Positions 1 to 64,000 of a stretch of 64,000 nucleotides of DNA are shown here, in pieces (position 1 is the first letter of the stretch; every line of letters begins with the position of its first letter). The notes beneath the pieces were generated by a model. That model was not told the origin of the DNA. It did not search any database and saw only the letters and a list, made by a program, of their open reading frames with translations. The DNA lies in contig JBGPGO010000015.1 in the NCBI GenBank assembly GCA_041483895.1, positions 29,028 through 93,027 on the forward strand, given 5' to 3'. Both the position numbers and the translations under genes were made by a program. The stretch comes from Fimbriimonadia bacterium. Its GTDB lineage: Bacteria > Armatimonadota > Fimbriimonadia > Fimbriimonadales > JABRVX01.

Positions 1-350
1 TGAATTCCGATCGGATCCCGATCGTTGCTTACGGCACAAATCCAAACCGAGCATAGAATCTGGCGTGACCGAGTACAACGACCGCGTCGAACCCGCCGGC
101 AAGGCACGCCCAGAAACGCCTGCCTCAGACCGGCTGGCTCGGCGTTGCCTTTCCACCGGCATATTTTTGGAACTCAGGTAACCTAGTGATTGTCTCTGAT
201 TGGGTATTACCGGAGGTCGCTTTCGGTTGCATAATTTTGGTCTGTAGCTTGCACTTACTCTCAGGAATCGCTGGAGTTCTCGTCAGGATGCGAGTGGCGG
301 CCGCCACAGCAGTGCAAGCACTGACCCTGAAAGATGAGGAGACTCGATCC

Positions 351-2228
351 ATGAACCAATCACGGTTAGCACTTTCTGTGGCGGTTGTGATCGCCATCAA
401 TACGTCCGTTCTTGCCCAGACCTGGCAACGCGTCACCATCGGCGGACCCCCCGGAGCCGGGATGGCGCTGCTAATGACCGACGGAACCGTTATCATTCAC
501 AATGCGGATGCACGAGAATGGTATAAGCTCACACCAAATAACGTAGGAAGCTACGTCAACGGCACCTGGTCGCAGATCGCCAGCTTCCCCCCAGCCTACG
601 GTCCGCTCTACTACGGTGGTGCGGTCCTTGCGGACGGCAGGGCCGTTATCACGGGTGGTGAGTATAACTTCGGCTCTGCCGTATGGACGAATCAGAGCGC
701 TTGGTACAACCCCGTGACCAACGTCTGGACTATGATTGCTCCGCCGGCCGGCTGGGCCAACATCGGGGACGCGCAATGCTGCGTCATGCCCGACGGGAAA
801 TTCATGCTGGCGCAGATTCTCGACGCACGCATGGCCATTCTCAATCCGGCCACGATGACCTTTTCCCCCGTCACGAGCATCGGTCATGCGGACCGATTCG
901 ATGAAGAAGGTTGGACCCTGCTCCCGGACGGCACGATCTTTACCGTTGACGCAATCGCAGCGCCCCGCGCCGAGCGGTACATCCCATCAACCGGCAACTG
1001 GATCTTTGCCGGCAATACCCCCGCAACCCTTGTCGATGCGGGATCCCAAGAGATCGGTCCCTCCGTTCTGCTTCCCAGCGGCAGGGTGTTCAATATGGGA
1101 GCGACAATGAGCACAGCCACGTGGACGCCTGGCGCCGGCCTCATGGACCCGGGTTCCTGGGTTGCGGGGCCTAACTTCCCCATAGTTGGCGGCCAACTTG
1201 TGATGGCTGACGCTCCCGCATGCCTCTTGCCCAGCGGAAACGTGCTCCTGGGCGCAAGTCCCGGCGTGTTTGCCACCCCCACATGGTTCTATGAGTACAA
1301 TGGCACGAGCTTTATCAATAGTCCGGAAACGCCGAATTCCGGCGGCAATCCCTGCTATGTGGGCAACATGCTGATGCTTCCCACCGGGCAAGTGCTCTAT
1401 ACGGACTTCAGCAACGACATCGAGATCTACACACCGACCGGATCCCCGAACAACGCCTGGCGGCCAACGATCACGAATTGCCCCTCCACTTTGAACCCTG
1501 GGCAGACATTCCTGATTACCGGCACACAGTTCAATGGGGTATCGCAATGCAGCGCGTACGGCGACGATTCGACTAACGCCACAAACTATCCGATTGTTCG
1601 CGTTACAAACACGGCAAGCGGTCACGTCTTTTATTGCAAGACGTCCAACCACAGCACGATGGCGGTAGCGACCGGTGCAACGCCGGTATCGACGACCGTT
1701 TTGATCCCCGCAGGCATCGAAACGGGACCCTCCAATCTCGTTGTCGTTGCCAACGGTATCGCTTCCACGAATTGCCCGGTCGATATTGAAAGGCCCGCGT
1801 CGCTGAGCGGCCATGTCGATCTGGAACTGCTGTCCGTAAGTCCGCTCAACCAGCCGGTCGTGATTGAGTTCCGGCCTCCCGGCAATCCGGTTCCCGTCGC
1901 GACGTACAATGTCACCTTGAACGCATTAGGAAACTATAGTGTTGCCAGCGTTCTCAATGGAACCTACGACATCGCCGCGAAGGGGACAAATTGGCTCCGC
2001 CAGAAGCTCGGTTCTGTAGTGGTCAATGGCGCGACGGGCGCCAACTTCTCGCTGACGAACGGAGACGGCGAAGTCAACAACGCCGTTGATCTCGGCGATC
2101 TGAACCGCTGCCTAGTAGACTTCGCCACCGTTGGAGTTGACCCGGCCGACCTCGATAAGGACCTGGTTGTTGGGGTTCCAGATCTCAACATTGTGCTCAC
2201 CAACTTTGCCATCGTTGGCGACGCCTAA
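351..2228 (+). CDS. Secreted kelch/galactose-oxidase-like beta-propeller protein with a C-terminal carboxypeptidase-regulatory-like domain and a dockerin-like (EF-hand) tail
   Basis: ATG at 351 after GAGGAG; signal peptide MNQSRLALSVAVVIAINTSVLA; repeated LLPDG/LLPSG..YNPxTxxW kelch-like blades; tail GDGEVNNAVDLGDL...DLDKDLVVGVPDL. Confidence 0.7.
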   Translation: MNQSRLALSVAVVIAINTSVLAQTWQRVTIGGPPGAGMALLMTDGTVIIHNADAREWYKLTPNNVGSYVNGTWSQIASFPPAYGPLYYGGAVLADGRAVITGGEYNFGSAVWTNQSAWYNPVTNVWTMIAPPAGWANIGDAQCCVMPDGKFMLAQILDARMAILNPATMTFSPVTSIGHADRFDEEGWTLLPDGTIFTVDAIAAPRAERYIPSTGNWIFAGNTPATLVDAGSQEIGPSVLLPSGRVFNMGATMSTATWTPGAGLMDPGSWVAGPNFPIVGGQLVMADAPACLLPSGNVLLGASPGVFATPTWFYEYNGTSFINSPETPNSGGNPCYVGNMLMLPTGQVLYTDFSNDIEIYTPTGSPNNAWRPTITNCPSTLNPGQTFLITGTQFNGVSQCSAYGDDSTNATNYPIVRVTNTASGHVFYCKTSNHSTMAVATGATPVSTTVLIPAGIETGPSNLVVVANGIASTNCPVDIERPASLSGHVDLELLSVSPLNQPVVIEFRPPGNPVPVATYNVTLNALGNYSVASVLNGTYDIAAKGTNWLRQKLGSVVVNGATGANFSLTNGDGEVNNAVDLGDLNRCLVDFATVGVDPADLDKDLVVGVPDLNIVLTNFAIVGDA

Positions 2229-2250
2229 TCCAATCCGCCCGTTCCATGAC

Positions 2251-2288
2251 AGGGTCCCGTTCACCTCAGGGTGATTGGGACCCTTTCT
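2251..2288 (+). terminator. Probable intrinsic terminator
   Basis: AGGGTCCC..TCACC-tcag-GGTGA..GGGACCCT hairpin followed by a short T-rich tail, just after the stop at 2228. Confidence 0.6.
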
Positions 2289-2335
2289 CATTGCTCCACG
2301 GCAGGAATCTCTCCGCCGCCGATGTACTGATCGGC

Positions 2336-3394
2336 ATGAGAACACTCGTCGCGCTTTTATCATCGCTCATTTTCCTTACCGTTTCCTTCGCGCAGGTCCC
2401 ACAGGACCTCGCCGACAAGAAAGACTTCAAGGCTTTCAAGGTTTCTAGCGCAGACCCAACAGGCAAGAACGCGGATGCGCGTGGAATCGCTCCCGGCGCC
2501 ACCTTGACCGTCGCGGACATCAAGGGAAGCGGCCGGTTTACACACCTTTGGATGACGATCTCCGCGCAATCCACCGATCATCTGCGCGAGCTGGTCATCC
2601 GGATGACGTGGGATGACGCTGCGACGCCCGCCGTCGAATGCCCGATCGGCGATCTGTTCGCCCAAGGACCGGGCAAGTATGTCGAGTACCACAGCGCGCC
2701 TGTCTCCGTCGGCGGTCAGCAGGCCCTCAACTGCTACTGGCCCATGCCGTTTAAAAAGCATGCCGTCATAACGGTAACTAATGAGGGTGACAAGCCGGTC
2801 GGCGCGTACTATTACAACTTCGATTACCGTTTGGACAACAAGCCCCAAAAGGACGCCCGCTACTTCCACACGCAATATCGAAACTACTTCCCTGCCCCAA
2901 AAGGCACGCCTCTCACGATCTGCGAGGTCAAGGGCGCCGGCCATTTTGTTGGAACGGTTGTGACCGTCTTGGCGAACAGCGACGGATGGTGGGGCGAAGG
3001 GGATGACAACTTTTATGTGGACGGCCACACGAAACCGGATATCAGCGGCACGGGCAGCGAGGACTATTTCTGCGGCGCGTGGGATTTTGGGCACACCTTC
3101 CAAACACCCTACTTTGGCGTCACTTTCTACGACAATCCGGAAAAGGGCGGCGAAAGGCGAGGCATTCAAAACACAGTGTATCGCTGGCACATCGAAGACC
3201 CGGTGACGTTTACGAAGTCCCTGCTGTTCACGCTGGAGCACGGCCGTGGCGGCTGGGACGAGGACCGTGCGCCGCTCCGAAACAATTACACCACAGTCGG
3301 ACTCTATTACGTAGACCATCCCGAAGGCGACGCCACCCGCATCCCGCCATATAAGGACCGCGTCCCGAAACTACTTCCGCTGCCGGGAGGCTAG
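2336..3394 (+). CDS. DUF2961 / GH172-family glycoside hydrolase, secreted
   Basis: Motifs HLWMT, PIGDLF, LNCYWPMPF, WWGEGDD, GTGSEDYF, YRWHIEDP; N-terminal signal peptide. Confidence 0.85.
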   Translation: MRTLVALLSSLIFLTVSFAQVPQDLADKKDFKAFKVSSADPTGKNADARGIAPGATLTVADIKGSGRFTHLWMTISAQSTDHLRELVIRMTWDDAATPAVECPIGDLFAQGPGKYVEYHSAPVSVGGQQALNCYWPMPFKKHAVITVTNEGDKPVGAYYYNFDYRLDNKPQKDARYFHTQYRNYFPAPKGTPLTICEVKGAGHFVGTVVTVLANSDGWWGEGDDNFYVDGHTKPDISGTGSEDYFCGAWDFGHTFQTPYFGVTFYDNPEKGGERRGIQNTVYRWHIEDPVTFTKSLLFTLEHGRGGWDEDRAPLRNNYTTVGLYYVDHPEGDATRIPPYKDRVPKLLPLPGG

Positions 3395-3403
3395 CGCGAG
3401 CAG

Positions 3404-3952
3404 ATGCCAGCGAATACTTTCGACATCATCCTCTGCGACATGCAGCTCCACCTCGTGAGAGCCTGGACAACCGCGTTCGCGAGCCATGACATCGAGATTA
3501 TCCACGGTGACATTTTGGATGTTGAGGCCGATGCCTATGTCTCTCCCGCTAATGGCTTCGGAATCATGGACGGCGGCATCGACGCTGCCCTCAGCGCCCG
3601 CTTCCCCGGCGTCCAGCGCCGGGTCCAAGCCGCCATCTACGAAATCGGACCTCATCTCCCGGTCGGCAGAGCAGTCATCGTCGAAACGGAAGACCCATTC
3701 GTTCCCTATCTCGTCAGCGCGCCGACGATGCTCTATCCGTCCCATGTCGGCCACACAAGAAATGCCGAAATTGCAATGTCGGCACTGCTCCACGCGATCG
3801 AGGAATTCAACGCCACCAACCACTTGATCGCCTCCGTCGTCATCCCCGGCTTGGCGACAGGTGTCGGCGGCATGCACCCCGAACGCGCTGCACAGCAAAT
3901 GGCTAGCGCTTACATCGAATGGACACACGGGCTCTCATCCACAGAGATATAG
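3404..3952 (+). CDS. Macro-domain (ADP-ribose binding/processing) protein
   Basis: GDIL..ADAYVSPANGFGIMDGGID, APTM, PGLATGVG macrodomain motifs. Confidence 0.85.
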   Translation: MPANTFDIILCDMQLHLVRAWTTAFASHDIEIIHGDILDVEADAYVSPANGFGIMDGGIDAALSARFPGVQRRVQAAIYEIGPHLPVGRAVIVETEDPFVPYLVSAPTMLYPSHVGHTRNAEIAMSALLHAIEEFNATNHLIASVVIPGLATGVGGMHPERAAQQMASAYIEWTHGLSSTEI

Positions 3953-4001
3953 GAATCAGCTTACGAGCAGAATGCGCCCTAATACGTCCCAACGGTGCCC
4001 C

Positions 4002-5324
4002 TTACCCAGGAACTTCACCCGATTGGCCGGCGCGCCATGTGATGCGAATGAGAGACCAGCGCCAAAACAGTGCCCCAGCCAACAATAAGACGGCCACGCC
4101 GGCAAGCCCGAGAGTCTTGCGTCGGTCCAGACTCGCCGCCTGCATGGCTTTTGCGGAGCGAAGGCTCTTGGCAATCTGCTCACGCGCCGGCTGAATCTTT
4201 CCAGAGATATCGTTGACGGACAGACCGTGCAGGATGACTCGAGCCTCGAGCAATGTCGTGTTGATGGCAGGCACGTCCGCCTGAATATCCGCCACATCCA
4301 TGCCTTCTGCTTCCGCCAATGAAGTCTGCGCAGCGGCAGCATCCATTTCTAGCTTCGCGACCGTCAGCATATTGTGAATCTGCTTGCCGACCGTTTCGCC
4401 CTTGTCCCCCTCGCTATGGCAATTACCACAGCCGTGTTCGCCGGAGTCGACCAACATGGCGTCCGTAGGCGGGGAAATCCCGTGGTTGCCATGGCAGTCG
4501 ATACATTTCGGACCTCCGGAATCCGCTATGGCCTGCCAATGTGGTCCCTGCTTTAGATACTTCTCTTGTTCCGGATGGCAGCTTCCGCAGACGTCCGCGA
4601 CCTCGGTCCGTCCAGGGGGTGTCGCTCCATGGGCGCTGTGGCAACTGGCACAATTCGGCGCCGCACGGTCGCCCTTTTGAAGCAGCGCAAGACCGTGGAC
4701 GCTCTTCGTGTAATCCGCCAGTTGCGTCGTCGGAATCTTGTATTGGGCCATTCGGGTCTTGTCCGCATGGCATTTGCCACAGGTCTTGGGTACGTTGCTG
4801 ATATACACGGCGGAATTTGGATCGTTTTTCGATAACGTCGCATGAGCGCCGTGGCAATCCACGCATGTGGCAACGTTCTGATCGCCTTGCGCCAGCTTCT
4901 TCCCGTGCACGCTCTGCTGGTACTGTTGGAACTGGCTGGTCGGAAGCCGGAAGGGACGCATGCGAACTACGTCCGAATGGCATTTCGCGCACAACTTAGG
5001 GATGTCGGCCTTTGCCGGTGCGCCGATATATCCTTTCGCGGTATCCATTGAGGCCTCGCCGTCGGGATTCATTGGGTCGCCGCCGTGGCAATCCTGACAT
5101 TCAACACCGTTTCGGGCGTGGATGCTCGTCAGCCATTCCTTTGAGGATTTCGAAACGTCTGGATCCTCGTCGTTTTGATGACACGTCACGCATTGGTTGG
5201 GTTTTGGACTGGCGAGACCAGGACGCCCAATCGCGATTCCAACCGCAACCAGGCCGGCAACGCCAAGAAGCCACGCGCTGATAATTCCAATTCCGGGTTT
5301 TCGAGTTGCATGTCTTTCTTTCAT
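4002..5324 (-). CDS. Membrane-anchored multiheme cytochrome c (9 CxxCH)
   Basis: CVTCH, CQDCH, CAKCH, CVDCH, CGKCH, CASCH, CGSCH, CIDCH, CGNCH; N- and C-terminal hydrophobic helices; ATGA overlap with the cytochrome b stop. Confidence 0.9.
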   Translation of the reverse strand: MKERHATRKPGIGIISAWLLGVAGLVAVGIAIGRPGLASPKPNQCVTCHQNDEDPDVSKSSKEWLTSIHARNGVECQDCHGGDPMNPDGEASMDTAKGYIGAPAKADIPKLCAKCHSDVVRMRPFRLPTSQFQQYQQSVHGKKLAQGDQNVATCVDCHGAHATLSKNDPNSAVYISNVPKTCGKCHADKTRMAQYKIPTTQLADYTKSVHGLALLQKGDRAAPNCASCHSAHGATPPGRTEVADVCGSCHPEQEKYLKQGPHWQAIADSGGPKCIDCHGNHGISPPTDAMLVDSGEHGCGNCHSEGDKGETVGKQIHNMLTVAKLEMDAAAAQTSLAEAEGMDVADIQADVPAINTTLLEARVILHGLSVNDISGKIQPAREQIAKSLRSAKAMQAASLDRRKTLGLAGVAVLLLAGALFWRWSLIRITWRAGQSGEVPG

Positions 5325-6466
5325 TTGGAGTGATGCCCCCATATCCCAAGGCCGATTACCGCGATGACCGCGACCGCGCCCGTCGTCAGCCATCCACGCC
5401 GCAAGTAAATCTGCCGCCCGGGCTTGCGATCGAGGAAGGGTAGGAAGAGAAACCCAAGAGCGGCGAGCCCTATCAGAAGTACTGATATCGTTTTACCCGT
5501 CCCGAAAAAGTCTCCAAGCACGGGAACGCTCTTTAATGAAGTCGTGCTTGGGAACAACTTGAGAAGCTGATACGACGGAAGAAAGTACCATTCGGGTTTG
5601 ATATGTTGCGGTGTGGTTGTGGGGTCGGCTTTGGCTTCCAAGTGAGGCGGCATGAAAGCAACAAGGAGGAACAGGACGCCAAGCACAAAGCAGAAACCGA
5701 TCCCCTCCCGCAGAACATGATTCGGGAAAAAGGGCTCGCGACCGGAAACATCGTCCTTGTCATGACTCCCTGCATCTTCGTCCGGCTCCAATGGAGATTC
5801 CGTCATACCGAGCTTTCGCTCGACCAGAAAGTGTACGCCAAGAAGAAGCACCGCTAGGAGCGGCAGTATCAACGTGTGCGCAGTGTAGAAACGGGCCAGG
5901 GTCTCTCCTGTCGTCGCTTCGCCGCCTCGCATCACGACGAGCAGCCAATGGCCAATGTACGGAACCGCATCCGTCAATTCCGTTCCCACGGTGGTCGCCC
6001 AGTAAGCAATCTGGTCCCAGGGTAAGAGGTATCCGGTAAAGCCAAAACCGAGGGCCGCGAACAGCAGCAAGGCGCCGGTGATCCAGTTCATTTCGCGAGG
6101 CCGCTTGTATGCTCCGTAGATGAACACGCGAACCATATGGGCGAACAGAACGATCAGCATGGCCGTAGCGCCCCAAGCGTGAAGACCCCGAATCAACCAT
6201 CCGTAGGAAGTCACATTCGTAACGTATCGTACACTCTCATAGGCGGTGCCGGGGCTCGGTCGGTAATACAGCGCAAGCAGAATGCCGGTCACAACCTGCA
6301 TCCCAAACAGGAGGAACGTGAGTCCGCCGAGGGTATGGGACCAATTGACGGATTTCGGCATCGGATACTTCAGAACCCCAGTTATGCCGAGCCGAGCATC
6401 AAACCAGCCGTAAATGCGCTGCGGCAAACGTGGTCGAGGCTCCAAGCTTGTTCCGTTTATCGCCAT
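5321..6466 (-). CDS. Cytochrome b of a Rieske/cytb complex (unsplit, b plus subunit-IV-like region)
   Basis: IRGLHAWGA..HMVRVF, GFTGYLLPWDQIAYW, RFYTAH...GVHF, HIKPEWYF (PEWY motif). Confidence 0.9.
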   Translation of the reverse strand: MAINGTSLEPRPRLPQRIYGWFDARLGITGVLKYPMPKSVNWSHTLGGLTFLLFGMQVVTGILLALYYRPSPGTAYESVRYVTNVTSYGWLIRGLHAWGATAMLIVLFAHMVRVFIYGAYKRPREMNWITGALLLFAALGFGFTGYLLPWDQIAYWATTVGTELTDAVPYIGHWLLVVMRGGEATTGETLARFYTAHTLILPLLAVLLLGVHFLVERKLGMTESPLEPDEDAGSHDKDDVSGREPFFPNHVLREGIGFCFVLGVLFLLVAFMPPHLEAKADPTTTPQHIKPEWYFLPSYQLLKLFPSTTSLKSVPVLGDFFGTGKTISVLLIGLAALGFLFLPFLDRKPGRQIYLRRGWLTTGAVAVIAVIGLGIWGHHSK

Positions 6467-6468
6467 TT

Positions 6469-6927
6469 CTAGCCTTTCAAGTAGATTTTGCCGCCCTTCA
6501 CGATTGTGGCAGCGGCAACGAGCGGTGACGGAGCAGGACCGGAGATGACATTCCCATTCGCATCGAACTGCGCTCCATGGCAAGGGCATTTAAAATAGCG
6601 AGAGCCTTCGATCCACTCAACGATGCAGCCGGCATGGGTGCACTTTGCATTAAATGACTTGAACCCGTCATCTACGTGCAGCACCCAATACGTCACTCCG
6701 TCGGCGAAGAATTTGGTGCCCTTTCCGATGGCCAGGTTCGCGACGGGACCGACCTCAATCTCATCGCCGGCGCCTTGGACCCCTCGGCGAGGAGGATAAA
6801 TGAAACGAACGAAAGCGTTGACGACACCGGCGCCAAGAACGACGAGCGCGCCGAGCAAGGAGATGTTTGCAAGAGCTTCACGCCTCCCGATTGTTTTTGA
6901 GGCCTTTTGGCCACTACCATCATCCAT
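6469..6927 (-). CDS. Rieske [2Fe-2S] protein with Tat-like signal
   Basis: GRREAL twin-arginine; CTHAGC and CPCHGAQF motifs; GGAGG upstream of ATG 6927. Confidence 0.92.
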   Translation of the reverse strand: MDDGSGQKASKTIGRREALANISLLGALVVLGAGVVNAFVRFIYPPRRGVQGAGDEIEVGPVANLAIGKGTKFFADGVTYWVLHVDDGFKSFNAKCTHAGCIVEWIEGSRYFKCPCHGAQFDANGNVISGPAPSPLVAAATIVKGGKIYLKG

Positions 6928-7327
6928 TACCACTGTACATCCTCCCATTCACCCGTTTTGCGCGAAGCCACTCATGAGCCGCCCCGACTTCAAACTCGTA
7001 GTCGGGGCCCGGTTGACCGTGACTCGGACCGTTTCCTGAATTCGCAGGTTCGATTGGATGTCCTTCCGGCACACGCCATTTGCCTGGCTGCTGGGTTCAA
7101 AAAACGGCCCATTTTGAGAAGACCATTACAGGCTTGCCGGAATCCTATCACAATCAGTTAGCCCTCCGCTGTCGCGAAAAAAAAGGACAGACGGAGAGCG
7201 AATTGTTACCGGACTGTACTTCAAAGCGGTTCTGGCTCAGACTTTGAGAAGACCTGTGCCCACCGACCAAGAATCCCACTCACCAGCGAATCGGAGGCGC
7301 TGAAGGCGGCGCGGGGTCAATCAGCCT

Positions 7328-8398
7328 TCACTTGCCCTTCGTCGGCAGCTCGCGTTGGTCGGCGTCGTGTTCGATATCATTCAGAATGGACGTAAGGTCT
7401 GCTTTGTGTTCCGGATCGGACGCATGATCAATCAAGTATCGTATTGCGGCAGTGTGCGTCAGCTTCAATGAGGTGGCAGGATCAGCCTTCACATCCGGCT
7501 GTACTCCCACGCCTTCCCAATTGGTGTGCGAATACGGGTTCACCGCCCGGCCACTGGGGATAAAGCATGCGAAGTGGTCCCCCAATCGCACCATGCCACC
7601 GGGATTCGCCCCACCCCAAGTCGGCTCCCCGATGATCGTTCCGCGCTTGAGCTGCTGAAAATTGTACGCGCACTCCTCCGCGCCGGACCCGGTCCGCTTG
7701 CTTGTTAGAACATAGACGGGCAGGTCGGGAAATCGCGGTCCATCCACTTTCGCAAGCGTCCAAAATTCCGTCTTCGTAATCTTATCTTTGTTGCGGAACT
7801 CGATCGTGTTCAGAAGTACCGGTTTGGCGCCAAAGAAGTGGCTGCAGAACAGTTTCACACCTTCCGGATCACCGCCACCATTGGTCCGCAGATCGATGAT
7901 CATGGCGTCCGCGTTCGCGAGAAACTCCATGGCCGCAACGACCGGCCGAGCCATGTCTTGCGGCGGGGCGAATCCATTGAACTTGATATATCCGACATTT
8001 CCACGCAATCGCTCGATCCGTTCGAAATTCGCATTCACAAATCTGGTCTCATCCTGATATCGCTTGAGCTCGTCTTTGGACGGCTCCCTCGCACTTCTTC
8101 GCTCCGGCAGCTTTTGCTCACTGTACCGGAATCGAAGATGCGCATCCGTCACCTGTTCCTTGAGAATCTCATTGACCCGCATGGCAAACTTCACCGGATC
8201 GTTGATGCTCGCGCATTCATCGGCCTTGATCCAGTCCTCCATCTTTGACTCGATCTTCTTCGCGGCGTCCATGTCGATATACAGATCGTTCATCTGATGA
8301 ATCATCTCATGGATCGTATCGGTCTTAACCTGTTGGGTCAGCTGGAAGGGCGCGGCCTGTTGTAGCAGCAAGGCTCCCAACAAAACGATGATATTCAT
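7328..8398 (-). CDS. S41-family peptidase (IRBP-like), secreted
   Basis: GNVGYIKF, IIDLRTNGGG, TGSGAEE, IIGEPTWGG, WEGVGVQPD. Confidence 0.88.
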   Translation of the reverse strand: MNIIVLLGALLLQQAAPFQLTQQVKTDTIHEMIHQMNDLYIDMDAAKKIESKMEDWIKADECASINDPVKFAMRVNEILKEQVTDAHLRFRYSEQKLPERRSAREPSKDELKRYQDETRFVNANFERIERLRGNVGYIKFNGFAPPQDMARPVVAAMEFLANADAMIIDLRTNGGGDPEGVKLFCSHFFGAKPVLLNTIEFRNKDKITKTEFWTLAKVDGPRFPDLPVYVLTSKRTGSGAEECAYNFQQLKRGTIIGEPTWGGANPGGMVRLGDHFACFIPSGRAVNPYSHTNWEGVGVQPDVKADPATSLKLTHTAAIRYLIDHASDPEHKADLTSILNDIEHDADQRELPTKGK

Positions 8399-9018
8399 GC
8401 TCTAGCTCCTCTGGTGTGATTTGTCGCGCCGAGCAGCAGCAGCGCGATCATGTGATCGAGCCCGCGCGCGATGGTCTCGGGAGATCCCAATTCTCGAACG
8501 CTCAGGCTATAGGGTAGAAATGCGTTGGTCGCGAGCAGAAATGTCTCGGCGGTTTTCTGCGGGTCGAATCGGGAGAACTCGCCGGTCCCCATGCCCGCTC
8601 GCAACATGCCGGCCACTAAATCTCGTTCCACGTCGAAAAACCGGACCCGCAGCTCCATGTACGCCGGCCGAACCACGGCAAACAGATCGTCGAGGCTGTG
8701 CGCATAGTCCTGCACCTGCTCGACACGCGCCAGGACCCGGCGGCGCAGCATCTCCCGCAGCCGCTCCGAAACCGATGCCCTGCCCGCCGCAATCGCGCGC
8801 ATCTCCGCATGGGCCTGCTCCACCACCCGGCTGATTGAGGAAAGGCCGAGGTCCTCTTTGCCGGAGAAGTAGACGTAGATTGTCCGCTTGCTGACTCCGG
8901 CCTCCTTCGCCACATCGTCCATCGTCATCTTTTGGAACCCGTACCGGGCCATCAGCCGATTCGCGGCATCGAGGATCGCGTCGCTGGTATTCGTCTGTTT
9001 TGGCGTTGCGGTGGTCAT
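8395..9018 (-). CDS. TetR/AcrR-family transcriptional regulator
   Basis: ILDAA..L.ARYGFQKMTMDDVAKEAGVSKRTIYVYFSGKEDL HTH; start 9018 chosen for the TAATAT-7nt-ATG signature; 4-nt overlap with the S41 gene. Confidence 0.88.
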   Translation of the reverse strand: MTTATPKQTNTSDAILDAANRLMARYGFQKMTMDDVAKEAGVSKRTIYVYFSGKEDLGLSSISRVVEQAHAEMRAIAAGRASVSERLREMLRRRVLARVEQVQDYAHSLDDLFAVVRPAYMELRVRFFDVERDLVAGMLRAGMGTGEFSRFDPQKTAETFLLATNAFLPYSLSVRELGSPETIARGLDHMIALLLLGATNHTRGARA

Positions 9019-9037
9019 ACGGTTCATATTACGCAAC

Positions 9038-9061
9038 TGCACGAACTAAGTGTTTCATGCA
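9038..9061. promoter_or_regulatory. Putative TetR operator (imperfect palindrome) in the divergent promoter region
   Basis: TGCACGAA-N8-TTCATGCA immediately upstream of the tetR start. Confidence 0.5.
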
Positions 9062-9122
9062 ATTTGAATTCGGGACTTTCGGCCCGGCCCGATTCGGCCT
9101 GAGAAGGCAGTAGAATCCCCCC

Positions 9123-9599
9123 GTGAACCCAGTCGATCCCCGTGTCCGCATCGGCCACGTCCATCTGAAGGTCGCCGACCTCGATCGAGCGATTGCTTTC
9201 TACTCCGGGGTGCTTGGCTTCGAGTTGAGGCAGCGGATGGGAAGCCAGGCCGCATTCCTTGCCGCAGGCGATTATCACCACCACATCGGCCTGAATACTT
9301 GGGAGAGCAAAGGCGGTTCCCCGCCACCGCCGGCTAGCACGGGTCTCTACCACATTGCCATCCTCTACCCAACCCGCGCCGCATTGGCCGACGCGCTTCG
9401 CAGGCTCACTGGCGCCGGCATTCGGCTGGAAGGCGCGACCGACCACGGCGTCAGCGAAGCCCTCTACCTGACCGATCCCGATGGCAACGGCCTGGAACTC
9501 TATTGGGACAAGCCGAAGGAACAGTGGCCGTTGGACGCGAATGGGGAGATAGCGATGGTGAGCGAGCCGCTGAATTTGGAGGACCTCCTTCGGCAATGA
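9123..9599 (+). CDS. VOC-family protein (CatE-like glyoxalase/extradiol dioxygenase fold)
   Basis: IGHVHLKVADL, GDYHHHIGLNTW, GLYHIAIL, DHGVSEALYLTDPDGNGLELY. Confidence 0.88.
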   Translation: MNPVDPRVRIGHVHLKVADLDRAIAFYSGVLGFELRQRMGSQAAFLAAGDYHHHIGLNTWESKGGSPPPPASTGLYHIAILYPTRAALADALRRLTGAGIRLEGATDHGVSEALYLTDPDGNGLELYWDKPKEQWPLDANGEIAMVSEPLNLEDLLRQ

Positions 9600-11002
9600 T
9601 CTTGAAACGTTTCTACGACGACAAATTGGCGCAGGCAAGCTTCCTGATCGGCTGCGGCAAGTCTGGCGAGGCCTGTATCATCGATCCGAATCGGGATATC
9701 GAACAATACATCGAGGCCGCCGCAAGCGAAGGGCTGAAGATCAAGGCAGTGACGGAAACGCACATCCACGCGGACTTTGTCTCCGGCAGCAGAGAGCTGG
9801 CCGAAAAGACCGGCGCGCGTCTCTATCTCAGCGACGAAGGGGACGCGGATTGGAAATATGGATTTGCCAATCAGCCCAACGTAACCCTTGTCCTAGACGG
9901 CGACAGAATCAGGATCGGTAATGTCCGGCTCGATGTGATCAAGACCCCCGGTCACACACCGGAGCACATCAGCTTCCTCCTCACCGATGAAGCATCTTCC
10001 CCTCAGCCGCTCGGCGCGTTCACCGGCGACTTCATTTTCGTCGGCGACGTCGGCCGCCCGGACCTCCTCGAGCGCGCCGCGGGATTTGAAGGCACGATGG
10101 AAAAGGGGGCACGCATCCTGTATAAATCGCTGACAGATTTCAAGAAAATGCCGGACACGCTGATCCTATGGCCCTCCCACGGATCCGGCAGCGCCTGCGG
10201 CAAGAATCTCGGAGGCGTCCCGATCAGCACATTGGGTTACGAGAAAAACGCGAACTGGGCATTCCGCGCACCCGACGAACAGACCTTCACCGCCACGGTC
10301 CTGCAAGGCCAGCCCGATCCGCCCGCCTATTTCAAGCACATGAAGCGCATCAACCGGGACGGCCCTCCCATTCTCGGCCCATTCCGAATGCCGCGCAGCT
10401 TGGAAGCCGACCAAATCATAGCGCTGTTGGGAGGCGGAGCAACCGTGATCGATATCCGCCCAACCGAAGAGGTCGCCTCCGGATTCATCCCCGGCACTAT
10501 AACCATTGCGCTCGGCAAATCCTTCCCCAACTGGGCCGGATGGCTAACCCCCTACGATCAACCAGTCTATCTGCTTGGCAGCAAGGAGGCAGTTGAAGAG
10601 GCGGCAAAAGATCTTCGCAAAATCGGCCTCGACAATATCGGCGGCTGGTTTGGGCAAGACGCCCTTGCCCATTGCCAACAGCACGGAAAGATAGAGACAA
10701 TCGGCCAAATCTCTGCGACCGACGCTGCGTCCAGAAGCGATGCCGCAATTCTCGACGTCCGCAGCGCCTCAGAATACAGCGAAGGACACATTCCCGAAGC
10801 GATAAACATCCCTCTCGGCCACCTGCAATCCCGGATCGCCGAAGTTCCCAATGGCCGCCACCTAATCGTTCATTGCCAAGGCGGCACCCGCTCCCCAATC
10901 GCTGCCAGCCTGCTGGCGAAACTCGGGAGGCCGGGCGCAATCAACATGACGGACGGGTTCATGGACTGGGAGAGCCGCGGACTGCCGATCGAGCGCACGT
11001 AG
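9596..11002 (+). CDS. MBL-fold persulfide dioxygenase fused to two rhodanese domains (CstB-like)
   Basis: ETHIHADFVSG, TPGHTPEH, GDVGRPDL, HGSGSACGK; C-terminal rhodanese HCQGGTRS; ATGA overlap with the VOC gene. Confidence 0.88.
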   Translation: MILKRFYDDKLAQASFLIGCGKSGEACIIDPNRDIEQYIEAAASEGLKIKAVTETHIHADFVSGSRELAEKTGARLYLSDEGDADWKYGFANQPNVTLVLDGDRIRIGNVRLDVIKTPGHTPEHISFLLTDEASSPQPLGAFTGDFIFVGDVGRPDLLERAAGFEGTMEKGARILYKSLTDFKKMPDTLILWPSHGSGSACGKNLGGVPISTLGYEKNANWAFRAPDEQTFTATVLQGQPDPPAYFKHMKRINRDGPPILGPFRMPRSLEADQIIALLGGGATVIDIRPTEEVASGFIPGTITIALGKSFPNWAGWLTPYDQPVYLLGSKEAVEEAAKDLRKIGLDNIGGWFGQDALAHCQQHGKIETIGQISATDAASRSDAAILDVRSASEYSEGHIPEAINIPLGHLQSRIAEVPNGRHLIVHCQGGTRSPIAASLLAKLGRPGAINMTDGFMDWESRGLPIERT

Positions 11003-11024
11003 TCGAATGCGGCTGTCAAGAACG

Positions 11025-11681
11025 TCATTTGGTTTCATGTTTCTTTCCTAACTGAAACGTATAGGAGAGGTCCACAAATAGCCCGTCTCCCGCAGATCGT
11101 TCGTTCGGTACCATTTCACCAATCGCCAACGCGGCACTGTCGCTCATGTTCCACTGAATTCCGACGGTGGTGAAATTGTCGTTCCCCGTTATCGTATCCA
11201 CCTGCAGTACGAGATTGTTGTGCGTTGCATACTCCAAACCGAACATAGCCGAGTCCGAATCACCCCGCGTCCAACCGATGTGGAGCCGCACAGGACGAAT
11301 GTTCAGCGATGCAGCAGCATAGGGCTGTTCTCCGAACGACCGCACACCCACGTTCTCGTACCCGATCGCCGCCGAATAGAAGCCATTCTGAATGATCGAT
11401 AGACTGATATTGGGGGATCCTGCCGCTGTTCCCGTCGTCAGGAAATCCGCGCCGATGGTCAGCCTGTTCGTCAAGCCAAACCGCAGCCCCAAGATGGCGA
11501 ATGTATCGGCGGAATTCAACACTCGGGCGCCATTCAGTTGGTAGTCCGCCGCTATCAGTCCCGGAGGAAGCACATCGCCGGACGGGATGGAGAACAGGCC
11601 TTGTCCGAACACCGAACTGCCGATCGAAGCCAACAAGACAACCCCGAGCCCCTTGTTCAAATTACTTCCTCCATCCTTCAC
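11025..11681 (-). CDS. Hypothetical secreted protein, probable outer-membrane beta-barrel
   Basis: Signal peptide, alternating hydrophobic beta-strand pattern, near-terminal LSYTF. Confidence 0.5.
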   Translation of the reverse strand: MKDGGSNLNKGLGVVLLASIGSSVFGQGLFSIPSGDVLPPGLIAADYQLNGARVLNSADTFAILGLRFGLTNRLTIGADFLTTGTAAGSPNISLSIIQNGFYSAAIGYENVGVRSFGEQPYAAASLNIRPVRLHIGWTRGDSDSAMFGLEYATHNNLVLQVDTITGNDNFTTVGIQWNMSDSAALAIGEMVPNERSAGDGLFVDLSYTFQLGKKHETK

Positions 11682-11721
11682 ACCTGCATGCCATTCACGT
11701 TTGCGCTCGGCAACGCATCTC

Positions 11722-14268
11722 TTAGCGAAAGCCGAAGGTCTGAAATTTCCAGGGCTTCAAATCGAACGTCATCACGCCTTCCTTCAGCAGTGCACCTTTC
11801 GATGGGTTCCCAAGAAGATCGGTAGCCGTTGCGCCTTTCACGGCAAATCCGAACTTAACGCGGGCCGCGCCTTCCTTGCCGTCCGTCTCCACCAACCGCA
11901 TCTCAAATCCCAAGGCAGTCTTTCGAAGTTCGCTCAATTGCACATTGCCGGGTTCCACCGAAACGAAGCTGCGCGCTGTCGGCAGCGTTCCGTTTGCCGG
12001 CTTGCCCACATGAACGATCAGCTTTTGCGTAAAGTCATTCGCCGCGCGAAGCCGATCGGCGTTCGTGATCGCGGCGTGCGGCAGCAGCGCGTGCCGATAT
12101 TCCGCATAGCGCGGCCAACCGTAATCCCCCGTGAAGCGCGATTCCCATTCGCGCATGATCAGGTTGGAAACCACTCCCTTCTCATCGATCTTAAACCATT
12201 GAGTCCCCTCGTGCAGCACCAGAAGCCCCGAATCCTTCCCCTCCAAATCCGCGAACGTCAGGGCATGAAACTCCTTGTGAATCGTAGGCTCGACAGCCAT
12301 AGCATAGTCACGCAATACGGTTGTCGGCTGGAAGTTCGGCATGAAATCAAGATAGTATCCTCCGACGATATCCGGCGGCGAATCGTCCGGCTTGGGCGGC
12401 ATCATCGGTAGCAGTCGCGTGACAACTTCGGCATAGGGCTTGCCTGCGGCCAGCGTCACCTGAGTCTCATAGGTGGTGTTATCCCAAACATGATGCGCCT
12501 TGAGAGTCGCGAAAACCGGACCCTTCTTCACCCAGGTTAGCACTGCCCTGGTTTTGTTCCCATCATAATCCGCAGCGATGTTCGGACGAAGTGGGAACGA
12601 CTGATTCGGTTTGGCGCGATAGATCGGAAACATATCGCCGTCCTGCGCGATCATCTCTTTTCCAAGCCGCTTGTCAAATAAGCTCCGTATCGCCCCGATC
12701 TGCGGATCAATCTGTATCCAGATGTACTCATTCTCCATCGTCAAATTCTTTTCGTCGATTTGCAGCAGCGAGGTCGCGATTTCCGGAGAGAACACCAGAT
12801 AGTATGTCGAATATCCAACGCTTGGAGCGGAAGCGTTGAATGCCACATTGACCATCTCCAACTTCCCGTCTTTATCCCGTTGCGATCCGACTATCTGCGA
12901 CGGTATGTCCCGGCCATTTTGATCAACCACGGACACATCGTTTACCTTCGCGGGAAGCGGATACAATCGCCCGGTTTCAACCACATCATTGCGGTCCCAC
13001 GGCGAGGGATTGAATACAGTAATCGCAAGCCGACCTTCGCCCGATGATTTCACCCGCCCAGCCAGGAAACTGGTCGCAGATTCCAAGACTGACGTTGCCG
13101 TCCCTTCCGCCGAATCGGCCAAGTTGTAACCCAGCGCCCCCCATGTAAAATTATGTTTGTCCTCGATTCGATCCAACGGCGCCATCCGGTCCTGCTGCCA
13201 CCGGGAATACTCGCACAGCCCAACATCATGACTCTGCGACGCGAGAAGATCCTTCCAAGCCTCATCCAGTTCCTTCCAATGGGACGGAAACCCCATCGAA
13301 GACGCGATGGCATCGAAGCGTTCCGCAGCCAGCAGTTCCCCTTCCACTTTGCGTTGAAAAATCCGCACTTGGTCTCCGCCCAGTCCCCACGTCAGAGACT
13401 TCGACCAGTCATCCATCCCAAACTTGCGTGTCTCCGTAGGATGGCCATACTTGTCCATATACTCTTTCAGCGTCACGTACTCCACAGGCGCCTGCTTCGA
13501 AATGTTCTTGTAATAGTCTGCCTGCCACGTATACGCCGGCGTCTCGTGCGGTTCCCAGCCAAACTCCTCCCACACCATCAGCAACGGCTTGCCGAGCTTG
13601 TCGAGATTCTTGTAGCCATCCGATGCGGAAAGCTGCTTCCAATCCAGCCCCGCGCGGAACAGTGCGTTCTTCGGCGTCGTCGGTATGGTTGAACCATCTT
13701 TCCCTTTCCAATTCAGCGAATTTAATTCTACCGTCGGCACGCCCGCCCGGCCCCACGTATCCACCTGCGCCAAACTCGCATATTTGTAGCCGGCGCTGAT
13801 CAAAATCTGCGGCAATTGTGGGTGGCTGAACTCCTCCTCTTCCAAGAAAGTGGTCATGTCGTAACCCAACGCCTGCTTAATGGCCACCCGCCCCATCACC
13901 ACCTGGCGAATATTCGATTCCCCACTAAACGTCGTCGCCATCGGCTGGCCATACGACCCCCCAATCAGTTCCAACTTCCCAGCGGCCAAATACTTCTTGA
14001 GCCGATCGGTGACTTCCGGGAAATGCTTCACCATCAGCTCGTACGCCCGCGCGTCCAGATTGATACAGGTCTTCACCCCCGCCCGGTCATACATCTCCAT
14101 CGCGTCCGTCACCGACAGCACATTGGATTCTAATCCCAACTGCCAACCGATACCGGTGTAGCTCCAATGGTTGCAAACCGTTACGCACAGTCCATCGCCC
14201 GGCTTATCCTGCTGGGCCGCCGGACCGACGAGCATCGCCAAGACCGGAAAAAGATATCGAAATTCCAT
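11722..14268 (-). CDS. GH38 (alpha-mannosidase)-like glycoside hydrolase, divergent
   Basis: GESNIRQ..G, HPQLPQIL..AGYKY, SQSHD, VFNPSPWDRND, PSVGYSTY, MENEYI, LKPWKFQTF; signal peptide from ATG 14268. Confidence 0.7.
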   Translation of the reverse strand: MEFRYLFPVLAMLVGPAAQQDKPGDGLCVTVCNHWSYTGIGWQLGLESNVLSVTDAMEMYDRAGVKTCINLDARAYELMVKHFPEVTDRLKKYLAAGKLELIGGSYGQPMATTFSGESNIRQVVMGRVAIKQALGYDMTTFLEEEEFSHPQLPQILISAGYKYASLAQVDTWGRAGVPTVELNSLNWKGKDGSTIPTTPKNALFRAGLDWKQLSASDGYKNLDKLGKPLLMVWEEFGWEPHETPAYTWQADYYKNISKQAPVEYVTLKEYMDKYGHPTETRKFGMDDWSKSLTWGLGGDQVRIFQRKVEGELLAAERFDAIASSMGFPSHWKELDEAWKDLLASQSHDVGLCEYSRWQQDRMAPLDRIEDKHNFTWGALGYNLADSAEGTATSVLESATSFLAGRVKSSGEGRLAITVFNPSPWDRNDVVETGRLYPLPAKVNDVSVVDQNGRDIPSQIVGSQRDKDGKLEMVNVAFNASAPSVGYSTYYLVFSPEIATSLLQIDEKNLTMENEYIWIQIDPQIGAIRSLFDKRLGKEMIAQDGDMFPIYRAKPNQSFPLRPNIAADYDGNKTRAVLTWVKKGPVFATLKAHHVWDNTTYETQVTLAAGKPYAEVVTRLLPMMPPKPDDSPPDIVGGYYLDFMPNFQPTTVLRDYAMAVEPTIHKEFHALTFADLEGKDSGLLVLHEGTQWFKIDEKGVVSNLIMREWESRFTGDYGWPRYAEYRHALLPHAAITNADRLRAANDFTQKLIVHVGKPANGTLPTARSFVSVEPGNVQLSELRKTALGFEMRLVETDGKEGAARVKFGFAVKGATATDLLGNPSKGALLKEGVMTFDLKPWKFQTFGFR

Positions 14269-14331
14269 ATCCCGAATTCTACCTGTAGCTTCGGCGCAGG
14301 AAACCCTGTGTCCCGTCGCGAACGAACACGC

Positions 14332-15498
14332 ATGTTGCCGCCCGACAAGTTGTCCTTTGTGGTAGACGTAGCCCATTGGAATCCGCCGCTTCCGACAAAC
14401 CCGAAGCATTTCACGTGGAACCTTGCTAGGCTGGGATACAAAGTTCTGGCAACGCTTTGGCAGGGTCCGCTTCCCGCCGCCAAGCGCTTCAACCCCTTCT
14501 GCTGGACCAACCAAGAACCGGAGGAGATGGAACCAAATCTCTGGCTCCTGCGTTATCAGTGGCCAATGTTGGAAAGGACCGCCTGGGGCGCGCGAATCAA
14601 CAGCGGCGTCTACCGCCGAACCATTGAGAAGTCCGTTGCCGCGCTGGGCTTTGCAAACCAAACCTATTTTCTGCAGTTCACGCCGACCCACTTCGAAGCG
14701 GCGCTAGAAGCAAGCAAAACCTTCCCACTCATCTATCGCCCCATCGATGACTCCTCCATGGCCCCCATCTACCAGTCTCGGATCGATTATTGGCTTGCCG
14801 GCGAGAAGAAGATGCTCGAGCGCGCCGCGCTCATCGCCCCGCTCGGCAGGAAGGTCTACGACGCTCTGCAGGGCAAATACCCGCACGTGCGGCGAATATC
14901 CACAGGAGTGGATTTCGCACTGTTCTCGGCGAAGCAGCCGGAACCGCAGGACATAAGTGAAATCCCCCATCCTCGCTTCGGATTCTGCGGCGCAATCGAT
15001 CGATATAAGATTGATTTCCGGTTGGTAGAGCGTTTGGCCGAACTCCGTCCCGATTGGAGTTGGGTGTATGTTGGCGCGATTGGAATGCAAGACGGCACCA
15101 CATTCGAATCCCTCCCCCATCGTCCAAACCTACACTATCTCGGAGCCAAGCCGCAGTCGGAGATTCCGGCCTATCTCCAACATTTCGACGTCGGAACCAT
15201 GCCGATGAACATCAACGACTACACGACAGGCATCAACCCATTGAAGCTGTATGAGAACTACGCCACCGGACTGCCCCTAGTGACAACGCCACTGCCATTT
15301 GCTGTGGATGAGCCGACGGTGTATGTCGCCGAAAGCCCGGAACTGTTCATCACGCAGTGTGAAAAAGCGCTCGCGGACCGCCCGGAACAGTCACCCAAGC
15401 TGATTGAGTTGGCGCAAGCGAACGACTGGCGTCAGAGAGCTATCGAACTGCTGGAATTCATCGCGGAAACCGCGGAAGAGCGTAGCCAAGATACATAG
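14332..15498 (+). CDS. Glycosyltransferase, GT4-like (TuaH-like)
   Basis: GVDFALF, PHPRFGFCGAI, PNLHYLG, LQHFDVG, NPLKLYENYATGLPLV. Confidence 0.85.
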   Translation: MLPPDKLSFVVDVAHWNPPLPTNPKHFTWNLARLGYKVLATLWQGPLPAAKRFNPFCWTNQEPEEMEPNLWLLRYQWPMLERTAWGARINSGVYRRTIEKSVAALGFANQTYFLQFTPTHFEAALEASKTFPLIYRPIDDSSMAPIYQSRIDYWLAGEKKMLERAALIAPLGRKVYDALQGKYPHVRRISTGVDFALFSAKQPEPQDISEIPHPRFGFCGAIDRYKIDFRLVERLAELRPDWSWVYVGAIGMQDGTTFESLPHRPNLHYLGAKPQSEIPAYLQHFDVGTMPMNINDYTTGINPLKLYENYATGLPLVTTPLPFAVDEPTVYVAESPELFITQCEKALADRPEQSPKLIELAQANDWRQRAIELLEFIAETAEERSQDT

Positions 15499-16439
15499 GA
15501 TTTGAGTCCGCGTTCCAACGGATATCCTGGACGGTAACCATACATCTCTTGCGCCTTCGAAATATCGGCCAGCGTTGTAGAAACATCGCCCAATTGCAAT
15601 GGCTGTTCGTCGAAGACTGGCGTCACTCCCATCTCAGCTCCAAGCAGCCTGATCAACTGATCGAGACTTGTCAATTTTCCGGCGCCAAGATTTATGATCT
15701 GGTAACCAGCCGGCCGCTGCGCAATTCGAATGACACCATCGATGATATCATCGCAATACGTAAAGTCCCGTTGCATGGAACCATCCCCAAACATCGGCAC
15801 CGGCCTTCCCGCGCCGATCAAACGGGCAAACCTGGCGATCGCCATATCGGGTCGCTGTCGAGGACCGTAGGCGGTAAAGAAGCGAAGGCAGGAGGTTGGT
15901 AGGCTGTACAAAGCGTTCCAAGTTGCGCACAGCAGCTCGCCGGCCCGCTTCGTCGCGGCATACGGCGATATCGGCCGGTCCACATTGTTAGTTTCGCGGA
16001 ACGGCACATCCACCCGATCTCCGTACACGCTGGAGCTGCTCGCGAAAACGAAGTGCCGTGCATTAATTCTTGTTGCAAGCTGCAGCATGTTTGCGGTTCC
16101 GGTAACGTTGACGTCGCAGTACTCGGAAGGTCTCTCGATGCTGGAACGGACCCCGGCATAGCCGGCCAGATGGGCAACGATATCGACCGGCATGGCGAAC
16201 ACCGCTGCCATCGCATCCTGATTTCGGATGTCGGCCTCAATGAACGAAATGCGCTTCGCAAAGCAAGCCAGATTGGATCGCTTGATCCCAGGATCGTAAA
16301 ATGGATCGAAGTTGTCGACGCCGATAACCGCGGCGCCCTCGTCCAAGAGCCGCTCGCACAAATGCGAGCCGAGGAACCCCGCCGCGCCGGTGACAAGCAC
16401 CGACGCTCCCTTCAGCGATATCGTCGCAGCGACTTCCAT
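15432..16439 (-). CDS. NAD-dependent epimerase (UDP-glucuronate 4-epimerase-like)
   Basis: VTGAAGFLGSH, ASSSSVYG, PISPYAATKRAGE (YxxxK), LRFFTAYGPRQRPDMA, RDFTY. Confidence 0.9.
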   Translation of the reverse strand: MEVAATISLKGASVLVTGAAGFLGSHLCERLLDEGAAVIGVDNFDPFYDPGIKRSNLACFAKRISFIEADIRNQDAMAAVFAMPVDIVAHLAGYAGVRSSIERPSEYCDVNVTGTANMLQLATRINARHFVFASSSSVYGDRVDVPFRETNNVDRPISPYAATKRAGELLCATWNALYSLPTSCLRFFTAYGPRQRPDMAIARFARLIGAGRPVPMFGDGSMQRDFTYCDDIIDGVIRIAQRPAGYQIINLGAGKLTSLDQLIRLLGAEMGVTPVFDEQPLQLGDVSTTLADISKAQEMYGYRPGYPLERGLKSYVSWLRSSAVSAMNSSSSIAL

Positions 16440-16620
16440 AGTGCATTCCCTATACAAATAGCAAACGATTAGCCAAATACTTCGCCTTTGTACCTACCAT
16501 CGCAATTATACACGACGAAATGGCGGAACAAGCTCCATTTCCCACGGATTTAGCTTACACCCCATCCGATGTCAGTGGCAGGGTATAGGCGGTGCGCAAA
16601 GAACTTTCGCCGTTACCGGT

Positions 16621-19131
16621 ATGCACGACCCAACCCTGATCGCCATACAACAAATCACAAAATTCTACGGCGGCGTGACCGCCTTGGGCGCCGTCTCCTT
16701 CGAAATCGCCAAAGGCGAGGTCCATGCCCTCTGTGGGGAAAACGGAGCCGGAAAATCGACGCTGAACAAGATACTCTCCGGGTCCCTCTTGCCCGACAGC
16801 GGGGAGATAACGGTGGAAAATCGCCCATTGCCAATGGGCAGCGTCCAGGCGTGCCAGGATAGGGGCATCAGCATCGTTCACCAGGAATCCACCGCATTCC
16901 TTCATCTCAACGCGATAGACAATATCTTTGTGGGCCGCGAGCTGACCGCGCCGGGGTGGGGGTTCTTCCGCAAGCTCTCCCTCCCCTTTGCGAGGAACGA
17001 GCAAGGGGGAGGGGTGGGGTGGGGGTTCTTCCTCGATCGGCGGCAAATGGAACGAAAGACCCGCGAACTGATGCTGCGTCTCGGAGAAAGCCTCCCCATC
17101 GACGTCCCCCTCCTCAACCTCACGACGGCGCAGCGTCAGATGGTCTCCATCGCCCGCGCGTTGGCTCGCGACTGCCGCCTGCTCATCATGGATGAACCGA
17201 CCTCCTCCCTTTCCGCCAAGGAATCGGCGGCGCTCTTCCGCATCGTGCGTCAGCTAAGGTCCGAGGGCGTGAGCATCTTGTGGGTGACCCACCGCCTAGA
17301 CGAGGTTTTCGAGCTGGCGGACCGAGTGACGGTTCTTCGAGACGGGAAATATGTCGGAACTCGGTCCATCGGCGAACTGGACCGAGCAGAGCTGATCCGG
17401 ATGATGGTGGGTAGGGAGATGGCGACCATCACTGCTAGAGAATCCAACCCCGCCGAGATCGCGCTCACCGTAAAAGGGTTGAGCGGCCCGGCCTTCCAAG
17501 ACGTTAACCTGACGGTGCGCGCTGGAGAGATCGTGGCGCTGGCGGGACTGGTAGGCGCCGGGCGCAGCGAGCTGGCCCGCGCGATCGCCGGCATCGATTC
17601 CTATGACGCAGGAACGATCGAGGCCGAAGGGCGCGCGATATCCTACGTCCCGGAAGACCGGCAACACCAGGGCCTCGCGCTCCCCATGTCGATACGCGAG
17701 AACCTAACTCTGAGCGTTTTGCCTCGCATCGCCCCGCGGCATCTCCTCATTCGCGCAAGAGAGAATCAGGTCGCGCAACAGTATATGCAGGAGCTCGACA
17801 TACGCGCCGATTCGACTGCCCGCCCGGTCGAATCACTCTCAGGAGGCAACCAACAAAAGGTGCTCCTCGGCAAGTGGCTTGCCACCGATCCGCAAATCCT
17901 CATTCTCGACGAACCTACCCGTGGAATCGATGTCGGCGCGAAGGCAGAAATCCACCGTCACATTCGCGCGCTGGCCGACCGGGGCGTCGCTATTCTGCTT
18001 ATCTCGTCGGAAATGCCGGAGGTGCTCGATCTCGCCGACCGCATCATCGTCCTCCGCGAGGGCCAAGTCGCCGGGGAGCTTTCCCGCAGCGAGGCAACGC
18101 AGGAGAAACTTCTCGCTCTCTCCCTCCCCGACGAATCGGCGGAACAGAAAGCCGTCCAATCCAAAGAACCAATAGTCGACCGGTTGGCGCGGCAACGAGA
18201 GATCGGCGTCGGCGCCCTGGTGGCCCTCACGCTGATCGTCGTTTCCCTCGTCAACCCTCGCTTCCTTTCCATCGAAAACCTCCGCGATCTTCTCATCAAC
18301 GCGGCCCCAATCGCAATCGCCGCATGCGGAATGACGCTCGTAATCCTCGCCCGAGAAATCGATATCAGCATCGGCTCGCTGATGGGACTCAGCGCGGCGA
18401 TTATGGGCATCATCGCCTCGCCGACGCGCATGGGCGGATCGGTGCCGCTCAGCATCGCGCTCGCGCTAGCCACCGGCCTGTCTATCGGCCTCCTCAACGG
18501 AGCGCTGGTCGCCGTGGGCCGCGTTCCTTCCATCATCGTAACGCTCGGCATGCTGACTATCCTTCGCGGCGGTACTGATCTGCTGATGCGCGGGCAATGG
18601 ATCACCGACATCCCGCCCGGGCTTCGCGTGCTCGGAACGGGCTCCGTTCTGGGCGTGCCGATCAGCCTTTGGACCGCCGCGATCTGCCTGATATGCACGG
18701 GATGGCTGCTCGCCCGCACCGCGCTCGGCCGCAGGATTGTCGCGCTCGGTTCCAACCCCCAGGCGGCTGTCTACGCGGGCATCTCCCCTACCCGAATCCG
18801 TCTGTTTGTATTTGCGTGCAGCGGTCTGCTAACGGCGATCGCGACGCTCGTTAGCGTTACGCGCCTATCCACCATCGAATCCGGAATCGGCGTCGGATTT
18901 GAGCTGCTGGTCGTAACTTGCGTCGTGGTCGGCGGCACCTCGATTCGCGGCGGCCAAGGCAGCGTGCTCGGCTCCTTCTTCGGCACGTTGCTGCTCGGCA
19001 GCGTGGCGACCATGCTGATCTTCCTACGCCTGGGCGAGATGTCCACATACTGGGAAAGGGCGATCCAGGGAGCGTTTATCTTGGCGGCGGTGATGATGGA
19101 CAACCTCGCGCGGCGGCGGGCGAAATCGTGA
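16621..19131 (+). CDS. Sugar ABC transporter: double-domain ATPase fused to a RbsC-type permease
   Basis: GENGAGKST, MDEPT, LSGGNQQK, LDEPTRGIDVG, then multi-TM permease with IDISIG and PSIIVTLG. Confidence 0.9.
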   Translation: MHDPTLIAIQQITKFYGGVTALGAVSFEIAKGEVHALCGENGAGKSTLNKILSGSLLPDSGEITVENRPLPMGSVQACQDRGISIVHQESTAFLHLNAIDNIFVGRELTAPGWGFFRKLSLPFARNEQGGGVGWGFFLDRRQMERKTRELMLRLGESLPIDVPLLNLTTAQRQMVSIARALARDCRLLIMDEPTSSLSAKESAALFRIVRQLRSEGVSILWVTHRLDEVFELADRVTVLRDGKYVGTRSIGELDRAELIRMMVGREMATITARESNPAEIALTVKGLSGPAFQDVNLTVRAGEIVALAGLVGAGRSELARAIAGIDSYDAGTIEAEGRAISYVPEDRQHQGLALPMSIRENLTLSVLPRIAPRHLLIRARENQVAQQYMQELDIRADSTARPVESLSGGNQQKVLLGKWLATDPQILILDEPTRGIDVGAKAEIHRHIRALADRGVAILLISSEMPEVLDLADRIIVLREGQVAGELSRSEATQEKLLALSLPDESAEQKAVQSKEPIVDRLARQREIGVGALVALTLIVVSLVNPRFLSIENLRDLLINAAPIAIAACGMTLVILAREIDISIGSLMGLSAAIMGIIASPTRMGGSVPLSIALALATGLSIGLLNGALVAVGRVPSIIVTLGMLTILRGGTDLLMRGQWITDIPPGLRVLGTGSVLGVPISLWTAAICLICTGWLLARTALGRRIVALGSNPQAAVYAGISPTRIRLFVFACSGLLTAIATLVSVTRLSTIESGIGVGFELLVVTCVVVGGTSIRGGQGSVLGSFFGTLLLGSVATMLIFLRLGEMSTYWERAIQGAFILAAVMMDNLARRRAKS
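16953..17032. repeat. REP-like palindrome with a 17-bp direct repeat, in-frame inside the ABC ATPase
   Basis: GGGGTGGGGGTTCTTCC at 16953 and 17016 (63 bp apart) enclosing the hairpin CCCTCCCCTTTGC..GCAAGGGGGAGGG. Confidence 0.75.
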
Positions 19132-20036
19132 AAGTTCGTCAGGAGATACTCTTAGGATTGCTTCTGGTCCTGCTAATGATAGTCGCTTGGCGCGTCGACC
19201 CGGCGTTCGTTTCTTGGGAAGCGCAATCCCTGCTGGCATCCCACCTGTGGGAAACCGCCATCATGGCGGTCCCGATGACTCTAGTCATTCTGATCGGCGG
19301 CATCGATCTTTCGGTAGGGGCCATCCTCGCCGTGTCGGCTGTCGCGCTCGGATTGGCCTTCCAGCACGGACTGCCCCCGTACGCCGCCGCCATTCTCTCC
19401 GTGATCATCGGCGCCTTCCTTGGGCTCGCGAACGGCTGGCTCATCACGGGGCTCCGCGCGCAACCGCTCATCATCACCCTGGCGACATTGGCTGCCTATC
19501 GGGGCATCGCGGAAGGCATCAGTCTCGCAAAGCCCAACTCCGGGTTCCCAGCGACATTTCTTGCGTTCGGATCGAGTTCCTTCGCCGCCATCGCGTTCGT
19601 CGTTCTGGCCGGAACCGCCGCCTTTATCCTGGCAAAAACCCCAACAGGACGCGCCATCTATGTCATGGGCCACAACGAAACGGTAGCGCGCTTCTCCCGC
19701 CTTCCCGTAGACCGAATCAAGCTCATTCTCTATGGATCCAGCGGAGCAGCGGCCGGGTTGGCCGGCGCGATCATGGTTGCCCGCCGCAACACCGCCAAAG
19801 CGGACCTGGGAGCCGGGATCGAGCTGGATGTGATCACCGCCGTCGTGCTCGGCGGCGTCAGCATCAACGGCGGAAAGGGCGGCATTTTCGGCCTGGTTCT
19901 CGGCCTATTCTTGGTCCATGAGACCCGCGAATTTGTGAGCTGGCGATGGCAGAAGGACGAGGTGGTCCTCATCGTCATCGGCCTCCTTCTCATCCTTTCC
20001 GTACTGTTGCAACGGTCGAAAACCGAGGACGGGTAG
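19128..20036 (+). CDS. Sugar ABC transporter permease
   Basis: GGIDLSVG, PLIITLAT, ELDVITAVVLGG; GTGA overlap with the upstream gene. Confidence 0.9.
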   Translation: MKVRQEILLGLLLVLLMIVAWRVDPAFVSWEAQSLLASHLWETAIMAVPMTLVILIGGIDLSVGAILAVSAVALGLAFQHGLPPYAAAILSVIIGAFLGLANGWLITGLRAQPLIITLATLAAYRGIAEGISLAKPNSGFPATFLAFGSSSFAAIAFVVLAGTAAFILAKTPTGRAIYVMGHNETVARFSRLPVDRIKLILYGSSGAAAGLAGAIMVARRNTAKADLGAGIELDVITAVVLGGVSINGGKGGIFGLVLGLFLVHETREFVSWRWQKDEVVLIVIGLLLILSVLLQRSKTEDG

Positions 20037-20046
20037 TATAGGTTCC

Positions 20047-21051
20047 ATGAAACGTTGTTGCGCACTGATTCTGCTGATCGCCCTGATCGGCTGTGGTCCC
20101 AAATCGGAAGACAAGGCGTCGTCCGACGGCGGCAAGAAGATTGTCATCGCCCTGCTGCCCAAAAAGAAGGGTGTTCCCTACTTTACCAGTTGCGACAAAG
20201 GCGCTGAGGAGGCCGCAAAGGAGCTGGGCGACGTGGAGCTGATCTACGACGGCCCGACGGACGGTTCACCAGAAAAGGCGGCCTCGATGATCGAGCAGTG
20301 GACCCTTAAGAAGGTAGACGTGATCGCGGTCTCGCCAAACGACGCCAGCGTGGTCGGTCCGGCAATGAAGGCGGCCCGCGCGAAGGGCATCCACGTTATC
20401 ACTTGGGACGCCGACGCGGCGCGGGATACGAGAGAAATGATGGTCAACCAAGGCACCGCCAAAGAGATCGGATACAAGCTGGTAGACGTGATGGCCCAAG
20501 ACCTGGGTGGGGACGGGGCCTCCGGAGATGTGGCAATCGTCACGGCGGCAATTACCGCGCCAAACCAGACCGAATGGATCAAGTACATGAAGGAGCGATT
20601 GCCAAACTATCCCGGGCTGAAGCTGGTCGATGTCAAGGCCTCGAACGAGGATCAGAAGCTCGCCTTTACCGTCACGCAGGACCTGATGAAGGCCTACCCA
20701 AACATCAAAGGGATTTTCGCCATCAGCTCCACGGCGTTCCCCGGCGCGGCGGAAGCCATCAAGCAGAGCGGGATGAGCGGCAAAGTGATGGTCACCGGCC
20801 TATCCACACCAAATGACATGCGCCAAGCGGTGAAGGACGGAACTGTCAAGTCGGTCGTGCTATGGAAGACCGAGGACCTCGGTTATCTGACCGTCATGGT
20901 AGCCCATGCGCTGGCAAAAGGCGATCTGACGCCCGAAGCCACAACATTCCACGCAGGCCGCCTGGGCGACCGGAAAATCGAGGGAGACAACGTTCTGCTG
21001 GGGGACCTGTTGGTGTTCACGAAGGACAATATAGACAACTATAAGTTCTGA
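20047..21051 (+). CDS. Sugar ABC substrate-binding lipoprotein (RhaS/LsrB-like)
   Basis: Lipobox LIGC; PK..GVPYF, IAVSPND, VITWDAD, VTGLSTPN, LW..EDLGY. Confidence 0.85.
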   Translation: MKRCCALILLIALIGCGPKSEDKASSDGGKKIVIALLPKKKGVPYFTSCDKGAEEAAKELGDVELIYDGPTDGSPEKAASMIEQWTLKKVDVIAVSPNDASVVGPAMKAARAKGIHVITWDADAARDTREMMVNQGTAKEIGYKLVDVMAQDLGGDGASGDVAIVTAAITAPNQTEWIKYMKERLPNYPGLKLVDVKASNEDQKLAFTVTQDLMKAYPNIKGIFAISSTAFPGAAEAIKQSGMSGKVMVTGLSTPNDMRQAVKDGTVKSVVLWKTEDLGYLTVMVAHALAKGDLTPEATTFHAGRLGDRKIEGDNVLLGDLLVFTKDNIDNYKF

Positions 21052-21074
21052 TCGAGCTTTTCCGCAATTATAAG

Positions 21075-21103
21075 AAAACGAGGGGCACCTAACGTGCCCC
21101 TCG
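21075..21103 (-). terminator. Hairpin terminator between convergent genes
   Basis: CGAGGGGCAC-ctaac-GTGCCCCTCG with an A-tract on the left (U-tract on the minus strand). Confidence 0.65.
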
Positions 21104-21131
21104 CTTGCATTCAACTGTCTTTCTCGAGTAC

Positions 21132-21872
21132 TTACTTCCGTCGTCGGCGAAGGCCGAAGAACCCAGCAAGCCCCATCCCGATCGCCGCAAACGTACTTGG
21201 CTCGGGAGACATGTAGATGTCGGCATCGAAGTTGGCGACCGGCGCGCCACCGAAGAAGTAGTAGCCCGGAAACCCGCCGCCGTTCAGGTCGTACCAATAG
21301 TCATGGCTAAAGCCCGTAATCGGAAAGTCCGCCAAGATCCAGCCGGCGGTTGTGCTGCCACCTATTGACCAATCGAGGCACATCCATATATCAGAACCGG
21401 CGGCGAATTCGAAGCCGGTAAGATCTACGGTTATGTTCCACAAACCCGCACCGGGCAGCCCAATGCCGTAGGCAGCGAGCAACGGATTGCCGCCTCCGGG
21501 AGGTGCATCGCCGCCGCCAACGTTGTCGAAGAAGCCGACTGCAACGGCCTTCGTGCCGACACCAGTGAGCGGATCGCCCGGATCATAGTAGCTGAAGCGG
21601 AAGCCGTTCACCGAGCCGCCGGTCGTCATGTGAAGATCATCGCAAACGACCGACGAGAACGGAGTTCCGAAGCTATTTGCCGGGAAGTAGAATGTAGGAA
21701 AAGCGCCCGTCGAATAGGCTGTAACCGGTCCTAATTCCTGCGACGCGCCGCCCGACACGGAATAGTGATATTGCTGCTGAACGCCGCTTACGGTCCCAGG
21801 ACCGCCGGCATTCGTTTGCCCAAAGCCAAACGCCGCAGCGGCGACGGCCAAGAGCGAGAGAGAAATGCGCAT
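21132..21872 (-). CDS. PEP-CTERM sorting-domain surface protein
   Basis: Signal peptide; C-terminal SPEPSTFAAIGMGLAGFFGLRRRRK; AAGGAG RBS. Confidence 0.9.
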   Translation of the reverse strand: MRISLSLLAVAAAAFGFGQTNAGGPGTVSGVQQQYHYSVSGGASQELGPVTAYSTGAFPTFYFPANSFGTPFSSVVCDDLHMTTGGSVNGFRFSYYDPGDPLTGVGTKAVAVGFFDNVGGGDAPPGGGNPLLAAYGIGLPGAGLWNITVDLTGFEFAAGSDIWMCLDWSIGGSTTAGWILADFPITGFSHDYWYDLNGGGFPGYYFFGGAPVANFDADIYMSPEPSTFAAIGMGLAGFFGLRRRRK

Positions 21873-22181
21873 TACGTATCTCCTTTTGTCCGCATATCTC
21901 ATCCAGCGTGAGAATCAAGTAAGCCATCCAGCGAACTAGGAGAACATGAAAAGCGATTGGATTGTACAGTAGATTTATCCGTATGGCAAGGACTTTATTA
22001 AGATTTTCTTATGTTTGTAGGCTAGCTCTCAAATTTCGCCCGTACTTCAGCCCTCAATGGGGACAGCATGACATCGCCAGCCGCCCTCGGGAACAATCTT
22101 GGCCATCCCCCTTGGCCGTGACGGAGGGAACCTGCGGCCACGCATAGAATTCTGGATGAAAACAGCGCAGGTGGCAAACGA

Positions 22182-23282
22182 ATGAATGCGATGATTGTTG
22201 CGCTCGGGGTCGCCGCGATGGCGAACGCGAACGGAGGGGAGCTTTGGGGAATTATGCCTGACGGAAAGCTTGCTCACATGTACTCTTTGGACAACGGAAC
22301 CGGTTTGCGAGCGAAGATCACAGACTATGGCGCCACGCTCGTAAGCCTGGAATCAAAAGACCGGGCGGGCACATTCACCGATATCGTTCTCGGCTTCAAC
22401 GAGCTGGACCAGTATCGGAAGGATTCGCCCTATTTCGGCGCCATCGTCGGCCGGTACGGGAACCGGATCGCTCATGGAAGGTTCCGATTGGACGGCAAGG
22501 AGTACAAGCTCGCCACAAACAACAACCCCGGCGAAATCCCGTGCAGCCTGCACGGCGGCAACATCGGCTTCGACAAGGTTCTCTGGACCGCAAAAGAGAT
22601 TGGCAAAAACGCCCTGCAGCTGACATACGTGAGCAAGGATGGCGAGGAGGGCTATCCGGGCACGCTGAAAGTTACGGTCACCTACACACTGACACCTGCG
22701 AATGCCCTTCGCATCGAGTACAAAGCGACCGCAGATAGGGCCACGCCGATCAACCTCACTCATCACAGCTACTTCAACCTGAAGGGAGAAGGCGACGGCG
22801 ACATTCTCGACCATGAGCTGATGCTGAACGCCAAGAAGATGACGCCGATAGACATTGGGTTGATCCCAACCGGAAGCATCACTTCGGTCAAGGGTACACC
22901 GTTCGACTTCACATCGCCGCACCGGATTGGTGAACGCGTGGAAGCCAAGAACAAGCAGATTGAATATGGCAAGGGCTATGACCACAATTGGGTGATCAAT
23001 GGCGCGCCGGGCAAGATTCGTTTGGCCGCGAGGGCAAGCGAACCCAATTCCGGCCGCGTCATGGAAGTCTGGACCGACCAACCGGGCATCCAGTTCTATT
23101 GCGGCAACTTCTTGGACGGCAAGATCGGCAAATCCGCCAAGCCCTATCCGTTCCGCAGCGGCTTCTGCCTGGAGACCCAGCACTATCCCGATTCGCCCAA
23201 CCACAAGAACTTTCCGTCAACGATTCTGCGTCCGGGAAAGACCTACCACACCGTTACAGAGTATCGATTTTCTGCGAAATAA
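22182..23282 (+). CDS. galM: Aldose 1-epimerase (galactose mutarotase), with signal peptide
   Basis: GRYGNRI, LHGG, GEEGYPG, NLTHHSYFNL, GYDHNW, GFCLETQHYPDSPN. Confidence 0.92.
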   Translation: MNAMIVALGVAAMANANGGELWGIMPDGKLAHMYSLDNGTGLRAKITDYGATLVSLESKDRAGTFTDIVLGFNELDQYRKDSPYFGAIVGRYGNRIAHGRFRLDGKEYKLATNNNPGEIPCSLHGGNIGFDKVLWTAKEIGKNALQLTYVSKDGEEGYPGTLKVTVTYTLTPANALRIEYKATADRATPINLTHHSYFNLKGEGDGDILDHELMLNAKKMTPIDIGLIPTGSITSVKGTPFDFTSPHRIGERVEAKNKQIEYGKGYDHNWVINGAPGKIRLAARASEPNSGRVMEVWTDQPGIQFYCGNFLDGKIGKSAKPYPFRSGFCLETQHYPDSPNHKNFPSTILRPGKTYHTVTEYRFSAK

Positions 23283-23289
23283 TCGATCG

Positions 23290-23499
23290 CTATCGGAATC
23301 GGCCCTCTTCCCCCTTCGGCAATCCCGGCGGATGGCGTTCTTGTTGGGGCGGGCCGCCCTTTGGGGGAGGAGCATCCTTTACGCCGGGATTCGGCTCGCC
23401 ACAGCCCATCAGGAAGGTGAGGAAGAAGAGTAGAAGAACCCCCACCCTCACCCTCCCCCGCAAGCGGGGGAGGGGATATTTTAATAATGACGATCGCAT
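23290..23499 (-). CDS. Small Pro/Gly-rich lipoprotein downstream of a prepilin-type gene
   Basis: MRSSLLKYPLPRLRGRVRVGVLLLFFLTFLMGC lipobox; lies just after the stop of the DUF1559-like gene. Confidence 0.55.
   Translation of the reverse strand: MRSSLLKYPLPRLRGRVRVGVLLLFFLTFLMGCGEPNPGVKDAPPPKGGPPQQERHPPGLPKGEEGRFR
23433..23475. repeat. REP-like palindrome, same family as 16953-17032
   Basis: GAAGAACCCCCACCCTCACCCTCCCCCGCAAGCGGGGGAGGGG; shares GAAGAACCCCCACCC with the ABC insertion (reverse strand). Confidence 0.75.
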
Positions 23500-23519
23500 C
23501 GTCAAGCGCCTCGAGTACC

Positions 23520-24344
23520 TCACGTCCTCCCCCAAAACTTGCCCCACGGCAAATGGCCCTTCGTCTCCAGCCATGTGCAGTACGAATCCCACGTCGGCGC
23601 CTCGTTCCAATCCACGAAATCGGCCCGCTTGATCTTCCCAGCGCTGCCATCCGCGCGCGCGACAGGGATCGAATCGCCCGCGTAGGAAAAGCGCGTGTCC
23701 CAGATCAGGTTGTACCAACTCCACGTGCCGGCAGTCTTGGACGGATCGAGCCAGTTGGATTGATAGGCGCGAATGTAGTACCAACCCACGTTCGTGCCGC
23801 CCCAAATGGTGGGAACGAACGCCACCCGTTGGGATATATCCTCCAGCTTGCTCAGCTTGCGACCATAGATAAACCGCCAATTTCCGCCCCGGCACCCGCC
23901 GTCCGTAACCCAAGATCCGGCGAAACCTGAATCGTTGATCGCGAAGGTCGTGATCTGCGACCAGTGGTAACTGCCATACGTGTCCTGTTTCAGCACCAAC
24001 CGCGTCGGGTCCCAGAAAATGTCGCGGCTCTTGGCATACGGGGTGAGCAACTCGGACCAGATCGGATGCTGGAACCAATTCGTGTCCGTGATCACGATGC
24101 CGTCGTTGTTGTCACCGGCGTATAGATGGTTGGCCAACCCTACTTGCTTGATCTGTGCCAGAGCCGCTGTCGTCCGCCCGCTCTTCCGCGCCATCCCAAA
24201 GACGGGAAAAAGGATCGCCGCCAACAGCGCGATAATGCCGATCACCACTAACAGTTCGATGAGAGTGAAGCCTTTGCGGCGTTGGTTTACCGCGATACTA
24301 TGCCGCCACATATCGTTGGTGTCTTTTGCCATATCAATGATCAT
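23520..24344 (-). CDS. Prepilin-type N-terminal cleavage/methylation domain protein (DUF1559-like)
   Basis: KGFTLIELLVVIGIIALLAAILFPVF; C-terminal ADG; start codon uncertain. Confidence 0.85.
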   Translation of the reverse strand: MIIDMAKDTNDMWRHSIAVNQRRKGFTLIELLVVIGIIALLAAILFPVFGMARKSGRTTAALAQIKQVGLANHLYAGDNNDGIVITDTNWFQHPIWSELLTPYAKSRDIFWDPTRLVLKQDTYGSYHWSQITTFAINDSGFAGSWVTDGGCRGGNWRFIYGRKLSKLEDISQRVAFVPTIWGGTNVGWYYIRAYQSNWLDPSKTAGTWSWYNLIWDTRFSYAGDSIPVARADGSAGKIKRADFVDWNEAPTWDSYCTWLETKGHLPWGKFWGRT

Positions 24345-24354
24345 CCATGAATTT

Positions 24355-24975
24355 TCACCTTTTCAGTTCCGAACTGAACCGGCGTTCCATCCATTCTGTA
24401 AGGCGAAGTATTGCCCGTATCTCTTCGAGAGAACCGCCGAAATCGTGATCCGTATGGACATGGAAAACCCTTTTCCCATAGCGCAGATTGTCGAGGGCGT
24501 TGAGAATTGAGCCGGGAAATTTGAAATCGACACACATGTCACCATCTTCCTTTGGCCCAACAAATATAAGATCGTATGGTTGCGCCTCTCCAGGTCTGAG
24601 CGTGTAACTGGGTTGAATGGATCCTCCCTTTGCCAATTGAGCCTGGGCAGCAGCAGAGAACTGCAGAACGATTCCGTTCTGGCAACCAGGAATCACCTCT
24701 TCCGGTCGGAATGTGAAAGGGACCCGCGTCGCGTTATTTGCGACCATTACTTTAATCAGATAATAGGCAGTGCCTTCCGCAGGTGTGAGCGCTCCCATGT
24801 GATCCGTCTGAACCGCCTGGATCACCGTGTAGTCAACATCACCGAAGCGCAAGAAGCTTCCTGCGGGGACGCTCGCTGTCCGCTTCGAAAGCCCACAATA
24901 GACGATCCAACCGCTGAGAATAACAAGGGCGCAAGTCGCAAACGCCGCGAACCAGTTTCGGCTATGTCTCCTCAT
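24355..24975 (-). CDS. Hypothetical membrane-anchored protein (DUF4352-like Ig fold possible)
   Basis: N-terminal TM; YYLIKVMVANN...LRPGEAQPYDLIF pattern. Confidence 0.5.
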   Translation of the reverse strand: MRRHSRNWFAAFATCALVILSGWIVYCGLSKRTASVPAGSFLRFGDVDYTVIQAVQTDHMGALTPAEGTAYYLIKVMVANNATRVPFTFRPEEVIPGCQNGIVLQFSAAAQAQLAKGGSIQPSYTLRPGEAQPYDLIFVGPKEDGDMCVDFKFPGSILNALDNLRYGKRVFHVHTDHDFGGSLEEIRAILRLTEWMERRFSSELKR

Positions 24976-25017
24976 AACATCAAATATCGGCCGGAAAAGC
25001 GCAGTTTGTTCCCAATG

Positions 25018-28000
25018 TCATTCAAATTGGACCGTCAGCGCCTGCCCGGCGTCAATCCGCCGCCCTCCCTGTAAATCCAAAACGATGCGATTTCCTTCCT
25101 GAGTATGTGTGAACGGGAGAGCGAGTTTATCCAAACTGACGGTAATCTGCTTCGGCGCGCCGGCAACCTCTAACGCAACAGTATTGACGTGGAGGCTGCC
25201 ATGCCGGACAAGTATTTTCGCGTGCATCTTTTTCCCTGTCCTCTGTTGGCCAAAAGTCCCCCATCCTTCCGCTGCCGTGAAAGGCGCCCTAAAATTATTC
25301 GGCGTCATGCGCGGAGCGAATTCGATATGACCCTTGGGGCCGTCATACTCAAACCCGCAGGCGCCCAGGAAAACACCATACGATGCCATCGCGCGCGCAT
25401 AGTGGTCGCTGCATTCAATTTCGTTGTATGGGTTGCGCCGTTCGCCGGAATAGCGATCGTGAATCGTGCGAGTAATAGTAAGTCCGTCCTGGACCAACCC
25501 CTCATACATCATGTTCGCCGCGACCTGATACTCGAATCCGGTCATGCACTCATTGAAGTAGCCGACGACAAAATTGGCCGGGTCCGTTCCGCCTGCCTTG
25601 TCTCCGCCACCATGCGGGAAGGTGGTCATCAGCAGGCCCGGTTCGCCCGGGAGCGCGTACCAACGCCCGCCTTTGATCGGACTCTTATCCCGATAATTCC
25701 CGACGTCGGGCGCGTAATTATATCGATAAAGAGATTCCAGGGCTTTTTTGCAGTGCTCGACAGGAAAGACACGCGGAAGCCCCAATTGCCAAACCCAGCT
25801 TTGTCCGAAAACCTGATCGATATGGCAGCCCGTGTTGGTATTAATATGTTCCGGGTGATTTGGATCCGGTTTCTGGATGTAGTACTCTCCGTTCCAGAGC
25901 GTTTCATCGATCCCCTTCTTTCCTCGCTCGGCGATCTCCCTGCAGTTCTTCACAAAGTCCGCGTCTCCCACGTCGCGGGCCATCGCCTCGCCTGCCAGCA
26001 ACACCGCGACATACATACCGCTGATCCACGCGATCCGTCCGGTCCACACGGCATCCAGAGTATTCGGCTGATCCCCTTCCAAAATGCCATCAGAATTGCC
26101 GTCTTCATGTATCAGATATTCAATGGATTTTCTGATCTTTGTCCAATTGCGCCGCAAGAACTTATCGTCCGCAGACATAAGATGTTCCCGATAGGCGCGC
26201 AGGATCGTACCGCACTGCCCATCGGTCGCGGGCGCATCCCATGCCTCCGCGCGGTGCCCGATGAGTCCAGTATCGGGATGGAATGCTATTCCATAATCCA
26301 CCCTCTCGCGCGTATCACGTTCCAACTCCGGAAAGATCCGACCGACCGCCTGTGCATACTGCCATACGTGAGTGCATGTGCCTGCGCAACAGTATATGCC
26401 TTCGAATCCATAGAACCGTCCGTCATCAAAACGATTGCAGGTGGCGGATGCCAGAATGGACGTGTTGGCAAACGTACGATCCAGGAACCAATATGGCAGC
26501 GTGGAGTCATACCATGTATCGGTCCACTTCTTGGTGTCGCCTGCCAGCCGATCCATGTTCCTAATCACATATCGAGCGACATCCAATGCTGATTTGAATT
26601 TGACGGAATAATATCGCTTGAAGATATCATGCCTCTGTAGCTCGTGGAACAACGGTCGCAGCGGATTCGGGAAGTACCATGTGACAACAAAAGTGACAGT
26701 ATGCGTCGCACCGGGTTGCAGCTTAATCCGCTGTCCAACGGTATCCGCCATCTTGGCAGGAAACGGCAGGTCCGGAACGTGCTGCACCCAGCGATACGCC
26801 TCCGCCAGATCATCGCCCTCGGGATTGCACGGGCTGTCCCAACAGTCACCGTTTTCCATCATGGCCAGTCCCATCGATCCAAAATCCGATTCCTCTTCCA
26901 GCGCGATGGCCGGCCGGCGAGGATTATCGCTGAAAAAGATATCATCGAGCCCAATCTGCCCCCAGCCGCCCGTCTCCTGATCCAACACTTGCAGCACGCC
27001 GCTCTTTCCCATCCATTCGCGAACGTCCCACGACACGGGCCGCATCTCGTTAGAATTCCGTCCGGTCTCGGTTTTCACCACTTTTTCGTCAACGAGCAAA
27101 TTGATGCAGGTCTTGCCGGGATGATTTCCGCCGCCTAACAAAAAGGTAATGAAATTGCGCTCGATGGTGAACGGGCGACTCGTCAGGCTCCCAAGATGCG
27201 TATCGGCCTTCACCACATCCTCGCCATGCCGCGTGTTGTGGGTGTTGACAACCCACTTCCCTTTCCCATGCACGTCGCCCTGATATTCCGGCATCTTGGC
27301 GATCTCCACCGGCCCGGTCCCAAACGCGCTTCCTTCCACCGTCCAACCTTCGTAGGTCTCCTTCTCAAAATCCTCGAACAATACATCCGGCCGATCCGGT
27401 TCCTTCTCCGGCGAGGACTTCGCGGTCAAGTGCGCGCACCGAAATCCAGGTTCGTAAACCATCGCGTCATTCAATAACCCCGATCGCGTCTTGCGGCTAT
27501 TCAGACAAACGGCGTTCTCCATATAGCCGAACAGGTCCATGTCCACCATCTCTTTCGACCGGTTCTTGACGGTGTAGGACATGACGGTCGCGGGCAAGCC
27601 CGAATCGTCGGCGTTGAGCGGGATAAAAGGCGAGAATGCGGTCAACGAGACCTCGACGGGGCACTCCGCGTCGGCATACGTGACTGAAGCCATTGGGTAG
27701 CGCCCAACGAAGCGAACATCCTTGAATCCCCGCGCGTCCAAATGCCGATACACCCGCGCGCCGGCCTTCTCATACGTAATCCCAAACCCGTTCTTAAAAG
27801 GCGACGTGGGCTTCATCGGGTTCTTGTAGTTGAAACCGACGGTTATTGGCCCGATGTTGGAAGGCGCCGGCTGGTTGAACACATCCCAGAGCCATAGCCG
27901 CCCGTCGCCGCTGAAATAGAGTTGTCCTGTGCAGATGCCGCCAATGGGCATTCCTATCCGCTGCAGCGCCTCGCCGGTATAGGCGGTCGGCGCGCCGCGT

Positions 28001-28179
28001 TCGTACAAGGACTTGATCCATGCCGGGGAAAGCTTCTTATCGGCGGGGACCAGAACTGTGGGCTGCTGGCCGAGAATCGGCAAAAGGTTGAAGCTGCCCT
28101 TGGGGATGGCCAGTCCAGCGGCCCCAAGAGCGGTGAGCGACAAAAACTCTCGCCTAGATACTTCGTTGTCTTTTTTCAT
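25018..28179 (-). CDS. GH116-family glycoside hydrolase, Tat-exported
   Basis: SRREFL Tat motif; IGMPIGGICTG, SPFIPLN, YGFEG..CC.GTCTHVW, QPNTLD, RNPYNEIECSDHYARAMAS. Confidence 0.85.
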   Translation of the reverse strand: MKKDNEVSRREFLSLTALGAAGLAIPKGSFNLLPILGQQPTVLVPADKKLSPAWIKSLYERGAPTAYTGEALQRIGMPIGGICTGQLYFSGDGRLWLWDVFNQPAPSNIGPITVGFNYKNPMKPTSPFKNGFGITYEKAGARVYRHLDARGFKDVRFVGRYPMASVTYADAECPVEVSLTAFSPFIPLNADDSGLPATVMSYTVKNRSKEMVDMDLFGYMENAVCLNSRKTRSGLLNDAMVYEPGFRCAHLTAKSSPEKEPDRPDVLFEDFEKETYEGWTVEGSAFGTGPVEIAKMPEYQGDVHGKGKWVVNTHNTRHGEDVVKADTHLGSLTSRPFTIERNFITFLLGGGNHPGKTCINLLVDEKVVKTETGRNSNEMRPVSWDVREWMGKSGVLQVLDQETGGWGQIGLDDIFFSDNPRRPAIALEEESDFGSMGLAMMENGDCWDSPCNPEGDDLAEAYRWVQHVPDLPFPAKMADTVGQRIKLQPGATHTVTFVVTWYFPNPLRPLFHELQRHDIFKRYYSVKFKSALDVARYVIRNMDRLAGDTKKWTDTWYDSTLPYWFLDRTFANTSILASATCNRFDDGRFYGFEGIYCCAGTCTHVWQYAQAVGRIFPELERDTRERVDYGIAFHPDTGLIGHRAEAWDAPATDGQCGTILRAYREHLMSADDKFLRRNWTKIRKSIEYLIHEDGNSDGILEGDQPNTLDAVWTGRIAWISGMYVAVLLAGEAMARDVGDADFVKNCREIAERGKKGIDETLWNGEYYIQKPDPNHPEHINTNTGCHIDQVFGQSWVWQLGLPRVFPVEHCKKALESLYRYNYAPDVGNYRDKSPIKGGRWYALPGEPGLLMTTFPHGGGDKAGGTDPANFVVGYFNECMTGFEYQVAANMMYEGLVQDGLTITRTIHDRYSGERRNPYNEIECSDHYARAMASYGVFLGACGFEYDGPKGHIEFAPRMTPNNFRAPFTAAEGWGTFGQQRTGKKMHAKILVRHGSLHVNTVALEVAGAPKQITVSLDKLALPFTHTQEGNRIVLDLQGGRRIDAGQALTVQFE

Positions 28180-28260
28180 GGCTTGCCAATTGGTTCGAGC
28201 GAAAGCCGATAGGTTCCTGCCTCCCCAGCCGGTATAATTCCCGACCGTTAGGAGGCGGTA

Positions 28261-30174
28261 ATGCGACAACTCTTTATCCTTGTATGCATGGTCGGAACAA
28301 TGGCTTACTCACACATCAAACTCCCCGCAATCTTCGGCAACAACATGGTGCTCCAGCAAAAGGCCGTGGTCCCGATCTGGGGCACGAACCATCCCGGCGA
28401 GGAGGTCGTTGTGCACGGAAGCTGGGACAACAAGAAGGTTCGCGTGGTGGCGGGCCAAGACGGCAAATGGAAGCTGAAGATCCAAACGCCGGCGGCGGGC
28501 GGCCCATACGAGCTGACCGTCGATGGCGCTGATCCGGAAGATAAGACCGTGCTGCATAACGTGCTGATCGGCGAGGTGTGGGTCTGCAGCGGCCAGTCGA
28601 ATATGGAGTTCTCCATGAACCAAACCGACCACGCCGCGGAGGACATCGCCGCTGCAAAGTATCCCAACATTCGCCTCTTTACCGTCCAGAAAAACATGTC
28701 ACCAACCCCGCAAGCGGATTGCGTCGGCTCCTGGCAGCCCTGCTCCCCAGAAACCGTCCCCGGATTTTCCGCCGTCGCCTATTTCTTCGGCAAGAAGCTG
28801 CACCAAGAGATGAACGTCCCCATCGGCCTCATCCATACATCTTGGGGCGGTACCGAGGCCGAGCTGTGGACCAGCGAGGCGAAGCTAAAGACCCTTCCCG
28901 ACTTCCGCAATGCCCTGGCCAAAACCGGCGACGCCCAGCGCAAATACGAATCGGATATGAAGCAATGGCAAGAAAGTATCCATCATGCCGACGCGGGTTG
29001 GGACAAATGGAACAAGCCGAACGCGGATGACATCGACTGGAAAGCCGCCAAAGTTCCGGCCCAATGGGAGCAGACGGACCTTCCCAATTTCGATGGCATC
29101 GCCTGGTACCGAGCCACGTTCGCCGCGCCCGAAAGCTGGGCGGGCAAAGCCGTCACCCTGTCGCTTGGCCCCATCGACGATGAGGACATCACATGGGTGA
29201 ACGGACGTCAGGTCGGCGCGAACAACAATTTCCAGACCGTGCGCCAGTATGTCATCCCCGCCGGCGTCGTAAAGGCCGGACTCAACAGCGTTGCGGTCCG
29301 CGTGACCGATACCGGCGGCGCGGGCGGCATCTATGGTCTGCCGGAACAGATCTATGCCGAAATGGACAGCCGGCGTGTTGCGCTGACCGATTGGAAAATC
29401 AAGGTCGGCGCGGACAAGAAAGACCTGCCGCCCCTGCCGCAAGTGAGTGTGCGGCCCAATTCGCTCCTCTACAACGGCATGATCGCGCCGATTTTGCCCT
29501 ATGGAATCCGCGGCGCGATCTGGTACCAGGGCGAGTCCAACGTCGGCCGGGCCTATCAATATCGAACGCTCTTCCCCGCCATGATTGAAAACTGGCGCGA
29601 AGATTGGGGCGAAGGCGCCTTCCCGTTCTATTTCGTCCAGATCGCGCCGTTTGCCTATGGCGCTAACGACATGAGCGCGGAGCTTCGCGAAGCGCAGCTC
29701 CTGACGCTGAAACTGGCGAATACCGGCATGGCGGTTATCTCCGACGTGACGGGAAACGTGCAGGACATCCACCCGAAGGACAAGCGCGACGTGGGCGCGC
29801 GGCTGGCCCTTTGGGCGCTCGCTCAGACGTATGGAAAGAAAGGATTCGAGTATTCCGGTCCGCTGTACAAATCGTACAAGGTGGACGGCAATCGGATCAT
29901 TGTCACCTTCGATCACGCCGTAGGGCTTATGGCAAAGGGCGGCGCGCCGACTGGCTTCACCATCGCCGGGTCAGACAAGAAATTCGTCCCCGCACAGGCG
30001 GAAATTCATGGCGACACGGTCATCGTCACTTCTCCCAATGTGCCAAACGCCGCGGCCGTCCGCTTTAGCTGGTCCGACGCCGGGGTCCACAACCTGTGCA
30101 ACGCCGCCGGCCTCCCCGCCTCCCCATTCCGAACCGACACCTGGCCGGGCTTGACGGATGGGGTGAAGTGGTGA
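28261..30174 (+). CDS. Sialate O-acetylesterase (SASA domain) with an inserted sugar-binding domain
   Basis: GEVWVCSGQSNM, WGGT, IWYQGESN, DIHP, NAAGLPASPFRTD. Confidence 0.9.
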   Translation: MRQLFILVCMVGTMAYSHIKLPAIFGNNMVLQQKAVVPIWGTNHPGEEVVVHGSWDNKKVRVVAGQDGKWKLKIQTPAAGGPYELTVDGADPEDKTVLHNVLIGEVWVCSGQSNMEFSMNQTDHAAEDIAAAKYPNIRLFTVQKNMSPTPQADCVGSWQPCSPETVPGFSAVAYFFGKKLHQEMNVPIGLIHTSWGGTEAELWTSEAKLKTLPDFRNALAKTGDAQRKYESDMKQWQESIHHADAGWDKWNKPNADDIDWKAAKVPAQWEQTDLPNFDGIAWYRATFAAPESWAGKAVTLSLGPIDDEDITWVNGRQVGANNNFQTVRQYVIPAGVVKAGLNSVAVRVTDTGGAGGIYGLPEQIYAEMDSRRVALTDWKIKVGADKKDLPPLPQVSVRPNSLLYNGMIAPILPYGIRGAIWYQGESNVGRAYQYRTLFPAMIENWREDWGEGAFPFYFVQIAPFAYGANDMSAELREAQLLTLKLANTGMAVISDVTGNVQDIHPKDKRDVGARLALWALAQTYGKKGFEYSGPLYKSYKVDGNRIIVTFDHAVGLMAKGGAPTGFTIAGSDKKFVPAQAEIHGDTVIVTSPNVPNAAAVRFSWSDAGVHNLCNAAGLPASPFRTDTWPGLTDGVKW

Positions 30175-30194
30175 GACTTAGGATACAATGATTG

Positions 30195-30479
30195 ATGATG
30201 GAAATCAAAGTTTCGTACGATATCGAGCAGATCATAGCGGAAAAGGTGAACTCCGGTGAGTTTGAAACTCCGGAACAGGTTGTAGAGCGGGCGGTGCGGT
30301 TGCTTCATGAGCGGGACCGGGAAATGAAGAAAGAGCTTGAAGCACTCCTGCGGGAAATCCAAAAGGGCGTTGATGACATTGAATCCGGACACGGAATCGA
30401 ACTAACGGACGAGGTCTTTGAAGAAATCGTCCAAGAGGCGCGTGCGGAGTTGGTAGCCGAAAACCGTGAGTCAGCATAG
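30195..30479 (+). CDS. ParD-like antitoxin (RHH)
   Basis: KVNSGEFETPEQVVERAVRLL..LLREIQKGVDD; directly upstream of a ParE-like gene. Confidence 0.8.
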   Translation: MMEIKVSYDIEQIIAEKVNSGEFETPEQVVERAVRLLHERDREMKKELEALLREIQKGVDDIESGHGIELTDEVFEEIVQEARAELVAENRESA

Positions 30480-30482
30480 GTT

Positions 30483-30791
30483 GTGGTCGCGAAAAAACTG
30501 ATCATCAGCCGTGATGCTCGGCGAGATTTGCTAGAGATTTACAAGTATCTTGAGATTAAGAGTGGAAATCCTTCGTCCGCATTTCGGGCGCTCCGGGCGA
30601 TCTATCGGGAATTGCAGCGTGTGGGCCGTTCGCCGGGTGTTGGCCATATCCGAGAAGATTTGACGAAGAAGCCTTGGAGGTTTTGGAGCAAATTCAGTTA
30701 TCTGATTGCGTACGAAGAGCAGGAAGCGAGCGTAACTGTCTTTCGCGTCCTTCACGCGGCGCGTGACCTACGCCGGTGGCTCGAGGGTTAA
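30483..30791 (+). CDS. ParE/RelE-family toxin
   Basis: ISRDARRDLLEIYKYL, PGVGHIREDL, YLIAY, FRVLHAARDL. Confidence 0.85.
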   Translation: MVAKKLIISRDARRDLLEIYKYLEIKSGNPSSAFRALRAIYRELQRVGRSPGVGHIREDLTKKPWRFWSKFSYLIAYEEQEASVTVFRVLHAARDLRRWLEG

Positions 30792-30800
30792 GGATTTCTT

Positions 30801-30823
30801 CCTTCACAGTCGCACTGTGAAGG
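30801..30823. repeat. Short palindromic repeat CCTTCACAGTCGCACTGTGAAGG (copy 1)
   Basis: Identical core at 33081 and 33911; variants at 33009 and 58833. Confidence 0.8.
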
Positions 30824-30834
30824 GAGCACTTTCC

Positions 30835-30894
30835 GTAGCCGTGGGTCGAGTTGGCAGTCGCTTTCAGCTGCCCATAGCCAAGACCCACGGTGAC
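30835..30894. repeat. GTAG-type REP-like inverted pair
   Basis: GTAGCCGTGGGTC ... GACCCACGGTGAC with an inner hairpin. Confidence 0.5.
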
Positions 30895-30913
30895 CGTGCT
30901 GCAGCGAGGGCCT

Positions 30914-32788
30914 CTATTCTAAGAAATACCGCACGTTTGTGACCACGACGTTGCGTCTTCCTCCAAGCGCAAACTTCAGTTGAAATGCTAAGTTCTCTTG
31001 GAGGAAGCGGTGATACCATTTCGAGGGCACCGCCTCAGGAACAATCACGGTGACGGTCTCGTCGGGAAACTCCGCCCGCATTTGGTCCACGTATTCGAGG
31101 ATCGGATCGATCAGTGATCGATAGGGCGAATCAAGGATGATGAGCGGCACTCCTGAAGCGAACAGATCCCACTCCTCCTTGATCTCAGGAACGGTCTTCG
31201 CATTGATCGAAACGTGGATCGCTCGGACCTCGTTGGTATGGAGACTGACGGCATAATCCAAGGCTTTTAGAACACCGCGGTGGATTCGCGGTACAAGAAC
31301 TAGGACAGAGTTGGTTGTTGCGATTCTCGAGGGTTGAAGATCGGCCCCAAGTTGCGTGGCAATGAAGTCGTAGCGGCCCTTAATTAGCCGAAAGCCGACA
31401 TAGAAGGCCAGCGTCAACACCGCGATCAGCCACGCGCCTTCGGAGAATTTCGTAACAAGAAGAACGATCGTCACGATCCCTGTGATGAGACCGCCAACGG
31501 TGTTAATTATCATACTAAAGCCGTGACCAGGCTCCCCGATCTTTCTCCAATGCGCCACCATGCCGGCTTGCGATAACGTAAATGCGGTAAACACCCCAAC
31601 CGCATAAAGTGGCAGCAGCTGATCCAGCTCACCATGGTATACCCAGACAAGAACTGCCGAAGCCAGCGCAAGAAGTAGGATTCCGTTTTGGAACACCAGC
31701 CGGTCACCCTGCCGGGCCAGCGAGCGCGGCAAGTAACCGTCGCGCGACAACAGGCTCGATAACCTCGGAAAATCCATGAAGCTTGTATTCGCCGCCAGAA
31801 TCAAGATTGCGGCCGTCGCGAACTGAACAAAATAAAAGAGTCCGCTGCCATGCCCAAAAGTCCAAGCCCCAATCTGAGCGACGAGCGTGGAATATGCGGG
31901 ATTCTTCGTTGCATACAGCTCGATGTGAGGCAAATGCAATGCGATATAGCCAAGACCCAAGAACAATACCGTCAAAATGGAAGCCATAATCAGAAGCGTG
32001 CGGGAGGCATTTCGAGCTTCCGGAGGCCGAAAGGCGGGAACACCATTGCTCACAGCTTCTATCCCCGTCAACGCGGTGCAGCCGGCCGCGAAGGAGCGCA
32101 AAATGATGAACAGCAAAGGAAAACTGGCCTCACTCCCAATTGCGCCGGGCTCCGCGACGATCGTCTGTGCTCCGCCGGGCGTGTGCGCAGCTTTATAAAC
32201 TCCAAAGGCCAAGAGCAGCAGCATCGCGACCAAGAACCCGTATGTCGGCAACGAAAACAGCGCTCCGGATTCTCGAACCCCCCGCAAATTCCCGAATGCG
32301 ATCACGGCGATACACATAACGCTGATTGGCACGAGTAAGTGATGGAGCGCCGGGTACGCCGACACGATCGCCGCGACGCCGGCCGCAACCGACACCGACA
32401 CCGTCAACACATAGTCGATCATCAGCGCGGCGCCGGCGATCAGACCCGGCGTTTCTCCCAAATTGCTGCTTGCAACAATGTAAGAGCCGCCGCCGCCTGG
32501 ATAGGCATAGATCGTTTGCTTGTAAGACCATGCCACGATCCCGATCAATAGAGCGATGGATAGGGACAGCCAAAACTGCAACCCGGCAAGGCTCGCCGAT
32601 GAGAGAACAAGGACGCTCAGGATCGCCTCGTTCGCGTAGGCGCTGGACGAGAGATTGTCGGAAGCGAATACCGGCAGGCCGGTCAGGATGCCGAGACGTT
32701 CGTGGTGGGCTTCGGCCGTGGGAATGGGCGCGCCAAAGAGGATACGCTTGAGTTGCCGAAAGGGAGAAACGCGGACCTCCACACCCAT
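30914..32788 (-). CDS. APC-family permease, KimA/YdaO-like K+ transporter
   Basis: SDNLSSSAYANE, AYPGGGGSY, NLRGVRESG, GCTALTGIEAVSNGVP, LYAVGVFTAFTLSQAGMV, SPYRSL cytoplasmic domain. Confidence 0.88.
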   Translation of the reverse strand: MGVEVRVSPFRQLKRILFGAPIPTAEAHHERLGILTGLPVFASDNLSSSAYANEAILSVLVLSSASLAGLQFWLSLSIALLIGIVAWSYKQTIYAYPGGGGSYIVASSNLGETPGLIAGAALMIDYVLTVSVSVAAGVAAIVSAYPALHHLLVPISVMCIAVIAFGNLRGVRESGALFSLPTYGFLVAMLLLLAFGVYKAAHTPGGAQTIVAEPGAIGSEASFPLLFIILRSFAAGCTALTGIEAVSNGVPAFRPPEARNASRTLLIMASILTVLFLGLGYIALHLPHIELYATKNPAYSTLVAQIGAWTFGHGSGLFYFVQFATAAILILAANTSFMDFPRLSSLLSRDGYLPRSLARQGDRLVFQNGILLLALASAVLVWVYHGELDQLLPLYAVGVFTAFTLSQAGMVAHWRKIGEPGHGFSMIINTVGGLITGIVTIVLLVTKFSEGAWLIAVLTLAFYVGFRLIKGRYDFIATQLGADLQPSRIATTNSVLVLVPRIHRGVLKALDYAVSLHTNEVRAIHVSINAKTVPEIKEEWDLFASGVPLIILDSPYRSLIDPILEYVDQMRAEFPDETVTVIVPEAVPSKWYHRFLQENLAFQLKFALGGRRNVVVTNVRYFLE

Positions 32789-32903
32789 GAAACAACCCCT
32801 TCCGTTACCTAGATGGTGTGCCGGCGCTTGACTGCGGTAAGGCAGTTCGAACGCCTTTGTTGGTTGTCAGCCGTTGGGCCGCGACCAGAAAAGTATCGGA
32901 AGC

Positions 32904-32956
32904 ATCGTACCAGCCACCCGAGCCGGCATTGGGCGATCTTTATGAAATCTTAATGC
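32904..32956 (-). promoter_or_regulatory. Putative OmpR/KdpE-type direct-repeat box plus a -10 element for the K+ transporter
   Basis: Minus strand GCATTAAGATTTCATAAAGAT (11-bp period) followed about 27 nt later by TACGAT. Confidence 0.4.
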
Positions 32957-33080
32957 CCTATGCGGAGCGCCGGCACGGGGAGCGCTGGCATCCTGCCGGC
33001 ATTGATCTCCCTGCACAATCCCCAATGTGAAGGACTTCGCAGCAGGTTGCCGGCGTGGGTCCCGACGAAGGGTCCAAATA

Positions 33081-33103
33081 CCTTCACAGTCGCACTGTGA
33101 AGG
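33081..33103. repeat. Short palindromic repeat (copy 2)
   Basis: CCTTCACAGTCGCACTGTGAAGG. Confidence 0.8.
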
Positions 33104-33109
33104 CATTCC

Positions 33110-33880
33110 CTACCCCAACGGCTCATCCGAAACGATCAAGAAGTCGTACTTCGTACGAAGCATATCGGCCTCGCCGTCGAGTACACGTTTCACTGCCCAA
33201 CCGGTAACGAAGTTCAGCGCCCCATTCTTGTCAATCGCCGGGCCCCACTCGTGCCCGACCCATTTCAGGCCCTTGTCCCGAATAGCTATCTCGCCGATCA
33301 GCGCGCCCATTCCGGCAATCAAGAAGTCACGCATGCCCGAAGGCTCCTTCTTGATCCGCTTGGCCATACCGTCCAAAGCATCGATGGAGATGGGCCGATA
33401 ATCGACCAGTACACCATATCGATCCTTGGCATATTCGATGAACAGCTCGGCCTGGAATGCCATCCAGTCTGGGAGTGGGGCGCCGGGATTGGTGATGGTG
33501 GAATAATATTGTAACTGAAGGCACTCCTCCATCCCGCCATGCAGCCGGGTCGCCGCTGAGGTGATAGGTTCGAGAGAAGCGGAACCTCGTCCCTCTTCCG
33601 ATCGAACTTCGTGCTCGCCGACCCAGCCCCAGCCGTGGGTGTGCACATAAATCTCGCCATGAATCTGCCCAAGCGTGCCGATCATGGCGTGTCTCGGATC
33701 GTCTGGTAATTCGCCCCCCGTTCCCAAGACATCGTCGATCTTCTTAATAGACGCAGGACTCAGGTCCAACGGGACCTTGTACTGCTCCTTTGCGTAGGCG
33801 ATGTTGAACAGCACCGGGTCCTCCGGCATCTTCGCACCCTGCCCATTGCCTCCAAACAACCGCTGCAACTTGTCCCACAT
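33110..33880 (-). CDS. Hypothetical protein with an internally duplicated domain
   Basis: IAYAKEQYKVPLDLSPASIKKIDD and IEYAKDRYGVLVDYRPISIDALDG, each followed by G...GE..V/I.....W.GxH. Confidence 0.7.
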   Translation of the reverse strand: MWDKLQRLFGGNGQGAKMPEDPVLFNIAYAKEQYKVPLDLSPASIKKIDDVLGTGGELPDDPRHAMIGTLGQIHGEIYVHTHGWGWVGEHEVRSEEGRGSASLEPITSAATRLHGGMEECLQLQYYSTITNPGAPLPDWMAFQAELFIEYAKDRYGVLVDYRPISIDALDGMAKRIKKEPSGMRDFLIAGMGALIGEIAIRDKGLKWVGHEWGPAIDKNGALNFVTGWAVKRVLDGEADMLRTKYDFLIVSDEPLG

Positions 33881-33910
33881 AGGCTGCTTATACCCTGGAA
33901 TTGTTTTCCA

Positions 33911-33931
33911 TTCACAGTCGCACTGTGAAGG
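33911..33931. repeat. Short palindromic repeat (copy 3)
   Basis: TTCACAGTCGCACTGTGAAGG. Confidence 0.8.
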
Positions 33932-33940
33932 GCGATCGCG

Positions 33941-34190
33941 CTATCTTTTCGCGCGACGGAGGGCGGTGCGGAGGGCGCGGATTTCGTCCCGGAAGGCGCG
34001 GGATTGCTCACCGCGGATGTCTAGGTTCTCCAATACCTCCTCGCAAGCGTCCCGCAGATCGCCTGCTGCCGAATAACCTCGCCAACCTCTCCGTGGCCTC
34101 GACGCTCCCCTGGTCCACCACCTCGCATATCCCCGGGATGACAAACGTTCCATTCGCCAACTTCTCGGCCGCCGGCCAACTCGACGCAAG
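33941..34190 (-). pseudogene. Frameshifted remnant of a small phage-like gene
   Basis: ...EATERLARLF in one frame continues as AAGDLRDACEEVLE... in another; resembles the phage-type ARLIAAAPDLLEA motif. Confidence 0.35.
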
Positions 34191-34328
34191 AAGAAAGATA
34201 TATGTTTGCTTGAACGCATATCTCATTTCTGCGATCAAATTCAAAGGTGGATTTTGTGAGCTATCCTGCCACCAATTTAGAACCACTTGTTAACTCTTTT
34301 TTCGATATAGAGTAAAAAACACGTAAGT

Positions 34329-34360
34329 ATACCAGTACAACAATCGAATAGTACTGGTAT
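34329..34360. promoter_or_regulatory. Perfect 10-bp inverted repeat, candidate operator
   Basis: ATACCAGTAC-N12-GTACTGGTAT in the AT-rich region upstream of the GHKL gene. Confidence 0.55.
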
Positions 34361-34570
34361 TATTCTGAGAAGCCCATTTCTAGGGCAAACTGAAGAGAGG
34401 AAACCCCGGCGCTGGGCGCCAGGGCTCCTCAGGTTTTGAAAGAACAACTCATTATACAGCCTGAGAGCTCGTCCAGTGCCGGGTAAGCAATAAAAATCAT
34501 GTTAGAGACGAAACAAGAAAACAACACAGAAGTTATCCGGTCGGGTCAGGTGGGAAGGAATAGGGACGAC

Positions 34571-36700
34571 ATGACAACAGGCAGGATTGCAGCACCAGTA
34601 GGTTCGATTTGGGCGTACCCGCGAAAGAGCGCCTTTCGAAAATTAGCGGATCAATTCCAATTGAGAACTGGGATTACAGAATTGGTCGATAACGTCGTGG
34701 ACAATTTCCATCGGTGCAGCCAGTTCGGCAATCATTCGCCCTCAGAGCTGCGAATTGATATTCGCATCTCGCCAGAGCGGGTCGAAATATTCGACAACTC
34801 AGGTGGCGTGCAGCCAGAAGAGCTTGGGAACCTTGTGACGCTGGGCGCGGCAAGCGAAACGCCGAACCGCATTGGAGTTTGGAGTATGGGCTTTAAGATG
34901 GCCACGCTCGGAATCGGCTGGACCACAGAGGTCACTTCGACTCCATACAACGGCGCCGACTACTATATCGACGTGCCAGATTCGAAAACGAAGCGGGGGA
35001 TTCCGTCAGTTCGGATCGCTCTCAACCGGACTTGGTGGTTGGATGAGAAGGACTGGGAAGTACCCATCGGCCTGCCTTCTGACCCACCTTCGCGCGGCGT
35101 AACGAGGATTGAAATCACTGAACTGCGGGAAGACTTGGATCCAGTAACTATTGACGCCCTAGTGGAGGAAGTTACCAGTGATCTCGGAAGCTACTTTGGC
35201 GACATCGCTGCAGCGCAGGCTACTCCCTTTCGGATATTTGTGAATGATATTGAGGTGAAGTTCACAGAGCGCCTTTCTGGTGCAGCCATCCGCGGGACGT
35301 TTGCTTCCGGTTCCGAATGGGGTCCAGGACGACATGTGTTTAGCTTCGTAAAGCGCGGTGATGATGGCCGTTCGCGGACTCTGGATATGGAGGTTATTGC
35401 AGGCATTCAGCCGACTGCGACGGCAGAAAACCACGGCGCATTTCTATTCGGAGATCCGGGAGCGGGTCCGAGATATTTCGTCCGGCTTGACGACCTTCGG
35501 AGGCACGGATTTACTGATCGCGTCACCTCCCAGGAGTTTCGCCGGGTAAGGCTACTGGTGACTTTCAAAGGTGACGCCGATTTGATACCTTGGACGAATC
35601 CAATCAAGAATGGGTATCGGGAAGACCATCCATTGAGAAGGCAGGTTCAAGACGCATTGCGGCAGGTGATTGCACCGCTGGAAGACCTTTGCCGAGAGCA
35701 CTACGAATTCGATACGCTCCCATTCTCTTCAACCTGGGACGATCTCAGCCTCGTCGATCGGGTAAGCCGGATCGTCAGGCCGCTAGCTCTAAGTGAAGAT
35801 GACGCGAACGACCCAGATTTGAACCAAGGGTTGATTGACGTCATCGCACGCAATTGGATGTCCGACGGCGATTGGCAATCACCATTGTGGGATCACCAAG
35901 TTGACAAGTTGCCGCCAACCAAACGGCCTTTCTGGGATGGAGATTCTGCGAATGAAGCGAAGCTCAAACGGGCCAATCGCAACAAGATTCTCCGAAGGAA
36001 CTCGGGCCTCAATCAATACAGGTTGCTTTTAGCCTGGTTCAATGGCGACGATTTGCTTCCCGTCGAAAAAGAACTGATCTCCGGCCAAATGCAACCATGG
36101 TCGAATCTGGGTCAAATGGAAGAAGAAAGGCAGGGTGGGGACATAGCTGCCTCCACTTCCCAAGGAGCAAGACCAAGGGAGGAGCTTGCAGAACCTGCCC
36201 CAACGCAACCTACTGAAATGCAACAGTCGGTCATTCAGGTGTGCGCGCCCATGCCCGAGAAGCTCGTTTATGAGGTCGAACAACTGACTAGTTCAGTAAA
36301 CAGAGCAGAGGCAGTGCGCGTTGCGTTGGCGGCGTTCGTGCTTTGGCACAGGGAGCGGGCTGGAAACAGCCAGACGCCGGTCGAGTTGCCGCAGGATCCC
36401 CTCAGAACCCGCAGGGGAAGGCCGCGAAAGTCTCTGGACGAATTCGACCAGCCGTCTCATACACCTGGATCGCCCTTGGCGGCGCAAAATGACATCAGCC
36501 CGGAGGAGATAGGGGCGAACTTGCAACTATTAACTCCGCGTGAGCGCGAGGTGCTGAAGTTGCGCATGGGGATCAACGACCGTCGAAAACGAACGTTGAA
36601 GGAAGTCGGGTACGAACTAAAAATAACCCCCGAGCGCGTCCGCCAAATTGAGCTCCGCGCGTTGAGAAATCTGCGCGCCCGTTTGACGCCGGAGAACTGA
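34571..36700 (+). CDS. GHKL/MORC-type ATPase fused to RHH-like, AT-hook and sigma70 region-4 HTH domains
   Basis: ELVDNVVD, IFDNSGG, IGVWSMGFK, GVTRIEI (GHKL boxes); VIQVCAPMPEKLVYEVEQL..NRAEAVRVAL (RHH-like); RRGRPRK; LTPREREVLKLRMG...TLKEVG..LKITPERVRQIELRALRNLR (sigma region 4). Alternative start 34499. Confidence 0.8.
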   Translation: MTTGRIAAPVGSIWAYPRKSAFRKLADQFQLRTGITELVDNVVDNFHRCSQFGNHSPSELRIDIRISPERVEIFDNSGGVQPEELGNLVTLGAASETPNRIGVWSMGFKMATLGIGWTTEVTSTPYNGADYYIDVPDSKTKRGIPSVRIALNRTWWLDEKDWEVPIGLPSDPPSRGVTRIEITELREDLDPVTIDALVEEVTSDLGSYFGDIAAAQATPFRIFVNDIEVKFTERLSGAAIRGTFASGSEWGPGRHVFSFVKRGDDGRSRTLDMEVIAGIQPTATAENHGAFLFGDPGAGPRYFVRLDDLRRHGFTDRVTSQEFRRVRLLVTFKGDADLIPWTNPIKNGYREDHPLRRQVQDALRQVIAPLEDLCREHYEFDTLPFSSTWDDLSLVDRVSRIVRPLALSEDDANDPDLNQGLIDVIARNWMSDGDWQSPLWDHQVDKLPPTKRPFWDGDSANEAKLKRANRNKILRRNSGLNQYRLLLAWFNGDDLLPVEKELISGQMQPWSNLGQMEEERQGGDIAASTSQGARPREELAEPAPTQPTEMQQSVIQVCAPMPEKLVYEVEQLTSSVNRAEAVRVALAAFVLWHRERAGNSQTPVELPQDPLRTRRGRPRKSLDEFDQPSHTPGSPLAAQNDISPEEIGANLQLLTPREREVLKLRMGINDRRKRTLKEVGYELKITPERVRQIELRALRNLRARLTPEN

Positions 36701-36779
36701 TAAGCGAATATCAATAGGTTCGTTATTAACGTCGCGGCAACAGGATGCAATGACTTGTTGCCGCGACCTAACGTCCCAG

Positions 36780-37391
36780 CTATACCTCGACACCAATCAA
36801 CACTAACGGCACGGCTGGCACACCGCGGCCCTGTCGGACGACGTTGTAAAGCTCGCCCTCATAGTAGGCAATGCCGGAGCTCATTTGCTTCGAGAGAGAC
36901 TTCATTGGAACCAATTCGATTCCCACATCGACCTGGTCGCCAACGTAGAACGCGAGGTGCTTAACGAAAATGTCATACGCCACGAACGAGTACTTGCCGA
37001 ATTGGACTTCTAGGGCGACGCGATCTCTTACGAAATCAGTTTGGTTATAGCTAAAGATCGGTTCGTAGCCAGCCGCCTCAATTTCGGCCTTTTGCTCCTC
37101 AGCGCTCATAGTCATAGTCTTTCTGATCAGCCTTTGGTCTCTTGTAACCCAATAGTTAACACGGCTTTCGGACCATCCGCGCACTCTCAGCAATTCGGCA
37201 AATGCCTTATTGAGGTCGATAGGCGAAAACAGTTTACGGCCGGGCATTGTCTTTTCTTTGGAAATTTTCGTCCGACACTTGTCTGCGTCAACGAGGTCGA
37301 TGACATCTCTGATCTCTTGATAAAGGGCCGGTTTATGGACCATGAGAAATTCGACCCCGTTGAGGTGGGAATAGACCTCGGCGATCTTCAA
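36780..37391 (-). CDS. Type II restriction endonuclease, BglII/BstYI family
   Basis: 203 aa; YSHLNG, NQTDFVRDRVALEVQFGKYSFVAYD (D..EVQ catalytic motif), RQGRGVPAVPLVLIG; closely resembles BstYI as I recall it. Confidence 0.88.
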   Translation of the reverse strand: MKIAEVYSHLNGVEFLMVHKPALYQEIRDVIDLVDADKCRTKISKEKTMPGRKLFSPIDLNKAFAELLRVRGWSESRVNYWVTRDQRLIRKTMTMSAEEQKAEIEAAGYEPIFSYNQTDFVRDRVALEVQFGKYSFVAYDIFVKHLAFYVGDQVDVGIELVPMKSLSKQMSSGIAYYEGELYNVVRQGRGVPAVPLVLIGVEV

Positions 37392-38338
37392 TCCGCAGCC
37401 TCTGGGCTAAGTCCAAATGCGGTTTGGCCATTCGTCTCCCACGGGTTTCTCGCCAGTTTGCTATTCGAGCCAGTAGGATCGTAAACCGGTCTACCCATTG
37501 GACGAGTCCGAAGGTTTCCTGCCAACTCCAAGTTGATTCGCTCCCTAGCGATCTCTATGTACTTAGAATGGATCTCACTTCCGGCCCCCAGACGTCCGTG
37601 CCGCACTGCGGCAATTATGCTCGTACCTGTCCCAAGGAACGGATCGTATACCCAATCGTCCTCATTCGTCATAGAGAGGACAAGCCGCTCGATAAGCTCC
37701 ACCGGAAATTGGCACGGATGCACCGTTTTCTCAACATGATTGTTCTTGACGTTCGGGATTACCCAAAGGTCGCCAGGGTTCTTACCGAGCGGGTTTCCGG
37801 AGTATTCACCTGCACGGGGTCCCTTAAAATGCTTCTTGCCGGGGTACTTCTGGGGTACACGGACGCCATCCAAATTGAACACGTAATTGTCCGACTTCGT
37901 GAACCAGATTATCGTTTCATACCTACCGGAAAACCTTTTACTGCAATGAAGCCCATGTTCGAAGTGCCAGATGATTCGATTACGCATCTTCAGTCCAAGA
38001 TCGGCGAAAATCGGATAGAGGATGGTGTCGAGTGGAATGATTTGTCTACCGTCAACGTAGTTGCCCACTTGCCAGCAGATGCTTCCAGTTGATTTCAACG
38101 CGCGGACGCACTCGCGAATCACAGCCGCCTGTTGCTCGACGTACTGATCCAATTTGAGCCTCTTCTCGTATTCCTTGCCGAGGTTGTAAGGCGGTGAGGT
38201 CACGACGAGTTGCAACGTCCCGTTTGGCACGGTCTTAAGAAACTGGAGACAGTCGCCATCGTTCACAATGATTCGTGCGTCCAGCGCAAACCTTGTCGCA
38301 ATTCGAGTCCTTTTGCTTCCAATTAGGGCCATTGTCAT
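37388..38338 (-). CDS. Cognate DNA methyltransferase, N6/N4 beta class (probably m4C)
   Basis: VTSPPYN catalytic motif before HPCQFP and DPFLGTGTS; 4-nt overlap with the REase start; alternative start 38398. Confidence 0.9.
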   Translation of the reverse strand: MTMALIGSKRTRIATRFALDARIIVNDGDCLQFLKTVPNGTLQLVVTSPPYNLGKEYEKRLKLDQYVEQQAAVIRECVRALKSTGSICWQVGNYVDGRQIIPLDTILYPIFADLGLKMRNRIIWHFEHGLHCSKRFSGRYETIIWFTKSDNYVFNLDGVRVPQKYPGKKHFKGPRAGEYSGNPLGKNPGDLWVIPNVKNNHVEKTVHPCQFPVELIERLVLSMTNEDDWVYDPFLGTGTSIIAAVRHGRLGAGSEIHSKYIEIARERINLELAGNLRTRPMGRPVYDPTGSNSKLARNPWETNGQTAFGLSPEAAD

Positions 38339-38494
38339 GTGCAATTTTACTCCCTTCACGCATCTTCCTGTGTGGGGTGTGGAAAAGTCCTGTGACACAT
38401 GACTCGCGCCGAAGTTCGTTTTGTGACAAAAAAGTCGTCGCCGCAGCCGTTGGGGTTGGTTCTCGGAGATTGGAATTGCCGGTCGGGGCTGCGG

Positions 38495-39319
38495 CTACGG
38501 GTTTAGCGTCGCCAGCATCTCGTCAGCGGGGAGGCGTTCCTGGCAGGATATCCGGCGGGGGGCGGAGAGGATTTGGATGTCGAAGCCGAGGGAGGCGTAG
38601 AGGTCGAGGATGCGTTCGGTGGCCTGGTTGGACGCGACGACCGGGCCGGGGTGGCGGGAGAGCCAATGGGCCAGGCGGACCTGGTCGTCCCAGGTGAAGT
38701 CGTCCTTTGAGTACTTGGTGAACTCCACATCGTAGGGAGGGTCGGCATAGATCAAGTCGTTCGGCGACGGGGATAGGTCTTCGAAGTCGCGGCACAGGAG
38801 TTCATAGTCCTGAAGAACCTCTTTGTACTCTCGGAAATCGCGCGTGTAGGTGATTGTCTTGTATTGCCCGAACGGCACATTGAAATGGCCACTGTTGTTG
38901 AAGCGGCAGAGGCCGTTGTAGCCCGTGCGGTTGAGGTAATAGAACAGAGTCGCGGCCTCTTTTGTCGCCGCCTTGCCGGCCGCGATCAGCTCGTTGAATC
39001 GCTCGCGATTTTCGTAATAGGTCTCGGAATCGTTAAGGAGCTCCACTGATGGACGGTGGCCGTTCGAACTTGCCGCCGTGGGCATGCGCAGCCCGCGCTG
39101 CAACCAGGTGTAGAAGTTGATGAGATGGGCGTTGCGGTCGGCCAGCAGCGCCCGTTCCGGCTGCAAACCGAGTGCCACCGCCATCCCCCCAACAAATGGC
39201 TCAACTAGCCGACGGTGTCTGTGGGGTTCATACAGTTCGCGCAAGATCGGAACAAGCCACCGCTTTCCGCCCGCCCATTTTAGGGGGGGATCGAGGGTTG
39301 GTTGGGTTAGGGTGGGCAT
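38495..39319 (-). CDS. Dam-like (D12-class) N6-adenine DNA methyltransferase
   Basis: PPLKWAGGKRWL, EPFVGG, YYLNRTGYNGLCRFN..G.FNVPFG, YADPPY. Confidence 0.9.
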   Translation of the reverse strand: MPTLTQPTLDPPLKWAGGKRWLVPILRELYEPHRHRRLVEPFVGGMAVALGLQPERALLADRNAHLINFYTWLQRGLRMPTAASSNGHRPSVELLNDSETYYENRERFNELIAAGKAATKEAATLFYYLNRTGYNGLCRFNNSGHFNVPFGQYKTITYTRDFREYKEVLQDYELLCRDFEDLSPSPNDLIYADPPYDVEFTKYSKDDFTWDDQVRLAHWLSRHPGPVVASNQATERILDLYASLGFDIQILSAPRRISCQERLPADEMLATLNP

Positions 39320-39350
39320 TGCGCCTATTCTACACCGGCGGATGCGGATG

Positions 39351-39444
39351 GTGTTTGGGTCTAGGTTGGTTGAAGTTGGGGAGTTATCGGTACCAGTGGA
39401 CCCAAACACATCCAAAAGGGACGGCAGGGACTTGAGGGACCTCA
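39351..39444. repeat. About 59-bp element with terminal inverted repeats GTGTTTGGGTC..GACCCAAACAC, plus an adjacent 9-bp tandem repeat
   Basis: Related copies at 63199-63259 and 63359-63417; GGGACGGCA GGGACTTGA GGGACCTCA at 39418-39444. Confidence 0.65.
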
Positions 39445-39500
39445 GCCAATTGCGCACGATCGGCATGCGGGGCTGCGGCTACGGGTGTACAATTTAGAAA

Positions 39501-41567
39501 ATGTTCCCCCTGATCATCCTCATGCTCACCCAAATCCCTCCGAAAACCCTCCCCCCGGTGCCGAGCGCAAGGCAGCTCGCCTGGCACCAGATGGAGTTCT
39601 ACGCCTTTGTCCACTTCGGCATGAACACCTTCACCGACCGGGAGTGGGGCCAAGGGACCGAGCCCGAGAGCCTGTTCAACCCCAGTCACCTCGACTGCCG
39701 CCAGTGGGTCCGCGCCTTCAAGGCCGCCGGGATGAAGGGCGTCATCATCACCGCCAAACACCACGACGGATTCTGCCTCTGGCCCTCCAAATACACCGAG
39801 CATTCCGTGAAGAACAGCCCTTGGAAGGGGGACGTGTTGCGCGAGCTGTCCGACGCCTGCAAGGAGTACGGTCTGAAGTTGGGCGTCTACGTCTCGCCCT
39901 GGGACCGCAACCAACCCGTCTATGGCGATTCGCCCAAATACAACGAATATTTTAGGAACCAGCTTCGCGAAGTGCTGACCCACTACGGCCCCATCTTCGA
40001 GGTCTGGTTCGACGGCGCGAACGGCGAGGGACCGAACGGCAAGCGCCAAGTATACGACTGGCCCGGCTACATAAAAGTGGTGCGCGAGTGCCAGCCGAAC
40101 GCCGTCATCTTTAGCGACGCGGGGCCGGACGTGCGGTGGGTCGGCAACGAGGACGGCTACGCGGCCGCCACTAATTGGTGCATGCTCAATCGCGACCAGT
40201 TCTATCCCGGCGGGCCGGGGTCGGAGCAGTTGCCGATGGGTCACGAGGACGGGACGCATTGGGTGCCAGCGGAGTGCGATGTCTCCATCCGCCCAGGCTG
40301 GTTTTATCACGCCGGCGAGGACGCGCGGGTGAAGACGGTGCCGGAGCTTCTGGACATCTACTATGCGTCGGTCGGGCAGAACGGCTCTTTTTTGCTCAAT
40401 GTTCCGGCGGATAAACGTGGGCTGATTGCCGACGTGGATGTCGCGCGATTGGCGGCTTTCCGGCATGCGCTGGATGAGACGTTCAAGACCGATTTGGCGC
40501 GCGGGGCAAAGGCGACGGCAAGCAGTGCGCGGAAGGGCTTCCCCGCTTCCAATGCGACCGATCAGTCCGATCAGTCCTATTGGGCCGCAAAGGACGGTGT
40601 CACCGAAGCAACGCTTACTCTGGATATGCGGAAACCGCAGACATTCAACCGCATCGTCCTGCAGGAATCCATCGCGCTGGGCCAGCGGGTGAAGTCGTTT
40701 ACCATCGAATACTACAAGGGCGGAAAATGGCAGACGCTGGCGGATGGCACGACGATAGGCCACAAGCGCATCTTCCGCACCAAAACAACTACGGCGCAGA
40801 AGGTGCGGCTGGTCATCCACGACGCCCGCGCCTGTCCGACCATCTCCACCTTTGCACTCTATGCCGCCCCGCCGACCGTTGATATCGAGGGCACAACGGA
40901 TTTCATCGATTCGACCATGGTGACGCTCCTGTCCGACTTCCCCGGCGCAACGATTTTCTACTCGGCCGATGGATCGGATGCAACCAAGGGGTCAGTGAAA
41001 TACACCGGTCCGTTTCGACTGACGAAATCAGGGACCGTAAGGGTGGTGGTGTACTACCACAATGTCGGCAGCCTTTCGACGGCGATGCAGAAATTCACAC
41101 GATACGAGAAGGCCGACCTGCGCCCAGCCATCGTCTTCGTCCGCGCGCCGGATGAGGGCTTGCGCTACGCCTATTACGAGGGCGGCTGGCAGCACCTGGG
41201 CGACATGACAAAACACACACCGGTTCTGGTAAAGACCACGCCGGATTTCAGCATAAGGGTCCGGAAGCGGGACGAGAACTTTGGCCTGCGCTTCACCGGC
41301 TTTATCAACGTCCCGACCGACGGCATCTACACGTTCTACACCGCGAGCGACGACGGCAGTCGGCTGTCAATCGGCGACAAACTGGTGGTGGATAACGACG
41401 GTCTGCATGGGATGGTGGAGAAGTCCGGCGTCATCGGCCTGCGCGCGGGTTTCCATCCGATAACGGTGGACTATTTCAACCTGAGCGGCGGCCTGGGGTT
41501 AGAGGTTTTCTACAAGGGACCGGACGTCTGGAAGCAGCCGATCCCACCATCGGCGCTGTTTCGATAG
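39501..41567 (+). CDS. GH29 alpha-L-fucosidase with F5/8-type C, Fn3-like and PA14 domains
   Basis: FVHFGMNTF, TAKHHDGFCLWPS, EVWFDGANGEG, PAECDVSIRPGWFYH, SDDGSRL..DNDGLH. Confidence 0.92.
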   Translation: MFPLIILMLTQIPPKTLPPVPSARQLAWHQMEFYAFVHFGMNTFTDREWGQGTEPESLFNPSHLDCRQWVRAFKAAGMKGVIITAKHHDGFCLWPSKYTEHSVKNSPWKGDVLRELSDACKEYGLKLGVYVSPWDRNQPVYGDSPKYNEYFRNQLREVLTHYGPIFEVWFDGANGEGPNGKRQVYDWPGYIKVVRECQPNAVIFSDAGPDVRWVGNEDGYAAATNWCMLNRDQFYPGGPGSEQLPMGHEDGTHWVPAECDVSIRPGWFYHAGEDARVKTVPELLDIYYASVGQNGSFLLNVPADKRGLIADVDVARLAAFRHALDETFKTDLARGAKATASSARKGFPASNATDQSDQSYWAAKDGVTEATLTLDMRKPQTFNRIVLQESIALGQRVKSFTIEYYKGGKWQTLADGTTIGHKRIFRTKTTTAQKVRLVIHDARACPTISTFALYAAPPTVDIEGTTDFIDSTMVTLLSDFPGATIFYSADGSDATKGSVKYTGPFRLTKSGTVRVVVYYHNVGSLSTAMQKFTRYEKADLRPAIVFVRAPDEGLRYAYYEGGWQHLGDMTKHTPVLVKTTPDFSIRVRKRDENFGLRFTGFINVPTDGIYTFYTASDDGSRLSIGDKLVVDNDGLHGMVEKSGVIGLRAGFHPITVDYFNLSGGLGLEVFYKGPDVWKQPIPPSALFR

Positions 41568-41590
41568 TCAATTGTGTTAGACTCGTTGGC

Positions 41591-42085
41591 ATGAAACTCC
41601 GGCTAGCTCTTTCCGTGGCGGTGCTATTACCAACGTTCCCATTAGGTCAAGGCGCCACCAACAACTCGAGCGTCAAGGCGGAATTGACACGTCAATACGC
41701 CGCGTACAGTAAGGCCGTTATTGCTCGAGACGCTGAAGCTCTCACTGGGCTGTTGGCTGCCAAGTTTGAATATGGACTGAAGAAAACCAAGCCCATGCAA
41801 CGGAAGGCATTCGTCATGATGATGACCAACAAATCCTATTCGGACATTGAGGATACGATCCAAATCCGAAGAATCAAGGCGTTACCGAACAAGCGAATCG
41901 TCGATGTCATGGAGCGGCACTCGTTCGTCTATCGACAAGGCCCCGGCATGAATTGGGCGTCCCACAGTATGGAGCGTGTGGACACTTGGGTGCGTCAGTC
42001 AGACGGTTGGAAGCTTGTTAAGGCGCAGATGATCAGCAAGATGATCGCGGACGGATTCAAGCCAGTTGGCAAGCCTGGAAAATAG
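41591..42085 (+). CDS. Secreted NTF2-like (DUF4440-type) protein
   Basis: Signal peptide; AVIARDAEALTGLLA..DTWVRQSDGWKL pattern. Confidence 0.6.
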   Translation: MKLRLALSVAVLLPTFPLGQGATNNSSVKAELTRQYAAYSKAVIARDAEALTGLLAAKFEYGLKKTKPMQRKAFVMMMTNKSYSDIEDTIQIRRIKALPNKRIVDVMERHSFVYRQGPGMNWASHSMERVDTWVRQSDGWKLVKAQMISKMIADGFKPVGKPGK

Positions 42086-42223
42086 TTTGCCATCAAGGCA
42101 CCCATCTGCTGTGACCAATTTGGCACCCAATCATCGCCGCTTTCGCGGGACCGTTCAGGGTGGAAATCGATTGGCAGGGCAATATGGGGAAGGACTCCTC
42201 GCTGATAGCCCGAATCCCGCTCC

Positions 42224-44203
42224 ATGCTAGCCATGATCCTAATCCCAATCCTCGCAGCCATGCAGACCCCGGACAAGGACCGCCTCGACTGGTTCCGGGA
42301 AGCGCGCTTCGGCATGTTCATCCACTGGGGCCTCTACTCCGTCCCCGCCGGCACGTGGGGCGACCAGACCGGCCACGCAGAATGGATCCGCGAAACCGCC
42401 CACATCCCCGTCAATGAGTACGAAAAGCTTCTCAAACAGTTCAATCCGGTGAAGTTCGACGCCGACGCCTGGGTGAAAATGGCAAAAGACGCCGGGATGA
42501 AATACATCGTCATCACATCGAAGCATCATGACGGCTTTGATCTGTTCGATTCCAAAGTCTCAGACTTCGACGTGATGGCGACGCCGTTCCATCGAGACAT
42601 CATGAAAGAGTTGTCCGAGGCATGCCGGAAACAGGGGATGAAGATGTGTTGGTACCACTCGATCATGGACTGGCACCATCCCGACTATCTTCCGCGCCGC
42701 TCTTGGGAGAACCGCCCGGTGGATGGCGCGGATTTCAGCCGCTATGTGAAGTACCTCCACGATCAAGTAACGGAGCTGCTGACCAACTACGGCCCCATCG
42801 GCATCATGTGGTTCGACGGCGAGTGGGAGAAGACATGGAATCACGAGCTAGGGCAGCCCCTCTATGACCTGTGCCGCAAACTGCAACCGAATGTGATCGT
42901 AAACAACCGTGTGGATATCGGCCGCGGAGGAATGGGCGGACTGAGCGACGCCGGATTTGCGGGCGACTATGGCACGCCGGAGCAAGAGATTCCCGCGACC
43001 GGCATTCCCGGCGTGGACTGGGAAACCTGCATGACGATGAACGATCACTGGGGCTACAACAGTCATGACAAGAACTTCAAATCCACCAAAGAGATCATCC
43101 GCATGCTTTGCGATATCACGTCAAAAGGCGGCAACTATCTGCTAAATATCGGGCCCACGTCGGAAGGCGTTTTTCCGCCGGAAAGCGTGCAGCGGCTGAA
43201 GGAGATCGGCGACTGGATGAAGGTAAACAGCGAGGCGATCTATGGCACCCACGCCAGCCCGTTCAAAAAGCTCGACTGGGGCCGATGTACGGTGAATGGC
43301 AACAAGCTGTACCTGCACGTTTTCGACTGGCCCGCCGATGGCAAGTTGGTTGTTCCGGGGCTTGGCAATCAGCCGACCCACGCCTACGTCTTAGGGAAAA
43401 GCGGGCAACGGCTCCCCGTCACGCGAAACGGCACGGATATTGTCATTTCCGTCCCGCCGAAGATGCCGGACGAGAACTGCACAGTCGTCGGATTGGCGCT
43501 GGACGGCAAGCCGGTTGTATATGAGATGCCGGAGATCAAGACCGAGATCACGGAGTTGGTAAAGCCGACAAAAGTGGAGATTGCAACGACCTCACCCGAT
43601 CTCCAGATTCGATATACGGTGGATGGGAGCGATCCCGATGAATCCTCTGCCGTTTACCAAGGTCCGGTCACGATCTCCGACAACGCCACGCTAAAGGCCC
43701 GCAGCTTTTATAAGGGCAAGGCGGTCAGCGGTGTGGCGTCTGCATCGTTCAAAAAAGTGGCGCCCATGCTAGCAACTCTCGTGTCATATTTACAGCCCGG
43801 TCTGCACTGCGCCATGTTCAAAGGCGATTGGGACGCACTCCCAAACTTTGCAACGCTTACCCCGGCAGAAACGAAGACACTAACCACCGTTGGCGCGTCT
43901 AAAGAGGAGTTTGTCGGTCGCCGGTTCACCGGCTATATCGACGTTCCGACCGACGACGTATATCTCTTCTCGCTGACATCGGACGACGGGGCGAAGTTGC
44001 TCATCGACGGACGCGTTATTGTGGATAACGATGGATTGCACTCATCCATCGAGAAACGCGGCACCGCTCCGCTGGCAAAGGGCTGGCATCCGATAGAGGT
44101 GCAGTATTTCAACAAGACGGGCGGGTCGGCGCTCGACCTTTCTTGGGCGCCCGCGGGCGGCAAGCTAGAGCAGGTGGCCGCGAAGTCATTTGGATCTAAG
44201 TAG
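42224..44203 (+). CDS. GH29 alpha-L-fucosidase with Fn3-like and PA14 domains
   Basis: RFGMFIHWGLYS, TSKHHDGF, MWFDGEW, WETCMTMNDHWGY, GGNYLLNIGP, SDDGAKL. Confidence 0.92.
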   Translation: MLAMILIPILAAMQTPDKDRLDWFREARFGMFIHWGLYSVPAGTWGDQTGHAEWIRETAHIPVNEYEKLLKQFNPVKFDADAWVKMAKDAGMKYIVITSKHHDGFDLFDSKVSDFDVMATPFHRDIMKELSEACRKQGMKMCWYHSIMDWHHPDYLPRRSWENRPVDGADFSRYVKYLHDQVTELLTNYGPIGIMWFDGEWEKTWNHELGQPLYDLCRKLQPNVIVNNRVDIGRGGMGGLSDAGFAGDYGTPEQEIPATGIPGVDWETCMTMNDHWGYNSHDKNFKSTKEIIRMLCDITSKGGNYLLNIGPTSEGVFPPESVQRLKEIGDWMKVNSEAIYGTHASPFKKLDWGRCTVNGNKLYLHVFDWPADGKLVVPGLGNQPTHAYVLGKSGQRLPVTRNGTDIVISVPPKMPDENCTVVGLALDGKPVVYEMPEIKTEITELVKPTKVEIATTSPDLQIRYTVDGSDPDESSAVYQGPVTISDNATLKARSFYKGKAVSGVASASFKKVAPMLATLVSYLQPGLHCAMFKGDWDALPNFATLTPAETKTLTTVGASKEEFVGRRFTGYIDVPTDDVYLFSLTSDDGAKLLIDGRVIVDNDGLHSSIEKRGTAPLAKGWHPIEVQYFNKTGGSALDLSWAPAGGKLEQVAAKSFGSK

Positions 44204-44403
44204 CCGCGGGTCCTCGTGCCAACATGCGAACGATTCGCTCAGTAGCCGCGGTTCCTCGTGCCGACACGCGAACGTATGCCGACCCCAAGAACCGCGTAAC
44301 AGGCAGGAAATGTCAATACCTTAGGGGATCGGCGCCACCATCGGGATCGCGCAGTTCTTGTGGTCGATACTCCGAAGATATCGGAACGAGGAACTGCGGC
44401 TAC
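44200..44403. repeat. GTAG-type REP cluster (REPIN-like) between convergent genes
   Basis: GTAGCCGCGG(G/T)TCCTCGTGCC at 44200 and 44242; inverted copy TCGGAACGAGGAACTGCGGCTAC at 44381-44403. Confidence 0.8.
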
Positions 44404-46919
44404 TTCAAATGCGAAATGTCCAAAAGATCCTCCTCATCGAGCGGCAGCTTGTCGCCAAGATAAGTATCAACGACCAGCACAATGCGGCCGTTTAGGCTGT
44501 CGGAACGCGGAACGGTGAGGTAGCCGATCACCCGATCCGCATGGCTCTTGATCCCCTTCCCCTTCGCCTCGGGTGTTACACGCATCAGCTTCAGATAAGA
44601 CTCATAAGCTTCCGGTCGCAAGAAAAGAAGCTCTCTTGTTGTCCAGTTACGTCCATCAAAGTTTCTCGTCGAAACGTAAGCCGCATTCTCTTTCGGAGAA
44701 AAAAACCAATTGAGAACGTTATCGAATTTGATTTGGCTCGGATTGGGAGGACCGGCGGTAATAGAAGACTTGTCGGTGATAAACCACATCTGGTCACTTG
44801 CCTTGAATGACAGTCCAAGTAGAGCGCCAATATCGGTTTCTGTGAGATGTGGCAGCAACGCAGTATAGTCGTAGGCGACATCCGACCAGCGATAATGGAC
44901 CGGATTCGATGGCTCAAAGTAGGGCCGCGGTTTAGCGCTGTCCGACACAGGTTTCTCCGCCTGCCATTTCAGTCCCGAGACCCCACGATTGAACAAGTCG
45001 CAAAATCGTACCGACAGACCCCACACATCCGACCGCTTTCCCGGCTCCAGCCAGTCCTCTCCATGCTGCCCATTCGTCACGCAAATCTCCAAATGATTCC
45101 AGCCCTTCTCCAGCGTTATCCCCGTCGCGACCCGATCCTTTTCGCGAGACTCCTGGAACCGCACCAGCGTCCAATAGAGACCACCGAACACCTTTTGGCC
45201 ATTCAAGAACACCACCGCGTTGTCGTCATAACCCATCCACATGCGCACGCGCTGATGCACCGGCGAGTAGACATAGCACGACGCCATTGCCAGCGCGTTC
45301 AGCGACATGCCCGGCCACATCGACTTGAAATCTAAATACCCGTTCGTCGCCGTGACAGCCCTTGCAGGACCCAACGTTAGCCGATTCGCTACCACCTGAT
45401 CGCGAAAATCCTTGAGCCTAGATTGGAACGCATCGTCCGGCTTGTCCGTTTCCGGCAGCAGCGTCGTCGGTCCGGATACCTCCCACGTATCGATATGTGG
45501 CGTCGTAGGCGGATCGCTCCCGCGTATCATGCGATACATCCCCGGCGTCATATAGTAGCGATTGCATGAATGATGCCCCATGCCCATGCTGGAAATCGGC
45601 TCGAATCCACACCAATCAGAGGAGTGCGTCTCCGGAACACCGATACCCAATTCGCTCGTAATCATCAACCAATCGAGCGAGTGATTCCATTCATGATAGA
45701 ACACATCCCATTCCCGAATCCCAAGATTGAGGGCGGCCGATCGGTCCGGCCCGCAATCATGTCCCAGCGTATCCGACGCCCCCCAGCCCGTCATCTTCAC
45801 AAACGCTTCCGTAGTCCCTGGTTTGAACAGCCCCTCAAATGGCCGGGGATCGTATTCCCCTCGGTTGTCAAACTCCTTATCATATACATGGAACGTATTC
45901 ACCATCCGCAGCGCGCCATGCGACGACGCGGCGAGAATTGCCGAGCACCATTCCCACATCTTCTTGCTATATGCTATCTGCTCATCTGAGATAGTTAGCA
46001 CTCGCTCCTTGTCTCCTTCCTTCTCCCGCAGCTTGCGGAAAAGGGCGACGAAATTACGGTAGGTGTTGGATTTGTCATGCGGATACAAATCGGCTGCCTT
46101 CTTGTAGTAGGGATAGATCTTTTCCATATCCATCAGCAGGTCGCTATCCCGGTAGCTCAGGGCGTCAGCAAGCATATACCAAGCGTCCGGATTCTTCGGC
46201 ATCAACTCCGTTGCGCGTCGAAAACAGCTCGCGGCCAATTCCCAACACCCGTTGACCATGCAATACAGGCCCAGATCGTAGAATCCCGGCCCGGTTTTGA
46301 TCTCTTTGAACTTGCTTTCCGCCGACGCCCAACGTGCAAGCCGCCGCAACAGCCGTGCCGCCTCCGGCGTTTTCGCTTTCTCCGATCCCTGGCGAAACCG
46401 TTTCTCCGCACCGCTGAAATCGCCGCGAACTAGAAGCGATGAAAGCCCCTCGGTGTAGTCACCCGTGAGGCCGTCCCTGGAACCAAAGTGAATCGGCCCG
46501 CCGAGTTTCAGGAAATCATCCGTATAATACAGCCGAAATCCGTGCAGTTGGCCTGGATGGACGGATATCTCGATCCGGCACTCCTGTTTCCCCTCCGTCA
46601 ACTCCAACGGCAGAAACGTAACGGCCCCTGTGCTTCCGGCATCTTTGCCGTCTATCGTGTAGAGCCACGAAGAGTTCCCACCCCGCGGAACGAGCACGAA
46701 TTGCCCTTTCGCCGCCCCAAAACGCATCGCACGAGGTTTGATCGTAAACGAAGCCCTGTCTCCCGCCACCTTATATTGGAACCTCGCCTCGCTCGCCTTG
46801 TCACCGACAGTTAGATGCCCGGCCGGAAGCCAAAAGAAATAGCCGTCGTGAGGATTGGTGTCGGCCACGGCCGGAACCAACACTGCAACGAGGTGCAACA
46901 TCGTCAGCATAAACTTCAT
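44400..46919 (-). CDS. Secreted hypothetical protein with a TPR, an HExxH motif and a PA14-like domain
   Basis: Signal peptide; FRRATELMPKNPDAWYMLA (TPR); YHEWNHSLD; MGYDDNAVVFLNG..LEKGWNHL. Confidence 0.6.
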   Translation of the reverse strand: MKFMLTMLHLVAVLVPAVADTNPHDGYFFWLPAGHLTVGDKASEARFQYKVAGDRASFTIKPRAMRFGAAKGQFVLVPRGGNSSWLYTIDGKDAGSTGAVTFLPLELTEGKQECRIEISVHPGQLHGFRLYYTDDFLKLGGPIHFGSRDGLTGDYTEGLSSLLVRGDFSGAEKRFRQGSEKAKTPEAARLLRRLARWASAESKFKEIKTGPGFYDLGLYCMVNGCWELAASCFRRATELMPKNPDAWYMLADALSYRDSDLLMDMEKIYPYYKKAADLYPHDKSNTYRNFVALFRKLREKEGDKERVLTISDEQIAYSKKMWEWCSAILAASSHGALRMVNTFHVYDKEFDNRGEYDPRPFEGLFKPGTTEAFVKMTGWGASDTLGHDCGPDRSAALNLGIREWDVFYHEWNHSLDWLMITSELGIGVPETHSSDWCGFEPISSMGMGHHSCNRYYMTPGMYRMIRGSDPPTTPHIDTWEVSGPTTLLPETDKPDDAFQSRLKDFRDQVVANRLTLGPARAVTATNGYLDFKSMWPGMSLNALAMASCYVYSPVHQRVRMWMGYDDNAVVFLNGQKVFGGLYWTLVRFQESREKDRVATGITLEKGWNHLEICVTNGQHGEDWLEPGKRSDVWGLSVRFCDLFNRGVSGLKWQAEKPVSDSAKPRPYFEPSNPVHYRWSDVAYDYTALLPHLTETDIGALLGLSFKASDQMWFITDKSSITAGPPNPSQIKFDNVLNWFFSPKENAAYVSTRNFDGRNWTTRELLFLRPEAYESYLKLMRVTPEAKGKGIKSHADRVIGYLTVPRSDSLNGRIVLVVDTYLGDKLPLDEEDLLDISHLK

Positions 46920-46982
46920 ACCGCTCCATTCTCAGAAAGTTTGAGCACTCCTACACAGATATGACCGGTAAACTCAATAATC

Positions 46983-47546
46983 ATGGGAATCACCCTGTTT
47001 TTCCTCATTCTCCACCTAACCAATCCTCCAACGATAATCCCGGCTATCGCGAAGATTGGACCAATCACCGTCGGGTGGACGACGATGGAGGAATGCGAAC
47101 GGTTGATGGGAAAGGGAGCGGAAAGTCTTGGAGGCCACGCGCATGGCGCACGGACATGGCGTCTGCGCAACACAAAGCGGGTCGTTTACGCCGATGGATT
47201 CGACCTTGGGCCCGGCGGGCTTGTCCTCAACATGCTCATGATTGAAAAGGGAAACAGCGCTCCGGAAGGACCTGGTGTTCCCGAACCCTATGTTCCGTTC
47301 TCAAAGAAACCGCAGGACTGGTTCAAGTTTGCGGGGAAGGTCACGATCGGCATGGATAAGGCGAGGGTCCTGAAGCTCCTAAAATCCGCTGTGCCGAAGC
47401 CGATGATTAATGGCGACAATCTCGTCTGGCATCAGACCGGCTACGCCAAGCGGCATACGTCGGATGAACGACCATATACCGACTGGACCACCACGCTGGA
47501 ATTTCAGAAGAACAAACTGATCGGAATTAGGCTGGAGCTAGACTGA
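46983..47546 (+). CDS. Hypothetical secreted protein
   Basis: 187-aa ORF with a hydrophobic N-terminus; internal IxVG/VTIG repeat. Confidence 0.55.
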   Translation: MGITLFFLILHLTNPPTIIPAIAKIGPITVGWTTMEECERLMGKGAESLGGHAHGARTWRLRNTKRVVYADGFDLGPGGLVLNMLMIEKGNSAPEGPGVPEPYVPFSKKPQDWFKFAGKVTIGMDKARVLKLLKSAVPKPMINGDNLVWHQTGYAKRHTSDERPYTDWTTTLEFQKNKLIGIRLELD

Positions 47547-47813
47547 CGGGACTCGTCGCGCAAACGGCAGCAACATCCCCGCCACCGCTCCCCAAACCAA
47601 ACCAAACAGCCCGGCAACCACCAGATCGTGCAGAGACGTAAACCCCAGCCCCATCCGGATAGCCGCCGCCAAGCACCCGGCGGTCGCCAACGAGCACAGT
47701 TTCGGTATCCGAACCGCAGACCCGGCAGCCAACCGTTGCCCAAGGCGAGAAACGGCGTGCTTGGCCAAAATCCCGGCCCCAAGCATCACCAGCAGCCGTA
47801 TCGCGAGGTCCAT
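47538..47813 (-). CDS. Small membrane protein
   Basis: Three hydrophobic segments; TATATT 6 nt before the ATG. Confidence 0.5.
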   Translation of the reverse strand: MDLAIRLLVMLGAGILAKHAVSRLGQRLAAGSAVRIPKLCSLATAGCLAAAIRMGLGFTSLHDLVVAGLFGLVWGAVAGMLLPFARRVPSV

Positions 47814-47854
47814 GGGGCCAATATACCCGCCGTCTGGGTATAATTTCCGCACGA

Positions 47855-48151
47855 ATGAAAGGCAAAAAACACCCGAGGCCCGCCTGGTGGAAGAGCAGCT
47901 ACTTCTGGATCACAGGCGCGCTTCTGTTTATCTCGATCTACGGATTCGCGGCCGGGCCATCCAGAATCGCCGACCCGGGCCAAAGTGACAGCAAACCCCA
48001 ATCCCTGAAAGACCCGCGCGACCTGGACGGCACAACTACCTTGCCGCTCCTATATCTGGGCGCCGCGGTGCTCATGGGATTCAACGGAATCATCAGCCAC
48101 CGGCAATACGTGGCCATGTACAAAGCGGAACAGGAGGCCCAGAGTGGTTAG
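47855..48151 (+). CDS. Small two-TM membrane protein
   Basis: Two hydrophobic helices; TATAAT upstream. Confidence 0.6.
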   Translation: MKGKKHPRPAWWKSSYFWITGALLFISIYGFAAGPSRIADPGQSDSKPQSLKDPRDLDGTTTLPLLYLGAAVLMGFNGIISHRQYVAMYKAEQEAQSG

Positions 48152-48710
48152 ATGTTCGAAGTGCGAAAGTCCGATCCGGAAAATCCCAGCGTGGCTCGGG
48201 GATGTCAAGATCAATTTTGTATGCGACTCTTGCAAGACGAAGGTGGCCGGACATTCGGCGCCACGCCGGACAACGCCTGCCGGACCGGCCATGAAAGAGC
48301 TCGAAGCCGAGTTGGGTCCGATTGCCGCGGTCGTTGGTGATATCGCGAAGCTGCTCAGCGACGACGTGGCAGCGCCGGAAAAGGTCGCTGTCGTCGAAGC
48401 GGCGGTTGTGGTAGAGAAAGCGCCCGAGCCCGCCGTAGTGGAGGCCAAAATCGAGGCCCCAGAAAAGAAAGCCGCAGCCCCAAAAACAGCTGAACCACAA
48501 GCCAAAATAGAATCGGCTCCAGCCAAAGCCGCACCGAAAGAAACCGCAAAGGCCGAGACCGCCAAAAAGGCCATAACGAAGGCGCCACCCGCGAAAGAAG
48601 CGCCAAAAAGAGAGGCTACCGGCAATCCGTTGGCAAAGGCGCTGGCAAAAGTTCTGGGTAAGGACAAGCAGGATACGAAAGCGAAGAAAGAGACCGCCAA
48701 GAAGAAGTAG
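48144..48710 (+). CDS. Zinc-ribbon protein with a Lys/Ala-rich histone-like tail
   Basis: CSKC..CDSC; C-terminal AKAAPKETAKAETAKK-type low complexity. Confidence 0.65.
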   Translation: MVRCSKCESPIRKIPAWLGDVKINFVCDSCKTKVAGHSAPRRTTPAGPAMKELEAELGPIAAVVGDIAKLLSDDVAAPEKVAVVEAAVVVEKAPEPAVVEAKIEAPEKKAAAPKTAEPQAKIESAPAKAAPKETAKAETAKKAITKAPPAKEAPKREATGNPLAKALAKVLGKDKQDTKAKKETAKKK

Positions 48711-48714
48711 GTCT

Positions 48715-49023
48715 CTACTTATCGGGCAGGTTGACGATAGTCTCGCCGTCTTTTACCCAACCTTGGCGGCGGGCTTCGGCCTCAACGCCCCCCGGTGTGT
48801 TCAGGCGCTTTTGGCGTTCGATCTGTTGCCGATTTCTTTCCTTTGCGGTCCCCAACTGCGTATCTAGCGATTGCATCTCCGCGCGCTGATCGGTCATCAG
48901 CTGCCACGGCTTTCGACCATGCCAAGCGACCGCGAACAGCGCAGCGCCCAGAGCAACGATAACGAACCAAACACCGATTCGAGATCTTCGCCTATTTCTT
49001 TTCACGCGGATCGGAAACCTCAC
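48715..49023 (-). CDS. Septum formation initiator (FtsB/DivIC-like)
   Basis: TM plus coiled coil plus GVEAEARRQGWVKDGE. Confidence 0.7.
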   Translation of the reverse strand: MRFPIRVKRNRRRSRIGVWFVIVALGAALFAVAWHGRKPWQLMTDQRAEMQSLDTQLGTAKERNRQQIERQKRLNTPGGVEAEARRQGWVKDGETIVNLPDK

Positions 49024-50410
49024 CGAACAGGATCAGGTTCGTGCGACCGGTAGACAGCGGCGCGATTCCCGCCGTAATCACCACACGATTCCCCCTGGTA
49101 AGATACCCGGCATCGAGCGCCGAAGTATAGGCCGTGTCAATCATGTCGTCAATCGTCTCATACGGGCGCGCCAATACCGGCTGCACGCCCCAAGAAACCG
49201 TCAGCTTGCCGAACGTCTCCGCCGTCGGGCAGACCGCGACGATCGGTATCGACGGCCGGAACCGGCTCACCATCCGCGCCGTCGCCCCGGATCGGGTAAA
49301 GCTGAGAATCGCGTCCACCCCCAACGTCTGAGCCAACTTCACCGCCGACTGCCCCACGGCCGCCGTGGTATCGGTCAGGGTCAGCTCATCGTCTATGCTG
49401 ACCCCCTCACCCATGATGTGCTCTTGCTCGGATCGAACCGCGATCTTCGCCATCGTTCGCACCACCAATGCCGGATGCTTGCCGATTGCCGTTTCTCCGG
49501 AAAGCATTACCGCATCCGAACCGTCCAAAATCGCGTTGGCCACATCCGTCACTTCAGCGCGCGTTGGCCGGTCATTTTCGATCATGCTCTCCAACATCTG
49601 CGTCGCCGTTATCGCGGGCTTGGCCCGCTGCAGGCAGCCGCGGATAATGCGTTTTTGCAAGTGCGGCACGTCTTCAAACGGCGCCTGCAGCCCCAAATCG
49701 CCCCGAGCAACCATCACTCCATCCGACGCTTCGATAATCTCGTCCAAATTATCAATCGCGGACGGAGTTTCGATCTTCGCCATCACGGCCGTCTTCTGGC
49801 CCGCCTTCGCGATCATGTCCTTAACAGTCTGAATATCCTTGGCGGTCCGGATAAAGGAGACAGCGATCCAGTCGACGCCCTCTTCCATCGCCCGGTGCAG
49901 ATCGTAAACATCCTGTGGGGTGACGGCGGCAATCGCAATGTCGCGTCCGATCAGCGTCACGCCCTGCCGCGTCCCAATCGTCCCGGCATCGACGACGCGA
50001 GCCGTTAGCGATCGATCGTCTTTTGCCGTGACTTCCAAACCCACTTGGCCGTCGCCAATCAGGATTCTGTCGCCAATTTGCGCGGCTTCATGGACTTCCG
50101 AAAGGGGAAATTCGATAGGTCCGTCCACAAGAGTAAGGCGAAGTTCCTGCCCCACGTCTACGGCAAGCGTCTCGCCCTCCACCTCGCCAAGCCGAAACTT
50201 CGGACCCGATAAATCAATCATGATCCCGATCGGGGTTGCGAGCTTTCGCGCAATCTCGCGCAGTTGCCGGATCCAGACAGTCTTCTCATCCCACGTGCCA
50301 TGGGAGCAACTGAGGCGAGCGACGTTCATGCCCGCGAGCGCCATCTCTTCCAGGATCTCCGGCGAGCTGCTGGCCGGTCCCAGCGTGCAGACGATTTTGG
50401 TCCTTCTCAT
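48992..50410 (-). CDS. pyk: Pyruvate kinase
   Basis: RRTKIVCTLGPAS, AKIET, MVARGDLG, TATQMLESM, RPTRAEVTDVANAILDG, MLSGETA. Confidence 0.97.
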   Translation of the reverse strand: MRRTKIVCTLGPASSSPEILEEMALAGMNVARLSCSHGTWDEKTVWIRQLREIARKLATPIGIMIDLSGPKFRLGEVEGETLAVDVGQELRLTLVDGPIEFPLSEVHEAAQIGDRILIGDGQVGLEVTAKDDRSLTARVVDAGTIGTRQGVTLIGRDIAIAAVTPQDVYDLHRAMEEGVDWIAVSFIRTAKDIQTVKDMIAKAGQKTAVMAKIETPSAIDNLDEIIEASDGVMVARGDLGLQAPFEDVPHLQKRIIRGCLQRAKPAITATQMLESMIENDRPTRAEVTDVANAILDGSDAVMLSGETAIGKHPALVVRTMAKIAVRSEQEHIMGEGVSIDDELTLTDTTAAVGQSAVKLAQTLGVDAILSFTRSGATARMVSRFRPSIPIVAVCPTAETFGKLTVSWGVQPVLARPYETIDDMIDTAYTSALDAGYLTRGNRVVITAGIAPLSTGRTNLILFGEVSDPREKK

Positions 50411-50458
50411 AAGTATCCAGTCACAATTCGCGTCCCCAAGCAATGAACCTGCCGCAGA

Positions 50459-52312
50459 TTACGCAACGGCTTCAATCAGCTCGAATCGGTTTTCGCCATC
50501 TTGTCCCAGCATTGCGATCTGCCCAACCAAACGCAACTCCGTGAATCGGGCCGCAAGCAGATCGGCGATGGCCTGCATCTGTTCGCGAGAAAGACCCACC
50601 AGGCAGCCGACCAATTCTCGCTCGCCGCCCAGCGAAGCAAATCCGTGGGACCGAAACGCCTCCGCCACCGCCCGGCCGACCGCCTCGAATCGTTCGTCAT
50701 CCGAATCGTCCACAACAAATCGCGAAATGCCCAGCAATTCAGGAGTTCCGTCAATCTGCTCCTTTAGCCGCTCGCTGAACTCCTTGTATGAGTAGAGACC
50801 GGTCGCCCCTTCCAGTCGAACCACCGCAAACGGCCGCTCCCGAATCGATGCCAGTTCCAGCGCCCGGGCGATGGGAGCCGACAGCCGGAGCAAAATGCCT
50901 CGCTCCGTTGCGCCAAACATATCCGGCGACGCATGCGCCGCAACGACGGCGCCCACTGCCTTGCCACCGGAGGACAGCGGAACGCCGAGCACGGATCTCA
51001 TTCGTATCCGCAGAACCTTTTCTCGGGACAGGGCCGGCTCCGCGGTAATGTCCGGGATCCGCCACGGCTCGTCGGCAGCCGCCCATGTGCGAAACGCCGC
51101 TCCATCCAGCCCCATCGCTTCCAGCGGCTCCAGCGGTCGCCCGCGCTCCCCAACCTTCACCGGCATTCCCGCCCAATCCAACATCCATACCGACAAGTGG
51201 TCGGCGTCGGCAAATCGGTGGAGGAGGTCAATGGCCTTGCGCGCCACAACAGACATACCGTCCGCGGTCACCGCCAAATCCGAAGCCTGCAAGCGCGCCT
51301 CGGCAAAGTCCAGCTTGTATTGCATCGCTTCATGGCGCAACAGATGCGAAATCGGCGCAGTGATTCGGGCCAAGGCGTCGTCCACGCGTTGAAGCGGTTT
51401 GGTCTTCCCTGCCGGCCGTAACGTCAGAACGCCAAGTATCCGAGCGCCCTCTCGCAGCAGATGTTCCTGATGCACCTTCGCGCCGCCCGCCAGCCCCTGT
51501 TCGGCGATAATTGACCCGTGCACCGCGAGAGATTTCGCCACCGCGGTCACATTCGCCATCGGCACCCGCTCCTGCTTCAGGTGGCAGTTGCCAAAGCAGG
51601 ACCGGACCGTCACCATCTGATTCTGTGGGTCGGGAAGCCAAAGCGTCGCCCCCGCCGCGCCGGTCACCTCAACCACCGCCTCCATCAGCTTGTCCAAAGG
51701 CCTGTCGGAAGCCAACGCCGCGGAGGAGAACCGAAGAGACAGGTCAGTCTCGTCATAGGCGCCCTTAAGCTGCTTGTAAAGTGCCACAAGTTCCCGATAC
51801 CCGCGCCGGGCGGCCCTCTCAGCGTCCCGCGCCGATCGCAGACCCTCCTCATCGACAATCACTTCTGGCTCCACTTCCTCCTCGGTGGGCCGGTCGCGCC
51901 CAACCATCCCGATCAGCGGCAGCCCGATGGCAGCGGCGATGAGCGCCACGGGGATTTCATTGCGAATCAGCACGATGACCACCGTGGCGGCCACCACGAT
52001 AGCGGCAGACAGGCCGACCCGGATTGCCTGCAGGCGAGATTCCGTCCCACCCAATGTGATTGCCGGCGCCGCCAGCCAGACGAACTCCGCCTTCCCCACC
52101 TCGCAGAAAATCACGGTGGATGCGAAGGCCAGCTCCAGATACGAAGCGACAACCCGGCCCGGCGACCCCGCCCGCTTCTCAAAAACGTACGAAAAGAACA
52201 CAACGGCGGATGCCAGGCCCGAAAGCTGCCCGACCATCGCCAGAGGCATCCCGGACCGGTAGGCCCAGCCCAGCCCGGCCAGGTAAATCGAAAGGCGAAA
52301 CAGTGGATGCAT
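50459..52312 (-). CDS. Membrane protein with GAF domains (sensor-like; possible degenerate GGDEF tail)
   Basis: N-terminal TMs; RSVLGVPL..G.AVGAV GAF pattern; ATGLYSY followed by a degenerate SLGGERE. Confidence 0.6.
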   Translation of the reverse strand: MHPLFRLSIYLAGLGWAYRSGMPLAMVGQLSGLASAVVFFSYVFEKRAGSPGRVVASYLELAFASTVIFCEVGKAEFVWLAAPAITLGGTESRLQAIRVGLSAAIVVAATVVIVLIRNEIPVALIAAAIGLPLIGMVGRDRPTEEEVEPEVIVDEEGLRSARDAERAARRGYRELVALYKQLKGAYDETDLSLRFSSAALASDRPLDKLMEAVVEVTGAAGATLWLPDPQNQMVTVRSCFGNCHLKQERVPMANVTAVAKSLAVHGSIIAEQGLAGGAKVHQEHLLREGARILGVLTLRPAGKTKPLQRVDDALARITAPISHLLRHEAMQYKLDFAEARLQASDLAVTADGMSVVARKAIDLLHRFADADHLSVWMLDWAGMPVKVGERGRPLEPLEAMGLDGAAFRTWAAADEPWRIPDITAEPALSREKVLRIRMRSVLGVPLSSGGKAVGAVVAAHASPDMFGATERGILLRLSAPIARALELASIRERPFAVVRLEGATGLYSYKEFSERLKEQIDGTPELLGISRFVVDDSDDERFEAVGRAVAEAFRSHGFASLGGERELVGCLVGLSREQMQAIADLLAARFTELRLVGQIAMLGQDGENRFELIEAVA

Positions 52313-52374
52313 CGCGGAAATTGTCGGTATTTGGCCCGCAACCGCCTATATCGTAGAGATTTGTCTGTATAAAC

Positions 52375-52403
52375 TTGACATGCCAATTGAACCTGTGTAT
52401 ACT
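52375..52403 (+). promoter_or_regulatory. Near-consensus sigma70 promoter
   Basis: TTGACA-17nt-TATACT, flanked by a TTGTCT/AGACAA inverted repeat. Confidence 0.7.
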
Positions 52404-52431
52404 TAGACAACGCCAAAGGCGGAGCGACTGA

Positions 52432-52809
52432 TTGGTTAACCAAAAAACCAGAGCCGTAACGTTCGCCCATCGTAGCGAAGAGCAGTTCGCAAGGCTGCTC
52501 GATTACTACTGTCTACGATGGGAATACGAGCCGCAAGTTTTCGTCCTCGAATGGGATGACGAAGGCAACATCAAAGAGTCCTTCGCGCCCGATTTCTTCC
52601 TCCCCGACTATGGCTACTACATCGAACTCACCACGCGCCGCAAGAACCTCGTGGCCCGCAAGCGCCGAAAAATCGACCGCGCCAAAGAGCTGTACCCGGA
52701 AATCAACATCAAGCTGTTCCACCCGGGCGATTTCGCGAAGCTGATGATGAAGTACGAAGCCCATTCGCCCGAACCGGCCGAAGCCCCGAAAAAGAAACGC
52801 ACCGGCTAA
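52432..52809 (+). CDS. Small PD-(D/E)XK-fold nuclease-like protein
   Basis: SEEQFARLLD..WEYEP..FAPDFFLP..YIELTT. Confidence 0.6.
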   Translation: MVNQKTRAVTFAHRSEEQFARLLDYYCLRWEYEPQVFVLEWDDEGNIKESFAPDFFLPDYGYYIELTTRRKNLVARKRRKIDRAKELYPEINIKLFHPGDFAKLMMKYEAHSPEPAEAPKKKRTG

Positions 52810-52814
52810 GCGCG

Positions 52815-53924
52815 ATGGGCTGGATATCCTTTGACCTGCAAGCAACGAACGGACGCGCCCGTGCCGGTACCCTCCACACGTCCCACGGCGACGTAGAAAC
52901 TCCGGCCTTCATGCCCGTCGGAACCCAAGCCAGTGTCAAAACGCTTACGCAGGACGACCTGGCCCAAATCGGCTACCGACTGGTGCTCTCCAATACCTAC
53001 CACCTGTTCCTCCGCCCCGGCGTGGACCTGATCGAGAGCGCCGGCGGGCTTCATAGGTTCATGGCGTGGGACGGCGCCCTCCTCACCGACAGCGGCGGAT
53101 ACCAGGTGATGAGCCTGTGCGAGTTCCGGAAGCTATCCGACGAGGGAGTGCTGTTCCAATCCCATCTGGACGGGACACAGCATCTGCTCACCCCGGAACT
53201 GGCGACCCGCGTCCAGGGCCGTTACGGCGTCGATATCTCGATGGCGCTGGACGAATGTCCCCCTTTTCCCGCATCCAAGGAACAGGTGGCAGAGGCCGTT
53301 CGCCGGACGACCCACTGGGCCTCCCGATGCCTGGAGGCCGCAAGCGAAGGCCAATCCCTGTTCGGCATCGTCCAAGGTGGGGTCCATGAAGACCTGAGAC
53401 AAAAGAGCCTCGAAGAGGTCACTTCCCTGCCCTTTGACGGCTTTGCAATCGGCGGCGTCTCCGTCGGCGAGCCGACGGAGCTGCAACGCCCCATCGTCCA
53501 AGACTTCGCCCCGCTGCTGCCGGAAAGCAAACCGCGCTATCTGATGGGGGTTGGCCAGCCTGCGGACATACTCCACGCCATTCACGCGGGGATAGACATG
53601 TTCGACTGCGTGCTTCCCACCCGCGGCGCGCGCCACAACGTCCTCTACACGGCCAAAGGCCGCTTCGATATCACCGGGTTGGCCTTTGAGTCGGAGTTCG
53701 GCCCTCCAGACCCGGATTGCGACTGCGCGGTCTGCTCCCAGTACTCCGCCGCCTACATCAGGCACCTCGTCCGCATGAAGGAACCAACGGGTCTGCGACT
53801 GTTGACCTATCACAACTTAGCCTATTATCGCCGACTGGTCCGCCAGGCACGAGAGGCCATCGAAGGCGGCCGATGGGAGACATTTCTGCGGGATTCCCTC
53901 CAAAATTTGGGAGAAAGCGGCTAG
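52815..53924 (+). CDS. tgt: Queuine tRNA-ribosyltransferase
   Basis: TPAFMPVGT, NTYHL, LTDSGGYQV, FGIVQGG, PRYLMGVG, DMFDCVLPTR, CDCAVC..H. Confidence 0.97.
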   Translation: MGWISFDLQATNGRARAGTLHTSHGDVETPAFMPVGTQASVKTLTQDDLAQIGYRLVLSNTYHLFLRPGVDLIESAGGLHRFMAWDGALLTDSGGYQVMSLCEFRKLSDEGVLFQSHLDGTQHLLTPELATRVQGRYGVDISMALDECPPFPASKEQVAEAVRRTTHWASRCLEAASEGQSLFGIVQGGVHEDLRQKSLEEVTSLPFDGFAIGGVSVGEPTELQRPIVQDFAPLLPESKPRYLMGVGQPADILHAIHAGIDMFDCVLPTRGARHNVLYTAKGRFDITGLAFESEFGPPDPDCDCAVCSQYSAAYIRHLVRMKEPTGLRLLTYHNLAYYRRLVRQAREAIEGGRWETFLRDSLQNLGESG

Positions 53925-53938
53925 AATCTGCTTCGCAT

Positions 53939-54625
53939 ATGCCAACAACGAAAACACAAACACAACTGATCACCCTCAAAGAGATCCGCAACGACCCCAA
54001 AATTCGCGCGTACATCGAAGGCGCGAACAATCTACTGGAAGCCATGGGCTACACCGAACATGGCCACCGCCACGCTGGGATCGTATCGTCCATCACCCGC
54101 TATATTTTGGAGGGCGTCGGGACGGACCCACGCCACATCGAAATTGCCTCCATCGCCGGATATATGCACGACATCGGAAACGTGGTCAACCGCGTGATGC
54201 ACCCGGTTATCGGCGCAAGCCTGGCGTTCCACATCCTGGATGAGTTGAACATGGAAGCCACTGAGATCGCGCTCATCGTGGGCGCCATCGGCAATCATGA
54301 GGAGGCTGATGGCACGCCGTTCAACCACATCACCGCGGCCCTCGTCATCGCGGACAAGTCGGATGTGCATTTTTCCCGCGTCCAAAATCCCGTGCCGTCG
54401 ACCTTCGATATCCACGACCGGGTCAACTTCGCCGTCCAGCGCTCCCGCGTCAATTTAGATGCCGACAACCGTACGATCGAACTGGAGTTGCACGTGGATA
54501 CAAACGTCGCCACGCTGATGGAGTATTTCGAGATCTTCCTGCAGCGCATGGTGATGTGCCGCCATTCCGCAGACCGATTGGGCTACAAATTCCGGCTGAA
54601 CTGCAACGGGACGTTTCTTGAATGA
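53939..54625 (+). CDS. HD-domain phosphohydrolase
   Basis: GYTEHG, YMHDIGN, AIGNHEE, IADKSDV, FDIHDRVN. Confidence 0.85.
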   Translation: MPTTKTQTQLITLKEIRNDPKIRAYIEGANNLLEAMGYTEHGHRHAGIVSSITRYILEGVGTDPRHIEIASIAGYMHDIGNVVNRVMHPVIGASLAFHILDELNMEATEIALIVGAIGNHEEADGTPFNHITAALVIADKSDVHFSRVQNPVPSTFDIHDRVNFAVQRSRVNLDADNRTIELELHVDTNVATLMEYFEIFLQRMVMCRHSADRLGYKFRLNCNGTFLE

Positions 54626-55224
54626 TCGCGGCCATCGCGGTCGCATTCGCGCTCACAGCTCCCATCCGCCATGTTGGCGACACGTTCCAAGTGTCGTTTC
54701 AAAGCCCGTCTGCCCGCGCCCGGCTGCAGGTGCTTTCCGGCGCAGATGTCGTGAATGGGCCGAATCGCACGAACACCGGATGGACGTGGATCATCCGCGC
54801 GACCGGCGGACCCTGCGAGGTCGCCGCCCACTTCGAGGAACCGTTCGATGTCGTCTTTGAGGAGTTTCCGGTCTCTTTGGACAAGAAGAACTCCGATGGT
54901 TTCGTCCATACCACGTTTGGCCTGGGTTACGGTTCGAGCGCACCAATGCTGGTGGTCGTCGGCAACGGTTGGGGAGCGCCTTCGCATCAGTTCCGATTTG
55001 CGCCAACGTATGAATATGTGACCCCGGGATACTCGCATTATGCGGGCGAATTGGGTGGCATCTGGCGCGCGCATCTGATCGTCGAAGATGGCTTCGTCGA
55101 GCTATGGCTTACCAACCTCTACGACACGACAATCGAAGAGATCAACCTGTTCGGTTCGGCGCGCCAACTCCCGAAAAGCACCGCACGCGGCACGACCTAC
55201 AAAATTCGGGCGTACTTGCCTTAA
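54622..55224 (+). CDS. Hypothetical secreted protein
   Basis: Signal peptide; ATGA overlap with the HD gene. Confidence 0.55.
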   Translation: MIAAIAVAFALTAPIRHVGDTFQVSFQSPSARARLQVLSGADVVNGPNRTNTGWTWIIRATGGPCEVAAHFEEPFDVVFEEFPVSLDKKNSDGFVHTTFGLGYGSSAPMLVVVGNGWGAPSHQFRFAPTYEYVTPGYSHYAGELGGIWRAHLIVEDGFVELWLTNLYDTTIEEINLFGSARQLPKSTARGTTYKIRAYLP

Positions 55225-55299
55225 ACACCTGTGGCCCGGCATCCCTGCCGAGCCACAGCCTTGACCGTGCCGCGAGCGGGCCGTCAAACTCATCCGCAA

Positions 55300-55713
55300 C
55301 TACTTCTCGCCTCCATCCTCGTCGCCCTTCGGCCTCGGCGGCGCCGGCGGATGCAAACGCAATGTCCCTTCAACCTTGAATGAGGTCGTGTTTATTTTGT
55401 GAACCACATCGCCGGTCAGCACGTAAAGCGTCTTTCCATCGACCTGCATGGCCGCCCCGCCGCCGCCGACCATCATCGGCATAAACTGGGGCGGCATGCC
55501 GGGTGGGAATCCACCCGGTCCTTGCGGGCCGAATCCGCCCGGTCCCTGCGGGCCAAACCCGCCCGGTCCCGGCTGCCCGGGAGCAAATCCCTGCTGTGGC
55601 TGCCGCGGGTCCTGACCCGGCTGTTGCGATGTCTTCGCAAAAACGACGCCCCCGATCACCAACGACGTAACAATCAGTACTGCGTAAATTCGTTTCAAGC
55701 TAACTGCCTCCAT
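55300..55713 (-). CDS. Small secreted protein with GPGGFGPQ repeats
   Basis: Hydrophobic N-terminus; tandem 24-bp repeats encoding GPGGF(G/P)P. Confidence 0.6.
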   Translation of the reverse strand: MEAVSLKRIYAVLIVTSLVIGGVVFAKTSQQPGQDPRQPQQGFAPGQPGPGGFGPQGPGGFGPQGPGGFPPGMPPQFMPMMVGGGGAAMQVDGKTLYVLTGDVVHKINTTSFKVEGTLRLHPPAPPRPKGDEDGGEK

Positions 55714-55781
55714 GTGCGTACGATTAACCAAGGGACGATGCCAGAAGGTGAAAAGTTCACGGAAGTCGAAGTGTATTCACC

Positions 55782-56921
55782 ATGCACAGTCAACAGCCCG
55801 GTCCGGGCGCCCTCTCAAACCTCGTCTATCGCCGCAAGGCCCGAACCCGCCGCTTCTCGAGCTGGGACCAGACCGGCGGCAATCGAGACTACTGGACCAT
55901 CCCCGCCGGCCAGTCCCGCACATTGGCAGAAATCAGCGTCCCCGGCTGCATCCGCCATATCTGGATCACTGTCGGGACGGAGAACCGGCAGTACCTCCGG
56001 AAGATGGTGCTGCGCGCATATTGGAATGGCGAAGACAGTCCGAGCATCCATTGCCCGTTGGGAGACTTTTTCTGCCTCGGCCACGGCATCGCACGCACGT
56101 TTTCTTGCATGCCGTTTGCCTGCGTAACCCCCGAGGAAAATAACGGAAAGTTTGGGGGCGGCACGGCGCTCAACTGCTATTTCGCTATGCCGTTCCACAA
56201 GGGTGCCCGGCTGGAAATCGTCAACGAATGCGAGGAAGAGGTGGGCTCCTTCTATTACTATGTTGACTATGAAGAGTGCGAGGTCCCGGAAGATGCCCTG
56301 CTGTTCCACGCGCATTACCGGCAGGAAATGCCAACCAAGGGCACGCGCGGCGATTTGAGCGCCGCCGGCACGAACTACTGGGACCTGATGGCGGAACCCA
56401 ACATCGGCGGAGAAGACAACTATCTGATTCTGGAGACCGAAGGCGCGGGACACTTTGTCGGCTGCAACATAAGCGTCGACAACATCGATCCCATGGTGTC
56501 CAAGAAGAAGGTCGGCGGCAAGGAGGTTCACGCGCACGAGCTGACCTGGTGGGGCGAGGGGGACGATATGTTCTTCATCGACGGCGAAAAGTGGCCGCCC
56601 AGCCTGCACGGCACCGGTTCAGAAGACTATTTCTCGCAGGCCTGGGGGATGCACCCGTACGCCTTCCCCTACTCGGGCACGAGCATCCCGGAGACCGACC
56701 CGCTGTTCAAGGATCGGAACATGTGCACCTCGTATCGGTTCCATGTCGAGGACCCAATCTGCTTCGAAAAGAGCCTTCGCTTCAGCATGGAACACGGGCA
56801 TGCCAACCTGCAGGAGAACGACTACTCCAGCGTCGCTTATTGGTACCAGACCCAGCGATCGCGGCCACTTCCCGGCCTGCCTCCGGTCCAGGAACGGATT
56901 CCCCGCTCCCAACGACGCTAG
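55782..56921 (+). CDS. DUF2961 / GH172-family protein, cytoplasmic
   Basis: SSWDQTGGNRD, IRHIWIT, PLGDFF, NCYFAMPF, WWGEGDD, HGTGSEDYF, EHGHAN. Confidence 0.88.
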   Translation: MHSQQPGPGALSNLVYRRKARTRRFSSWDQTGGNRDYWTIPAGQSRTLAEISVPGCIRHIWITVGTENRQYLRKMVLRAYWNGEDSPSIHCPLGDFFCLGHGIARTFSCMPFACVTPEENNGKFGGGTALNCYFAMPFHKGARLEIVNECEEEVGSFYYYVDYEECEVPEDALLFHAHYRQEMPTKGTRGDLSAAGTNYWDLMAEPNIGGEDNYLILETEGAGHFVGCNISVDNIDPMVSKKKVGGKEVHAHELTWWGEGDDMFFIDGEKWPPSLHGTGSEDYFSQAWGMHPYAFPYSGTSIPETDPLFKDRNMCTSYRFHVEDPICFEKSLRFSMEHGHANLQENDYSSVAYWYQTQRSRPLPGLPPVQERIPRSQRR

Positions 56922-56974
56922 CGCAGTCATTCCGAAGCGTAGCGAGGAATCCCTTGTGTGTTATTCTTATCCCG

Positions 56975-57140
56975 AAATCTAGTCACTAGGAACCCGGCCT
57001 CGATCTGTGCTCGAAGGAATCCCTGGCAGCCAGTTCCGGGTTGAAAGATTGAGCCCGAGGCCGGGGGTGTCCGTTCGAGGGACAGCATTGTGAGACCCGG
57101 CTGAAAAAATGCCGGTGCTCTCGTACACAAGGTAATTTGA
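56975..57140 (+). ncRNA. Putative IS110 bridge RNA in the left non-coding end (boundaries approximate)
   Basis: Stem 56993-57002/57056-57065 encloses AGGAATCCCT (= left target flank) and TTCCGGG (about the reverse complement of CTCGGAA); a second loop has ACAGCATT and ACACAAG (= reverse complement of CTTGTGT, the element left end). Confidence 0.7.
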
Positions 57141-57174
57141 GGATACCCAATTGGTGACGGAAACGGGGTTTTTC

Positions 57175-58032
57175 ATGAAAGTCTTTCTCGGTATCGACAT
57201 TTCCAAAGCCACCTTTGCGGCCGCCGCACACAAGGATGCGGAGCTGTTGATGGAGGCCACGGGAAGCTACTATTTTCTCCTTGCCGATATGGCCTTTTCG
57301 ATGGGGATTTCGGTGTTTGTGGTCAATCCGAGGTTTGCCAAGCGGTACCGCGAATTCTGTTCCCCTCGGGCCAAGACGGACCGCGTGGACGCCACTGCGC
57401 TCGCCCGCATGCTCGAACGGGAGCGCGACGATCTTAGGGCCTATCGGCCGCTTCCGCCCTCCGTTCGCATCATGATCTCCATGCTGCGCCGGCGCCACCG
57501 AGTGATTCAGGGCAAGCAGAAGATCGTCATGAGCCTTGGAAGCGAGCCGGCTTTCAAAAAGGATGTCAAAGCGATTACCGCACGGCTTGACGCCATGCTC
57601 AAAGGGATGGAGCAGAAGATCGAGGAGTTGGCAAAGGAGCTGCCGGGATACAAGAACCTGATGAGCATCAAAGGTATCGGCCTGCTGTCGGCCGCCTCGC
57701 TGATCGGCTGTTTCGAGCGCGGAGAGTTCAAAACGGCGGACGCTCTGGTCGCCTATCTGGGGCTAGACACCAAAGCCTGTGATTCCAGTCAGAAGAAAGG
57801 GAAACGGCGCCTGTCGAAGGCGGGAGACGCGTGCACGCGCGGCATTTTGTACATGGCCGCCAAGTCCGCGTCCCAAACCGCGGAGTTTCGAGACTATTAC
57901 CAAAGCCTGAAATCCCGAGGCCTCAAAGCGACTGAGGCCCTCGTCGTCCTGATGAGAAAACTGGTCCGCATCGCCTGGGCGCTCTATACCTATAACCGAA
58001 CTTTCGAGCCAAAAGTCGTAGAAGGCTATTGA
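57175..58032 (+). CDS. IS110-family DEDD transposase/recombinase, N-terminal domain shortened
   Basis: LGIDISK, MEATG, VVNP, KTDRVDA, SIKGIG, AYLGL..DSS, RRLSKAG, MRKL. Confidence 0.88.
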   Translation: MKVFLGIDISKATFAAAAHKDAELLMEATGSYYFLLADMAFSMGISVFVVNPRFAKRYREFCSPRAKTDRVDATALARMLERERDDLRAYRPLPPSVRIMISMLRRRHRVIQGKQKIVMSLGSEPAFKKDVKAITARLDAMLKGMEQKIEELAKELPGYKNLMSIKGIGLLSAASLIGCFERGEFKTADALVAYLGLDTKACDSSQKKGKRRLSKAGDACTRGILYMAAKSASQTAEFRDYYQSLKSRGLKATEALVVLMRKLVRIAWALYTYNRTFEPKVVEGY

Positions 58033-58155
58033 CATCCGACCATAGAAACTCGGAATGACAACGTTATCGTTGCTCCTTGCTAGCTAGCAACGCTGGAACA
58101 ACCGGCAAGGGTGCCATTGCGGCTGCGGGGATGATTTGATACCATAATCCCACCT

Positions 58156-58797
58156 ATGCTTTGGTTTGCCATCCTGCTCCCCGTTATGCACGCCGCACCC
58201 GGCCATCGGTCCGCTGTCGTCGCGGACACGGCCGTCTTCTTCGATGCTTTCGATGCGACCGGTCTCCTGACCGAGTCGCTCGTTGATTGCCTTCGATGCG
58301 ACCGGTCTCCCGACCGAGTCGCCTTGGATGCGGCCAGTCTCCTGACCGAGTCGCCTTTCGGCACACTCCGAACAGAGCTGCGCGCAACCCGGTCCGGTGC
58401 GCTGATGGAAGGCGGAAAGCCGCGCTTCGCCGTCTCCGGCCCGCTTAGCGGCATCCACACTCCGTCCTTCACCATCATTCGGAACGAGGAGCAGTTGCGG
58501 AGCGTCTGGGAAAAGCACTGCGACGAGCGCATCGGCCACCCGGCCCCGCCGCCGATTGACTTTAGGAGTCGGATGTTTATCGCCTACTTCGCCGGGGACC
58601 AGCCGGGGGGCGTCCGGGCCACCATCCGGGCCTACCAGGGCGCAAACGGTATCTATGCGGTGCCAGAGTTGGACGCACCCAGCGGCGCTTATCCCGAAGC
58701 GAGGACCCAGCCGTATGTATTCTATGAACTTCCGGCGGAGACGGCGATTGTGGGCAGCGTTGCCCTTCGCTCGGGAGACCTCGGACGGACGAAATAG
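58156..58797 (+). CDS. Secreted protein with a PrcB C-terminal-like domain, carrying three in-gene hairpin repeats
   Basis: IIRNEEQLRSVWEKH..PPIDF..IAYFAGDQPGG..TQPYVF; signal peptide. Confidence 0.6.
   Translation: MLWFAILLPVMHAAPGHRSAVVADTAVFFDAFDATGLLTESLVDCLRCDRSPDRVALDAASLLTESPFGTLRTELRATRSGALMEGGKPRFAVSGPLSGIHTPSFTIIRNEEQLRSVWEKHCDERIGHPAPPPIDFRSRMFIAYFAGDQPGGVRATIRAYQGANGIYAVPELDAPSGAYPEARTQPYVFYELPAETAIVGSVALRSGDLGRTK
58249..58354. repeat. Three copies of a 31-bp hairpin repeat
   Basis: TTCGATGCGACCGGTCTCCTGACCGAGTCGC at 58249, 58292 and 58324 (1-3 mismatches). Confidence 0.85.
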
Positions 58798-58870
58798 GAT
58801 GGATTGGTCCTATATGTCCTATGAGAACTGAACCCTTCACAATTGGGATTGTGAAGGGAGAACATCGCCA

Positions 58871-59284
58871 CTAATTCGTGAAGGTCTCTTCCTGAATCCG
58901 CTCGATTTCGTCGGTGCGCGCCTGCCATGCCACAACCCCGACGACGACGCTCATCATTGCGCTCGTCCAGGCGATGTGCCAGGCGAAGCCTGAAATGAAG
59001 TCCAGGGCCGCATGGAGGAGATTGCTTTCCCGGACCCGCCGCTTGGCGATCCAGGCCAGCACGACGGCGGCAAACCCAAAGACAAGGCTGATGGGGGCCA
59101 GGACCATATCCACATAGGGGTCGTTGCGAAATCCGATGATGGCGACGAGACCGACCACCCAGGCAATCAAACCCAAAATGAATGCGGACCAGGCGCAGAC
59201 GAGACCGCGCCGCGCCAGCGAGTCCGATCGGGTCTCCGGCTCGGGCGAGGGTAACTGCCGCTGCGTTGCGTCCTGGTCTATCAC
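58871..59284 (-). CDS. Three-TM membrane protein
   Basis: Hydrophobic helices; abuts the fabF stop. Confidence 0.6.
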   Translation of the reverse strand: MIDQDATQRQLPSPEPETRSDSLARRGLVCAWSAFILGLIAWVVGLVAIIGFRNDPYVDMVLAPISLVFGFAAVVLAWIAKRRVRESNLLHAALDFISGFAWHIAWTSAMMSVVVGVVAWQARTDEIERIQEETFTN

Positions 59285-60553
59285 CTATTCAGAGTATCGT
59301 CTCATAATGATGGTCGCATTATGTCCGCCGAAGCCAAACGAGTTGGACATAACAACATTTACGCGCCCGTCCCGCGCTTTGTTCGGAACGTAATCTAAAT
59401 CGCAGTCCGGGTCCGGGAATTCGTAGTTGATGGTGGGCGGCAGGATGTTGGTCTGAATTGCCATGAGGCAGGCGGCGGCTTCCACGGCCCCTGCCGCGCC
59501 CAGCAGATGCCCGATTTGGGACTTGGTACTGCTCATCGCCAGCTTGTAGGCATGGTCGCCGAACACCCGCTTGATGGCCAAAGTCTCAGTTCTGTCATTC
59601 ATTTGGGTCGAAGTCCCGTGCGCGTTGATATAGTCCACGTCTGTCGGTTGGATGCCCGCCGAGCGCAGGGCCATCTTCATGGACCGGATGGCCCCGTTGC
59701 CATCCGGGTCCGGGCTGGTGATGTGGTAGGCGTCGCCGGACATCCCGTATCCCACAATCTCCCCGTATATCTTCGCTTTCCGGGCCTGTGCGAGGTCTAG
59801 GCGCTCCAGGACCAACACCCCGCCGCCTTCGCCGAGCAGGAACCCGTCCCGTTTGGCATCGAACGGCCGGCTGGCGGACATCGGGTCCGGGTTGAACGTG
59901 ATGGCCTTGGCAGCGCAGAAGCCGGACAGGCCCATGCCGGAAATCGCGGCCTCCGCTCCGCCGGCAAACATCGCCTGGGCGTCGCCGCGGCGAATGATGT
60001 GATAGGCGTCCCCGATGGCATTCGAACCCGTGGCGCAGGCCGTGACCACGCAGTTGTTGGGTCCGCGCGCGCCGAGCTCGATGGAAACGAGACCGGCCCC
60101 CATGTCCGCAATCATCATCGGGACGGTGAATGGGCTGACACGGCTTGGACCCTTCTCCATCAGGGCCGCGTGCTCGTCCTCCAATCGGTGTATCCCCCCG
60201 ATGCCGGAGCCGATGAGCACTCCCACCTCGTCCCGGTTCCCTTCGTCAATTGTGATGCCGCTGTCTCGCTCCGCCAGCCTTGCAGCGGCCACGGCAAACT
60301 GGATGTACCGGTCGGCCTTGCGCGCCATTTTTCGGTCGAGGAACTGCTCCGGGTCGAACTCCTTGACCTCGGCCCCAATGTGGCAATCGTAGGCGCTCGT
60401 GTCCATCTGGGTAATCAGATTCGCGCCGTTTTTGGAAGCGATGCAGGACTGCCAGAAGTTCTCGATCCCGATGCCGATCGGCGTGACCACGCCGATGCCG
60501 GTAACGACCACCCGATGGGCGGGCTGAGTTCGCTGCGATGTGCCTGGGTTCAC
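59285..60553 (-). CDS. fabF: 3-oxoacyl-ACP synthase II
   Basis: RVVVTGIG, TACATG, DAYHIT, INAHGTST, KSQIGHLLGAAG, SNSFGFGGHN. Confidence 0.96.
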   Translation of the reverse strand: MNPGTSQRTQPAHRVVVTGIGVVTPIGIGIENFWQSCIASKNGANLITQMDTSAYDCHIGAEVKEFDPEQFLDRKMARKADRYIQFAVAAARLAERDSGITIDEGNRDEVGVLIGSGIGGIHRLEDEHAALMEKGPSRVSPFTVPMMIADMGAGLVSIELGARGPNNCVVTACATGSNAIGDAYHIIRRGDAQAMFAGGAEAAISGMGLSGFCAAKAITFNPDPMSASRPFDAKRDGFLLGEGGGVLVLERLDLAQARKAKIYGEIVGYGMSGDAYHITSPDPDGNGAIRSMKMALRSAGIQPTDVDYINAHGTSTQMNDRTETLAIKRVFGDHAYKLAMSSTKSQIGHLLGAAGAVEAAACLMAIQTNILPPTINYEFPDPDCDLDYVPNKARDGRVNVVMSNSFGFGGHNATIIMRRYSE

Positions 60554-60605
60554 GTCGAAGAGTCCCTTTCGCTCATTGCCAATCGAAGACCCAGGCACAA
60601 ACTCA

Positions 60606-60851
60606 CTACTTGCTACCGAGCTTCGTCTCGATGTAGGATACTGCCGATCCGACCGTCTGGATCTTCTCCACGTCCTCGTCCGGGATTTCGACGGAGAACT
60701 CTTCCTCGAACTTCATGACCAGCTCTACAACGTCGAGGGAATCCGCGCCGAGGTCGCCCGTAAACGACGCGTCCGGCTTCACTTCTTCCTCAGAAACGTC
60801 GAGCTGTTCAACAACCAGCTTAACAACCCTCTCCATAACGGACATTTCCAT
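60606..60851 (-). CDS. acpP: Acyl carrier protein
   Basis: [29 protein letters not shown]. Confidence 0.96.
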
Positions 60852-60861
60852 TCCCTTCCTC

Positions 60862-61602
60862 CTATAGCGTAAGTCCACCGTCGATAACCAGCGTCTGTCC
60901 CGTAATGAAAGACGCGTCTTCCGAGCAAAGAAAGCTGACGACCCCGGCAATATCCTCCGGCGTGCCAAGCCGCTTTACGGGCGCGGTCTCTGCCGCCCAG
61001 GTCTTGAACTGCTCCGGCAGCTCATCGGTCATATCCGTAACGATATACCCCGGCGCGACCGCGTTGCAAGTGATACCCCGTCCGCCAAGCTCTTTTGCAA
61101 CACTCATGGTCAGTCCGAGCAGTCCGGCCTTGCTCGCGGCATAGTTGGCTTGGGCCACCTGGCCGCCCAGGCCGATGATGCTGCTGACGTTCACGATGCG
61201 TCCAAATCGGGCCTTCATCATATCCCTTGTGGCCTGGCGGGTGCAGAGAAAGGCGCCTTTTAGGTTCACGTCCATCACGCGGTCCCAGTCCTCGTCCTTC
61301 ATTCGCACGATGAGTTGGTCCTTGGCGATGCCGGCATTGTTGATGAGATAGTTCGGAGGGCCAAGCTCTTTGCTTGCTCGCTCGAAAGCCTCTTGGACCT
61401 GTTCGGAGTTGGATACGTCGCAGCCGATGCCGATTGCCTTGCGGCCCAGGGCTTGGACCTCCCGCGCGGCCTTTTTCGCATTTGCCTCGGTGGCGGAGAG
61501 GCAGACGACGTCCGCGCCTTCTTCCGCCAGCCGTTTGGCGATCGCCAGCCCTATCCCCCGTCCCGCGCCTGTGACGTAGGCAACCTTGCCCTTGTGGTCC
61601 AT
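60862..61602 (-). CDS. fabG: 3-oxoacyl-ACP reductase
   Basis: [32 protein letters not shown]; synteny with acpP-fabF. Confidence 0.96.
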
Positions 61603-61638
61603 CGGGGTCAGTTTACCGCCAAATACGACGAGCCGAAT

Positions 61639-62010
61639 CTATTCTGGTAATGGCGTTATTTCCACTCTTCCGGACGGAATAACTTCGATATTCAATTTGC
61701 TGCCCACAAGCAGTGACATGCCGATAAGAGGATCGCTATCGCACCGATGAACCGGAATTAGTCGCTCCTCATCATGCCATTGGATGGTTCCGACATGCAA
61801 AAGGATCCTCTTTATCCCACCGTCCGCCAGCACCATGTCGTTTCCACCAATGAGTGGGAACTCAAGCTCTTGCATAAGAGCCAGGGGCAGGGTCAAGAAT
61901 TCGGTAAATCCCGTGTCAATCACAGCGGAGATTTGTATTGTGGCGCCGTCAGCACGCAATGCTCGAAATGTCACGATTGCGTCCAAGGTATCAGTAACAA
62001 CGCCCTCCAC
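61639..62010 (-). CDS. Clan AA (retropepsin-like) aspartic protease
   Basis: AVIDTGF, LADG, PLIGMSLL. Confidence 0.8.
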   Translation of the reverse strand: MEGVVTDTLDAIVTFRALRADGATIQISAVIDTGFTEFLTLPLALMQELEFPLIGGNDMVLADGGIKRILLHVGTIQWHDEERLIPVHRCDSDPLIGMSLLVGSKLNIEVIPSGRVEITPLPE

Positions 62011-62279
62011 TAGGGTACACAGGACAAGGAACCGCCACCGATTCTCCCCAAAGCGGGATACCCAATCCGCATCGCGAAAATCAGCGCGTTTGGCCTTCGC
62101 TCCCGTAGGCGCAAACTTGAATGAAGGTATTCCGAAGCAATGATGTAATCCTTGGTCTCTACATCAAGTACGAGGTACTTGCCCTTATTGCCTGCTTCAA
62201 CGAGGATTCTTAGCTCGTTTTCGTAAATTGCTTCGCCTCTTCTGACAATATCCGCCGCATCATGCTCATTGATGTCCAT
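62010..62279 (-). CDS. Small DUF5678-like protein paired with the aspartic protease
   Basis: GEAIYE..LR..VE..NKGKYLVLDVET.DY..RIG. Confidence 0.65.
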   Translation of the reverse strand: MDINEHDAADIVRRGEAIYENELRILVEAGNKGKYLVLDVETKDYIIASEYLHSSLRLRERRPNALIFAMRIGYPALGRIGGGSLSCVP

Positions 62280-62329
62280 GTTGAGAATTATAGCTCACAT
62301 TCCATCCAAATGATCTGCTGTCCCAAAAC

Positions 62330-63055
62330 CTACTCGTTCGGCTTCGTTCTCCACCAGAAATAGCAGTTGTTCGCGTGGAACTGGTCGTGAGTCATCGCCT
62401 TGGCGTGGCCATCGGCGAACGTTGCGTTGGCTGAATTCTTTCCTCCGTGCCGGAACTTGATCAATCCGTAATCCGCAGTGAATATCTTGATCTGAGAAGA
62501 AGGATCGACGCACTTGTATGGTTCCGGCTCCACAATCCAATCGCTGTCACCATTCTCGCTGACGAGAATCGTCGCCGCAGGATTGGTTAGACCAGATACC
62601 TTGGAAGTCTCATACCGCTGGTAATCCCCCTGGTTGGGATTCACACCGGAAAAGTAAGGGATGTAGGCCCAGTTGTTGATGCCGTATTGTCCCAGATATC
62701 GCACCTGCGGATTGTCAACATAGTCTTTGCAGTCTACGCCGCGACCCTCAAATGTGGGACAGTAAAACAGTTCATCACTCTTTTGATACACAAAAATGAG
62801 CTGCTTCCACGACGCATCCTGGCCGCACCAGCCGCGATTGTCCCAATGCCATGTCGTCGGCAGACCGTCGCTGTTGTCTGACGCATACATATTTACCGCC
62901 ATGCCGATCTGGCGCATGTTGGACATGCAGGTAATTTGGAGTCCCCTCTCGCGGACGCGAGAAAAGATCGGAAATATGATAGCGGCGAGTATGGCAATGA
63001 TTGCTATCACTACCAGTAGTTCAATAAGGGTGAATCCCCTCCGATTCGAGCTCAT
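62330..63055 (-). CDS. Prepilin-type DUF1559-like protein with an H-X9-DG-type tail
   Basis: RGFTLIELLVVIAIIAILAAIIFP, CMSNMRQIG, RHGGKNSANATFADGH. Confidence 0.9.
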   Translation of the reverse strand: MSSNRRGFTLIELLVVIAIIAILAAIIFPIFSRVRERGLQITCMSNMRQIGMAVNMYASDNSDGLPTTWHWDNRGWCGQDASWKQLIFVYQKSDELFYCPTFEGRGVDCKDYVDNPQVRYLGQYGINNWAYIPYFSGVNPNQGDYQRYETSKVSGLTNPAATILVSENGDSDWIVEPEPYKCVDPSSQIKIFTADYGLIKFRHGGKNSANATFADGHAKAMTHDQFHANNCYFWWRTKPNE

Positions 63056-63198
63056 CTTCCTATCACCTCAAAAAAACAATACAGAGAACGCAGGCACAGC
63101 CCTCCATGCCAACCGTCCGCCTATTCTATTCCGTACCCATTAGACGCTGCGACCAGTGGGTTTGCAAGGTTCCTACCAGTGAGATGTATCAGTTTCTC

Positions 63199-63417
63199 GT
63201 GTTGGGGTCTTTGGTTGGTGGTGGTAGGAAGGATTGTAACGGACGAGGACCCCAACACATCGCGGTCGGACTTATAGGACATATAGGACGTATAGGACCT
63301 ATACCTCGTTTTCGTGCGGTGGAGATTCCACCAGGATGACGGAGCAGCGATAGACGATGTGTTGGGGTTCACGTTTACCGATATCCTCACTATTGCCATA
63401 ACCAGAGACCCCAACAC
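63199..63417. repeat. Two inverted copies of the about 60-bp TIR element enclosing a 9-bp tandem repeat
   Basis: GTGTTGGGGT..ACCCCAACAC at 63199-63259 and 63359-63417; ATAGGACAT ATAGGACGT ATAGGACCT at about 63274-63300. Confidence 0.7.
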
Positions 63418-63428
63418 AGAATCCTCGG

Positions 63429-64000
63429 CTACTGCTGTTCCTCGGGGCGGAGCAAGGTTGACGGGTCATCATCGCCGCCGCCCTCCGCCGGTCGCAGCAA
63501 TTCATGGGCCTCCGCAGCCGTCCCGTCGGATGCCCGCAATAATTCGCGTCCTTCTTTCTGGTGCTCGGCCCGCATCCTCATTGTTGCCAAGCATCGCTCC
63601 ATCACTTCTTCCAGGTCCGCAGGAATCTCGCGACCTTTGGAGACCCTTAGCGAATATCCTTGGTCTCCTACGATCATAGACTCCGGTTCACCTGTCGATG
63701 GGAGGTCGTACTCGTGGCCTTTCGACCTGATCTGCTCGAGAAATGACTTCGTCATCTTTGCACAGGCTTCGATGTCTGCGCACTCCTCGCCGCGTCCGAA
63801 TTCCTCGATCGCTAGATACGCCCCTCGAACAAGCCAAAGATCGGAGTCTAGGAGCAGATCACAGATCGCTGACTTCTCCTCCCCGGTAAAGTACGAGGCA
63901 TGGCGTTCCGTCACCCGCGGCAGCAGCTCTCGCAGTATCTCGACCGTCTCCTGATTGCCTTGTTCATGGACATAGGCGATAGCTCCCGCCGAGATGGGAT
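63429..64000 (-). CDS. Hypothetical helical protein, 5' end outside the window
   Basis: Frame stays open to the window edge; C-terminal LLRAS / LLRPA / LLRPE repeats. Confidence 0.6.
   Translation of the reverse strand, partial: PISAGAIAYVHEQGNQETVEILRELLPRVTERHASYFTGEEKSAICDLLLDSDLWLVRGAYLAIEEFGRGEECADIEACAKMTKSFLEQIRSKGHEYDLPSTGEPESMIVGDQGYSLRVSKGREIPADLEEVMERCLATMRMRAEHQKEGRELLRASDGTAAEAHELLRPAEGGGDDDPSTLLRPEEQQ

Follow-up and report, generated by a model that had tools for sequence, protein, structure and literature searches.

A MORC-like GHKL ATPase bearing an apparent graft of sigma region 4 from its host lineage's own alternative sigma gene

The window analysed here is a 64,000-nucleotide stretch of contig JBGPGO010000015.1 from a Fimbriimonadia bacterium, one sediment bacterium of an uncultured lineage. 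On the forward strand, positions 34499..36700 form one stop-free reading frame that encodes a MORC-like GHKL-S5-RHH ATPase with an AT-hook and a sigma region 4 tail, which we call P0001 (733 aa if read from the first ATG and 709 aa if read from that at 34571). Because the starts of homologues align in register with 34571, this start is the likelier one. The ATPase-sigma4 frame is genuine and non-chimeric: it is intact in four runs, and Logan contigs from other runs cross the fusion with an identical sequence, X2 record 11 over 35156-36750 and X4 record 29 over 35987-36687. The first-pass annotation of this DNA had named, among its grounds for abandoning the proposal, a fusion found nowhere else and a chimeric fusion. 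The fusion is indeed absent from the other genomes and proteins searched, but an assembly chimera is ruled out, as a contig from an independent run crosses the junction unchanged.

Facing the ATPase on the reverse strand are the neighbours originally annotated: a BstYI-like type II restriction endonuclease (36780..37391; BstYI match, E 9e-93), its cognate N6_N4 methyltransferase (37388..38398, likely start 38338) with an SPPY motif, which we take to mark the N4-C class, and a Dam-like D12 adenine methyltransferase (38495..39319), which has a 22-nt direct repeat on its flanks and is probably a separate insertion. All four RGATCY hexamers are under-represented (0.63-0.81), a site avoidance that suggests long residence of an RGATCY system. 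The ATPase gene converges with these genes, is not in an operon with them and has no operon partner. Because the same BstYI-type pair is present in a same-family genome (G001) without the ATPase, we consider the pair independent of it, and the idea that ATPase and restriction-modification (RM) genes form one module is not sustained. Between the convergent genes lies a 14-bp hairpin (36730..36767; -25.3 kcal/mol) with no T-run; a promoter and terminator scan found no terminator, and 4 promoter sites where 2.7 were expected. Upstream of the ATPase, a perfect 10-bp inverted repeat with a 12-nt spacer (34329..34360) is a candidate operator, with arms of 10 or more arising in 3 of 1000 shuffles. 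Its sequence is unique in the genome and was not seen upstream of homologues, where there is no common operator; its half-site does not recur upstream of the endonuclease-methyltransferase pair (one 6-nt match, at 39391).

The N-terminal part of P0001 comprises a GHKL (Bergerat) ATPase domain (34616..35188, forward) and an S5-fold transducer (35261..35698, forward). The GHKL boxes read ELVDN (with E61), DNSGG, IGVWSMGFK and GVTRI; E61, D64, N65, G126, G131 and K133 are kept, and motif II (D-N-S-G-G) and motif III, in which G129 has become Ser, are atypical. At the scale of the family, P0001 keeps 33 of 41 conserved columns, including E61, D64, N65, K133, R325 and K370; the eight departures include G129S in the ATP lid, and the branch leading to the core is long (1.64). 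The transducer carries a MORC-like G-h-x-h-h-G...R-x-F motif (G313..R325) with a four-residue insert, and K370, present in 40 of 40 family members, is presumably its lysine finger. In P0010 the motif is GVYMYGMDRLF, with G at the polar place and F at the aliphatic place of GhXhhpXXRhl, the MORC S5 motif as defined in PMC2292703.

In Pfam, HATPase_c_3 matches P0001 weakly (E 0.003, under the cut-off) and Morc6_S5 is not matched. A family profile compared with solved structures places MORC2/3/4 on top (nine best rows, E 3e-10 to 3e-7), with Topo VI-B next at 5e-6. A single-sequence AlphaFold model was uninformative (pLDDT 36); the alignment-based model of the core reached pLDDT 83.7 and, among GHKL+S5 folds, aligned with MORC3 across P0001 residues 16-375 (Z 15.4, rmsd 3.5, 288 aligned), in a near-tie with SMCHD1 (15.3) and GRP94 (15.2). 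Foldseek with the core returned Hsp90/TRAP1 rows only, which show GHKL and not the subfamily, and in the ESM Atlas the matches were generic HATPase_c_3 clusters at 0.88, with none to the C-terminal part. With the AlphaFold core matching GHKL+S5 folds, the GHKL/MORC fold first proposed for the N-terminus is supported. The modelled core, with its catalytic residues kept, is a Bergerat fold with motifs I-IV followed by an S5 transducer with a basic finger, whose role as a finger we infer, and the middle region, left unassigned at first, is predicted to consist of the S5 transducer and a helical segment. From GHKL biology, ATP hydrolysis and ATP-driven N-terminal dimerisation would be expected.

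The family of P0001, made up of GHKL-S5-RHH proteins, is rare and unnamed, and its partners are interchangeable: a small HTH plus a RusA-like protein, SNF2 plus HNH plus methylase, or a fused nucleotidyltransferase. Its members lie next to RM, SNF2-HNH or MNT genes. Methyltransferase, nuclease or SNF2 genes lie at 6 of 9 distinct homologue loci, a raw count without background comparison that agrees with the earlier suggestion of a family link to restriction and defence neighbourhoods; no RM, nuclease or helicase gene is seen at 3 of the 9 (short contigs). This count omits the duplicates L043, L036 and one of L040/L041, and the distant L046 and L047. A small HTH gene stands directly upstream of the ATPase in all three close-clade loci; none was found in the host genome at E<0.01, nor in 401 genomes in a search without positive control. 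The close core was not found in 60 relatives (one distant match, G051), in 400 genomes of the phylum (16 with distant GHKLs) or in 300 further genomes of the phylum of a Nanoarchaeota host. A word-based search with the core returned P0001 itself alone (1 member, 1 contig), and the representative search, run with no length limit, is read among the matches listed (150 of 156). Neither phages nor viral contigs yielded a full-length family member, and the viral contigs gave 13 N-terminal-only GHKL matches.

The family's ancestral C-terminus is a ribbon-helix-helix (RHH) domain (36224..36352, forward), supported by a family profile (E 6e-4). The P0001 segment matches Pfam VapB_antitoxin weakly (E 0.06) and the RHH of one homologue gives a weak match to PSK_trans_fac; both are RHH-fold families. 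A dimer model of the RHH scored 0.49 against 0.00 for the best of three controls. On this scale 20 of 30 solved homodimers come up to the mark, as does 1 of 23 single chains; the score may reflect likeness to solved RHH dimers. At least 52% of contacts are common to the dimer runs, pLDDT is at least 41, and the interface falls at residues 576-618 with the strands paired antiparallel. This predicts that P0001 dimerises through its C-terminal RHH. The closest members of the family end in this same RHH without a nuclease, and sigma region 4 is appended behind it in P0001; the notion that a nuclease had been replaced by sigma region 4 therefore fails.

Sigma region 4 itself (36500..36679, forward) is strongly matched by Pfam Sigma70_r4 (E 5e-13, residues 675-727). 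Families of sigma region 2 have no Pfam match in P0001 and, lacking that region, P0001 does not look like a sigma-70 factor. All modules of the architecture first described (GHKL, RHH, AT-hook and sigma region 4 without region 2) were thus located. Among 169 proteins examined, P0001 alone has sigma region 4. Its similarity to the host sigma protein is confined to residues 645-727, and in a search of 151 class genomes the sigma that matches the tail best is encoded by the host's own 367-aa gene (G000:C24:24493-25596; 60% over 83 aa). A tree groups the tail with this gene (98/93), with a long query branch and unsettled bootstrap. Four residues (E557, I565, N566 and Y578; E. coli numbering by ungapped offset, here and below) are common to the tail and the host gene and differ from the consensus of 32 sigma rows; in all, the tail departs from that consensus at 13 of 44 conserved columns, 3 of them in common with the host gene. 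At 36372..36383 (forward), a 12-nt in-frame exact match to the start of region 3.2 in the host gene, a length attained in 5 of 3000 codon shuffles and in none of 3000 random genome windows, is the probable 5′ edge of the graft. By these comparisons, the host lineage's own alternative sigma gene supplied the tail, which was grafted on behind the RHH. This donor is apparently an alternative sigma; another sigma of the host (C18, 409 aa) bears a closer resemblance to a primary one.

The grafted segment has not evolved evenly. In the sigma4 core dS is 0.97 and dN 0.18 (dN/dS about 0.18; 39 of 59 codons polarised, Fisher p 7e-5), with the strongest constraint in region 4.2 (dN/dS 0.10), whereas in the adjoining, decayed region 3.2 linker (36431..36499, forward) dS is 0.69 and dN 0.63 (dN/dS about 0.92; 20 of 24 codons polarised, p 0.77); these ratios come from few codons, with dS inflated by GC3 drift (0.92 to 0.69). 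In neutral simulations over the tail's divergence, a stop codon appeared in 84-99.8% of runs. The pattern indicates that purifying selection has kept the sigma4 tail since the graft while the adjacent linker drifted. Between the 5′ edge and the linker, RRGRPRK (36410..36430, forward), which lies within a net insertion of 30 nt when compared with the host sigma gene, is a candidate AT-hook, with an RGRP core and basic flanks. Of 2525 long reading frames in the host, that of P0001 alone contains the pattern RGRP[RK]K; the 23-aa piece has no Pfam match, and gapped local alignment of its DNA to the sigma gene found no link (297 of 500 shuffles scored equally well).

The preserved fold has lost contacts of a working region 4. 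The two published flap-disrupting substitutions lie at R541 and L607; in P0001, R541 is Pro and the chain stops at the equivalent of 606, so that L607 and the H5 helix are absent. R584, which contacts a -35 base and is Arg in 32 of 32 sigma rows, is also Pro, and F563M and E574K are further changes. Other residues are kept (R554, R562, T572, L573, T583, E585, R586, R588 and Q589), and G568R and E574K add positive charge. Judged by its residues, this region 4 would fail to make the canonical R584 base contact and the R541/L607 flap contacts. It had been suggested that the tail is a head that docks on the beta-flap and -35 elements and so recruits or blocks RNA polymerase, and the well-formed region 4, with E585, R588 and Q589 retained, is in keeping with this; since R541, R584 and everything from 607 on are lost, we find the replacement of a nuclease by an RNA polymerase-binding head unsupported, canonical -35 reading included, and consider such docking highly improbable.

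Several known systems resemble parts of P0001. The prokaryotic MORC/paraMORC ATPases of RM operons (Iyer, Abhiman & Aravind 2008, PMC2292703), as described in the available text, share with the P0001 family the GHKL+S5 core and a patchy bacterial and archaeal spread; the family carries a variant of their S5 motif, its archaeal branch corresponds to their second operon type (SNF2 + HNH + methylase), and the P0001 locus resembles a minority with methylase and endonuclease and no helicase. P0001 differs in its C-terminal RHH, grafted sigma4 and AT-hook, features not named in that text (the Fig. 2 legend has HTH among the architectures), and, unlike the MORC/paraMORC types given there, shows no nuclease, TIR, ExxxH or HxH tail. 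No Pfam match to a paraMORC3/4-type C-terminal RE-fold nuclease or TIR was found in P0001-P0010. MutL, eukaryotic MORC2-3 and Tiamat-type GHL clamps, as described in bioRxiv 10.64898/2026.09.30.754977, combine a constitutive C-terminal dimer with an ATP-closed N-terminal gate, as we read P0001, and likewise swap their C-terminal parts modularly; in P0001 the dimer domain is an RHH, with no nuclease or histone reader. TmtA models matched 1 of 31 family members, at E 0.003 only. The Mza anti-phage system (mzaABCDE; PMC9523054 and the PADLOC/NCBIfam models) has both a sigma-70-family protein, MzaA, and a GHKL ATPase, MzaB, but there MzaA is a separate protein of about 700 aa rather than a fused sigma4. 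It was rejected as an identity for this locus: the MzaA-E operon is missing, the MzaA model meets P0001 in region 4 only (52 bits against a cut-off of 800), the MzaB model matches 3 of 31 family members (best E 0.002) and not P0001, and the other window proteins scanned gave no Mza match. Relative to sigma-70 region 4 of the RpoD/SigA type, P0001 has an intact HTH and most DNA-side residues, lacks regions 1-3, carries the four substitutions above and stops before L607/H5. No described system with the same architecture, and no GHKL+RHH or GHKL+sigma4 fusion, was found in the mainly open-access literature searched, consistent with what the first-pass annotation had said of its novelty.

Our leading interpretation, held tentatively at somewhat less than even odds, is a DNA clamp gated by ATP that has gained an extra, re-tuned grip on DNA. 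A MORC-like ATPase would have been acquired horizontally and worked as such a clamp; by analogy with GHKL biology, the RHH would hold the dimer, ATP would close the heads, and DNA would be trapped or looped. In this lineage the 3′ end of the host's alternative sigma gene was joined in frame behind the RHH, the AT-hook motif arose within old region 3.2, and selection retained the sigma4 fold while flap and -31 contacts were shed. The tail may now be an RNA polymerase-independent grip, an HTH with a relaxed or altered -35-like preference beside a hook for AT-rich minor grooves, and may replace the small upstream HTH gene of the closest relatives, which is missing in the host genome. With this grip, a clamp that has no partner could load on DNA that is AT-rich and resembles promoters, foreign DNA entering the cell for example, and could silence or compact that DNA alongside the RM system. 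Rather than a new defence system, the tail is probably a DNA grip put to a new use.

Three other explanations each seem unlikely to us. P0001 could be a domesticated regulator that has ceased to act on foreign DNA and instead, with its RHH on the inverted repeat and sigma4/AT-hook contacts nearby, represses or adjusts its own promoter, RM genes or host genes. Three DNA-binding modules with no effector gene, the unique repeat at 34329-34360 and the long RM residence suggested by RGATCY avoidance all fit; still, the repeat's half-site is not repeated before the endonuclease-methyltransferase pair, G001 keeps that pair with no ATPase gene, and simple repression needs no ATPase head, so we give this perhaps one chance in five. 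A little less probable is a disarmed decoy, in which sigma4 baits AsiA-like phage proteins whose binding sequesters them or switches the clamp, with flap and -35 contacts removed to spare host transcription. AsiA binds sigma regions 4.1/4.2 (PMC2988021), the bait was copied from the host's own sigma, purifying selection on the fold peaks in region 4.2, and the residues lost are those expected of a decoy. However, F563, whose substitution weakens AsiA binding, is now Met, H5, the MotA target, is missing, the donor appears to be an alternative sigma while C18 is more primary-like, no toxic effector is fused or co-oriented, and the extra positive charge and AT-hook suit DNA binding better. We are equally doubtful that the tail is a passenger, joined in frame by accident to a drifting orphan gene and conserved solely to prevent misfolding: the singleton fusion, fast-evolving core, lack of partner genes and the 13 off-consensus sigma columns favour it, but a stop anywhere behind the RHH would bring back the ancestral protein, neutral runs mostly hit a stop, the frame is intact in four runs, and the linker drifted where the sigma4 domain did not.

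A wider proposal is that MORC-like defence ATPases repeatedly capture host sigma4 and disarm it by shedding its flap and -31 contacts, as bait for phage proteins that appropriate sigma or as a phage-promoter reader for an ATP-driven silencing clamp; we think it improbable. If true, P0001 would show, soon after its birth, either an integrated decoy in a bacterium or a transcriptional silencer that has no nuclease and resembles eukaryotic MORC in function. The sigma4 fusion is a singleton in the family, where recurrence is without support. The weight of the case is limited, being one gene from one uncultured lineage read through sequence and models. It is nonetheless a traceable domain capture, with the donor gene still in the genome and the edges of the graft visible, and the neutral linker serves as an internal control for a captured domain kept by selection while RNA polymerase and -35 contacts were shed. 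P0001 is also a test case for the nuclease-free function proposed previously for prokaryotic MORC-like ATPases, and it exposes an unnamed GHKL-S5-RHH family with swappable partners, two distant matches to which were found on plasmids.

P0001, a 733-aa MORC-like ATPase with a sigma70 region 4 (sigma4) tail, is encoded by a single ORF (34499-36700, +) that runs for 733 codons without a stop. As the first-pass annotation had read it, this ORF carries both an ATPase head and a sigma region 4 but no region 2: in Pfam, Sigma70_r4 matches residues 675-727 (E 5e-13), HATPase_c_3 matches residues 59-148 below threshold, and no sigma region 2 family is matched. The fusion is real and survives a check for chimerism, because single contigs from independent sequencing runs cross it with zero differences to the window (35156-36750 in contig set X2, 35987-36687 in X4) and no assembly joint or indel lies inside the gene in the four runs compared. 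The stretch was found in at least 22 sediment runs, 6 of which contain at least half of the words sampled; one run may be the source sample, and all may represent one campaign.

A search of P0001 residues 31-524 against 1.84 billion representatives (E up to 0.001) returned 156 proteins (150 listed), and the six best relatives among the matches listed are 29-32% identical across nearly the whole core. The AlphaFold model of residues 25-619 (pLDDT 83.7, 87 alignment rows) aligns best with MORC3 (Z 15.4, rmsd 3.5, 288 residues), in agreement with the GHKL fold proposed earlier for the N-terminus. In a strict MORC comparison, the family profile favours MORC2/3/4 among solved structures, with Topo VI-B behind, yet the structure scores tie MORC3, SMCHD1 and GRP94. 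From the model and these matches, the middle region that the first-pass annotation could not assign is predicted to combine an S5 transducer with a helical segment and, at about 534-575, a disordered linker. Of the 41 columns in which at least 85% of 40 family members agree, P0001 retains 33, including E61, D64, N65, G126, G131, K133, R325 and K370, and alters eight, including G129S. It forms a long branch whose sister group is a close clade of 15 members (support 0.98, FastTree), and it would work like a prokaryotic MORC/paraMORC; its S5 domain has a variant form of the MORC signature given in PMC2292703.

Close-clade proteins (512-655 aa) carry a C-terminal strand-helix-helix segment that aligns with P0001 576-618. 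When two copies of residues 414-619 were modelled, this segment formed the confident interface, strand paired on strand, with a score of 0.49 (best of three controls, 0.00), at least 52% contact agreement between runs and pLDDT of at least 41 (custom alignment); the dimer mark is reached by 20/30 solved homodimers and 1/23 single chains, and the pass may reflect resemblance to solved RHH dimers. In a sister clade, a nucleotidyltransferase is added behind the RHH position (8 of 51 proteins scanned), and the sigma4 profile occurs in one of 169 proteins examined, P0001 itself. The idea that a sigma4 head had replaced a nuclease is not supported: the close clade ends in RHH, and this is the ancestral C-terminus.

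The tail (residues 645-727) is 60% identical to a 367-aa sigma factor on host contig C24, its top match among 151 genomes of the class (unpublished G036 counted in, its DNA left unused); the two are joined at 98/93 in a 33-row tree, in which the query branch is long and the bootstrap unsettled. Tail and host sigma share E557, I565, N566 and Y578 (E. coli numbering, as for all sigma residues here) against the consensus of 32 rows, and DNA identity between them follows a single diagonal from 36431 to about 36670. Judged by sequence, the tail evidently came by grafting from the host lineage's own sigma gene. At 36372-36383, 12 nt match that gene exactly and in frame (5/3000 codon shuffles, 0/3000 random windows), which suggests region 3.2 as the starting point of the graft and a net 30-nt insertion as the place of the AT-hook. 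The pattern of this hook occurs once among 2525 long host frames, and P0072, a distant homologue, has an AT-hook-like motif.

Taking as ancestral those codons where the host equals either of two related genomes (G001 or G002), dS is 0.97 and dN 0.18 in the sigma4 core (39/59 codons, p 7e-5) and dN/dS is 0.10 in region 4.2 alone and 0.92 in the adjoining 3.2 linker (20/24 codons), values that rest on few codons and a dS inflated by GC3 drift. In neutral simulations at per-site divergences of 0.3-1.0, no more than 0.8% of runs reached the observed 43/59 identities, and 84-99.8% encountered a stop. Beside these values, we regard it as improbable that the tail is a passenger. With E. coli positions assigned from an ungapped match over 550-600, extended by offset, P0001 has P711 in place of R584 (Arg in 32/32 rows), P668 in place of R541 (29/32 rows), M690 in place of F563 and K701 in place of E574; it ends at E. 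coli-equivalent 606 and retains E585, R586, R588, Q589, R554 and R562. In the published work, R584 contacts the base at -31 (PMC2613000), flap binding is disrupted by R541C and L607P (bioRxiv 2022.01.24.477500), the flap tip and MotA both bind to H5, and AsiA binding is weakened by F563Y (PMC2988021). Set beside these losses, an RNAP-docking head is very hard to credit. A role as disarmed bait for phage proteins that bind sigma4, with position 563 altered, seems improbable and no likelier than a passenger.

That P0001 is a domesticated regulator is a little easier to entertain but still unlikely. Our leading, tentative reading is that the tail most likely serves as an additional, RNAP-independent grip on DNA, by which the clamp is loaded on AT-rich, promoter-like DNA. 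The GHL plan, as given in bioRxiv 2026.09.30.754977, combines a constitutive C-terminal dimer with an ATP-closed N-terminal gate; in P0001 the RHH would supply the dimer, and the tail would load a partner-less clamp onto such DNA. For P0001, the data show which domains it has, where its tail came from, the selection on that tail and the residues lost from it; any binding to DNA, cycling of ATP, target or defence role is presumed here. P0001 was rejected as Mza, a system in which a GHKL ATPase likewise goes together with a sigma-family protein (PMC9523054). For the terms searched, the accessible parts of PMC8011034 and PMC12839542 do not describe the P0001 architecture, and we found no published description of a GHKL-sigma4 fusion, on which the additional file or Figure 2 of PMC2292703 might be informative.

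The genes downstream of the ATPase, all convergent with it as first noted, encode a homologue of BstYI (E 9e-93 against 1sdo), its N6_N4 methyltransferase and a Dam-like methyltransferase. The proposal that ATPase and restriction-modification (RM) genes form one fixed module is counted against, because the genes converge and G001, of the same family as the host, has a BstYI-like pair (71% and 68%) yet no match to the ATPase. Each of the four RGATCY hexamers is under-represented in the host genome (0.63-0.81), and so are two palindromes that are not targets. CAGCTG, at 0.31 of expected, is avoided more strongly than any other palindromic hexamer of the genome, pointing to a further RM system elsewhere in it. 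A 22-nt direct repeat (38484-38505 and 39468-39489), whose core also occurs on contigs C1 and C5, lies on both sides of the Dam-like gene, and this repeat, together with the gene's host-like GC3 of 0.77, unlike the 0.60-0.62 of the REase and MTase, suggests a separate insertion.

The unnamed GHKL-S5-RHH family (P0002-P0029, P0160-P0168; loci L034-L045) has three partner sets: a small HTH gene upstream with a RusA-like gene downstream; SNF2-HNH with a pair of small paralogues; and a nucleotidyltransferase joined in frame, behind which lies a gene of 170-180 aa. Nine homologue loci remain of 14 after removal of three duplicates and two distant GHKLs (one, L038, spans only 1.4 kb); by raw counts, methylase, nuclease or helicase genes occur in six and a methylase in four. 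A 90-92 aa HTH gene lies directly 5' of the ATPase in 3/3 close-clade loci, and it has no match in the host genome at E < 0.01. At L035, genes for an AlwI-family REase and two D12 methylases, with AIPR and Sir2-like genes, precede the ATPase and a RusA-like gene follows it; at L037 the neighbours are RusA-like, N6_N4 methylase, Dam and DpnII genes. We take the REases at these two loci and beside P0001 (n=3) to be all of families with GATC in the site. At L039 and L041, an ATPase-nucleotidyltransferase fusion precedes the 170-180 aa gene, which has no Pfam match and which, by analogy with MNT-HEPN pairs, may be HEPN-like; this joining of an ATPase to an MNT-type domain may merit separate study. 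ATPase-SNF2-HNH with a methylase close by is found at L034 (annotated as a Nanoarchaeota MAG) and L042, SNF2 and HNH at L044, and the beginning of an SNF2 gene at L045; these four loci correspond to the second operon type in PMC2292703.

Near the ATPase in the window, two copies (33083-33103 and 33911-33931) of a REP-like palindrome that has 74 loci genome-wide flank a 256-aa ORF (33110-33880, -) without Pfam match or paralogue; on C24, another copy lies 3' of the donor sigma gene. Two 92-aa ORFs (33941-34286, -) that overlap in different frames, divergent from the ATPase across an inverted repeat (34329-34360), are possibly one frameshifted gene; they have no Pfam match or paralogue, and their letters are identical in the four runs compared. 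A ParD/ParE-type toxin-antitoxin pair (30192-30791, +) has paralogues on C1, C10 and C26. More distant GHKL relatives (P0083, P0082, P0040, P0060, P0108) have Shedu SduA_C, NOV_C, HEPN_RiboL-PSP and HhH tails. In another genome (G062, locus L092), a 714-aa GHKL ATPase of a different family (5515-7656, -) overlaps a downstream gene (4884-5537, -) with a weak sigma4-like HTH (E 3e-5).

Follow-up and report, generated by a model that had tools for sequence, protein, structure and literature searches.

Results

A fusion of two IS110 elements

The IS110 element at positions 56953-58050 of the window (the whole stretch of DNA that was analysed, 64,000 nucleotides) is very likely a fusion of two different IS110 elements, here called b on the left and c, from an unrelated clade, on the right. 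Positions 56955-57229 contain the left end and 26 codons of b, a multi-copy element of the IS621 clade with a recombinase of 328 residues (P0070), and positions 57230-58050 belong to clade c, which supplies both the right end and the 3' part of the gene. This division follows from the N-terminus that P0070 shares with the window protein, from the right end, which fits clade c, and from the clade-c left ends, which differ from that of the window copy. The left end does encode a readable, predicted guide RNA, but this RNA is derived from the multi-copy parent b. The window copy itself is most likely an immobile, defective two-clade chimera, as its fusion protein lacks part of the RuvC fold, its donor guide misfits the right end, and its junction promoter is mis-spaced. 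At most, it may supply some b-type RNA via read-through. Parent b would insert in host REPs by an already known mechanism and is a further member of the known IS621-type bridge system. An earlier note on this DNA had instead proposed one intact new orthologue with the target GGAATCC-CT-CGGAA, a compact target loop and the donor ATAGAAA-CT-TGTGT, a model to which we give almost no credence in view of the gene, the guides and the sister copies described below.

The window protein scores above the cut-offs of PF01548, PF02371 and NF033542 and keeps D16, E35, D77, D80 and S212 (the DEDD residues of RuvC and the Tnp catalytic serine), as does parent P0070. An open frame with DEDD and serine residues speaks for an intact orthologue, but the gene is a fusion. 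Its first 26 codons (57151..57229, plus strand, likely start ATG at 57175), including the first catalytic Asp, encode the N-terminus of P0266 without a difference and that of P0070 with one residue changed. The remaining ~265 codons (57230..58032, plus strand), fused in frame, are the 3' part of a clade-c recombinase gene and keep E35, D77, D80 and S212, with H41Y and G213S relative to the family. Over its whole length the protein is only 28% identical to P0070, and it is ~40% identical to a family of 317-aa proteins; the alignment with these opens a gap of 24 residues behind residue 27. Between 24 and 33 residues of RuvC have been lost in the in-frame fusion, and the RuvC fold is incomplete: the D-to-E spacing is 19, compared with 41-43 in 48/48 clade-c proteins measured, 48 in parent b and 49 in IS621. 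In the predicted structure, residues 1-30 have low confidence (block pLDDT 42, 63, 51). A simple 72-nt internal deletion of one gene was ruled out by run contigs that continue as b and by the comparison with P0070.

We also considered a chimera that still moves, either as a functional hybrid element or with b mobilising it in trans via donor half-matching. The open frame, the kept catalytic residues and the intact right donor are consistent with this, and ISPpu10 is reported to act in trans on split ends (10.64898/2026.03.19.712850). We find it quite improbable, as the element is present as a single copy, H41Y and G213S hit positions kept in 56/56 and 55/56 relatives, and the lost RuvC stretch holds the R27/H28/T30 donor-loop contacts in IS621 (PMC11208158). 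Moreover, IS621 is described as tolerating donor mismatches poorly (PMC11208160) and as requiring both donor arms for excision (10.64898/2026.08.31.748434). The cluster of the fusion protein has two members from separate assemblies, the second being P0264. A single-protein scan of the genome contigs revealed no relative, and a search of 41 related genomes with the window protein returned only the window itself and one 25%-identical match; an IS110 family search across 228 genomes of the class gave 53 matches, which lie outside the loci compared here, and none of our conclusions draws on the unpublished genome G036.

Support for the junction in the assemblies

Contigs of four sediment runs have a loose end at 57229 in 4/4, and a deeper contig of ~1 kb continues as the b gene; depth in these runs does not measure copy number, and the source sample may be among the four. 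The window form across 57229 is spanned by contigs of runs X2 (57171-57881) and X3 (57171-57467). The join of the b left end, a collapsed repeat, to a fragment of c might be an error of assembly: the letters at 57027, 57030 and 57038 are found in none of the four runs, and no listed run contig spans the whole stretch. This artefact is very improbable, since contigs of two studies (again, one run may be the source) cross 57229 with 59 letters on its left and no differences, contigs of two runs span the right junction, and a separate assembly yields the same fusion protein. A different repeat lies further downstream at 58243-58349 (GATGCGACCGGTCTCC..GACCGAGTCGC-type, about three copies), in frame in the ORF 58156-58797; it is very deep in 4/4 runs and is also found at several contig ends.

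Parent element b and its sister copies

Sister left ends of b are found at the starts of contigs C3, C7 and C34; in all three the insertion point is the same base of a REP arm, as in the window. The left CT core (56953..56954, plus strand) has the same junction in 5/5 left ends of the assembly, and a CT core is present at all b ends. The three right ends of b (one on C4 and two on C13) read ACAAGACAGCAT-CT-TTCAGAA, followed by the rest of the REP dimer, and two of them pair with left ends through mirrored REP arms (C7/C4 and C3/C13). The ends are thus not uniform across copies, as three sister copies end in ACAAGACAGCAT-CT-TTCAG, unlike the window copy; such a difference had been named in the earlier note as evidence against its own model.

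The 39-residue C-terminus encoded at the C13 end retrieved P0070 at 100% identity. P0070 begins with the first 26 residues of the window protein (one residue off), then continues as the loose end predicts, and unites the window N-terminus with the C-termini encoded at the contig ends of C13 and C4 (39/39, 38/38 and 38/38 aa). The P0070 cluster has six members, and the identity of P0070 to the other clusters found does not exceed 41%. We note that intact b was reconstructed from a database protein, the ends of contigs and a loose end of 30 nt, and that the body of b is absent from the assembly. The exact 27-nt left-end pattern had 0 matches in metagenome contigs.

A mini-copy of b is found on contig C16 (L006, G000:C16:14613-14727, minus strand), where 24 nt of the left end lie inside an intact REP dimer. 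It holds both flanks in one contig (GGAATCC-CT ... CT-TTCAGAA). The mini-copy ends at an internal ATCT that matches the ATCT of the right end, which looks, from its sequence, like an imprecise excision or a microhomology deletion.

A second multi-copy IS621-type element, a, has left ends on contigs C12, C14, C15 and C25 and right ends on C4, C14, C21, C22, C31 and C33 of the same genome (G000), with the pairing of the ends deduced rather than read. Its left donor is ACAGCAT, as in b, and its target is about CCCGCGG-CT-AC[AC]. The left end contains TCCCGCGGCT followed 24 nt later by TGTAG, and the junction promoter spacing is 18. Because a and b have this donor in common, cross-talk between them could occur.

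The predicted bridge RNA in the left end

The left non-coding end of b (56955..57150, plus strand) begins with the right donor TGTGT, carries a -10 box TATTCT at 56962-67, and would encode the bridge RNA. Compared over 156 nt with its sister end on contig C3, it shows five differences, one of them in the flank. The left end folds with z = -2.7, and a comparison with Rfam gave no match at E <= 1. A left target guide, a right donor guide and a CT core are all present, consistent with the proposal of an IS621-type bridge RNA at this place. Its transcription, its binding by the recombinase and its guiding of recombination are predicted for b.

The target-binding loop lies at 56993..57065 (plus strand). 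The 10-bp stem noted earlier at 56993-57002/57056-57065 indeed encloses it, and within it are a left guide (57015/16-57024), an inner hairpin (57023-28/57035-40) and the right guide TTGAAAG (57041-47). The left guide AGGAATCCCT at 57015-24 is identical to 56945-54 at 10/10 positions, as had been claimed, and 0/2000 dinucleotide shuffles of 56975-57150, our test for chance matches, reach this value. The predicted right target guide is TTGAAAG, which ends 23 nt after the left guide. TGAAAG alone is reached somewhere in 11.5% of shuffles, and the support for it is its position: the guide ends are 22 nt apart in IS621 (guides A50-U58 and G77-G80; PMC11208158, Hiraizumi 2024, with the sequence from PMC11208160, Durrant 2024) and 22-25 nt apart in 18/24 relatives.

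These relatives were obtained from 80 loci, of which 47 have a donor match and 24 of those also a left-guide match of at least 7/9; 33/80 loci had no donor match, 23 more had no target-guide match, and 2 of the 24 used were mis-assigned. In the 18 loci mentioned, 22-25 nt separate the end of the left guide from that of the best right guide; a distance of 16 nt is seen in 0/24. Half of the usable loci (12/24) match at 9/9 with differing targets, which indicates that guides covary with targets among homologues, as the earlier note had anticipated.

The right guide proposed before, TTCCGGG (57034-40), fits the right flank at 6/7, which was a point in favour of the intact orthologue, but 29% of shuffles reach this value, so the match is at chance level. 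It hinges on base 57038, which is different in 3/3 long sister left ends and in 4/4 runs. TTCCGGG is rejected as the right guide: in the sister copies this sequence is the arm of the inner hairpin, and none of the 24 relatives places a guide end 16 nt on. The compact loop with 9 nt between guides falls with it, as the spacing is canonical. With the letters of the sister copy, the unconstrained fold gives the left guide, the hairpin 57023-28/57035-40 and a single-stranded TTGAAAG, which is the canonical target loop; this is not the unconstrained fold for the window's letters. The inner hairpin is disrupted by the window letters at 57027, 57030 and 57038, which, as they are seen in no sister end and in no run, are strain-private or assembly errors.

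The donor-binding loop, taken from the fold, lies at 57066..57148 (plus strand), with the left donor guide ACAGCAT(T) at 57082-89 and the right donor guide (T)ACACAAG at 57124/25-31. ACACAAG at 57125-31 is the complement of CT-TGTGT at 7/7, in line with the earlier claim, and 0.25% of shuffles reach this match. The left donor guide ACAGCAT fits the right end of b at 7/7 (0.15% of shuffles) and the right end of the window copy at only 4/7. The donor encoded by the RNA is therefore ACAGCAT-CT-TGTGT and not the previously suggested circle junction ATAGAAA-CT-TGTGT. For parent b, the guides fit flanks and ends at 10/10, 6/7 plus one G-U, 7/7 and 7/7 (ends on C3, C7, C34, C4, C13 and the C16 mini-copy). 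In the window copy, the left guide fits its own flank at 10/10, whereas the right guide TTGAAAG misfits the CT-CGGAA flank.

By sequence, the joined ends of b give a junction promoter TTGACA-18-TATTCT, compared with a spacing of 20 or 23 for the chimera. A promoter scan of the integrated locus found 0 sites. The IS621 bridge RNA is reported to be weakly expressed from integrated loci (PMC13626964). A DUF2961 gene (55782-56921) on the same strand ends 4 nt before the REP arm, and read-through from it could transcribe the bridge RNA region.

The REP target of b and the flanks of the window copy

The element is preceded by the 5' arm of a CGTC-like, head-to-head REP dimer (56926..56952, plus strand), the last 7 nt of which, GGAATCC, are the left target of b. 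This flank belongs to a family with 77 arm matches genome-wide, in agreement with the REP-like target recognised earlier. The 25 complete REP units consist of two inverted arms separated by 31-87 nt; 13/25 are perfect mirrors and 12/25 have unlike arms, so the REP sequence to the right of the window copy can belong with the left arm. The REP arm folds weakly (a 5-bp stem plus two pairs, -2.1 kcal/mol), and the hairpin includes the left target of b.

In the 3.95-Mb assembly, GGAATCCCTTTC occurs 46 times, GGAATCCCTTTCAG 18 times, and GGAATCCCTCGGAA is absent. After GGAATCCCT the genome usually continues with TTC (n=46) and never with CGGAA. The target GGAATCC-CT-CGGAA of the intact-orthologue model is thus absent from the genome (0, against 46 for GGAATCCCTTTC), and its right half should read TTCAG. 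The natural target of b, as read from the sister copies and the C16 mini-copy, is GGAATCC-CT-TTCAG, at the tail of a CGTC-like REP dimer arm.

The right CT core at 58049..58050 (plus strand), the insertion site of clade c, is spanned by contigs of runs X1 and X3. Both CT cores of the window copy (56953-54 and 58049-50) are thereby placed as the earlier note had read them. After the right core, a REP dimer contributes the final 9 nt of its 3' arm (CGGAATGAC, 58051..58059, plus strand), which we take as the right target of c; CTCGGAATGAC occurs 37 times in the genome. Joining the flanks without the element does form a palindrome-like string of 38 nt, as the intact-orthologue model holds, but this is not an empty site. 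Read as sequence, the joined flanks are the inner tail of one REP arm and the last 9 nt of the opposite arm. No empty site results, because complete units carry 31-87 nt between their arms and CGGAA never follows GGAATCCCT.

The layout of these repeats fits CGTC-class REP dimers, with a CGTC/TGTC tag, an AT-first stem, a short tail and a head-to-head arrangement. The main text of Di Nocera 2013 (PMC3733652) describes CGTC-class REPs with a TGTC/CGTC tag, a stem starting with AT, a short CC-type tail and head-to-head dimers, in which spacers of tens of bases and mixed arms occur; families CGTC-1 to -4 have a stem of 8-9 bp and a loop of 4-5 nt. The host repeats share the tag, the AT-first stem, the short tail, the head-to-head dimers and the mixed-arm dimers, but their arms have an interrupted stem, and the class is assigned without a subfamily. 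IS110 is nowhere mentioned in that main text.

Clade c and the proposed origin of the chimera

The right end of clade c (58029..58048, plus strand) contains a -35 box TTGACA and the left donor ATAGAAA (ATAGAAT in the family), and is the single such end in the assembly. CATAGAA[T/C]CT is found at the right end of 78/79 clade-c loci, matching the right end of the window copy. The left ends of clade c are unlike that of the window copy, as 76/79 begin with CTTGTATG. They rarely hold ATAGAAT verbatim; a GATGAGGAAT-like motif, present in 50/79 loci (L012-L090), may be the left donor guide with wobbles. In a Wenzhouxiangellaceae genome, REP-like palindromes follow two clade-c elements (L022, L023), which suggests that clade c also includes REP-targeting members. 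In another locus (L050), a clade-c IS110 lies inside the coding sequence of another IS110 recombinase gene and is a natural nested IS110.

According to our model, b would excise as a circle whose junction, ACAGCAT-CT-TGTGT, forms a sigma-70-like promoter (TTGACA-18-TATTCT), as suggested by IS621 biochemistry. The donor loop of its RNA would pair with the circle junction and the target loop (GGAATCCCT, hairpin, TTGAAAG) with GGAATCC-CT-TTCAG in the inner tail of REP arms, and recombinase b would then insert the circle at the CT. For the window copy, the simplest history places b and c in one REP dimer and in like orientation, b having inserted at the 5' arm's tail and c at a CT close to where the 3' arm ends. 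The two would then have been joined by a deletion that began in codon 27 of b and reached about codon 50 of c; lost with it would be some 0.9 kb of b, the interior of the REP, and the left end of c with its bridge RNA. As the assembly contains no intact c element, no c left end and no second clade-c copy, we infer the left half of the c target and the same-dimer arrangement. A counter-point to fusion by deletion is that all five catalytic residues are still encoded in a single open frame; a random deletion would not usually leave this, the chance from frame alone being ~1 in 3. In two genomes of the same family (G001 and G002), unrelated DNA or the end of a contig comes after the orthologue of the upstream gene, and for the downstream gene there are only weak matches.

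The fusion junction at 57229/57230 may hold a trace of a different route. The minus strand at 57227..57234 carries CT-TGTGTG, with which the left end of b, core included, begins; these 8 nt are a possible relic of an inverted b end. The longer junction, CCGCAT-C-CT-TGTGTG, resembles the b donor (ACAGCAT-CT-TGTGTG) with one extra base. This likeness may be a relic of an inverted half-match insertion, or chance. In this variant recombinase b itself would have made the fusion: a b circle could have inserted reversed into the c gene at a donor-like half-site, after which the inverted repeat was deleted at a 3-nt overlap. In favour of it, only 40 occurrences of the 8-mer were counted in 7.9 Mb (both strands), the junction residue is Pro in 47/56 clade-c proteins and His here, half-match insertion has been described for IS621 (10.64898/2026.08.31.748434), and the nested L050 offers a parallel. 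We regard this route as possible but rather unlikely. The likeness was noticed post hoc and needs the extra C, 3/8 nt belong to the gene of b itself, AAG could be a Lys codon of c itself, and the native c gene may already read ACAAGGAT at the junction. Both routes lead to the fusion of b and c described above.

Discussion

Parent b has its closest known counterparts in the bridge recombinases IS621 of E. coli and ISCro4, both of the IS110 group. Its recombinase matches ISCro4 (E 4.7e-46) and IS621 (E 3.6e-44) over the full length, and b shares with them a long left end, a short right end, the CT core, a REP target, and the order of left guide, hairpin and right guide ending in AG-ATT. The donors are similar as well (ACAGCAT-CT-TGTGT in b and ACAGTAT-CT-TGTAT in IS621). 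In contrast to IS621 and ISCro4, b has GGAATCC-CT-TTCAG as its target, its right target guide is naturally 6-7 nt long instead of 4, its right donor guide is a continuous 7-8 nt, and its left donor guide has U for C at the core position. The window copy differs further in being fused with another clade. ISPpu10 and ISPpu9 of Pseudomonas putida are likewise reported as IS110 elements that insert in REPs (10.64898/2026.03.19.712850; PMC12288879). The left target of ISPpu10 is described in the 5' stem-loop (10.64898/2026.03.19.712850), and that of b lies, by predicted fold, in the REP arm hairpin. The host and the REP class of b are different from those of ISPpu10 and ISPpu9, and clade c is named here without an IS clade.

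Parent b could already be among the orthologues catalogued in PMC11208160. In the literature, covered mostly as titles and abstract openings and hence giving a weak negative, we found no description of the window element itself or of a natural in-frame chimera of two IS110 clades.

The intact parent P0070 is a reasonable orthologue for a bridge-recombinase screen, because all four guides of b are readable, its right target guide is naturally long, and three insertions are found at one base of the host REP; the window gene is not the one to test. The window copy is also a cautionary case, as the flanks of a single IS110 copy, when joined, can yield a false empty site and a false guide if the copy is a fusion.

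The chimera might further be a snapshot of recombinase-driven module swapping, in which two clades converge on different CT sites of one REP family, half-match recombination (as the possible inverted donor relic and the C16 mini-copy would suggest) grafts the bridge-RNA end of one clade in frame onto the gene and right end of the other, and the hybrid is still open to mobilisation, or a few changes in its guides would rescue it. We hold this to be improbable; if true, module swapping would be a natural route for re-pairing bridge RNAs and recombinases. Together with the C16 mini-copy, the chimera can be viewed as a natural product of the sloppy recombination recently described for IS621.
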